A stretch of 63,891 nt of DNA, filler included, from Octopus bimaculoides (lineage: Eukaryota): NCBI RefSeq assembly GCF_001194135.2. It is 7 parts of 7 records of this genome, joined end to end, with 100 filler letters (N's around TTAATTAATTAA, not from the genome) between each part and the next. Parts side by side here need not be neighbours in the genome. Positions count along the whole stretch, not along the records: positions 38,882 to 46,163 come from NC_068986.1; 6 more parts are not named here. The stretch is one strand, 5' to 3'. Below the pieces are notes generated by a model. The model did no database searches. It was not told the origin of the DNA and was given only the letters and a program-made list of their open reading frames with translations. Below, piece by piece: positions 1 through 63,891 of this stretch (positions are counted from its first letter, which is position 1; every line of letters starts with the position of its first letter). The translations under genes were made by a program, and so were the position numbers.

Positions 1-64
1 CTAAAATTAGAAAAAAACATAATAGAAGGATTCCTTCTAGTTTTCCTCTCACTCAGAAAAAGTG

Positions 65-225
65 TTTTGCCGTATTTGTTCCGGTTCTTTACGTTCTGAG
101 CTCAAATCTCGCCGGAGCCAACTTTGCCTTTCAGCTTTTCGCAGTCGATTAGATACCGTACGATTTAAGAACTGATGCTGGTGTAATCACCTCACCCCAT
201 TCTCTCATATGTGCTAGCCTTCTGC
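65..225 (+). mobile_element. SINE family A, degraded partial copy
   Basis: Matches the recurring motif acgttctgagttcaaat...actttgcctttca...gtcgat seen in more than 10 other copies in the window. Confidence 0.7.
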
Positions 226-934
226 CTAAATAAGAAACAGTTATTAAGTCGTAGGTTGCCTGGAACCGAAAACTACTAACTTAAGTAAATATATTTAACT
301 GGGCCGTAGCTTAGCAAAAGTGCTTGCTACCAATGGGTCTCCTAAACAAAATACCAGGCTATTATTGGCGATATCCCTCAAAAATTTGTCTACCTGTCTA
401 TTCTCAAGCGCTTATTAAACTGAAGCACTTAAATTTAACTGTATTATCTATAAAACGCCATAAACACTTGTGGAATTAATCTCAAAGTCCACTCGCTCTG
501 TAATTGTATACGAACTTATGACTCTCCCGCTAGGAAAACCAAAAACTCATATTATGCATTCAATCATTGTAACTCCTCATTTCAGCTAATACTAATATTT
601 CATTTCTTAGCTTCTGGATGCATTATTCATGATAGTGAAATATAGATAAGCTCATATTCCGCATAATTTCTTCGCTTGGCTTATTGAAATGACTCAGCAG
701 TGGCTTCAAGAAGATTTCAGTAGGAATGAGTAAAGTAATATCCCAAAGCTGGATCAGTAATATATCTAAATTAGATCTTCGACAACAACTGCGAGTTTAT
801 CTATTTATTTATTTATTTATTCATTCATTCATTCATTTATTTACTTATTTATTTCTATGTGGATAACATCATCATACGACTATTGCAAGTATTCGATGTC
901 GCTGTTGCTGTCTATATTCATTAAATGTATGTAT

Positions 935-1019
935 GTATGTATGTATGTATGAGTGTGTGTGTGTGTGTGAGCGCACGCGCGTTTTTGCTGTCTTTGTCTC
1001 TCTAGATATATGTGTTTTT

Positions 1020-1063
<44 letters not shown>

Positions 1064-1095
1064 CGTGCATGTGCACGCGTATGTGTGCGTGTGTG
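935..1095. repeat. (ATGT)n/(TG)n compound microsatellite
   Basis: Direct reading; explains ORFs 880..1290 and 933..1124. Confidence 0.95.
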
Positions 1096-1611
1096 AGTAT
1101 TTAAATATTTCGTGCTATGCTTAGAAGCGATGCTTTTTACCAGAATGTTCGAATCGAGTTGAAGAGAAATAAAACTAACAGTAAGATGGAAACATTTAGT
1201 TTTACTTACTTCAAATTTATTTGTATTTGAAAAGTTTTCTCTTTCTTTTTTAATTGCAAAATCTTTGGACGAATCCTGACTACGACACACAATAAGCGCT
1301 TCAAGATTATATTCCCAATCAGATAAACCGCTTTGAATAACATTTTAGCAAGTTGACAGTGATTTCATTTGTGTCGTAAACCATCTACTATTTCTGTCAG
1401 GCCCCCTCCCCTGATGCCCCAAGTACATTCTTATGTTGCTTAATGTTTAGTCCAGCACTGGGTACCAATCACAACAGTCCTTTCCCCATAAACGAAATGT
1501 TGAGCGAGGGACTAGCAACTGCTTTTCACAAAATAAAGAAATGATATACTACTGAACCTGCTCATGATCACTTTGATATGAAAATGCTTAGAAGCGGTAG
1601 TGGTTGTCGTA

Positions 1612-1624
1612 TTAGTATTAGTAT

Positions 1625-1676
<52 letters not shown>

Positions 1677-1760
1677 TATATACATACACATGCACATACG
1701 CATATACATATGCATATACACACACATATATGTGCATATCTTTACACCACACACATGCAT
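1612..1760. repeat. (TAG)n plus (CA/TA)n microsatellite
   Basis: Direct reading. Confidence 0.95.
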
Positions 1761-1955
1761 ATGTGTATATAGTTGAAATTTACAGAAAAACAAAAGACGA
1801 AGACAAGTGTTTAAACAAGCAGGTGTATTAGTTTGACGCTTGGGAAAGTGAGAAAGTCGTTTACGTTTCTAGCCTACGCTCTTCAACAGAAAGGAACACG
1901 GGGTAATAAACAGAGAGAGAATAAAAAACTTGTGGATTTAGCGATCAATCAGGGC

Positions 1956-2002
<47 letters not shown>

Positions 2003-2104
2003 CATATATAGACAGACAAATAGAGAGACAGATAGATAAATAGAAATAGACAGATACGTGTGTGTGTGTATGTGTGTGTATGTGTGTGTGCGTGTGTGTG
2101 TAAA

Positions 2105-3020
2105 CATACATTCTCCTATCGAGGAAGGATACCTATATGGTCAGATACACGTTTTGCAAACAACTTGCAAGTGATACCAGTCAAAAACTTCGCATACAGG
2201 AAGCCAGCAAGCTTATGGGGTCATCAGGAGGGAATGCGCGCCGTTTCGGGGCCCACTCCTGACGGCACCATTGCGCATCGGCCACCCTCACTGATATGAG
2301 GCCCCGCTCGCTAGATCAACTGGTTATCAGATATAGCTCAATATTCTTCTAGCCATCGCTCATCATCTCTTTTTAACAAAATTCAGTGGCTAGCGTTTTC
2401 CACTGTAGTTTGAATATCGTTCATAATGGTATTTGCTTTACGAAAAGTTAGCCCTAACGATAACAACAGTCGCCTCACAATGCGTCCATCGAATCCTCTA
2501 CATGCGACTTCGATTGGAAAATGCTCCGCTCTCCAGCCCACGTATTCACATTCCTCGAGGAGGTTTACATAACGGTCAATCTTTCGTGTTCGAGCGGCGT
2601 CCATGTTATCTTCATGAGGAACCGTTAACTCGACTAGATTCACCGCTTCCTTTCTTTCACTGCACATTATAATATCCGGATTTTTCGTAACCGGGATTGG
2701 GAAGAATCCTTGATGTCCTGGTAAATCTGCAGCCATCTCCCAATAGCCGTTCCACTTTTTATCACTCACAGCAAATTTCTTCTTCTTGAAATGGATCTGC
2801 TGTCCTGAGTGCACGAAGGTAATGAAATCTCTGGTTCGTTCTTTCGATGGTTTTGTTCCGCTGTTAATGAGAGCAATTTGGTTCTTTATAGCATTGAAGA
2901 TAACCTTAAGGACCAGATTGTGTCTCCATGTATATCTATTCAATGCTAGTGAACAGTTGGAAAGAACATGTTTCAGTGTTCCAACTTTTCCACATTTGCA
3001 TATATCATTAGAATTAAGTG
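2105..3020 (-). mobile_element. 5'-truncated HERO-like non-LTR retrotransposon (restriction-like endonuclease end plus 3' UTR)
   Basis: Minus strand reads CKCGKVGTLKHVLSNC (CCHC knuckle), RYTWRHNLVL, NPDI, LVELTVPHE, RK..RY, IEVACRGF. A TGG>TGA change at 2383 truncates ASH(W)ILLKRDDERW. Confidence 0.85.
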
Positions 3021-3343
3021 ATCAAGTCTATGATGTGTTACATAACCTATATACGGGTGTATATGTATATAGCATTAAAGGAGAACAAAAGTTCTAAACA
3101 ACATATGAAAGGATATGAGGGTGTATGTCTGTGTGAGCTCACCCGTGTGTTGACATCACATAGCAGAAGCACCACAAATGCATTTACTATCAATATATAA
3201 ACACACACAAACGCAAACATATGCACAAACCACATTTTAGACATCCACACACGCATATACGTATGCGTACTTACAAATCTACATGCGTAGGTACAGACAT
3301 ATACACGCGTGTGCGTCACATACGCACACACACAGACACACAC

Positions 3344-3375
<32 letters not shown>

Positions 3376-4267
3376 GCACGCACACTCTCTCTCTGTCACA
3401 CACAAACACGCACACATACCCCAAAACGTAAATGCATAGCATAGAGAATGCCCGTATGAAAGCAAATATACACACAGTCGTGCAGATGAACGCATCCAAG
3501 CATTAAAAAAGCTCTCTCGCACACACACATACACGCACATACACACGAATACACACACACACACACACACACACATGCACACATGTACACACGCACACAC
3601 ACACGTGCACACAAATACACACACATATAATTACACACATACGTTCATATACATCCATCTTGCACACTTAGAAACACGCCGACAGCACTTTGCACTTAAT
3701 ATGTTTTCTTCACATATATTGAAATAAACACGTGTCTGCAATTATTACAGTGATTTATAATTGGAAGACTGAAAGCAGGGAAGGATAGAGATAAATAGAT
3801 AGAACTGGAGTTGGGAAAACCCTATATACTTCATGATTCAAACATAACATAAAGTACTTAACGCGACATACAAGTAGTTAGAGTAACAAATATATTTTCC
3901 TATTTTCCTCTGGCTTCATACCATGGAAATGAAAGAAATTCGTTTTTTTTTTCCTTCAATTTTCATTCTTATCAGCTTTCTGATCAGAGCGATTTTAATT
4001 TGTTTTACTTAAGTCGCTTATGACTTTGAACAAAGTATATACATTTTAATATTTCCAGTCTTGTGTAGCACAGCAATAGTATTTGAAATCTTGAGAACTA
4101 CGGTGTCAAAATGGCTTATGAAAACCACTTATCCCATAGACCAATCACGTTTGCAATAATCATGTTGGGTAACTTTCTATCGGGTAGCCTTATCCTATTA
4201 CATTACTGCTCGCTTTCCGATCTTCATCCTGAATATTTATTGCTCTGTCACCTCATACTCGTGCATT

Positions 4268-4630
4268 GGTTTCTAACTATTTTTTTTATCTATGGACTCC
4301 TTTGATGACAATTTTGTTCTGGTGGACCCCATAGCTAGTTTCATAGATAATTCTTTCAAAATTAAACCTTGGGAGTGGCATTATGCCAGTAATAAACACA
4401 CGAAATACACATACGAAATCTTTCAAAATTCCTATTTTGTTTATCACACATTCATTTGTGTGGGCCGAACAATGCAAAACCCCAGAGAAGGAAACCTAGT
4501 TGTTTCTTGCAATAAATACAGCTAAAGCAAAGTTTTTTCATGGACCCATAAAATGCTACCTGTGGATCCCATTTACTATTTTGCTTGTGTGGAGCCCCAT
4601 AAATCTTACATGGATCCCCAAGAGGTCATA
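4268..4630. mobile_element. Degraded hAT (Charlie-like) MITE, same family as 17974-18323
   Basis: Shared internal blocks tggacccc, caaaattcctattttg, gaaacctag.tgtttcttgcaat, tcttacatgga. Confidence 0.7.
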
Positions 4631-4634
4631 TGAA

Positions 4635-4895
4635 TTCTGGTGGTTAGAGTGTTGCATTCACGGTCGTGAGACCGTGGTTTCAATACTTAGACCGGATGGT
4701 ACGTTGTGTTCTCGAGGAAAACATTTAATCTCACGTTGCTCAGCGATTACCTCGACACCTGACGTGTGGTACATGGTGCACCTGTTCGGGTAACGTCGAT
4801 TTGATGGAGAGAGTGAACTAATGTAGAGGTACATACATTTGATCACTTTAAACTAATCATTTGTGCAGGTCGTTCGGCATGAAATTGCGGAACCG
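4635..4895 (+). mobile_element. tRNA-derived SINE family D
   Basis: Pol III A box (gtggttag) and B-box-like gtttcaatac; body nearly collinear with 36428-36680. Confidence 0.75.
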
Positions 4896-4947
4896 TCTTT
4901 CTTGGACAACAAAAGACTACCATCATCTCATACTCTTTTTCACTGTT

Positions 4948-5160
4948 TATTTCAAATCTTGGCACAGTGGTAGCAATTTCGGAGGAGGAGATAAGTCTAT
5001 TACATCAATCCCAGTACTAAACTGGTACTTATTTTATTGACTCCGAAAGGATGAAATGCAAAGTCAACCTCGATGGCATTTGAACTCAGAACGTAAGGAC
5101 GTATGAAATGCCGCGAAGCATTTTGCCCGGCGTACTATCCATTCTGCCAGCTCGCCGCCT
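4948..5160 (-). mobile_element. SINE family A, full length
   Basis: Reverse complement of ggcggcgagctggcaga...gagttcaaat...gaggttgactttgc...ttcatcctttcgg. Confidence 0.9.
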
Positions 5161-5183
5161 TCACTACTCTATATTAACAACGA

Positions 5184-5187
<4 letters not shown>

Positions 5188-5241
<54 letters not shown>

Positions 5242-5335
5242 GCACACGCACACACACACACATACACACACACGCACACACACACATACACACACACTTA
5301 CACGCACACAAACACACATACACAAACACATATGC
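5188..5335. repeat. (CA)n microsatellite
   Basis: Direct reading. Confidence 0.95.
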
Positions 5336-7764
5336 ATACCCAATAGTTTGTACAGAATAACACAACCCTTCAATTCGCTTTCACTTTCCGACTGCAGCTT
5401 CATCAACCGCAGTCAGTATAAACCAAAACAGGAGACTTTATGTGGATACGAGACAAATCTCTGTCAAACAAAGACTCTTTAAAAACAAAGGATTCAATGC
5501 ATTCAATGGTTTAGCTGTGTATTTTGGAAGGAAGACGGCGCACTGCAGAACATTGTACGTTGGCGATATAGATTAACATACAGTTCCATGTAAGACAAAC
5601 GTGTGGAATATATCTTCTCTTATGATAAATCTGCTTTACTCGAGCTACGCAACAACAGCAACAACAACAATAACAACTACTACTACTACTACTACTACTA
5701 TTACTACTGCTGCTGCTGCTGCTGCTTGTGCCGCTGCAGCTTGTGTTGCTGGTGCTGCTGCTACAGCTTTCGCCAGGCGCACTTTCTCATTAGCAGCAAC
5801 GAAAATCAAAGCTTCCATATCCTCGCCCTACATAAAACAATTTTCACAAAACATCTCCATGAACAGACTATTAATCTCTTTATCCCCGACTGATAACACC
5901 AACAGTCATTTTTTTTTTAACGTTCTATGATAACTGTGGTTGCAAAATATGTGTTTGAAAGGGTTTATTACAAAGTTTGAAGTGCCAGATGTTTTTTTTT
6001 TTTTTTTGAATGTTCAGAGTAAAATAACTAAACTGGATACTGTACTTCACTTATTATACGATCTTTATACTTCATTTATTATCGTATGCCAGATCATGGT
6101 TGCTGGAGTAGCACAAATGACAACCTAATCAACCATTGCAACTTTTTCCTGTCTTATAATTCTAGTTAGACAGATCTGATTGTAGCTGATGAATAGGAGA
6201 CAGGCACTAAGGCAATGTCGGCTAAGAGGTCAATATCGAACCCCTGGAGTCTATGTGGCTAAACAAGAGCTCCATAAACACTTAATATTCCGATGTTATG
6301 AAGTTACTATAACTGAAGTTTTATTGTTCTTTATCAATTTCATTAAGTGTTTCCATTAAATTTCTTTTCTTCGCCATATCGCGGTTCACTTTAGGCGGTT
6401 TATTATTTAAGCTTACGTCGATTCCTCTATGGTGTTGTTTTGCATTCATAATAAAATTAATACTCACAAATTATAAAAATAATAAAAAAATGTACAGCAC
6501 AATACTACTTCTACTTCAAAAGCAGTAATAACACAAAAGAACGAAAGAATTCTTGGTTTTAAACCATTTAATTTTTTCATAAATTATACTTTTTGATTTT
6601 GTTTTGGAAGTTTACATGATGGGAGGGGTCGATACCTTATCAACGGCTCCATGAAGAGGCTAATGGTATGAGAATTTTGCCAACCCCTGCTCTAAGGTTA
6701 GCATAATACAGATTGCTTAAGATGTCACAACTTCATTTCTTTATAATTCAATTTTAATAACAGTTGTTATTTTTTATATACACTCCCAGAAAGAATAAAA
6801 CACTCGATTGAATCGATTCATTACTGATAATTATTTTATCAACTCCAGCGAAAGGAGTGAATTCCAATGTGTTTAAATCTTAGTTCGGCAATTTCAGATT
6901 ACACCCACCACCCCTTTACTGTACGGTAAGTTGAAATTGCGTTAAGATTATGGGTGCATTTGCGTACACCGTTTCTAATACAATGAGTGTTCTGACACAA
7001 CTTAACAGGTGGATTCTTAATCGCGTATGTTGTTACTCCATTTGTTTTCCATGTTATTTTTTTCAATCATAAAATGACAATTAAGAAGCAAACATGAGAA
7101 ACAAATAGGGTAACCACAATCACGAAACTGAAAACCCATCACCTATGTCGAGTCAGAACATCGTACGATTTTGCCCCATTGCGCTAAAATAGCAACAACG
7201 AGCCAGAAACCAGAGTATTTGCCAATGCCTCTGACTGTCACTCTCGTATTAATTCTACCCCATTTATTGCTGTGCAAATCTATAGACAGATGCATGTAAC
7301 ACTCATTCTACTTGTCGCTTCACCCTATATCATGAAAACGACATAAGACTACATATCGGAGAAGACTTCCTCTAACTGCTGTTTTGGGAACAAATTGAAC
7401 GCCCGTCCACAGTTTACGAGGCTGAAGCATGTAACTTTTATCCTTGTCCGTTCTTGGACAAAACCTTTAGTCAAGGAGACGCAATATTTTGTGACAAATC
7501 TCTTACAGGCTTCCTTCTCCGATTGCATTCTATCCATTTGCAAAAATTTCATTTGATAATATCGATAAAATTGTTTCTAATGTTACTAACATCCTCGTTT
7601 GGTAAAATGTAAGTGCGAATTTTATTTTTGTTGTTGTTATTCTTGCTGCCTAAAACGGCGCTAGAATTGACTTTACTAGTATTAAAGTCTACAGAAATAT
7701 CACCATTTCCTTCCTTCAAAACATGGATCTCGTTGCAAAATACTTTTCCATATCTTGTGTGCGT

Positions 7765-7782
7765 GTGTGTGTGAGAGAAAGA

Positions 7783-7848
<66 letters not shown>

Positions 7849-7888
7849 GAGAGAGAAAGAGAAGAAGGGAACAGAAAGAAGTGAGAGA

Positions 7889-7920
<32 letters not shown>
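7765..7920. repeat. (GA)n microsatellite
   Basis: Direct reading. Confidence 0.95.
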
Positions 7921-7925
<5 letters not shown>

Positions 7926-8199
7926 GGTTTTGTTAATATTAGTTTGCTATTGCAATGTAAAACAAGATGTATGAAAAGCATTTTTTTTCACCTCAAGCAG
8001 GGGAGAAAGAAACGTTTAATTTCTCTTTCTAATAAATCTAGAAATATTCTTCCAGTTGTTAAAAACAATCCATAATATATAAATCCAAACGGGAATAATA
8101 AACCATCTTACTAGGGCAAGAGTAAACAATAATAATAATTACTTAACTACCAATATTAATAATTAAGCTGCCACTACACCTCGTAGTGCATGATGTATA

Positions 8200-9456
8200 T
8201 AAGGTTGAGTAAAAAGTAAGCAACGTTTTGAAACATGATATTCATCACAATATATTTCAACAATGCGAAAATTCTATTCATCAAAGTAAGTACCATTACA
8301 ATCAACACATTTTTGCCAACGAGTTACAAGTTTGTTTATTCCGTTAACAAAAATCTAGAGTTCTGGAGCTGATGAACTCTTTGAACGCACTTTCAGCATT
8401 GGTTTGGTTTTTGAACTCCTTCTCTCGCAAGAAACCATCAAGGTGCTTGAAAAAGTGGTAGTCGGTAGGAGAAAGGTCTGGGGAGTAAGTTGGGTGGAGA
8501 AGAACTTCATAGCCAAGTTCCCTCAACTTCTGGAACGTCATTAAAGAAACGTGTGGTCGAACATTGTCGTGACGAATGATTGGCCCTTTTCTGTTGACCA
8601 GTCTAGGACGGAGGAGTAGCATTTTTTCGTTCATTTTGGCAATTTCATGGTAATATGTTTCTGCAGTAATGGTTTTTCCGGGTTTTAAGAAGTTATAGTG
8701 CATGAGTCCAGCAGTTAATCACCAAACAGTCACCATAACCTTCTTTTTGAAAACTGGGCTTAAGGAAGGTTTTCGGTGCTTCATTTTGGTCCAATCACTG
8801 CGAAGAACGTTTTTTATTATTCTACAGAATTCACTTTTCATCGCAAGTTACAATACGTTCAAGAAATGGATCGGTCTGGTTACGGAGAAGTGACGAGCAA
8901 ATTTCATACCTGCGCATTTTCTGATTTTCATTCAAATCGTGTGTTACCCATTTGTCGAGCTTTTTTGATTTTCTGATAGCATGCAAATAGTTGCAGGCAA
9001 TTTTCTGGCTAACTTTTGTTCTTTTGCCAGTTCTCGAGTGGTTTTACGTGGATTTTTCTCAATGACAGTCTTTAATTGATCGTCATCGATGACAGATGGG
9101 CGTCATCTGTCATCTTCAAGGCCCAGGTCTCCACTGCGAAATAGTTTAACCATTCTCGAGTTGATCACTCACTGGTTATGTCTTTATCAAATGTTTCGTT
9201 GATATCGCGAGCAGTTTCAGCTGCTCTACGTCCTTTTTTGAAGTTCAATAGCAAAATTGCTCGAATACCGCGCTTTGACAGTTCCATTCCAGATGACTTT
9301 AAAAAAAAAATCAATATTGATTTATTGAGGCATTTTGGCATGTCTATGTATTATCAGACAATTGCAAATAAATGTTTTAAAATATTCAAAACTCTGCAAA
9401 AATGCGGTACAAATCCTTCATAGTTCAAAACGTTGCTTACTTTTTACTCAACTCGA
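8200..9456 (-). mobile_element. Near full-length mariner (DD34D, Hsmar1/cecropia-like) transposon
   Basis: Perfect 29-bp TIRs gttgagtaaaaagtaagcaacgttttgaa (8204-8232) and its reverse complement (9424-9452); about 1.26 kb. Confidence 0.93.
8274..9287 (-). pseudogene. Mariner transposase pseudogene
   Basis: MELSKRGIRAILLLNFKKGRRAAETARDIN, KWVTHDL, HDNVRPH, YSPDLSPTDYHFF, GINKLVTRWQKCVDCNGTYFDE*; internal stops and frameshifts. Confidence 0.92.
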
Positions 9457-10579
9457 TGTTATCTGTTAGTTGACTTTGTTGATTAGATAAACTGCAAGGC
9501 GAGTTACGCTAAGTGATAGATAGAATGTGTCTGAAATGCTATTTTACTTGCTGACTATGGTTTCTTCTAAGATTCTGGGACTAGCTTTCAATGTATATTC
9601 CGTTTGTTTTAAGTAATAAACGTATCACGAGTAGTCAGCATAAGAATTTATCATTTTAGTTAAATAAGAGAGAGAGAGGAGGGGGGAGAAAGAGAGAAAG
9701 AATGACGAGAGAGAAAGAAAGGAAAGAAAGTGTGTGTGTGTGTGTGCATAATGTAAACACTGCAGATGTAATATGAAATTAGGTTCTGGCTATCTCTAGG
9801 GGGAACATGAAATTGATTTCACACTACCGAAACTTAACTTAAAGGGCAACTTGAAGTCTTTGCATCGGAACCGAATTTATAACTCATTTAGAATTGAACA
9901 GTGCATCAGTCAACTCTACAGTCCTATGTAAGTTAATCAATATGAAAATATTTAACTCTCTTCCAAAGTATGATTGCTTCTATTCCTTTGATTGTTTCTT
10001 CAGAAGTAAACGTTCTCAATTCATACTTTACATCATATAATTGAAAATATTAGAATTTCCATGACAATAAAATTTATAATAAAAGATAGTACGAACCGTG
10101 AAACCTTGACAAAAGAAATAACAGTTTTATATTTATTGAAGGCAATGTATTGAAAAGGTCCAAGTTTTGCATATCAAATCGAAAGTAAATGGTACTAATA
10201 TCGGAATATGATTTTGAATGCAGCTGCATATTTTACGGTGTACTACAAGGGTTAAAATTTTGGTTCCTCTTACAAGTTATACAAGTGATATACATTCTCA
10301 GAAAACATGAAATATCATTTCAGCTGATGATATTAGTCTGATAAGACCATAAAAAGGGACAAAAATATAACGTACGAATAAAACAATATTCATTGGAAAT
10401 TTTCTAAGAATATATGAATAACTATTGACAAACGTGGTGACAAGCACCGTAAAGTGAAAGTTAAGAGTCTAACAAACCGAAACGGCATCATAGTGTCGCC
10501 CTCACCTCACGTACAATCCTTATACTATTGAGAAAATACTTGAATTCCACTACACCTATTTTTTTCTCCTTAAAGTATT

Positions 10580-10788
10580 GGTTTCAAATTTTGGCACCAA
10601 GCTAGCAATTTCGGGCAGAGGACAAGTTGATTACATTGTCCCCAGTGCTCAACTGGTACTTAATTTATCGACTCAGAAAAGATGACAGAAAAAGTCGACC
10701 CCAGTGGCATTTGAACACATTTCGTAAAGGACGAAATACTGCTAAGCACTTTACCCGGCGTGCTAACGATTCTGCCAGCTCGTCACCT
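10580..10788 (-). mobile_element. SINE family A
   Basis: Full-length reverse copy. Confidence 0.88.
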
Positions 10789-11199
10789 TATTTACTCCTT
10801 AAAATATTGGTCATTTTAGACAGTTAAAAGAAATAACTTTGGTAAAACCTGAACGCTTTCAAAGATACGTTTATATGATACAGTTTCGATTCCCGATTGA
10901 GCTACTTATTTTGCGCTGTCTAATTCCTATTTAAAGACTTGATCGCCAGTGCCTCTATTTTCCTCAAAAAGCCACAACTTCCTGAGGAAATTAGAAGCAA
11001 CATGTCACTGTATCTACGACCAAGATGTTTGATTCTCAAAATCCCCTTCTATGTGAGGAACAATACATTGGGTCAAATATATAATTGCACGGTATCTCGA
11101 TCCGTTGTGGTGCTAATTTCAATTCTTTCCATACACAAAATATTTAATTGTCTGGTGTCTGATGGAGACAGTGATTTATCTCTTAAACGTACTATATAT

Positions 11200-11415
11200 T
11201 GATTTCAAGTCTTGGCACAAGGATAACGATTCTGATAGAGGGCATAAGTCTATTATATCGACCCCCAGAGATCAACTGGTACATATTTAATCGACCCCGA
11301 AGGAATGAAAGGCAAAGTCGACCTCGGAGGAATTTGAAATCAAAACGTAGAGACGGACGAAATACTGCTAAGCATTTTGCCCGGCGTGCTAACTATTCTG
11401 CTTGCTCACCGCCTT
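11200..11415 (-). mobile_element. SINE family A
   Basis: Full-length reverse copy. Confidence 0.9.
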
Positions 11416-11782
11416 AAACGTATGTTATGTTAGAATCTGTAATAAACGGCCGTACACTAGGGCACCTTGTCTGCGATAATGGATTGATCATTAACACCAA
11501 CTACAATGATGTCACAACAATATCAGCAACAACAGATACAACGAAAGGAACAAGGCAGTGACACGATCTTGTAGAAACTGCTTGAATCACTGCTTCATGT
11601 GTTTGAAACGATGAAAATAATGGACAACATAGTCTTAGATTTATAAAAGGTGAGAACAATAATGTCAAGCATCCATAATTTCTGAAATGATGTACTGCAA
11701 GGATCCGTCGTCTTACTCAATGCGCACGACTTTCTCCAACCCACCGTGATCTACATTCAACTGTACATGTAGATGATCATGT

Positions 11783-11965
11783 CCGGTAAGTTCACCGTCA
11801 TCAATTCACCGTTTTTCTTTTTCAATAAAATAGTTTTTAACTATTAATGATGAGATACTATGGATATATTTTCTCGGTAAAGTTTTCTCGCGGTGAACAT
11901 TTCTCACGGTGAATTGATGGTGGTGAACTTTCCCTGCGGTGAATTGATGGCGGTAAACTTACTTG
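11783..11965. mobile_element. Foldback-type MITE
   Basis: Left gtaagttcaccgtcatcaattcaccg is inverted to right cggtgaattgatggcggtaaacttac; subterminal cggtgaa units repeated. Confidence 0.65.
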
Positions 11966-12263
11966 TAATAGCAGATGATACCATTTACCTTTTCTCACTA
12001 TGTATTCCCCCCAGACATGATTGCACGGCTACTACATTCCTGCACCAACCAGATCCTAAGCACCAACACAATTCTAAGCACATAATCTAAAAACAGTAGC
12101 CGTCAAATCCATCATCTCCCGTTCATACTTGTAACATCAAGGAGTATCAAATACACTCAACTATCCCGCAGACTTTTCATAGAGATACTAATTGTACGTT
12201 TACAACATTTATAGCATAGTGAAAAATGCAAATGATGCATAAGCTCTCTAAAAGTACACACAA

Positions 12264-12720
12264 GCGCAGAGGCATGCCTGTGTGGTAAGAAACTTGCTTC
12301 CCAACCTCATGATTCCAGGTTCAGTCCCTTTGTGTGGAACCTTGGGCAGTGTCTTCTACAATAATCTCGGGCCAACTAAAGCCTTGTGAGTGGATTTGTT
12401 AGACGGAAACTGAAAGAAGCCCGTCATATATATATATGTATATATTTCTATATGTGTGTTTGTGTGCGTGTGTGTGCGTGCGTGCGTGTGCGTGTGCGTG
12501 TGTATGTGTGTGTCTTTGTGTCTTTGTCCCCACCACCGCTTGAAAACCGGTGTTGGTGTGTCTGCGTCCCGGTAACTTAGCGGTTCGGTAAAAGAGACTG
12601 ATAGAATAAGTACCAGGCCGGACAAAGAAAAGGTCCTGGGGTGGATTTGTTCGACTAAAAATCTCTTCGAGGCGATGCCCCAGTATGGCCGTAGTCAAAC
12701 GGCTGAAACGAGTAAAAGAA
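12264..12720 (+). mobile_element. tRNA-derived SINE family B with internal (TA)/(TG) microsatellite
   Basis: Head tgtggtaagaaacttgcttcccaac...ggttcagtccc; tail ...cagtatggccgtagtcaaacggctgaaacgagtaaaag; recurs at 30515 and 33240. Confidence 0.9.
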
Positions 12721-12759
12721 AAAATAAAAGAAATATAAGAAAAATGCCATCAGCGGCAC

Positions 12760-13690
12760 CAGTGCACAAACAATATATAGGATCGAAACGCAAAGCCTCT
12801 CCAGCATTTCAGACCAACAATCCACTACCTCTGACATTGTCCCTTCCATTACTCTCAAACAATGCTCTTGAGAATTCACCCTTATCCTTATCAAACTGTT
12901 CAATCTCCTTCTCTCCTCTTCCCCTCTCTCTTTCTCGACATATTTCGATCTTGGAAACACACTACAGCATGATTAATTCCCAAGAAGAGTAAACTCTCTG
13001 ACCCTGCTAGCCATCGACCTTTAGCTCATTTAACATCTCAAAACAACCGCCTCCTGCAACATCTTCAACCTCTTTCCCTCTTTAATGAGAGACCAGATCT
13101 ACTCGCTACACCATACAGCAGCTGTTCCTTCCGCGTGAGAAATTTGGTAAAAATAATACCATTACGCATGTCATCAGCAAATAACTTAATTGTACCAGTC
13201 TGCTTATGAGCTCTGTCCGTCACTCACCCCACGGACTAGTAGCTTCCTATTACAGCGTATGCAGATTGAGGTTTATATGATCTATTCTCAATCAACACTG
13301 GTTTGTCCTATATTTGGTTAAGTCCCCCACATTTTTCTTTCTGTACATTTTAACCTGTAGCCTACAGATCCTTTTCTTTCAGTACGTTTTAATCTCGAGC
13401 TGGCAGACGCGTTACCTTTTCACTCAGTCTTTTCTGGCGCCACTGCAATTACCTCTGCTCAACTGTTTGCATACCATCTCTAACCGAACTTACTCGACTC
13501 GTTCGTGTTTCCTCCAATCATCAATTATACTATGTACAACTCCTGGGACTGTTTTTGTCTCCACTCTCACTCTTTCCTTCTTAAAGTACTTATCCGCTGG
13601 CATTGACCATTTCCCACCCGCGCATGGCATCGACATGCAATTGTTCAAGGATGCATCGGTCTTAACAGTCTCGGAGATCCAGCAAATGTG
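12760..13690 (-). mobile_element. Highly degraded LINE remnant, possibly L1/Tx1-like
   Basis: Purine-rich minus strand with broken frames; SMPCAGGKWSMP weakly resembles the P..GG...P motif downstream of L1/Tx1 RT. Confidence 0.3.
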
Positions 13691-14519
13691 ACGAACTAGC
13701 CGCCTTTCGTCCTCTTGACCCGCGTACTAAAGAATATCAAGAAAGAGAGAGAGAGAGAGGGCGTAGGAGGGGACAGAGGAGGAAGAGCGGGGTAGAGGAG
13801 GAGACAGAGACAGACAAACAAATAGACAGGCAAAGAAACTGAGTTGCGAAATGAAATAATATAACTAACGAAAGAAGGACACTGGAAATGGCAGTGTTTG
13901 GTGGTGGTGGTGGTGGTGGTAATGACGGTGGTGCAGATGGCAGCAGTGGCAGCGACGGCAGCTATGGTGGTGGTGGTGGTGGTGGTGGTGTTGGCAGTTG
14001 TGAAATGATAAAAGACAACAGTTGTACGGGAAAAGACTACGAAAGGCAAATCGTTAAAGATGTGAAAAGGAGAGAATCAATGTAAATACAAGTGCAAGCT
14101 GGAATACATCACAGCCGATGTTTATAACATTGGTCTTTCTAGTGATAAGTGGTTTGTAGAGTCGAGGTTAATAAGTCAGATTTATTTTGTTGTAGAAACA
14201 ATCAGCAATTTATGTTTTACAAAATAGAATCTAGTATTTCACTGACGAACAGCAGCCAATTGGGTAACTGAATATGACACAAATAACGGAAAGGTTATAA
14301 ATAAAAGATTTATAGAAATTGAATTTTAACACTCCAATACATACAAAAATATAACTGTCACTAAAGCACTGGATTTTTCCAGCTGTGAAGAATAACTTGA
14401 GTTGAGTTTATATCTGTATCTTTCGCAGATTATTATTATTATTATTATTGTTGTTGTTATTATTATTATTTTTTTCTCATGCCATCAAACTGACACTGGA
14501 GTAGAATATACGAAGCTCA

Positions 14520-14917
14520 GTATACCCATCATGACTACCTGTCTGATAAGGATACACCAGGCACATCCATCACAACCATATGTGTGCGACATGGTGATCT
14601 GATATCAAGATAAACAGCACATGACCTCACAGGTGGGGCCCAGTTAGGATTTTCTTCAGGTCGGGTAGCCTATCCCGCTCAAAAGGTCACTGAATAAGGT
14701 TTGCTTAAGGATTTTGAGCAAAACACCCATGTTTCCAAAGGTGACTTATTCAAACCCCAAAGAATTCTTCTCAACACATGGCTATGATGCTCCCCCACTA
14801 CTTCTGCTCGTGATCAGAGATACACGTATCGTCTGCCACCAAGGGACATGCTCAACTGGTTAAGGTCAAACAATTGACAAGCAAATCTGTGGTATTGAGC
14901 AGAATATTTGCTGTAGC
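14520..14917. repeat. Interspersed repeat of unassigned class
   Basis: GC-richer block with no ORF; recalled as an octopus repeat family, single copy in this window. Confidence 0.4.
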
Positions 14918-15664
14918 ATTATTATTGTCTTTGCACAGCTTCTAACACTGGAGATGTACTACTGTTCCCTACCAGTGAACTAAAGTAACACCCCTTATTT
15001 TTCGAGCACCACTGCGCAGCCCCTATTTATTCCATGTACTTCTCAAAACTTTTACTCACTGNNNNNNNNNNNNNNNNNNNNNNNNNNNNNNNNNNNNNNN
15101 NNNNNTTAATTAATTAANNNNNNNNNNNNNNNNNNNNNNNNNNNNNNNNNNNNNNNNNNNNTCAACCACTAGAACTGCTGCCGCCCGTTAGAACCACGGC
15201 CAACACTACCATCACCAGAGCCACCACCTCCGCCATCACTGGAACGACCACCACTACCATCAACACCACCATCATCGATCACCGAAGCCGCCGCCGCCAC
15301 TACTGCGCCATGAATCCAAAAGTGCAAAAGGAGAAAAAGTAAATCGAATGATTTCCTGGAGTTTTCTGATTTATACTCTTTCCTGTTGCTGAGTGTAGGC
15401 AATAGGGTGGTGGTGTTGGTGGTCGAGGTAGGAAGTAGTAACAGCAGTACTGGAAGCTGCGAGGTGACTGAGCAGTGTTGGGGGTGAGGAGAGATCAACG
15501 GTGATAGTAGAAAGTGGATGGACACGATTAGAGCAGGCGATAGTGATGTGTGACGTTGGGGTTTCTTTCCTTCTAGAGGTGTCCAGTCACTACTTGGAAA
15601 ACGTCACCACCACTGCCACCACCAACAACAATAACAATAACAACAATCACCATCAGTAAGGTAC

Positions 15665-15975
15665 AACGTGGGAGCCTCTACACGTTCGCTCGACCGGCTA
15701 AAAAGAGCAATCAAGTTTTCCTCAAGTTTCTCTCTCTCACCTTAAAAAACAGACTCACTGAAAATTAAAAATGACGAATGATTTACGGCTGGAATGCCTT
15801 TGATCATAAATCCGTTCAATCAAGACTGACCGGGAGCTAAACAACAACAAAAAAGCAGTCAGACTGTTCCCATATTACATTTTACAATCTTTAAACTGTA
15901 GTTCTCAACACAGTAATCCTGAAAAGATGGGGCGGCCATGGTTGGAATGTCTTTGAGCTGGGGTTAAACAACAAC
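15665..15975 (+). repeat. Two tandem fragments of a repeat ending ggctaaacaacaac
   Basis: ggctggaatgcctttgatcat...gctaaacaacaac and gttggaatgtctttgagctggggttaaacaacaac; related fragment at 27775-27955. Confidence 0.55.
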
Positions 15976-16683
15976 AGTAACAACATCGTTGCTAATAAGA
16001 ACTATACAACCATCTCCAGCCAGTTGCCACTGCACCATCATCACCGCCACGAGACAATAAATGGTTATACAGTCTGCTAGAAATAACAGTGAAATTTTCT
16101 CAAAAATCGTGCCCCGATGGCACCAGGCCAAGGGAAGCCCTGGATCGCAAAATTTAATTTTAATGTGACCAATCACACCCTATTTTATTTCATGTTCGTG
16201 ATTTTCTTTTCGCTGGAGTCACGCATGATATGTTTCAGGGACAGACCTCGTTAATTTGTCGCTGTAGTGCGTTTGCTTCTCATTAAATTTGTTAAACAGT
16301 AACCAGCGGATTAATACCGTAAATAATATCTTCCTTACTTTGGCATTTTGTTTCCTGCCTCTCTTATTTTCGGTAACATTTATTAAGTGTTTCCGCGTTT
16401 CTGCAGTCCATCATTTTCCATATATGTCGAGTGTCAGTGACCAGATCGCTTTTTTTTTGTCTTTATTGCCGTACACATTCACTAGGTTTCTTACAAAGGG
16501 GTCTAATGCTCTTAGCTTACATTTTTTTTGGGGGGGGGGACCTGATCGAACCATCTCAAGTGTAACTGCCCGAAATGGTCGTGACTTCTGGTACTTGACT
16601 GAAGAAAAAATAAAAGTCGGCAAAACTGAAAAATTACGGAAAGAGAGAAGGGACAAAAATCCTTCCTAAATATGCGAAGTAAT

Positions 16684-17283
16684 CACCGTTTTTGGCATAT
16701 AAGACCTCAATTGCTGTTACAAGCCAATTTCAGTTCTACATATTATCTCCTCCAGATAGGTGTATCAAGTACACATAAATGTATTATCGCATTTAAACTT
16801 GAGATAGTGCAATATGTTAAAGAATATGGAAGCAAGGCAGTAGAGAGAAATTTCGGACCTCCGCCTACTGAGAAGATGATTCACCAGTGAAGGAAGAACT
16901 TTTTAAAAATGAAAACATACAGGACCATAATATTCGTAGAATATTCCAGCAAAATGGCCATACTTAGAAGATAACTTAAAAACATGGATATTAAAAAAAA
17001 AGAACTTAGGATATGCAGTGACTAGGAAGATAATCATTTTGGAAGCATTCTTGCAAGAGTGAATGATTTCAAAAGAATTACTGGCTGGTGTTTTCATTTC
17101 ATGAAACAAAATGGCTTCAAGTTGCAAACAAGGACAAAGTTAACACGGAATATACCTGCAGAATATTCCATAAATTAGAATTTCATAAATCTGTTATGAA
17201 TGTTAGAACACAGAGTTGTTCCAAACTCCCTCAGACTAGAAGTACGAATGTAGTCCTTCCGACTTTTGATGTACCATCTAATT
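16684..17283 (+). mobile_element. pogo-superfamily (POGK-like) DNA transposon, 5' half, pseudogenised
   Basis: TIR-like (t)accgtttttggcatataagac; AFKLEIVQYVKEYGSKAVERNFGPPPTEKMI, AKWPYLE, GWCFHFMKQNG, KLEFHK, TFDVPSN; truncated by (TA)n. Confidence 0.85.
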
Positions 17284-17287
17284 AAAT

Positions 17288-17327
<40 letters not shown>

Positions 17328-17973
17328 TGAAACATCTGTCGACGAGATCAGATTACTGCCTTTGTTAATTTTCAATCAATCGCGTGGACGTGGGTTAGGT
17401 CAATATAACAATTTGTTTTCTCCAGAATTACATTTCCATAATTAGGATGCGTCTAACATGCCGCAGAATACGATAATTAGCTCAACCAACTTGTTCTATG
17501 ACATTTTGGCATGTTAAGCAAAAGGTTTAGGTTCCCTTTCAGCCCCAACTCTGAAACTGTTATCTTCCGTTCGGATGATATGTTGAATATACAGAGGTCA
17601 CTCAAATTCCGGCTCTTTGGTCTTTGTCATTATCGCTTCACCAGAAGCCACCCTCATAATAAACACAATATAACTGCTTTCTTTTAGGCTGTATTTGAAA
17701 TCTAAACTTATGTGTTTTGGAAATGGAAAAATAAAATTTTCTTATTTGTACATAAACAGGCACACCACCGATTTTCCGACAAATGATGAACCAACATTTC
17801 TTTTAATCTGGATAAATTACGAGAACTTGAAATTCCCTTGACCGCCAGTCTAGTTCACTACGCGACCACAGGTGACAAAGCATTTACGTGTCTTATGTAC
17901 AGAGGGTTTCCAATTTAATGCTTTTCGCACTTAATTTACACTCCAGGTGGGTAGGTTGGTGGAACTTTTAAAG

Positions 17974-18323
17974 CAGAGGTTCTCAACCATTTTTAATCCA
18001 TGGACCCCTTTAAAATACTATTTTAGTCTGGTGGATCCCCATAATCATTCAATATTTAAAAAATAGTTATATAGAAACTTATTTCAAAATTCCTATTTTG
18101 TTTTTCACACATTAGCTTTTGTAGGTTGAACTAAATAAAATGTTAGAGAAAGAAACCTAGCTGTTTCTTGCAATGCGTACCATTACATAGATCTAAAGTA
18201 AAAATTTTTTAAGGGCCCTTAAAATACTATTGTGGATCCCCAGTTTACTATTTGTTGCGTGGACCCCGCCAAATTCTTACATGGACCCTCAGGGGCCATA
18301 TAGGCCCCAGTTGAGAACCACTG
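17974..18323. mobile_element. hAT (Charlie-like) MITE
   Basis: TIRs cagaggttctcaac / gttgagaaccactg; imperfect 8-bp flanks ttttaaag / ttttagaa. Confidence 0.85.
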
Positions 18324-18479
18324 TTTTAGAAGGTCAGGCAAGATGCCTTGTAGTATATGTTCCGGCTCTTTGTATACTGACAACAACACCTACAATTATT
18401 CTGGTGCCAAGGTGTACTGGATCAAGTTAGCAGCCTTTCTTTTGGATAAACATTGGTAACATGGAGAAAGAGCCCTGGC

Positions 18480-18792
18480 TCTCCGTCGGTTGCAACGACG
18501 AGGGATCCAGTTAAACCGATCAACGGAACAGCCTGCTCGTGAAATTAATGTGTAAGTGACTGAGCATTCCACAGATACCCTTATCCTTAACGTAATTCTC
18601 AGGGAGATTCGACGTGACATAGAATGTGACAAGGCTGGCCCTTTGAAATACAAGTACTATTCATTTTTGCCAGCTGAGTGGACTAGAGCAACGTGAAATA
18701 AAGCGTCTTGCTCAAGGACAAAACAGCCGCTGGGCATTAAACTCACAACCTTACGATCGTAAGCCGAACACCCTAACCACTTAGCCACACGC
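18480..18792 (-). mobile_element. tRNA-derived SINE (family D related)
   Basis: Reverse: gtggctaagtggttagggtgttcggc...gtccttgagcaagac...ggatccctcgtcgttgcaaccgacggag; same tail as 57652-57697. Confidence 0.85.
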
Positions 18793-19047
18793 TTTCGAGG
18801 AAAACTTACAAGCACGAGCATCTCCATGCCTTACTCAAAATCATCTTGTCAGGTCTGCACACACATGTGCGGAGACATGCACATCGTTGACCCACAGAGA
18901 TCTAAGGTAAGATAATCGACTATACTCGTCCAAAATAATCCTCTCTACTATAGGCACAAGAAACCCCAGTTTTCAACTGATACTTATTTCATTGACCCCG
19001 AAAGATGAAAGGCAAAGTCGGCCTCGGCGGAATTTGAACACTCGCCC

Positions 19048-19145
19048 TGCCACCTCAAATCGTTTCTAATTTAGACAAATGATCATGAACTCGCCCCAAA
19101 TAATTCGAGATCTTTTGTCTAAATTAGAAACGGTTTGAGGTGGCA
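19048..19145. repeat. Short palindromic element with 36-bp arms
   Basis: gccacctcaaatcgtttctaatttagacaaatgatc versus reverse complement of gatcttttgtctaaattagaaacggtttgaggtggc (2 mismatches). Confidence 0.85.
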
Positions 19146-19189
19146 AGTTTACTTGGGAACTGCAATTTAATTAGACGAACAGATGAGGG

Positions 19190-19385
19190 AGTCGTTACTT
19201 TGTTGGACAAAATGTTTGCTGCTTTTCTTCCGAGTCTTTACGCTCTGAATTCAAATCCTGCTGAGGTCGATTGACTTTCGTTCTTTTCGGGTCGATAAAA
19301 CTAAGTACCACCCAAGTACCAGGTTGATGATGTTGATTAACAGATTCCTCCAAAGTTACTAGTCTTCTGCCAAAATTAGAAAAAA
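19190..19385 (+). mobile_element. SINE family A, degraded
   Basis: ctctgaattcaaatcctgctgaggtcga...tttcgggtcgataaa...aagtacc. Confidence 0.75.
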
Positions 19386-20751
19386 ATGATTATTTTTGCA
19401 TTTTCTCATNNNNNNNNNNNNNNNNNNNNNNNNNNNNNNNNNNNNNNNNNNNNNNNNNNNNNNNNNNNNNNNNNNNNNNNNNNNNNNNNNNNNNNNNNNN
19501 NNNNNNNNNNNNNNNNNNNNNNNNNNNNNNNNNNNNNNNNNNNNNNNNNNNNNNNNNNNNNNNNNNNNNNNNNNNNNNNNNNNNNNNNNNNNNNNNNNNN
19601 NNNNNNNNNNNNNNNNNNNNNNNNNNNNNNNNNNNNNNNNNNNNNNNNNNNNNNNNNNNNNNNNNNNNNNNNNNNNNNNNNNNNNNNNNNNNNNNNNNNN
19701 NNNNNNNNNNNNNNNNNNNNNNNNNNNNNNNNNNNNNNNNNNNNNNNNNNNNNNNNNNNNNNNNNNNNNNNNNNNNNNNNNNNNNNNNNNNNNNNNNNNN
19801 NNNNNNNNNNNNNNNNNNNNNNNNNNNNNNNNNNNNNNNNNNNNNNNNNNNNNNNNNNNNNNNNNNNNNNNNNNNNNNNNNNNNNNNNNNNNNNNNNNNN
19901 NNNNNNNNNNNNNNNNNNNNNNNNNNNNNNNNNNNNNNNNNNNNNNNNNNNNNNNNNNNNNNNNNNNNNNNNNNNNNNNNNNNNNNNNNNNNNNNNNNNN
20001 NNNNNNNNNNNNNNNNNNNNNNNNNNNNNNNNNNNNNNNNNNNNNNNNNNNNNNNNNNNNNNNNNNNNNNNNNNNNNNNNNNNNNNNNNNNNNNNNNNNN
20101 NNNNNNNNNNNNNNNNNNNNNNNNNNNNNNNNNNNNNNNNNNNNNNNNNNNNNNNNNNNNNNNNNNNNNNNNNNNNNNNNNNNNNNNNNNNNNNNNNNNN
20201 NNNNNNNNNNNNNNNNNNNNNNNNNNNNNNNNNNNNNNNNNNNNNNNNNNNNNNNNNNNNNNNNNNNNNNNNNNNNNNNNNNNNNNNNNNNNNNNNNNNN
20301 NNNNNNNNNNNNNNNNNNNNNNNNNNNNNNNNNNNNNNNNNNNNNNNNAGGTTCAACGACTTTTGCATTCATCCTGGCAAGGTCGATGCAATAAAAAACA
20401 AAACAAAAAACACTACGACAATAAAACAAAACGATAAAAAAAAGCAAGCAAAAAAAAACACATTTACTGAATCGAATTAATCGATTATGCTTCCTCTAAA
20501 ATTTGTAACCTTATCTTTTAGAAATCAATATTATCACAATTGCTTCCATTATTGTAACTTTTATAGATGATGTTTTCATTCTTTGCTTTCCCGCTGTTGT
20601 TGCTCTGGCACTAAAAAATTGTCCTGACGTTGCTTCGATTGTGATTAGTGGCATAAAGGTTTTTTTCTTCTTTTTATTAGTTTTCTGCCGTTGTCTTTTA
20701 CTTGGTTAACTGGTGGCAAAAGCATTATTATTACTATTATTGTTGTTGTTA

Positions 20752-20801
<50 letters not shown>

Positions 20802-23339
20802 GTTATTACTATTTACAAAAGCTTCTATGAAATTGTTGTTGTACCCCCTCATTTGACTATCATTAGTGCTATATTATCACTTAACCTTTCACCTCCAACA
20901 ATCATCATCATCATCATCATTTTGCACCTAATAACGTTGCCGCCGCCGCCGCAGCAATGCAACAGCAACAACAATTAGCAATATTGGTTGTTTTTGTTTA
21001 TAATCCTTAGTATATCGCCCCCACCCCTTATCACAACAATTACTCCATTACTCAGTTACTACCACTCCACCACCACCACCAACAACAACAATAAGTATGT
21101 TATTAATCTTACTATTATCAACAACTTTATGACTGCTAACTCTACTACCACTACCACCACAACAATATTTACTATACCAACTACTTCATCGATAGGAACC
21201 TTATCATCACCACCAACGTTATTATCCTCACTATATCAACCGCTTTTATTCTTACAACCCTACCACTACCTCTACTACCACCACCACCACCACTAACAGC
21301 AACAACAATACTGTTACACCACATCGACCATTACTTCTAGTAAACGCTAGCAACAGCCACAATCACTATAATCACTTGGTTGAAAGAACGAGAGTTGAAA
21401 TGAGCCACTATCATCGTCTTCATCATCAGCAGCAGCAGCAGTAGCAATAGCAACAACATCATAATGGGCAATGACAATAATTGTAACATCACCAGCGATG
21501 ACAACGACAACCGCAACAACAATAAACTCGAGTCCGACAATAAAAACCACAGCATCATCATCATTAATTTCTTAAACAATAATTTCACCATTACTAGCAA
21601 AAAACAACAGCAACAAATATAAAAGACAACATAGAAAGAACAGCAACCTCAACAACATTTACGATATATATATATATATATATATATATANNNNNNNNNN
21701 NNNNNNNNNNNNNNNNNNNNNNNNNNNNNNNNNNNNNNNNNNNNNNNNNNNNNNNNNNNNNNNNNNNNNNNNNNNNNNNNNNNNNNNNNNNNNNNNNNNN
21801 NNNNNNNNNNNNNNNNNNNNNNNNNNNNNNNNNNNNNNNNNNNNNNNNNNNNNNNNNNNNNNNNNNNNNNNNNNNNNNNNNNNNNNNNNNNNNNNNNNNN
21901 NNNNNNNNNNNNNNNNNNNNNNNNNNNNNNNNNNNNNNNNNNNNNNNNNNNNNNNNNNNNNNNNNNNNNNNNNNNNNNNNNNNNNNNNNNNNNNNNNNNN
22001 NNNNNNNNNNNNNNNNNNNNNNNNNNNNNNNNNNNNNNNNNNNNNNNNNNNNNNNNNNNNNNNNNNNNNNNNNNNNNNNNNNNNNNNNNNNNNNNNNNNN
22101 NNNNNNNNNNNNNNNNNNNNNNNNNNNNNNNNNNNNNNNNNNNNNNNNNNNNNNNNNNNNNNNNNNNNNNNNNNNNNNNNNNNNNNNNNNNNNNNNNNNN
22201 NNNNNNNNNNNNNNNNNNNNNNNNNNNNNNNNNNNNNNNNNNNNNNNNNNNNNNNNNNNNNNNNNNNNNNNNNNNNNNNNNNNNNNNNNNNNNNNNNNNN
22301 NNNNNNNNNNNNNNNNNNNNNNNNNNNNNNNNNNNNNNNNNNNNNNNNNNNNNNNNNNNNNNNNNNNNNNNNNNNNNNNNNNNNNNNNNNNNNNNNNNNN
22401 NNNNNNNNNNNNNNNNNNNNNNNNNNNNNNNNNNNNNNNNNNNNNNNNNNNNNNNNNNNNNNNNNNNNNNNNNNNNNNNNNNNNNNNNNNNNNNNNNNNN
22501 NNNNNNNNNNNNNNNNNNNNNNNNNNNNNNNNNNNNNNNNNNNNNNNNNNNNNNNNNNNNNNNNNNNNNNNNNNNNNNNNNNNNNNNNNNNNNNNNNNNN
22601 NNNNNNNNNNNNNNNNNNNNNNNNNNNNNNNNNNNNNNNNNNNNNNNNNNNNNNNNNNNNNNNNNNNNNNNNNNNNNNNNNNNNNTGTATATATATATAT
22701 ACATGTAATATATATATATATACATAAGACAGAGATAAATATGTGTACATGAGTATGTGTGTGTGTATATATATATGTGAGTATGTGTGTGTTTGTGTGT
22801 GTGTCACTCTCAAGGTTACAACTGCAAAGAAAACTACCACTGCAATAACAACAGGTGAATGTGACAGAAGTGGGAAGAAGGGGTGAAGGAAAGCCAATTA
22901 AAGGGGTGAAAGAAAAAAAATGTGGCGTAGGGAGGATGAGGGAAATGAAAACCAGTGTTCAAAGAAAGCATTAAAAACAACAACAACAACAAGGTAATGA
23001 TATCTATGTTAGCTGGTCTAATTAGTGAGATGAAAAGTTCTGTTGTAATCACCACCACTGGATCTTGTCAAGAAACCGACACAAATGACGGTTAGCTGGT
23101 GTTTGGGTTTGTTTTTTAATGGTGATCTTTAATTTCTTTTTTGTTTACTTTTTGTATAGCGATTTTTTAATTTGATTTTGTGAAATCTAAAATGGCCGCC
23201 ATTCACAAAGATGATGTTGGTTGGAATGTGAGAACACTTTAAAAGGAAACAAATAAAATACCGTCCTCCATGTTGTGTTGTCATGGTTTTTTGCTTTAAC
23301 ATTTTTGTTTGAAATTATTTCCCTTTCATTCCCTCTCCC

Positions 23340-23452
<113 letters not shown>

Positions 23453-23664
23453 NNNNNNNNNNNNNNNNNNNNNNNNNNNNNNNNNNNNNNNNNNNNNNNN
23501 NNNNNNNNNNNNNNNNNNNNNNNNNNNNNNNNNNNNNNNNNNNNNNNNNNNNNNNNNNNNNNNNNNNNNNNNNNNNNNNNNNNNNNNNNNNNNNNNNNNN
23601 NNNNNNNNNNNNNNNNNNNNNNNNNNNNNNNNNNNNNNNNNNNNNNNNNNNNNNNNNNNNNNNG

Positions 23665-23985
23665 TCGATAAATCAATTATCAGTTGAACACCGAGGTCGA
23701 TGTAATCGACTTTCTCCTTCCACAAAATTGCTGGATTTGTACCAAAATTTGAAATCATTATTAATATTATTAAATTAGCAAGTAGGCAGAATCATTAGCA
23801 CGTCAGGCAAAATGCTTAGAGGCTTTTCGTCCGTCTTTGCGTTCTGAGTTCAAATTTCGCTGAGGTAGACTTTGCGTTTCATCCTTGGGGGGGGGGTCGA
23901 TAAAATAAGTACCAGTAGAGCACAGGGGACGATCTAATCGACTTCCCCTAAAATACCTGGCCTTATGCCAAAATTTGAATAGCTA
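23665..23985 (+). mobile_element. Two tandem SINE family A copies
   Basis: 3' part 23665-23760 followed by near full copy 23775-23985. Confidence 0.85.
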
Positions 23986-24074
23986 TTATTCTTGCTAGTA
24001 GCGAGCAAGAGCGACGACTTTCGTGGGGAGACTAAGCGTCGACAAGAATCAATTGGTTGATCTGTTCCGGAGGA

Positions 24075-24230
24075 CATTCGCTCCAGCCTCTCGCACCTAG
24101 ACGCCATAGCTTCTCAGCCTTTTCTGCTGTTACAGCTGCTATTATGGTCTCTGGTACTCAGAGGTGCGCAGAGTTTATGGTACCTTTACACAGGTAGTCC
24201 CTTCATCATCACTCGTTTCTTTTCCACAGA
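24075..24230 (+). mobile_element. CR1-like LINE 3' fragment (sense copy)
   Basis: Aligns at roughly 80-85 percent (by eye) to the reverse complement of 24530-24675. Confidence 0.7.
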
Positions 24231-24339
24231 TATTTCCCAGGAATCTCTGGCCTGTCAATGTTACTAGTGGTGAGGTACATTTCCGGTTCGAGATAAACTT
24301 TACAAGAAAGGGCTGGATCCACTGTTTTCGTGAGACCTG

Positions 24340-24960
24340 GGCCCGTGAGATCCTATCAGCCTTTACATGTCAATGTCTGATGCTGCTACTCTTAGCAAGT
24401 CAATACCTGCAGTGAAGGCACGAGAAGAAAAAGACAGCTCTAGGAAGCCAACTCTCTGGGAAGGAAGTATTAGACATAGTGCCGAGTGTGGAGCTTGGTG
24501 TGGGAGTGGGCAGACAACAAAAGTGATGAGCGGAGAAGAGACGAGTGATGGTGACGGGATTACCTGTATAAAGGTACCATAATCTCTGCGCACCTCTGAG
24601 AAGCAGAAGCCATAATACCAGCAGAAAAGGCTGTGAGAAGATATGACGTCTAGGTGCGAGAGGCTGGAGTGAATCTGTGAGTGATTTCATGTTAATCAGT
24701 CGGACGGTCCATTTCTGGATGCAGTCTAAGATTATTGAGTGCAGCAGTAGCAGCAGCATCCTAAATGTGAGAGCAGTACTCTATCATGGGCCTCATTTGA
24801 GCTTTGTAGATTATCAGGATGCGGTGTCTTCTGGACCTGAAGAGAAGGAGCAGTGTTTGGGATGCGTTGCAAGCTATCTTAACGACACGGTTTCGTCAAA
24901 AGAGATCCTCACCATTAGAAGCATTTGTGAAAGATGCAGTTGAATTGCTATTCACGAATA
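24340..24960 (-). mobile_element. CR1-like LINE, post-RT C-terminal remnant
   Basis: ASQTLLLLFRSRRH..LIIYKAQMRPMIEYCSHI*D..CIQKWTVRLI..DSLQPLA.RR, matching the CR1 motif YKAQIRP.MEYCSHIW...Q..AIRLI...LQSL.HRR. Confidence 0.8.
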
Positions 24961-25692
24961 TAGGGGAGTGGGTGCGATGATGATGATGCTTTATTTTTTC
25001 ATGTGCGAAACGTTATACAGTGCCTCAGAACAGGATCTAAGGGCAAAATAATAGGAATTGGTAAGTGGTGGGAGTGTGGTGGGAATGAAAACAGAATTGT
25101 TAGATATTAAGTTTAGGAGATATTTAAAGGGGAACTAGGAAACGGAAAGGAGTCTAGCTGGATCCGTGAAGACAGAAACGCTTGGTAGGTAGAGGACTGT
25201 GTAAAAATTAAGACTGTAGTGTAGACAGAACACGCACACTCATAAATACATATATATATCTATAATAATAAGTCGTTTTGACTTGTACACTTTATTTCGC
25301 CTAACTGCTTATTCAACCAGTTTAGTTGAATAAACCATCAGGTGAAGCTTACAATTTGGAAATAAATTCAGTATTGAGTCTCTCCATTATTAAATGTTCT
25401 GTTGTTATACTTAAAATTGCTTTAAAAATTCCCTTGATTTAGCACACAAACATATACGTGCGCTTGTCCATATATGTATGTATGTATGTATGTATGTAGG
25501 TAGGTAGGTAGGTATAACGTTTCTAAGTCAAGACTTGCAGGGGAGACATGACCAAAGAGGGAATTACAAAAGCAAATGCATTTATGTTTGTACAAGTGTA
25601 AACATCATATATACTATTCTATATTTTTGAGATGAAGAATTATGTACATTATTTACAATGAACGGATAGGTGGCCTCATCTTGTTTGTTGTT

Positions 25693-25739
25693 ATCACAAT
25701 GTTCCGGCTGATGTACTCTCCAGCCTTCATCAGGTGTTC
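25693..25739 (-). ncRNA. Degenerate minimal type I hammerhead ribozyme motif
   Basis: GAACAC-CUGAUGA-A-GGCUG-loop-CAGCC-GGAAC-AU-U-GUGAU; stem II perfect, GAAA mutated to GGAA. Confidence 0.5.
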
Positions 25740-25826
25740 TGGTGGAATTTCGAACCCAACCTTTTATTTGACTAATAAACAGTGTACTCCATTAGTAAAA
25801 AAAGGGTTGGGTTCGAAATACCACTA

Positions 25827-25875
25827 GAACAGCTGATGAAGGTTGGAGAGTATATCAGCCGAAACGTTGTGATAA
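25827..25875 (+). ncRNA. Minimal type I hammerhead ribozyme motif (dimer type)
   Basis: GAACAG-CUGAUGA-A-GGUUG-GAGAGUAUAU-CAGCC-GAA-ACGU-U-GUGAU; intact core, palindromic ACGU stem III, damaged stem I. Confidence 0.6.
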
Positions 25876-26149
25876 CACCAAACAAGATGAGGCCGCCTAT
25901 CCGTCCATTGTTATTGTGTCATATATACTATACTTATCTTCTCAAATACACTCAGAAAGATAGACATATATTCATCAAGTAGGTGACACTCAATTTTCCA
26001 AAGTTGTCGGTAAGTATATTATTTAATTAAAAAAAATTTAGAAACACTCTATTACGATATCTATATATAGATGTAACTGGATACCCTTCCTAAAAAGAAA
26101 TTCTTAATTGTAAAATATCTGTGAGAATGCGTGTGTGATTAATACATGC

Positions 26150-26150
<1 letters not shown>

Positions 26151-26221
<71 letters not shown>

Positions 26222-26270
26222 GGATGGATGGATGGATGGATGAATGGATGGGTGGATGGATGGATGGATA
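26151..26270. repeat. (GATA)n-(GGAT)n compound microsatellite
   Basis: Direct reading. Confidence 0.97.
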
Positions 26271-26469
26271 GTTATGCATGTTGCTAGGTGAATAAACGTA
26301 TTCATAGATAACTGGGTAGAAAGGTTTAGCTGAAAGTCCGTCAGACTGCACCCATTGGGAGAATAATTACAAACAACATTCCATCGCTAAACTTTAAACA
26401 CCTCGCTTTATATTGTTCGCATAGTAAGCTACATAATTCTTACAATCTCTTTATTTCCTGTGATTCAGA

Positions 26470-40270: not shown

Positions 40271-41463
40271 NNNNNNNNNNNNNNNNNNNNNNNNNNNNNN
40301 NNNNNNNNNNNNNNNNNNNNNNNNNNNNNNNNNNNNNNNNNNNNNNNNNNNNNNNNNNNNNNNNNNNNNNNNNNNNNNNNNNNNNNNNNNNNNNNNNNNN
40401 NNNNNNNNNNNNNNNNNNNNNNNNNNNNNNNNNNNNNNNNNNNNNNNNNNNNNNTAAACATAGTAAAATAGACAAAACGAATATTGTGAACTTGGTATGG
40501 GTTGTGGAAAATTCAACGTCTCGAACAGAGTCCTTCTTCGGGGAATTGTTAACAGAAAAGAAAGTAAAATATGAAATGTTTCAGTTGGCGTATTTCGCTG
40601 GCTTGAATAAGAATTCTAATTTTCGCTAGGACGAGTCTGTAAAATCGCCAGAAGATAACCTCTGTAATGGTGAAGCCTATCATTTATGCAGTGCTAATTT
40701 TAAGGGGAAGTACGATATTTTTCCTAATGCGAGTAATGATTTAGTCACAGGAAACAAGATTAGCAGAATCTTATTGAAAATACTTTCGATGTCAGTTCAT
40801 GAAGTTTAACTTTTATATACTTTGGATTCTTAGTTGAAGGTTTAGTTGTCGACCATGAAAGAAATCGATTTTGTTAGATTTTAAAATTTAAAATTTAGGA
40901 AACATCATATTAAAGATTTCTTCTCACCCGACAAAAAAATTCAGATTGTGTCAGATTGTTCTCTGCCGTGTTTGTTTCTATCCTTACTTAATATGTGCGT
41001 AATTTACTTTTTTTTAACCAATCTCAGCCACTTTATTCTCGGAATAAAATAATGTTCTGTTTAATGTCGAGTTTTAGTTAATGTAACTGTAGTACTGTTT
41101 CTATAATCTAACGTGATTTCATGTATTCTATAATAGAAATATATGTCGCAAACTAACGGCGTTCATTTGAGATGATTACTTTTACAGATATACGATAATA
41201 AACAGTAAAGAAGCTGAGAAACATAGATACTAAGTTAGCTACCAGTTAGATATTCAACTTTATGACAAATAGAAACACATAATTACATATAATTACATAT
41301 AACATAATTACATATAACGATAATGTTTGATTTATTAGTGAAATTACTATTTCGGATGTCAGAGTTAGATATAAAGAGATAATAGAATAGCTACAAAATT
41401 TTAGTTGTACCTTGATTCTTTCTATTCGCTTATCTTATGTTTTCTTGTTCTTTTTCTTTTTAG

Positions 41464-41957
41464 GTGTATGCCTTACAATGTTCCTGGTTATCAGTACAGC
41501 CACTGTGTGGATATCAGCTATCCAGCTGCGCATCATGCATTCGAAATCATCATTTCCAAGTAGCTTCAGTAAGTCTGGTCTGAGTACAAGCAGTTTCAAC
41601 GACGAAACCAGTCTAACAGTGCCATTAGACGCAACACTTAGTACTGGAGCCAGTTGCTCAGGGACCGCAGGCACCAGTGCAGACAAGCTCGAGAGCTATG
41701 TCATGGTAGACTACCTTCGGCATCAACAAAGTAGTTCGGGTGAAGAAGGGTGTGCCGGTGGAATTCCCCCTGCTGGTATGGAGAACTTCATTAATGCCAT
41801 TGTATCGCAACGTGAACAGAGGAAATTCCAGCATCGAAGATTAGAAGGGAAACGTCGTAAATTTTTCCTATCCAAAAATCTCGGATGTTGGTTTTCCCTC
41901 ATTGCTACTCTGCTGACTATACTGACGGCACTTGCACCACTTTTTGTCATCACCTAA
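41464..41957 (+). CDS. Terminal coding exon of a divergent nicotinic acetylcholine receptor-like (Cys-loop) subunit: M3, intracellular loop, M4
   Basis: Strong acceptor ttttcttgttctttttctttttag|G with phase-1 junction; 494 nt open to TAA. (G)VCLTMFLVISTATVWISAIQLRIMHS aligns ungapped to alpha7-type M3 [27 protein letters not shown], which also follows a phase-1 intron. The C-terminus KFFLSKNLGCWFSL...LAPLFVIT resembles KFAAMVVDRFCLF...SAPHIIV. AATAAA follows at about 42022 and 42144. Family call is by-eye alignment. Confidence 0.72.
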
Positions 41958-42881
41958 AACAAAATTCATAAGCTTGATGCGCCGACAATGGCGACACAAA
42001 TGTGAAAGAAAAATTAACAGCAATAAACCCATAAACATAAGAGACAATATTGAATACAAAATACTTAACAACAATTCATACAATAAGATAAATTCCATGA
42101 TTTACTTTATAAAACACAATGAAAATAAAACATTTCCGAAGAGAATAAAAACACGATAAACAATGTGGTAAAATATTAAACTGCCTAAACACACAAAGGG
42201 AAAAACTATAATCTGAGAAAGAGACCAAGTTTAAGAATGCCTTCATTGAAATAAACTACTGCTTTTGAAAGGACTGTCGATAAAAAATATTCCCTTTGTA
42301 TGATAAAAACAACAAAGAGAAAAAAACGTGAACAATAGGAATGGAAAGGGGAAATTCATAGAAGGGTTTAGTGTCATAATGTTATACATAGTTTGTCAGA
42401 ATCGGACTCATACCAATTAATGGAACGGTTTACAAGTTGTAAATGTAAAAATTATTTTCTCTTGTTTAATTCCATAATTTCCCAGATTCAAAAATATGAT
42501 ATTCTTCTATGTCTGGTGTAAAATATAATAGAGGTAATTTCGTTTTTGATTTCTATTTACATCTCTCAAATACATTTCCAAACAAAAAACGTGAAAAATA
42601 ATTGACAAATTGATTTTATAAAACAATAGGCATTTATCTTCAACTTGGAAACGGGACGAGTTTAAAGTAAATTAAAGTAAGAACAAATATATACACAAAT
42701 TGATAACGTGCATACATATACTGATGAATATTTATATGTACACGGGAATTTGTGCACATAAATACGTATTTACACATAAAGCAAGCAACCTAAGTAGAGC
42801 ACATAGGGTTTGAGTACTTCAATAAGTTTATTTATGCATGTATGTGTATACATTATATACAAATATACTCATAATTACAAC

Positions 42882-42921
<40 letters not shown>

Positions 42922-42980
42922 CAAATATATGTGTGTATATGCGTGTTTGTTTGTACGTATGTATATATACATACATATAC

Positions 42981-43049
<69 letters not shown>

Positions 43050-44237
43050 TAACCCTCTCATAATCAAGAAAATAGTTGTTCAGAGTTTATCTTGATTAAA
43101 TTCCAGATAAACAGCATAAAGAATGAATTATGGTTGTAGGGCTCAAGAGTGATTACTATATATAAGCGGATTTGTTTATATGGGCGGCTACCACTCTGGG
43201 CGTAAGGTCGCTCTAATGAATAGAGTGTTACTACGGTATTTTCGAGACTACATCTCTGGAACAGAATGTAAAAATCATAACTAAAGTAGATGAATGAAGG
43301 CTATTACTGGGCTGCAGAGTTGATGCGATAGCAAGAATGAGTAATAGCAATGGGAAAAAAATGAAACAGTGCAAGACTATATCACGTATATAAAGCATGG
43401 AAGATATGAATGTGACTAACGAAACTTCGAATTTAATATGTTGTATTGTCAATAAGATGTAAATTGCTGCAGCGAGTCTTAAAATATAGGAAAATAAAGA
43501 CGATATCATAAAACGCTGACCGAGAATAGTCAAGAGAGATTATTGAATCGACACAAAAAGATATTGCGAAGCGGTAGATCAACAATATAATGTCAAATGG
43601 CAAGTAGAAGAAATTCAAAGGGAGTCAGGTCAAAACGCGTGTGTTTCTGATAAGTGTATGAGTTGGAGGTGTGAGGGATACCATGTGAAGAGCAAGGATT
43701 TAAACTTTAGGAAACTAATGCAAAACATCGATATTACGTTGTTTTAAGCTCTACATGTACTTTGACAAAGGAGTAATATTTTGTTTTCACCATGCCTGAA
43801 TAGCAATATATCGTGGAAGTTTCGTTATTGGAATCTGTCTTCTACATTTACCATGCATTTGTTTACGCACTAGCAATTGGTTAAATCTGATAGAAATAAC
43901 AATAATTTCGTATATTATCGATCCTGTATTGCATTAACAGTAAAGAGGAATTGTAGCTTGCTGCGTGAGTTTTAGAAATTTATTTCCAATGAGTCTGTCA
44001 TTTCGAAAAACATCAATCTGCATAAATTATTCACAAAATATCAGTTAGTAGTTTGACTGGCTCGAAATATAATCAAGTATCAAGCTCACTTGTATTATGT
44101 TCTGAAGTGGATCAGCATTATGTCTCCAAATTTCAAGTTTATCAGCATGACTGATGCGTACGCCTTTTTATTGCAAACTCTTTTACACACACACACATAT
44201 ATACAAACACACACACATATATACAAACACACACACA

Positions 44238-44287
<50 letters not shown>

Positions 44288-46263
44288 CTAGAAAATAATA
44301 TTTTGATTGAAGCATATAGCTTTCTCTTTTGTTGTTATAGCCGTGAATAATTTCATTAGATATTTTAATCCTGTTTTTTAATCGCATTTTGTAAATTATG
44401 TTTATGTCTCATGAACACACGAACATTTTCTCACCCGCATACAAGTAAACTGTGAGTATGTATGTGTGTAAGTTTCATTTACGCTTTTTCGTATTTCATA
44501 ATAAGCCGCGAGTAAAACATTAATGAAATCGGCCTGATTAATTTCCTGGCCGAATCTTTACCATTCACCCATCAATTTTCGACTCCATCTTCAGAAACTG
44601 ATATATGCAACTGAGTACATTATTAAACTCCACTATGCGAAACCATTTGTATTTCTAACAATGCAGGTCAGCTTTAGATGACGATATTGCCATATTGGAG
44701 CATCTTTCAAATTCTTGCCTATAAGTGTTGGAATTTTCTTTTCTTCATCACGTTATTGTTTATATAATTTCTTTATAACAATGGATAATGAATTTGCTTA
44801 CGATTATATACTAAGATTATGAATATTCTACTAGACTCTTAAATTAAACAAAGCAAGATTTTCTTATCGGTATTTAGTCTTGAAATGAATATTCACTTAG
44901 AAGTATTTTTACAGTCTTCAAATAATTTTCTGTCAAACACTATCGATTTTACGTAGAATGGCTAAATAAAGATTTATAAAAATAAAAAGCGTATGGAGAT
45001 CCGTAGCGATTACTCTCTGTTACATAATGCAATAAAAATGCCGTGATCTATATTATAGCAATGATATCTCCAAACAGTCAAATAGATTTCATGACTTTCA
45101 GAGTGATACAATGCAGTTTTAAAATGTTCCCAAATTATATTGAATACAACTACTTTATCGTTTATTACAACATTACGTTGTGTCATGCCCACTTTCCAAG
45201 ATGATTCGTGTTACAAAAGCTGTTCACCGACCGCTTCTTTCTTCATTTCCCTTACTAAGTGTTGGTGCTTTTACAATCTATTTTATATGGAACATACGTA
45301 TAAATAAACTAAAATATTTTACGCAGAGAAAGAATGATTGTATAGTATTCGCAAAATTTCATTATCAAGTAGTTAATATAAGAAATTATTACCATGTCTC
45401 AATCATTGTGCTAATTTATATGGTGTATTTAAATATAATTTCGTGGTGATTAATATTACGCTATGGAATCAATAGAAAAGCTATTATTTCGTATATATGG
45501 TAAAGAAATTAAATAATTCTTTTTCCCTTATTTTGGGAAGCTCTGTAATTGGTATTTCTTAGGAGAGCAATAACATAATTATGAACAAATTATCGATAAC
45601 GTTCTTTAGTTACTGAGTATCGATCCACTGGAAAGTGAAATGCTATTTTATGTTTAATTCGATGTTTTACAGTAAAATTGCATATTCAGTTATTCCACAA
45701 AAATTTGGGGAAGCCGATAAAATGTACCACTTATTTGTACAGGTATCTGTCAAACTACATTTGAAATTTGTACTGATTATCATGATAGTTATTTTGTACA
45801 ACAGATGGTGAATAGAATATCTTGGAGGCATTCAATACGTCAAATTTACACCTCACTCTAATGCATATTTTATGGATTATAACCTTCTTTATAGTCACGT
45901 ATGAAAAATACGTTACAGCGCATGAAGAGCAGTACATAATAGTTACTGTTATATAATAATTATTGTTAGCACCAAGGCATTTATAAGGATTCCGAAATAT
46001 CATATCAGACTATGGATGACTAAATTACAACAGGTATAAAGTCCATTGTTTGTATTATAGTGCATTGTTGTACCATTCAAAATTTTTATTCTTTGCAAAC
46101 AATACACAATGCTTCAAGCGAAGTACAATACTCTCCTATATATATATATATATATATATATATNNNNNNNNNNNNNNNNNNNNNNNNNNNNNNNNNNNNN
46201 NNNNNNNTTAATTAATTAANNNNNNNNNNNNNNNNNNNNNNNNNNNNNNNNNNNNNNNNNNNN

Positions 46264-46304
<41 letters not shown>

Positions 46305-47872
46305 ATGTATATATATATATATAAAGAACAGTAACAAAATGAAAATAAAAGCGATGTAAAATGATGATGAGAAAGAGAAGGAAGAGGAGAAGGAGGGAGA
46401 TAAGAACAACAAAAATAATAACGATAATAAAAATCATTTCTTTATTTGCTCTAAGAGCAACATAAATTCCAAAACGTTTAAATTCACAAGAAAGAAAAAA
46501 AATATATATTTATGAGGTGTATATAAAATAATCAATGGGTAAAATATGTAATAAAAATATACACAACAAAGTTATGCATGTATACACACACGTACACATA
46601 CATATTTGTCTGTGAGTGCGTTTGTGTTTCTGAGGAATAGCGTTTCTTTTAAACATAGATAAAAACAACATGATTGTTCTAGTTTCATCATTGTTAGCAA
46701 TTTTATTTTTGCTTACGAAATTTTTGTATGAGTTTCTTGCAGTTTACTTTGGAACAGTAAAGTTACCAAACACATTATTAAATTTTCTAGACCTTCACCG
46801 TATCTTCTGAATGAAGGGTGTTTACTGTCTTTTTACAGTTAGGTAAAAAGCCTATGAAATTGACGAAGACATTGCCGTCAGATTTTGAAATTTTAATTCT
46901 TAGATTTTTACGTCATTAGTCGGTTACTTACTTTTATGTTTGTTACTAATGTACATTATCTGTATGGGTCTTTCAGCAATGTACTGAGTTGTAGGTATTA
47001 CTTCCAGCATTAATCACCTATTTTCATTGTGAATTTTCTATAAGATATATGTGTTGTCCACTAATGGTTTCCTATGTAGTTTTGTTTGTCGTTGTGCAAT
47101 GCAATGTTACTTGTAAATGCATGGTGAGCTGACAGGAAATTTTCGCACTTGTATAGACAATATAATTGGTGGAAATCGTGATATTTACAACTTTCATGCA
47201 TGGATCAAATATGTAAATCACATTGGTCAGTTGTAGCTTGCTTCTGGGTTCCTGGGTTTATTATTGATACAAAGGATTTTAATTTTAATATTTTTGTAGT
47301 ATATTATGTATCTGTTAAGCAATTGATTTAGTAATGCACTTTATGTGGGCTTTGTTTATTTTTAATGGACGCTTTTCTGCTATACTGATTATGATATATT
47401 TGTCTGTATTATTGTTCTATGTCTTAGTCTGTTAGATTAAACATTCGTTGTTGGTACTCATTGTTGATAAGTCTTTGTTTTATTCTATAGATTGTTTTTA
47501 TAGTACTTCGTTTGTAGAGAAGAATTATAATGTTTTCATAACTTTGACATTTTGCATCTCCATGAACGTTCACTGTATTCACATAAGCGCAGGCATATAT
47601 TTGTGCCATTGTTTTAGAGATATGCGATGTATATAATATTTTCTATCTGAATGTTTTTGTCTAGAAATAGACACTATAGAGCTAGGAGTTTTAATTTGTA
47701 TTGTTCTGTATATTGACTTTTAATACAAGTTTGTTTTTCTAGGCTTCTTTCAATTTCTCAGGGTCTTTTAATGTGTCAATTACAATGACCATATTGTCCA
47801 CATACGGAGGTGTATAATATATGTTCATGCCTTGCTACTGTTTCAATGTAATAATATCTATAGTGGTTTCAA

Positions 47873-48083
47873 GGCGGCGAGCTGGTAGAACCGTGGGCAC
47901 GCCGGGCGAAATGTTTAGCGGTATTTCGTCTGTTTTTACGTTCTGAATTCAAATTCCGCCGAGGTCGACTTTGCCGTCCATCCTTTCAGGGTCGATAAAA
48001 TAAATACCAGTTTCCTACTGGGTCGATCTAATCGACTGGCTCCCTCCCCCAAAATTTCAGGCCTTGTGTCTAGAGTAGAAAAG
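47873..48083 (+). mobile_element. SINE family A (tail gtctagagtagaaaag)
   Basis: Full-length copy flanked by aatatctatagtggtttc repeats. Confidence 0.93.
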
Positions 48084-48105
48084 AATATCTATAGTGGTTT
48101 CATAA

Positions 48106-48289
48106 GGCGGCGAGTTGGCAAAATCGTTGGTGCGTCAAGTAAAATGCTTAGCCGCATTTCGTCCGTCTTTACGCTCTGAATTCAAATCCCACCGAGGTCG
48201 ACTTTGTCTTTCATCCTTTCGGGATCGATAAAATAAGCATGTCTTATCCCTCCTCTGAAATTGCTGGCCTTGGACCGATATTTGAAGCA
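48106..48289 (+). mobile_element. SINE family A (tail ggccttggaccgatatttgaagc)
   Basis: Internally shortened copy flanked by aatatctatagtggt(t/c)tcataa repeats. Confidence 0.9.
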
Positions 48290-49634
48290 AATATCTATAG
48301 TGGTCTCATAAAACACTGCGAAAGTAGACCATAAGTGAGAAACCAAGGCTTCTCCATATATTCTTATCATATGACTTGCCTGTGGAACCTGCAAAATAGG
48401 CAACATCTTTAGCTTAGACTAGAAAGTGTGTTCACCAACGCTCCAGCGGCAGAGACAATAGAAACTACACAATATAATGTTTACAAACACCCTCATATAA
48501 TACAATTACCCATGATATCATCAAATATAGAAAATATTCTCAAGTCCAACCTCGAATATCAGTTATACGTCAGACGGCTTGTAATCTGAATCTGATTGAC
48601 ATAGGGATATGCTTAAAAGATTGATGCTTTTTTGGATAAAGACATTGGCAGGTACAAATACTATTTTGAGGTTCCTGAATTTTTTGTTTGATTGTAGAAA
48701 AAACATTTATACCTTGGAAAAAGTTCATTCGTGGAAATTTCGAGAATCGACGCAAAAGGCATAATCTGTGTTAACTAGATTATACCATACATTGTAAATT
48801 ATAACCAAATCTGTTCGGTCGATGGTTTCTTAAAATGAAAAATCCTCACGGTGTACGGAGAAAGTGTATACTTATACGGAGTGAGAAAGACGTTATCAAT
48901 AAGGTCACAACGTGAGACGAAATGGCTTTCGCTAAACGATTAACTGATTAATTAATTAATTAATTAATTAATTAATTAACCAATTAGCTAATTGATAATT
49001 TGATAATATGTACAATCAGTGCGTGTATTTATTGGAAGAATTATTCTATAAACTACAACCAAACACACACACACACATATATATATCAGATTAATTCAAA
49101 TATGCTTGTGACATATTTCAACTTTTAATGGCAATTTTACTGCAGTTTACCGTGGAGAAAAAATTTCGCTCACGGTAAATACACCCTTATCAACCCAGTG
49201 GCGCCTTCTCTAAGCCTCTAAAATTCATTTCTGATTCTTAATGCATCTTCAATAGAGGATACAAAAGAGAATTAACAACATTGAGTTGTCACAAAGCCGT
49301 CACTTTATAATAAGTCTCTCAATATTCGTGATTGATTTGCACTTCCAGATCGCCCGACTGTATTTATACCTTTTAACATAAGCTAGAATTTTCTTCGGAA
49401 TAAAATGTAGTGAAATTGCCTTTAGAAGTTAAAATATGCTACAAACATATTTGAACTCACCTAAAGTTTGTTTATTGTCCATCTGTTTCGCGCTAATCCT
49501 TATGTATTTACTCAGGCTGGGCTGCCTACAAGCTCAAATCAGTCACTAGTACTGGTTGATTAATTCAAAATTTATGGCTTTCTGTCAGCTCATGGTTACT
49601 TCTCTTTCGTATCCTCTACTGAAGGCGGTATAAC

Positions 49635-49840
49635 CTTTCCTACTCTAGGCACGAAGCCCGAAATTTTGGGGGAGGGGTACAGTCGATTAGATCGACCCAG
49701 TATGCAACTGGTACTTAATTTATCAACCCCGAAAGGTAAAGTCAACCTCGGCGGAATTTGAACTCAGAACATAAAGACAGACGAAATATCGCTATGCATT
49801 TCGCCCGGTGTACTAACGTTTCTGACAGCTCGCCGCCTTG
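49635..49840 (-). mobile_element. SINE family A with 15-bp TSD
   Basis: TSD tgaaggcggtataac (49620-49634) / tgaaggcagtataac (49841-49855). Confidence 0.92.
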
Positions 49841-49939
49841 TGAAGGCAGTATAACGAGCCAGTAATACATCTAGTGGTTCAGAGAGGGGCGCCGCTGAGC
49901 TGATAATGGTGTATTTACTTCTTTTAATTTAAGCGAGAA

Positions 49940-50830
49940 GATGCTGTTCTCTTGAAAAAAAAAAACAGTAATGCTCTTCGTGAATGTACTATATATAAAA
50001 ATATTCTATTGAAAACACTAATGAGGAATAATAAACTGTTCAAGGTGAGGTTGTGGTTGGATATTTTCGTCAAATACCAAGAAGCTCAAGTTCAAAAATA
50101 ATAGAGGATTGTATCAAACATTGCCTGTGTGAGAGCTCAATTTCCCTAATAACATGAGATCAGCTGTTGATGCAATACAATCGGTGGTATTTTTTACTAT
50201 GATTAATGATCTCGGATTAGACATGAACATCAGCGAAATATCTCAATAGATGATGAGTATAAAAGTATCGCAGAGACTGTATGTAGAAATCCGCAAAGCA
50301 TGACGAAAAACAATTATGTCGAATGTGTCTGCAGGAAAAGAATCTCAAATCCCAAAGCAAAGATGCTCAGCAATTATATAACAGAATTCTGAATATCATG
50401 CCACGTAAAATTATTGAATATACGTATACAGATACCTTTGGATCCGGAGTTGATAAACAAAATTCGTATCGAATTTTTGAACCAACTTACTCTTCAAAAT
50501 TTCATCTTCTTGAACTAAAGCTAAACGTTGATTCCATTATAATGTTGATGCCTAACGACAATCTCAGGAAAGGTGTGAGGAGTGGTACTACACTTCGTAC
50601 AACACTACAGTTTAGTCTGAAAAGGAAACAGTTCCCTATTATCACCTAATTGTTGAGGCTATTAATAATACTCAAAGTCAGTCGTTATAATTGGAGTATA
50701 TTTTGCAAAACTTGTATTTAGTCATAGCCAACAGTATGTGGTCTTAAGGAGAATTAAGAATAACATGAACTTAAAGTTATCAATTAATACGAGTTATAAA
50801 AGTATTTTACTCCCTCTTATAGTATAGACA
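49940..50830 (+). mobile_element. Helitron Pif1-helicase C-terminal remnant
   Basis: LMRNNKLF, GYFRQI, NNMR, HLLELKLNVDSIIMLMPNDNLRKGVRSGTTL, LKRKQFPI, degraded INNTQSQS and FSHSQQYV, KNIVSRELL*. Confidence 0.85.
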
Positions 50831-51429
50831 AAAATATTGTTTCTCGAGAACTTTTAAATTAAATGTGTATTAAATATATGTCTCAGGATATAGTATGAGA
50901 TCAACTTATAACATTCTGTAACCTATAACATATTGGGAACACATTGTAAATATCTGATGTAAACTTCAATTTGAACCATAATGTGTTGTAGGCATTATTT
51001 TCAATTAAAACCTGTGCAACACCGTGAAATAAAGCACCTTGTTCTTTTTGAAAATGTATCCAGTTAAAATAATAAGACGTAAATATTGCTGTAAACCAAA
51101 ACTATTGAATTATGAAGTGCTGCGATTAACACACTAAAATGCAATATTACATCACGTAATCTATATCATAAAATGAAGCGTAAATATCGCTGTATACTAC
51201 AATATCTAATAATATTATGAAATGTAAATACGATCATTAATTGCAACCTCTGCTATATTATGAAGCATAAAATGCCATAGAAAATGTAACCTGTATGATA
51301 GAGTATGATGCAGTAAATATTGGTGTTCTTAATCTACCTCTCACTTCCTCTAATCCTCATTCTCTTCTCACACTTAATCTCTCACTTTGCTTTTTTATAT
51401 TCAACCTGTCATTTCAATCTCCCCCTCTA

Positions 51430-51610
51430 ATTCTCTCACTTCACCTTTCCTTCTCCCTCTCTCTTTTCTTCACTTTCTCTTCTCTCTTTCTCTCTCTATC
51501 TCTCTTTCCCTCTCTATCTCTCTCTCTATCTCTCTTTCTCTCTCTATCTCTCTCTATCTCTCTTTCGCTCTCTATCTCTCTTTATCTCTCTATCTCTCTC
51601 CCTTTCTCTC
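51430..51610. repeat. (CT)/(CTAT) compound microsatellite
   Basis: Direct reading. Confidence 0.95.
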
Positions 51611-51844
51611 GCAAATGATTCATATTATGTTCAAGGGTTACAGATGAAATATTAATATACAAATACATTATACACATGCATATTATATTGAATTGCAAAT
51701 ATTGCTGTAAACTCAAACTATCGAGACAACACGTTATTTTGGAGTTTTAGAAATAGATTAATGATTATCAGTGAAGGATTAATAATTTCATTCATTACTT
51801 AATAAGACCGTAAATATTTTCATTGTTATATGTCGATATGAATT

Positions 51845-52225
51845 TTCTAAAACATTAGTTTATCAAGCTAACGTTTCCATTTCAGATACCAGAAACAAAA
51901 TGCTGTATGCTAAATGAAAACCCTTAAGAAAAATTTCTCAACATATGTATACATTTTAACACCCGCAGGAACTTTTTACCACTTCACTGTCCAGATACAT
52001 CTGGAATTTAAAGGCTGGTGGTATTAACAATTATAAAATCGATTGCTCTATTATAGAACACTACTGCCAACAACACTATGATTATATTTCCAGAAGGTGC
52101 GATATCTGCCTATCAGCGAAGTATAATGCTTTATTACTGACTTTTGAGATTAAAAAACAAAATAGATTTGAGTTCGTTAATTCGTGTACATACTTGAATT
52201 GCTATTTATTCAGCCGGTTCTCACT
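51845..52225 (+). mobile_element. Penelope-like element GIY-YIG endonuclease remnant
   Basis: KTLVYQANVS..., TSLSRYIWNLK..INNYKIDCSII, ISRRCDICLSAKY, KQNRFEFVNSC, matching PLE motifs IVYQATV, LSKYIW.LK, SKRC.LCL.EK, LNKR.EL...C. Confidence 0.8.
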
Positions 52226-53397
52226 ACCAGTTAGTCAAAATAGTTTATTTCCTACATAATCAATTTTCTATACCCTAGAAGATGCTAATATCAGTAAAAA
52301 AAATCAATTTATTCAGCAAAACTAAACCTCCATTAACAAAAGCCACCTTCCTTGCTTATATGTGTTTTACGTACGATATCGAAGATATGAACATATCCCG
52401 TTTTCTCGCGTAAATAGATGAAATATTAAGTGCACTGTGCTTATTTATTGAATACGTGAATGTATGATAGATTTTTGTAGCTTATATTTATTTATTTACT
52501 TTTTTAGTGACCAATCCAATCTTGATAGGTAGTTAACTAAAAATATGTTTGCGAATATTTTTCTTTACATATTGTTAGGCTGCTTTCTTACTTCACACGT
52601 CTGAATAATTGGCACTGTGAAATAATTGCAGGGTTGCAATTGAGCAAGCCTCGGTTTCTAATGAGATATTCACATTTTCTTCTATATAATAAGAAATTTT
52701 CTGTTTATAGGCACAAATGTTCACCAATACATACGAGCAAGAATATGTATACACCCATTCATACATGTATATACACAGATATATGTATAATATACATATA
52801 CATATACACATACATATATATATAGATGAGGCCCCAGAAACAGCTGTTGGACTTACAACACCTTTCTTCCACTCTTTTAATTCTCTCTATCGTTTGTACT
52901 CAGTGTAAGTTGGATCAGTTAATATAAATGTCTATATATTTATACTTAAATATTTTTCATCTGCAAGTCTCTACGTTTTGCTTTCTCAAGTTTTACATAC
53001 ACATTTAAACATATTTTAGATTTCATACCCGAACAATTATATTCAATATATCTAATTTGTTTATTCACATAATTTCCTCTATATCCGCTCTTACAGCCAT
53101 TTTTCGCCTTGTGGAGTCGATCCCCTGTAAAGACATCGGAGTCTAAGTTTCAATCTTTGGAATACTACTAAATGTCTTCTATACTGATTACCTCTGGATT
53201 TCATCTGTAGTCAATATATTTCTTTATATATACTTATACATATATGTATGTATAAAATTTAAAAGTGTACTCTCTTTTCTCTTACTTCCTCTCTGTCCTC
53301 TCTCTCTCTCGCTTTGCCACTTCAAAAAAGTGTGATGCACACAACAGGTACGTACCAAAACAAAAGGCTAGCGTATTAATAGTATTGATATTTACAA

Positions 53398-53600
53398 AGG
53401 CGGCGAACTGGCAGAATCGTTAGCACGCTGGGGCGAGCGGTATTTCGTCCGTCGCTACGTTCTGAGTTCAAATTCCGAGGTCAACTTTGCCTTTCATCCT
53501 TTCGGGATCGATAAAGTACGTACTAGTGAAACACTGGATTCAATGTGATCGACTCATCTCCTCCCCAAAATGGCTGCCTTTGTGGCAAAATTTGAAACCA
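53398..53600 (+). mobile_element. SINE family A
   Basis: Full-length copy. Confidence 0.92.
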
Positions 53601-54167
53601 TTATACACACACACACACACACACACACACANNNNNNNNNNNNNNNNNNNNNNNNNNNNNNNNNNNNNNNNNNNNNNNNNNNNNNNNNNNNNNNNNNNNN
53701 NNNNNNNNNNNNNNNNNNNNNNNNNNNNNNNNNNNNNNNNNNNNNNNNNNNNNNNNNNNNNNNNNNNNNNNNNNNNNNNNNNNNNNNNNNNNNNNNNNNN
53801 NNNNNNNNNNNNNNNNNNNNNNNNNNNNNNNNNNNNNNNNNNNNNNNNNNNNNNNNNNNNNNNNNNNNNNNNNNNNNNNNNNNNNNNNNNNNNNNNNNNN
53901 NNNNNNNNNNNNNNNNNNNNNNNNNNNNNNNNNNNNNNNNNNNNNNNNNNNNNNNNNNNNNNNNNNNNNNNNNNNNNNNNNNNNNNNNNNNNNNNNNNNN
54001 NNNNNNNNNNNNNNNNNNNNNNNNNNNNNNNNNNNNNNNNNNNNNNNNNNNNNNNNNNNNNNNNNNNNNNNNNNNNNNNNNNNNNNNNNNNNNNNNNNNN
54101 NNNNNNNNNNNNNNNNNNNNNNNNNATATACATACATGTATAATATGTGACAATTAGTTGGTTGTCA

Positions 54168-54230
54168 TAATAAAACTCAGAGTTTCGGATACCGGGGCTG
54201 AAGTCTGCTCCGACATCTCATCAGTTATTA
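54168..54230 (-). ncRNA. Near-intact type I hammerhead ribozyme motif (Penelope-type)
   Basis: UAAUAA-CUGAUGA-GAUGUCGG-[14 nt]-CCGGUAUC-C-GAA-ACUCUGAGU-U-UUAUUA: perfect 6-bp stem I, 8-bp stem II with one extra C, quasi-palindromic stem III, GUU triplet. Confidence 0.75.
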
Positions 54231-54671
54231 AGATCTTAATATGTATTATATTTATAGATAAATTCCTCTATTTTACATAATATCGAGGTCTCATTCATTC
54301 TTTTGTTGTCATATTATATATGTATGCGTGTATATATATGCGCGCGCGTGTGTGTGTAACTACACGCTCACGCACGTGTGTTCCCGTGTATATGTGCATC
54401 TAGTGTATGGATGCACATATTTTGTGTGTATATACGTGTGACCGAACAGCCTACGAACGACTTTGATTTATGGACATCTTTATATGGGCAATAACTGATT
54501 GCCATGTCTGCCAAACAGGAAACGTAGACACAAAGTCAATAAAAATATCAAGACAGATAAGCTTCGTATCTTACTTTCATCCCTTGTTATACGTCAGTGA
54601 CTCTGGTTATAATTATTAAAACATTGCCACAGGGTTCTTCAGCCACATTTCCTCCAATTTTCTCCATTATA

Positions 54672-54709
<38 letters not shown>

Positions 54710-56244
54710 NNNNNNNNNNNNNNNNNNNNNNNNNNNNNNNNNNNNNNNNNNNNNNNNNNNNNNNNNNNNNNNNNNNNNNNNNNNNNNNNNNNNNNNNNNN
54801 NNNNNNNNNNNNNNNNNNNNNNNNNNNNNNNNNNNNNNNNNNNNNNNNNNNNNNNNNNNNNNNNNNNNNNNNNNNNNNNNNNNNNNNNNNNNNNNNNNNN
54901 NNNNNNNNNNNNNNNNNNNNNNNNNNNNNNNNNNNNNNNNNNNNNNNNNNNNNNNNNNNNNNNNNNNNNNNNNNNNNNNNNNNNNNNNNNNNNNNNNNNN
55001 NNNNNNNNNNNNNNNNNNNNNNNNNNNNNNNNNNNNNNNNNNNNNNNNNNNNNNNNNNNNNNNNNNNNNNNNNNNNNNNNNNNNNNNNNNNNNNNNNNNN
55101 NNNNNNNNNNNNNNNNNNNNNNNNNNNNNNNNNNNNNNNNNNNNNNNNNNNNNNNNNNNNNNNNNNNNNNNNNNNNNNNNNNNNNNNNNNNNNNNNNNNN
55201 NNNNNNNNNNNNNNNNNNNNNNNNNNNNNNNNNNNNNNNNNNNNNNNNNNNNNNNNNNNNNNNNNNNNNNNNNNNNNNNNNNNNNNNNNNNNNNNNNNNN
55301 NNNNNNNNNNNNNNNNNNNNNNNNNNNNNNNNNNNNNNNNNNNNNNNNNNNNNNNNNNNNNNNNNNNNNNNNNNNNNNNNNNNNNNNNNNNNNNNNNNNN
55401 NNNNNNNNNNNNNNNNNNNNNNNNNNNNNNNNNNNNNNNNNNNNNNNNNNNNNNNNNNNNNNNNNNNNNNNNNNNNNNNNNNNNNNNNNNNNNNNNNNNN
55501 NNNNNNNNNNNNNNNNNNNNNNNNATATATATTTATACGATAGTATTGAAAACTAAGAATGAGTGCTCAACACTGCATTTAGTACGACCATCCAAAATGA
55601 TATTCTCATCCGAAATAGAAGCAATTTCCCACATTTCAAAGTGGATAGTTTGAAGATTCTTTCTGCATGAAACCATTGGCAGCGTTGTTAATCCACAAAC
55701 AATATATATATATATATATTTGTTTGTATGTGTATGTATGCATGTACGTACGTATGTGCGTATGTATGTATATATATATGTATGCATGCGTGTGGCTGTA
55801 TGTATGTATCCACGCATGTATGTATGTCTGTATGTATGTATGTGCATGGCATATGTTCATGCTGGAAGAATGAAAACCAGTCAGGCTTGATTACTTCCTT
55901 TACTATGTTACTGTCCATTGGAACGGCATTGATCTTAAAAGTTTTATTCCTTCAACAAAGTTTGCATAGCGTTACTTCTGATTGCAAAATTTCAAGCAAC
56001 AAACCTTATTTAATCTACTATAATGTGTGGTAATAATATATATTTATCCATTTGATCAAATCAAATAAATATTTGAAATGTAAGAAAAAATGAATAAATA
56101 TATTTTTAAAAAAGAAGGAAATTTATCATTTTTTAGAAGTACGTTTTATTTACATATCTGAAAAAACATAATTTATATTAACATTACATTCATGAAAAAT
56201 ACTTCTAAAATATTATATATTAATAGTAACAAAAAAGATAACAA

Positions 56245-56310
56245 CAACAACAACAATAATAATAATAATAATAACAACGACGACAACAACAACAAGAGTA
56301 GTAGTAGTAA

Positions 56311-56347
<37 letters not shown>

Positions 56348-56348
56348 T

Positions 56349-56414
<66 letters not shown>
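56245..56414. repeat. (AAC/AAT)n-(AGT)n microsatellite
   Basis: Direct reading. Confidence 0.95.
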
Positions 56415-56415
<1 letters not shown>

Positions 56416-56586
56416 ATTCACTTCTCTATACTGAAATATAATAGCTGAAACTTTTGAGAATTTTTAAATATTTTGTAGTTTTTGTAATTTTTGTAATTTT
56501 TGGTTTTGCTGTTTTAGCTAAATGAACGTTTTATGTAAGTGTATATTTATGCGTAAGTAATTATAGGTATTTGTATGAGTGTGTGT

Positions 56587-56624
<38 letters not shown>

Positions 56625-56854
56625 NNNNNNNNNNNNNNNNNNNNNNNNNNNNNNNNNNNNNNNNNNNNTTAATTAATTAANNNNNNNNNNNNNNNNNNNN
56701 NNNNNNNNNNNNNNNNNNNNNNNNCTTTCAGTGTGTGTGTGGGGGGGGTCAATAAAATAAGTACCAGTTACATGCTGGGGTCGATGTAATCGACAATCCC
56801 ATTCCTCCCAACTTGCTGGCCCTGTGCCAAAATTTAAAACCATTATTATTATCA

Positions 56855-56899
<45 letters not shown>

Positions 56900-57091
56900 G
56901 GGCAGTGAGCTGACAGAATCATTAGCACACCAGACTCCTCTCTTGAAAAAATGCCAGCCTTGTGCCAAAATATGAGACCGATATTTGTTCAACTAAAAAA
57001 AACCCTTCAAAGTGGTGCCCCAGCATGGGCGTAGTCCAATGACTGAAATAAGTAACAGAGAAAAGATAGGAAGCGAAACCTGGTGACTCAC

Positions 57092-57153
57092 CTGATTCTG
57101 GGGAAGCCCAGCTCTCCTTTGTTCTTGGCATAGGCTAAACTCTTCTTAATACA
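57092..57153 (-). CDS. Internal coding exon (62 nt, phase 0/2) of an uncharacterised gene
   Basis: Acceptor ctaat...tgttctgctttattccttgaacag|, donor CAG|GTGAGT; reads CIKKSLAYAKNKGELGFPRI, in frame with the upstream exon. Confidence 0.7.
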
Positions 57154-57227
57154 CTGTTCAAGGAATAAAGCAGAACATTTTATTAGATTAGGGATCAAGG
57201 TTACAGTTGTAGGTATGAGTATATAAA

Positions 57228-57437
57228 TGAGGGGGTGCAGAAAAGTTCCTGGCTTTAAGGATGTCGCTAAACACGTGGTTGGAGGCCCAACCTTCAGAGT
57301 TTTTTTACAGGGGTTAGAAAAACTGAAGGACTGCTGCAATAAGTGTGTTGAATCTGCAAGGGGTATATGTTGAATAAAATCATAATTGACTGATCCTCCT
57401 GTACCCAAAACCAGGAACTTTTCAGCACCCCCTCATA
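57228..57437 (+). mobile_element. Internally deleted mariner derivative (MITE)
   Basis: TIRs tgagggggtgcagaaaagttcctgg / ccaggaacttttcagcaccccctca|ta; retains GLEKLKDCCNKCVE..G.YVE*-like transposase tail. Confidence 0.85.
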
Positions 57438-57506
57438 TGTGGAACACTGTGGGAGTGTGACTATGTGCATGTGGATGTGTGTTCATATAACTCTATGCAT
57501 GTGTGT

Positions 57507-57697
57507 TGGAGGCGCAATGGCCCAGTGGTTAGGGCAGCGGACTCGCGGTCANNNNNNNNNNNNNNNNNNNNNNNNNNNNNNNNNNNNNNNNNNNNNNNNN
57601 NNNNNNNNNNNNNNNNNNNNNNNNNNNNNNNNNNNNNNNNNNNNNNNNNNNGGAACCCTCGTCGTCGTAAGCGACGGAGTGCCAACAACAACAAAAT
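57507..57697 (+). mobile_element. tRNA-derived SINE spanning a gap
   Basis: Head ggaggcgcaatggcccagtggttagggcagcggactc; tail ggaaccctcgtcgtcgtaagcgacggagtgccaacaacaac. Confidence 0.85.
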
Positions 57698-57765
57698 GCA
57701 TGTGAGTGTGTGTGTGTGTGTGAATTTATCCATGCGAACATTGTTTAACAGTCATATATACTCAC

Positions 57766-57897
57766 ATTCGTTGAGAGGCGCGTGGGTGGAGGGATGGACA
57801 AGGTGCCGTAGTTGAAAGGTTCGGCCCTCACCCAAATGTAAAACGGTGGCACAGACGTCTGGGTGGATGACGACGACCCGGTCACCTTGGTAGCCAT
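57766..57897 (-). CDS. Probable first coding part of exon 57766-57964 of an uncharacterised gene
   Basis: Acceptor ttaac..tgttgtttctttgtttctgtttgcag| at 57964, donor AAT|GTGAGT at 57766; ATG at 57897 gives MATKVTGSSSSTQTSVPPFYIWVRAEPFNYGTLSIPPPTRLSTN (phase 0, GC3-rich). Confidence 0.68.
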
Positions 57898-58134
57898 AAC
57901 TGCCTAACTGCAACCCAGTGAACGAGAAGACATCAGCTAGTGTACATAACTTCCTCCAGGGGTGCTGCAAACAGAAACAAAGAAACAACAGTTAAAATAT
58001 TCAACAAGGGTTCCGAAAAGGAAGGGTTTAGACATGTGGAACCCAAAATCATCACTGTCATCATCAGCCTTTAACATCTATTTTCCATGCTAGCATGAGA
58101 TGGACGGTTTGACTAGAGCTGGCAAGCTGTGGAA

Positions 58135-58255
58135 CTGCAGAGTCCTGTTGCCAGACATAGGGTGTTCCAGCAGGCAGCCTCTTGACCCAGGGCAGCACAA
58201 CCTCCTCCAGGCACTTTGATGTAGGCCTCTGTGTTGAGTCTGAGGCCATGTACCT
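58135..58255 (-). mobile_element. maT/DD37D transposase fragment
   Basis: HGLRLNTEAYIK/CLEEVVLPWVKRLPAGTPYVWQQDSA; same family as 61245-61856. Confidence 0.85.
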
Positions 58256-58370
58256 GTTGACAACCAAAGGTTTCTATCTCTCTCCAAGTGAAAGGAAGAT
58301 TGATTGTATGAACGGATGACATTAACAACATTTCCAAATAGGCTTGCTGTCAGGAAATATAATTATTTAT

Positions 58371-58402
<32 letters not shown>

Positions 58403-58414
58403 GGCAAGTGAAAA

Positions 58415-58742
58415 GACATTCGAGCGAGATCGTTGTCAGTGCCGATGGACTGGCTCCTGTGCAGGTGACACGTAATACACCATTTCAAGCGTGGCCTTTG
58501 CCAGTAAGACATTCGAGCAAGATCGTTGCCAGTACCTGCCTGACTAGCCCTCGTGCCGGTGGCACGTAAAAGCACCCACTACACTCTCGGAGTGGTTGGC
58601 GTTAGGAAGGGCATCCAGCTGTAGAAACTCTGCCAGATCAGATTGGAGCCTGGTGCAGCCATCTGGTTTCACCAGTCCTCAGTCAAATCGTCCAACCCAT
58701 GCTAGCATGGAAAGCGGACGTCAAACGACGATGATGATGATG
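58415..58742 (+). mobile_element. SINE family C, 3' portion
   Basis: gagcgagatcgttg.cagtgcc...ggcacgtaaaagcaccc...ccaacccatgctagcatggaaagcggacgtcaaacgacgatgatg; partial copies at 38670-38780 and 58060-58135. Confidence 0.88.
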
Positions 58743-60850
58743 NNNNNNNNNNNNNNNNNNNNNNNNNNNNNNNNNNNNNNNNNNNNNNNNNNNNNNNNNN
58801 NNNNNNNNNNNNNNNNNNNNNNNNNNNNNNNNNNNNNNNNNNNNNNNNNNNNNNNNNNNNNNNNNNNNNNNNNNNNNNNNNNNNNNNNNNNNNNNNNNNN
58901 NNNNNNNNNNNNNNNNNNNNNNNNNNNNNNNNNNNNNNNNNNNNNNNNNNNNNNNNNNNNNNNNNNNNNNNNNNNNNNNNNNNNNNNNNNNNNNNNNNNN
59001 NNNNNNNNNNNNNNNNNNNNNNNNNNNNNNNNNNNNNNNNNNNNNNNNNNNNNNNNNNNNNNNNNNNNNNNNNNNNNNNNNNNNNNNNNNNNNNNNNNNN
59101 NNNNNNNNNNNNNNNNNNNNNNNNNNNNNNNNNNNNNNNNNNNNNNNNNNNNNNNNNNNNNNNNNNNNNNNNNNNNNNNNNNNNNNNNNNNNNNNNNNNN
59201 NNNNNNNNNNNNNNNNNNNNNNNNNNNNNNNNNNNNNNNNNNNNNNNNNNNNNNNNNNNNNNNNNNNNNNNNNNNNNNNNNNNNNNNNNNNNNNNNNNNN
59301 NNNNNNNNNNNNNNNNNNNNNNNNNNNNNNNNNNNNNNNNNNNNNNNNNNNNNNNNNNNNNNNNNNNNNNNNNNNNNNNNNNNNNNNNNNNNNNNNNNNN
59401 NNNNNNNNNNNNNNNNNNNNNNNNNNNNNNNNNNNNNNNNNNNNNNAAACCAATGGTCATTCTATGACCGGCCATAACATTTAACTACTTGGAAAAATAT
59501 ATATTACAGCTCTAATACTTATAGAGTGTGGTTCCGTTTCGGGCAAAGGTAAAGAATGCGCACACCCGGTGTTTACAGTTAAGGCTTTTCTTAGGCCAAA
59601 AAACGGGTGGTGTACGTATTCTTTACCTCCACCCTTTTTCGTATATACGAACTGCTAATTATATATATATATATATGCCGATCTTTCGGTACGAGTTCCT
59701 AGTGTAATTTGAACAGTACAACTATGCATTATGCAACAAGGGTTATACATACGTATGTTTGTGTGTACATGCGCGTGTGTGTGTGTGTGTGTGTTAGTAC
59801 CCGCTACCGCTTGACAACCAGCGCTGGTTTGTTTACGTTCCTGTAACATAGCGGTTCAGTTAAAGCAACCTATTGAATCAGTGCCAGGCTTTTTTTAAAA
59901 AATGGCACTGTCACAATAAATACTAGGAGTCGAATATTTATTCGGCTAAACGCTTCAAGGCGGTGCCCCAGCATGGTCGCAGTCCAGCGACTGAAACAAA
60001 GTAAAAGATATACTTAAGGAGATATATAAACTCCTCGCGTGCATGTATTTATATAATATATATATATATAATACATATATATAAGAACAGATCGGGGTAC
60101 TTACAAAGATCTATATCGTCCTTGTGTCTATAAAACAACAACAGAACTGGGTGTCGGGATAAGAGAGGTGCCGATTTCGAGTGAATGACTTGAATTGTTG
60201 TTAACATGTGTTGTCTCTGTCGGAAATATATATATATACAAACTGTCAGTTGGTTCTTTGTCTTTGTTCAGCTGAAATCAGCCCCCCAAAAAATCATTCG
60301 TTGTCCGACAACAAACAAAAGATGGACGGAAATGGTTGAAAGGAAAGGGAGAGTACTCTGTTTAGTAAATAGTTATCTCCCCCTTGAATTTAATTCAAGA
60401 TTTATGGTGGTCGTAGAGGTGGTGGTGGGTTAGCAGAAATGCTATGCTAACGCACCCATTTTTTTTTACTTATGGGCCCCTTTCGATTACTATTTTATTC
60501 TGGTGGAACCCCCCCTACCCCACCGTAGCCATTCGATGTTTAAAAACTAGTTTTATAGAAGCTTCTTTCAAAATTCCTATTTTGTTTTTTTTTTTGAGGG
60601 TTTTTTTTTTACACACTTTTGTTAGGGAGGGCATCCAGTTGTTAAAAAAAAAACCCTGCCAAAACAGACTGTGGAGCCTGGTGCAGTCTTCTGCCTTGCC
60701 AAACCCACTCAACTTTCTTTTCAGCTCACGACAAGACCTACACACACACGCACGCGCACGCGCGCGCGCACACAAAACCACATGCAAACACGCACAAAGA
60801 AACAAATAAGTTATTGGTGAAAACAAAAACAAAAAAATGTNNNNNNNNNN

Positions 60851-60985
60851 TAACCCTAACCCTATTCCTAACCATAACCCTAACCCTAAACACGTATTCA
60901 TTTGCACACGCGGGTTAGGGATAGGGTTAGGGTTAGGGACAGTGTTAGGGTTAAGGTTAGGGTTAGGGATAGTGTTAGGGTTAGG
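60851..60985. repeat. Inverted telomere-like repeat block (TAACCC)n-spacer-(GGGTTA)n
   Basis: taaccctaaccctattcctaaccataaccctaaccctaa ... gggttagggatagggttagggttaggg... Confidence 0.9.
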
Positions 60986-61244
60986 ATCGACCACTCAAGA
61001 CTAGCTAGCGCGACAGCGCGACTGCGCGTTCGGGTCCGCGCTGCTTTAGTAGTACCTAAATTGTCACCATTTTATATTTTTAATTTCGTACACGCGGATT
61101 GTTTGTTTTTCATCTTGTCGACGGCACAGTATAGTAGGATCAGTTGGGCACTGTCTGTGAGAAAAGCAGCACCATGACGCAATTCTGTACGATCATTCCA
61201 GAATGTTTGGGTGTCATTCTGAGTATAGTGTAATCTTAAGACAT

Positions 61245-61856
61245 GTACTGAGAGTGATAAAAATCAAACGTCCAGTCAGCATCATGGTGTCTGGAGTGAT
61301 CACTAATGATGGCAAAGATATGCCTTCGTTCATCTTCCCCACAGTGACCTACATCAAGTGCTTGAAGGAGGTAGTGCTGCCCTGGGCCAAGAGGTTGGCT
61401 GCTGAAAGACCCTACGTCTGGCAACAGGTCTCTGCACTATGCTACACAAGCAGGAGAACCCAGTCATGGCTGTCAGACAATTTCTGCGACCACACCAACC
61501 CTAACATCTGGCCACCTAACTCCCCAGACTGCAACCCCCTTGATTATCATGTGTATGGGGCACAGTTGAGCGAGAGACCAACAAAACTCCCTGTAACACC
61601 AGAGATGAACTGAAGACAAAGATTATTGCAGCATTTACCAACTTTAAGAAGGAGACTGTCCAGAAATGTTGCAGGAGATTCCGAAGTCGTCTGGAGGCCG
61701 TGGTTGAAGCCAATGGCGATTTTATTGAATAAATTTACTCTTTAGTATTTCAAGATATTTTTATGTAATTTTGGTAAATATATTTATTAAAATGAGATGT
61801 CAGCGTTATTTTCATTTTTGCGTAATTTAGACGACAGTTTATTTACCGCACCCTCT
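61245..61856 (+). mobile_element. maT (DD37D) Tc1/mariner transposon, 3' half with TIR
   Basis: QQ(D>V)SA...WPPNSPDCNPLDY with exactly 37 residues between the last two catalytic positions; RRFRSRLEAVVEANGDFIE*; terminal atttaccgcaccct. Confidence 0.9.
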
Positions 61857-62097
61857 TTGCGTGTGTCTGTGCGCGCGCGCGCGTTTATGCGTGTGCGTAT
61901 GTGTGTGGTCGAGTCTGCGTCCGCATGTGTGTTTGATCGTTCGACCCATTCGTGGACATGAAACACAATGGGTGGACGTATGAGTGCATTCGTACTAAAG
62001 TGCGCGTGCGCGTGCGCGAGCCAGTGAGCGACCATGTTTCGGCTGAGTACGAAAACTGGCGAAAAAAATAGATAAAACAGAACAATTTTCGTTTTCA

Positions 62098-62622
62098 AAA
62101 TAGTTTGACGTATAACATAATAATATAGCTATACAGAATTATATGAAATTTAGTGTGATAAACAAGTTTGGGACGGCTATCGATGGATACTTCCACGTTT
62201 CCCGCTGAAAGTAGTGTCGTCTGCTAAATTTTCGGAATATATTTTCCCACATTCTACTTCGTCTTGGGAAAAAAAAAACAAAAGAAAGTAATCCTTCGGA
62301 GATGGTAGCACGAGTTTTGCGTGATAACCAAGTTTGCGACGGCCACCGATGGATACTCTTGGACATGAAAGACAATGGGTGGACGTGTGGGTGCATTCGG
62401 ACTAAAGTGTGCACGCGCGAGTCTCGTGCTACCATCTCCGAAGGATGGTCTTTTTGTTTTGTTTTTTCCCCCAAGACGAAGTAGATTGTGGAAAATATAT
62501 TCCGAAAATTAAGCAGACGACACTACTTTCAGCGGGAAACGTGGAAGTATGCATTGATGGCCATCCCAAAATTTTATATAATTCTGTATAGCTATATTAT
62601 TATGTTATAGGTCAAACTATTC
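62098..62622. repeat. Long inverted repeat (about 200-bp arms, about 105-bp spacer)
   Basis: 62098-62315 versus reverse complement of 62421-62622, about 90 percent identical by eye. Confidence 0.9.
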
Positions 62623-62868
62623 ATTTTTTTCTTCATATTCGTTCCCAGCAAGTTGTTTTACACCTATTACTCTTTTACTTGTTTCAGTCAGTTGACTGCG
62701 GCCATGCTGGAGCACCTCCTTTAGTCGAGCAAATCGACCCCAAGACTTATTCTTTATAAGCCTAGTACNNNNNNNNNNNNNNNNNNNNNNNNNNNNNNNN
62801 NNNNNNNNNNNNTTAATTAATTAANNNNNNNNNNNNNNNNNNNNNNNNNNNNNNNNNNNNNNNNNNNN

Positions 62869-62900
<32 letters not shown>

Positions 62901-63065
62901 CACATATACACACACACATGCAGGTGTTGGTATAAACTGAGGCAGGAATAGTTATTGAGAATAAGCCAACAAGAGTCAAAAATACACGCAATAAATGTTA
63001 TATATATATAACAGAGTTATTGCGTGTATTTTGACTTAATGTATGTACGCCTTGATAAGTCAGTT

Positions 63066-63110
<45 letters not shown>

Positions 63111-63289
63111 GTGTGACGTCCTCTCAATGAGTAGACAGAGATGATTTTTAAAATGAAAATATCTGAAATAATCACGACTGCTCTCACAAACAAGAATGCT
63201 GAAAATGAACCCAGCAGCTCTCAAAAATTAATTAAAAAGACAGGAAAAATAACTCAGAATCCCTGTCAGATAACTGATCGATGCGAAAA

Positions 63290-63445
63290 TCTGATCAGTT
63301 TGTACCAGTCACGAGGCTAAACATCCTTGAAAGTTTCATGCGAATCCATCCACCGGTTCTTGAGATATCTTGTCCACAGACAAACAAACAAACAAACAAG
63401 CACGACTGAAAACAGCACCACCGCCTTAGCGAAGGTGGAGGTAAT
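63290..63445 (+). mobile_element. HINE/DINE-1-like non-autonomous Helentron 3' end
   Basis: aagtttcatgcgaatccatccaccggttcttgagatatc + (acaa)n + 3' stem-loop accaccgccttagcgaaggtggaggt. Confidence 0.7.
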
Positions 63446-63845
63446 AAACGTCTTCTACATTACTATTTCTTTCTGCAGCATGTCTCGGTCCGAATACACA
63501 GGGGCAAGATATTACGACTTAGCTATTATTTTATAAAAAATATCCTTTGCCCGTTGCAATTGTTGAGATAACCTTCAACGAAAGTTATTCCTCACGTGAC
63601 CATCCTATATATTACCTTCAGACTGTTTGCCGAGTGCCTTCCACTCAATTCTGAGTTGTCTTTAAAGGGATTCAGGACATTACATCAATGTAAAGTAACA
63701 GCAATCAAAGCTGTATTGTATGACTGGCAGAGCATAACAATAGTGAAAGCTAGTGTGTGTAACATCATATTCCGTTACAATAAGAACTTCAAAGCTATCA
63801 CAAAGGCAGAAACTACGTCACTGTCTCAGTTCCTGCCACAAGACT

Positions 63846-63891
<46 letters not shown>

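What the first reader, a model, noticed from the sequence alone, without database searches (positions are those of the whole stretch)
41464..41957. Divergent nAChR-like channel subunit with non-canonical M4 entry
M3 keeps the alpha7-type phase-1 intron and the V..T/S...L...H pattern, but the pre-M4 W-K..A.V.DR motif is replaced by RRKFFLSKNL. The about 110-aa loop is Ser/Gly-rich with a very basic MA-like stretch (QREQRKFQHRRLEGKRRK), which could alter conductance or ion selectivity. M3 to stop is a single exon. Octopods have an expanded set of atypical nAChR-derived receptors, including chemotactile receptors. This may be an uncharacterised branch; the long loop argues against a classic chemotactile receptor.
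Basis: partly seen in the sequence, partly recalled or inferred. Interest (0 to 1): 0.7.

Follow-up and report, generated by a model that had tools for sequence, protein, structure and literature searches.

The report
Last exon of octopus nicotinic-type receptor

Summary
A polypyrimidine tract and AG acceptor at 41462-41463 open a phase-1 exon, 41464-41957. It encodes a hydrophobic helix (M3), a loop of about 110 aa that is Ser/Gly-rich and ends in a polybasic helix, a final hydrophobic helix (M4) and a TAA stop.

On its own the exon hits no Pfam family and no PDB chain. Its 163 residues are 100% identical to the C-terminus of RefSeq XP_036360202.1, "neuronal acetylcholine receptor subunit beta-3 isoform X2" of Octopus sinensis. 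That full-length protein carries Neur_chan_LBD (2e-55) and Neur_chan_memb (37.4 bits, cutoff 28.1).

Cuttlefish transcripts (Sepia esculenta) and a second cephalopod genomic contig share the exon at about 85% amino-acid identity. Differences by codon position are 17/13/103, so it is real, expressed and under strong purifying selection.

The protein keeps the Cys-loop, the GEK cation motif and the 9' Leu, but lacks the loop-C vicinal cysteines, so it is a non-alpha subunit. M4 and the stretch before it match no model. The gene has introns, spans about 357 kb and has one-to-one orthologues, so it is not a classic chemotactile receptor.

The gene is already annotated but appears functionally uncharacterised, so interest is modest.

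The parts
41441..41463 (+). Polypyrimidine tract and AG splice acceptor (AG at 41462-41463) of the last intron
   Evidence: Sequence read. The AG and the pyrimidine tract are conserved in L001. Similarity to the cuttlefish-type cDNA and protein starts here (P0002 aa 303 = window 41463).
41464..41954 (+). Coding part of the terminal exon (phase 1: 41464-41465 complete a Gly codon; 163 full codons from 41466)
   Evidence: 100% identical to the C-terminus of XP_036360202.1 and other Octopus isoforms. Codon-position differences 17/13/103 against L001.
41466..41540 (+). M3 transmembrane helix, VCLTMFLVISTATVWISAIQLRIMH
   Evidence: Hydropathy. It lies inside the PF02932 alignment of the full-length protein and aligns without gaps to nAChR alpha1/alpha6 M3.
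41541..41777 (+). Ser/Gly-rich part of the M3-M4 intracellular loop, including the invariant blocks SLTVPLDATL and SADKLESYVMVDYLRHQQ
   Evidence: Composition, conservation across five sequences. No match to any Pfam family or PDB chain.
41778..41876 (+). Polybasic MA-like helix before M4, MENFINAIVSQREQRKFQHRRLEGKRRKFFLSK (10 K/R, 3 D/E)
   Evidence: Nearly invariant between octopus and cuttlefish. A low-confidence AF2 model predicts it as one continuous helix with M4, residues 423-480.
41877..41954 (+). M4 transmembrane helix, NLGCWFSLIATLLTILTALAPLFVIT, ending 0-1 residue before the stop
   Evidence: Hydropathy, conservation. Not aligned by PF02932, TIGR00860 or PDB chains.
41955..41957 (+). 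TAA stop codon
   Evidence: In L001 the stop comes one codon later (FVITY*).
41958..42027 (+). Start of the 3' UTR, with the first AATAAA at 42022 (candidate poly(A) signal only)
   Evidence: Motif positions. No conservation with L001 beyond the stop. The true poly(A) site was not determined.

Best explanation
**Shown.** Window 41464-41957 is the last coding exon of an Octopus gene for a subunit of a pentameric ligand-gated ion channel of the nicotinic-receptor family. RefSeq calls it 'neuronal acetylcholine receptor subunit beta-3' (isoforms X1-X5 in O. sinensis). The exon supplies the third membrane helix (M3), the whole intracellular loop with a polybasic helix that runs into M4, M4 itself and the stop. 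The rest of the protein (signal peptide, ligand-binding domain with a C-x13-C Cys-loop, M1, M2) is encoded by exons outside this piece, in a gene of about 357 kb.

**Inferred.**

- The subunit is a non-alpha type. It lacks the loop-C vicinal cysteines and two of the principal-face aromatic residues.
- It most likely contributes to a cation-selective pentamer, because it keeps GEK with Glu at -1', Leu at 9' and Val at 13'.
- It is most probably an accessory or complementary partner of alpha-type subunits (my estimate about 0.5), rather than a homomeric receptor for another ligand (about 0.3).
- The conserved polybasic helix would lie in the cytoplasmic vestibule and at the inner membrane surface. 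There it could lower cation conductance, as the MA arginines of 5-HT3A do, or bind acidic lipids or assembly factors.
For: - **Identity.** The exon translation is identical to the C-terminal 163 aa of XP_036360202.1 and of isoforms in O. bimaculoides and O. vulgaris.
- **Family.** PF02931 scores 2e-55 and PF02932 37.4 bits (cutoff 28.1) on the octopus protein. The best PDB matches are nAChR alpha1, alpha6, Alvinella AChR, alpha7, beta subunits and 5-HT3A, at E 1e-49 to 1e-38.
- **Real and expressed.** Uninterrupted transcripts of 2.5-2.75 kb occur in at least 13 RNA-seq runs. Two of those runs are Sepia esculenta larvae.
- **Selection.** Codon differences 17/13/103 and dN 0.10.
- **Non-alpha status and pore motifs.** Read from the HMMER alignment to human alpha1 and from the sequences. 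Y93 is replaced by D, W149 is kept, Y151 by E, Y190 by I, C192/C193 by K/G and Y198 is kept. M2 reads GEK-LMLATTTLLAYAVLLNDINRK, with 20' Arg where alpha1 has Glu.
- **GEK as the cation signature.** PMC13174522.
- **Helix.** A continuous helix from MENF to the C-terminus in the AF2 model (low confidence).
Against: - No functional data exist for this gene in anything I could read. Courtney et al. expressed 41 octopus Cys-loop channels, but their held supplements list only the named hits, so I cannot tell whether this gene was tried.
- The AF2 model is poor (pLDDT 48.6).
- The basic residues are spread around the helix (wheel resultant 0.23) rather than forming one clean stripe.
- Arg at 20', Met at 2', Asn at 16' and Asp at 17' are unusual for nAChR pores. 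Conductance and selectivity therefore cannot be read from GEK alone.
- The acidic substitutions in loops A and B could mean a ligand other than acetylcholine.
- No proper phylogeny was built.
Confidence: 0.85

Rival explanations
1. It is an orphan receptor: a homomeric or heteromeric channel gated by something other than acetylcholine, as the octopus dopamine-gated DopC1 and the chemotactile receptors are. On this reading it is not an accessory nicotinic subunit.
For: Three of the five canonical principal-face positions are replaced: Y93 by D, Y190 by I and the vicinal Cys pair by K/G. Yet the extracellular domain is almost invariant from octopus to cuttlefish, so the pocket or interface is under constraint. 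Octopus nAChR-like genes with non-ACh ligands are documented. Outside the coleoid orthologue group the nearest relatives found are only 28-30% identical.
Against: Non-alpha subunits of ordinary heteromeric nAChRs show the same losses. The best PDB matches are ordinary nAChR subunits, with no alpha9/alpha10 (the vertebrate relatives of DopC) or chemotactile-receptor chain among the best 60. No ligand data exist.
Confidence: 0.3
2. It is a member of the cephalopod chemotactile receptor (CR) family.
For: Like the CRs, it is a cephalopod nAChR-derived subunit without the acetylcholine-binding vicinal cysteines.
Against: CRs are described as intronless retrogenes, expanded in octopus (26 against 6 in squid), with pockets under diversifying selection. 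This gene has at least this intron plus a microexon and spans about 357 kb. It has single, strongly conserved orthologues in Octopus, Argonauta and Sepia and evolves under purifying selection. No CR chain is among its best 60 PDB matches.
Confidence: 0.03
3. It is an anion-selective, inhibitory acetylcholine-receptor subunit of the molluscan AChRB type.
For: The polybasic cytoplasmic helix and Arg at 20' would favour anions near the pore mouths.
Against: The M1-M2 motif is GEK, not the PAR-type motif reported for anion-selective molluscan clades.
Confidence: 0.04
4. It is a chance open frame, a dead exon or pseudogene, or part of a membrane protein outside the Cys-loop family.
For: The exon alone matches no Pfam family and no PDB chain, even at E of 10 or below.
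Against: It is identical to the RefSeq protein tail and spliced into full-length Cys-loop transcripts in cuttlefish. It shows a purifying-selection signature. The chance expectation for such a frame is about 0.002.
Confidence: 0.01

Closest known systems
RefSeq gene model 'neuronal acetylcholine receptor subunit beta-3' of Octopus sinensis (XP_029637862.2 X1, XP_036360202.1 X2, and X3-X5), with orthologous models in O. bimaculoides (XP_052824798-800), O. vulgaris (CAI9723745.1, partial) and Argonauta hians (GAB1608589.1)
   Same: The window exon translates to exactly the last 163 residues of these proteins. It is the same gene.
   Different: Nothing differs in sequence. The name is an automatic best-hit label and changes between isoforms of the one gene (beta-3, alpha-5, alpha-6, eat-2), so it does not indicate orthology to vertebrate beta-3.
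Vertebrate and invertebrate nicotinic acetylcholine receptor subunits (muscle alpha1/beta1, neuronal alpha6, alpha7, beta2/beta4; Alvinella AChR 8bx5)
   Same: The ligand-binding domain fold signature, the Cys-loop C-x13-C with FPFD, GSWT in loop B, M1-M3, GEK, 9' Leu and 13' Val. The alignment through the M2-M3 linker and M3 has no gaps.
   Different: It has no vicinal Cys pair. Y93 is replaced by D and Y190 by I. The M2-M3 linker lacks the conserved Pro (SVLG where alpha1 has VPLIG). 20' is Arg rather than Glu. The W-x7-D-R entry to M4 is absent and M4 is not alignable. The intracellular loop has no detectable relative outside coleoids.
5-HT3A receptor MA helix (arginines 432/436/440 that limit single-channel conductance; Kelley et al. 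2003, cited from my own knowledge)
   Same: A basic, helical segment directly before and continuous with M4. R12, K16 and R20 of the segment sit at i, i+4, i+8 spacing, about 16 residues before M4.
   Different: There are many more basic residues (11 including His), spread around the helix. There is no sequence similarity and no electrophysiology.
Cephalopod chemotactile receptors (CRT1 and relatives)
   Same: Cephalopod nAChR-derived subunits that have lost acetylcholine-binding residues.
   Different: CRs are intronless, expanded and fast-evolving. This gene is intron-rich, single-copy and slowly evolving.

Membership tests
Cys-loop (pentameric) ligand-gated ion channel superfamily | Neurotransmitter-gated channel ligand-binding domain (PF02931) | tested here: met
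   2e-55, residues 46-253 of XP_036360202.1, whose tail is identical to the window exon. This domain is encoded outside the window piece.
Cys-loop (pentameric) ligand-gated ion channel superfamily | Transmembrane region (PF02932) above the gathering score | tested here: met
   37.4 bits against a cutoff of 28.1, residues 261-345, including the exon's first 27 residues. The exon alone gives no hit. Isoform X1 with the microexon falls to 23.6 bits.
Cys-loop (pentameric) ligand-gated ion channel superfamily | Two cysteines 13 residues apart in the extracellular domain (the Cys-loop) | tested here: met
   C-RLNITSFPFDRQT-C read in P0004, with both Cys invariant in alignment A2.
Cys-loop (pentameric) ligand-gated ion channel superfamily | Four membrane helices, with the long loop between M3 and M4 and a short extracellular C-terminus | tested here: met
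   M1-M3 by Pfam and PDB alignment. M4 only by hydropathy and position and a low-confidence model.
Nicotinic receptor alpha subunits | Vicinal Cys-Cys in loop C (alpha1 C192/C193) | tested here: not met
   Aligned to K-G in the cuttlefish-type protein. There is no CC in the octopus loop C...NHQSRESEKTYSNAVF....
Cation-selective nicotinic-type channels | GEK motif (Glu at -1') before M2, and 9' Leu | tested here: met
   ...VMSGEKLMLATTTLLAYAV..., aligned to alpha1 SGEKMTLSISVLLSLTV. Selectivity itself was not measured.
Canonical nAChR/5-HT3 M4 entry | W-x7-D-[RK] motif before M4, with M4 alignable to the family profile | tested here: not met
   The sequence is KRRKFFLSKNLGCWF. PF02932 aligns only profile positions 1-86 of 233, TIGR00860 only 26-335 of 462, and PDB matches stop at residue 329 or earlier. 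The wording of the motif is from my own knowledge.
Chemotactile receptors (CRs) | Intronless gene structure (retroposed origin) | tested here: not met
   There is an intron directly before 41464. The gene range is about 357 kb, with an alternative microexon.
Chemotactile receptors (CRs) | Lineage-specific expansion with diversifying selection on the pocket | tested here: not met
   One orthologue each in Octopus, Argonauta and the cuttlefish lineage, at 83-95% identity. dN is 0.10 with dS saturated on the exon.
alpha7-type nAChR gene structure | Phase-1 intron at the start of M3 (CHRNA7 intron 8, inside the codon of Ala in VPLI-A-QYF) | not tested
   Phase 1 and the position in the Gly codon of SVL-G-VCL are shown here. 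The Gly aligns with the G of alpha1 VPLIGKY. The match to CHRNA7 rests on exon sizes and protein sequence recalled from memory. The alpha7 intron after M3 is absent here.

The most novel reading that the evidence does not exclude
The orthologue group is a coleoid-specific, very slowly evolving orphan channel subunit. Several of its features are all invariant from octopus to cuttlefish:

- an unusual pore (Met 2', Asn 16', Asp 17', Arg 20');
- an M2-M3 gating linker without the conserved proline;
- a conserved 8-residue alternative microexon (DWSFWTSQ) in that linker;
- a polybasic MA-M4 helix.

Together these might give a channel with gating, conductance or a ligand unlike any characterised nicotinic receptor.
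Probability: 0.25. Interest if true: 0.5.

Novelty: already known. Interest (0 to 1): 0.22.

Why it matters
For the genome scan this is a correct call on a gene that public annotation already holds, so it adds no new gene.

Its remaining value is as a pointer. Cephalopods have repeatedly re-purposed nicotinic-type channels, as chemotactile receptors, dopamine-gated DopC1 and anionic AChRB1. This subunit is a conserved, expressed and apparently untested member. It has an atypical pore mouth, an atypical intracellular helix and a conserved splice cassette in the gating linker. Those features make it a reasonable candidate for the kind of oocyte screen already run on other octopus channels.

Tried and rejected
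- **Exon alone against Pfam (E up to 10) and PDB (phmmer and a five-sequence profile).** This gave nothing, apart from a meaningless eL41 match.
- **First word-indexed protein search with the exon.** It returned only an ENA gene call, P0001, and not the identical RefSeq proteins. Absence in that tool is therefore not evidence. The exhaustive representative search gave the full-length relative.
- **Upstream exons inside the piece.** I searched three + frames against Pfam, ran tblastn of the full-length protein against the piece and L001, and ran regex and peptide searches for the DWSFWTSQ microexon. None was found. The 184-N gap at 40271-40454 cannot be checked.
- **AF2 on a six-sequence alignment.** pLDDT was 48.6, too poor for fold search, so I used only its secondary structure and ran no fold search.
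- **Checking whether Courtney et al. tested this gene.** Accessions and peptide strings are not in the held supplements, which list only the named receptors and HCR probes.
- **van Giesen 2020 (PMC7605239).** Not held.
- **Other features in the piece.** Rfam and tRNA scans were empty. Other ORFs gave only sub-threshold Pfam noise.
- **An unfiltered blastn.** It was flooded by microsatellite hits. Only its first line was informative.

Full report
**1. What is in the sequence**

A pyrimidine-rich tract at 41441-41461 ends in AG at 41462-41463, followed by GTGTATGCC.... The reading frame is open from 41391 and closes at TAA 41955-41957. With the acceptor at 41463/41464, the first two exon bases finish a Gly codon, so the intron is phase 1, and 163 full codons follow.

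The product has three parts:

- A 25-residue hydrophobic segment, VCLTMFLVISTATVWISAIQLRIMH.
- A 112-residue loop. In the 110 residues counted there are 20 Ser and 10 Gly. It ends in MENFINAIVSQREQRKFQHRRLEGKRRKFFLSK, which has 10 K/R and 3 D/E.
- A final hydrophobic segment, NLGCWFSLIATLLTILTALAPLFVIT, running to the stop.

The exon is 46% GC in a 30% GC background. A frame this long is expected about 0.002 times by chance in the piece.

**2. Is it a real exon?**

The only hit of the first protein search was an ENA gene call, P0001, on a 17-kb contig, L001. At DNA level the window and L001 share nothing but microsatellites and one block, window 41441-41956 = L001 1880-2395 at 73% identity. 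The AG acceptor is conserved.

Over 163 aligned codons the differences fall 17/13/103 by codon position. There are 88 synonymous against 24 non-synonymous codon changes, with dN 0.10 and dS saturated. That is strong purifying selection across a deep divergence.

In L001 the stop comes one codon later (FVITY*). The longer tail of P0001 is an artefact of a gene caller reading TGA as Trp.

**3. What gene?**

On its own the exon matches no Pfam family and no PDB chain, even at E of 10 or below.

The exhaustive HMMER search of 1.84 billion representatives gave one hit: P0002, 468 aa, E 9e-82, with the exon matching its residues 304-467. P0002 carries Neur_chan_LBD (1.5e-55) and Neur_chan_memb (31.4 bits, cutoff 28.1). 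It sits on a 2,496-nt contig with an uninterrupted ORF, so it is a transcript.

Transcript and protein become colinear with both genomes exactly at the acceptor. No other part of the protein is found in the piece or in L001.

Searching with P0002 recovered NCBI proteins named 'neuronal acetylcholine receptor subunit beta-3 isoform X2' from Octopus sinensis (P0004 = XP_036360202.1) and Argonauta hians. The last 163 residues of P0004 are identical to the window exon. The O. bimaculoides isoforms and an O. vulgaris partial model have the same tail.

On the octopus protein itself PF02931 scores 2e-55. PF02932 scores 37.4 bits over residues 261-345, which includes the exon's M3.

**4. Relatives and expression**

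The P0003/P0019 cluster (94% identical to P0002, 85% to octopus) is assembled from at least 11 RNA-seq runs. Two of these runs are cited in papers on Sepia esculenta larvae.

The orthologue group therefore spans octopods (Octopus, Argonauta) and decapodiforms (Sepia) at 83-95% identity. Outside it, the nearest proteins the word-indexed search found are scallop and abalone 'alpha-3-like' proteins, 28-30% identical and lacking the loop. That search scores only 8,000 candidates, so it does not prove that closer relatives are absent.

The representative search with the exon found no other cluster at E of 0.001 or below. The loop and M4 are thus specific to this group, as far as sequence search can see.

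**5. Anatomy of the subunit**

These features are read from the HMMER alignment to human alpha1 and from the sequences.

- *Kept:* the Cys-loop C-x13-C with FPFD; GSWT with Trp149; Tyr198; GEK with Glu at -1'; Leu 9'; Val 13'.
- *Lost in the binding site:* Tyr93 is replaced by Asp, Tyr151 by Glu, Tyr190 by Ile, and Cys192/Cys193 by Lys/Gly. It is therefore a non-alpha subunit.
- *Lost in the linker:* the linker proline, with SVLG where alpha1 has VPLIG.
- *Unusual pore positions:* Met 2', Asn 16', Asp 17', and Arg 20' where alpha1 has Glu.

M4 and the residues before it are never aligned by PF02932 (profile positions 1-86 of 233), by TIGR00860 (26-335 of 462) or by any PDB chain.

The whole loop is strikingly conserved, including the Ser-rich part. 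SLTVPLDATL, SADKLESYVMVDYLRHQQ and MENFINAIVSQREQRKF are invariant in five sequences.

An AF2 model from six sequences is poor (pLDDT 48.6), but it predicts one helix from MENF to the C-terminus. That matches the MA-M4 arrangement of nAChR and 5-HT3 receptors. The basic residues are spread around that helix (resultant 0.23), although R12, K16 and R20 are spaced i, i+4, i+8.

**6. How it most likely works**

*Shown:* the exon provides M3, the intracellular domain and M4 of a nicotinic-family subunit.

*Inferred:*

- GEK and 9' Leu point to a cation channel. The meaning of the motif is taken from PMC13174522.
- The lost principal-face residues point to a complementary or accessory role in heteromers (about 0.5), or to a non-ACh ligand (about 0.3).
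- The basic helix would lie at the cytoplasmic portals and the inner membrane leaflet. By analogy with the 5-HT3A MA arginines (my own knowledge), it could depress cation conductance, or it could act in lipid or partner binding.

None of this was measured.

**7. Not a chemotactile receptor**

CRs number 26 in O. bimaculoides against 6 in squid, with diversifying selection on the pocket (PMC11526382). They are described as intronless retrogenes (PMC13174522).

This gene differs on each count. It has introns and spans about 357 kb. It has single conserved orthologues. No CR chain is among its best 60 PDB matches.

It is not an AChRB type, because it has GEK rather than PAR. It also shows no special similarity to alpha9/alpha10, the vertebrate relatives of DopC1.

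**8. The intron**

Phase and position (inside the Gly codon of SVL-G-VCL) are shown here. That Gly aligns with the G of alpha1 VPLIGKY.

From memory, the CHRNA7 exon sizes (140, 45, 110, 80, 168, 195, 87, 110) place its intron 8 in phase 1 inside the Ala codon of VPLI-A-QYF. That is the same column of the alignment. The alpha7 intron after M3 is absent here.

**9. Verdict**

The gene is already annotated in RefSeq for several cephalopods, so the finding is not new as a gene. I found no functional work on it. Interest is modest.

Noticed in passing
Junction at window 41463/41464. The cassette itself is not in the piece (seen in P0011, P0012, P0015, P0013, P0022, P0024).: An 8-residue cassette, DWSFWTSQ (a 24-nt microexon), is alternatively inserted exactly at the junction before this exon (...TTSVL|DWSFWTSQ|GVCLTMF...). 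It lies in the M2-M3 gating linker. It is present in some RefSeq isoforms of three Octopus species and, with identical sequence, in some Sepia-type transcripts. The alternative splicing is therefore conserved across coleoids. Including it lowers the PF02932 score from 37.4 to 23.6 bits.
   Followed up: partly
Outside the piece (RefSeq isoform X5, P0009, 343 aa): One predicted isoform ends after the microexon with DLDNGNLKIFKPSEMFIL. It lacks M3, the loop and M4, so it would skip the window exon altogether. I did not check whether it is a real truncated product or an annotation artefact.
   Followed up: no
Whole gene, O. sinensis assembly GCA_006345805.1: The gene range is about 357 kb for a protein of about 480 aa. 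This explains why no upstream exon lies within 2.6 kb of the terminal exon.
   Followed up: partly
Protein names in cluster 1: Isoforms of this one gene are named beta-3, alpha-5, alpha-6 and eat-2 in RefSeq. The names are automatic best-hit labels and should not be read as orthology.
   Followed up: yes
L001:1971-2477 (ENA ERZ21867824 contig ctg55245l): A cephalopod genomic contig sits in an assembly filed as a metagenome. Its gene call, P0001, starts at an internal Met of the exon and reads through two TGA codons as Trp, so the called protein is an artefact of a prokaryotic or alternative-code gene caller.
   Followed up: yes
The word-indexed protein search with the exon did not return the RefSeq proteins whose tail is 100% identical to the query. 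They appeared only when a relative was used as the query. A negative result from that tool is not evidence of absence.
   Followed up: partly
window 38906-39015, 40205-40251, 42885-43051, 44185-44287, 46137-46163: Microsatellites: (ATA)14, (GATA)13, (AC)23, (AT)83, (AC)26 next to (AT)25, and (TA)13 at the piece's end. They cause floods of spurious blastn hits to L001.
   Followed up: yes
window 40271-40454: A run of 184 N (an assembly gap) directly after an (AC)n repeat, about 1 kb upstream of the exon. Anything inside it, such as the microexon, cannot be tested.
   Followed up: no
window 43132-43881: A stretch with a marked excess of G over C (GC skew +0.22 to +0.29) and slightly higher GC than its surroundings. 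A 102-aa ORF on the minus strand (43234-43539) gives only sub-threshold Pfam noise, and the stretch is not conserved in L001. It may be a repeat or transposon remnant.
   Followed up: partly
M2 of the full-length protein (outside the piece): The pore-lining positions are unusual for a nicotinic subunit but invariant from octopus to cuttlefish. They are Met 2', Asn 16', Asp 17' and Arg 20', where alpha1 has Thr, Leu, Val and Glu.
   Followed up: partly
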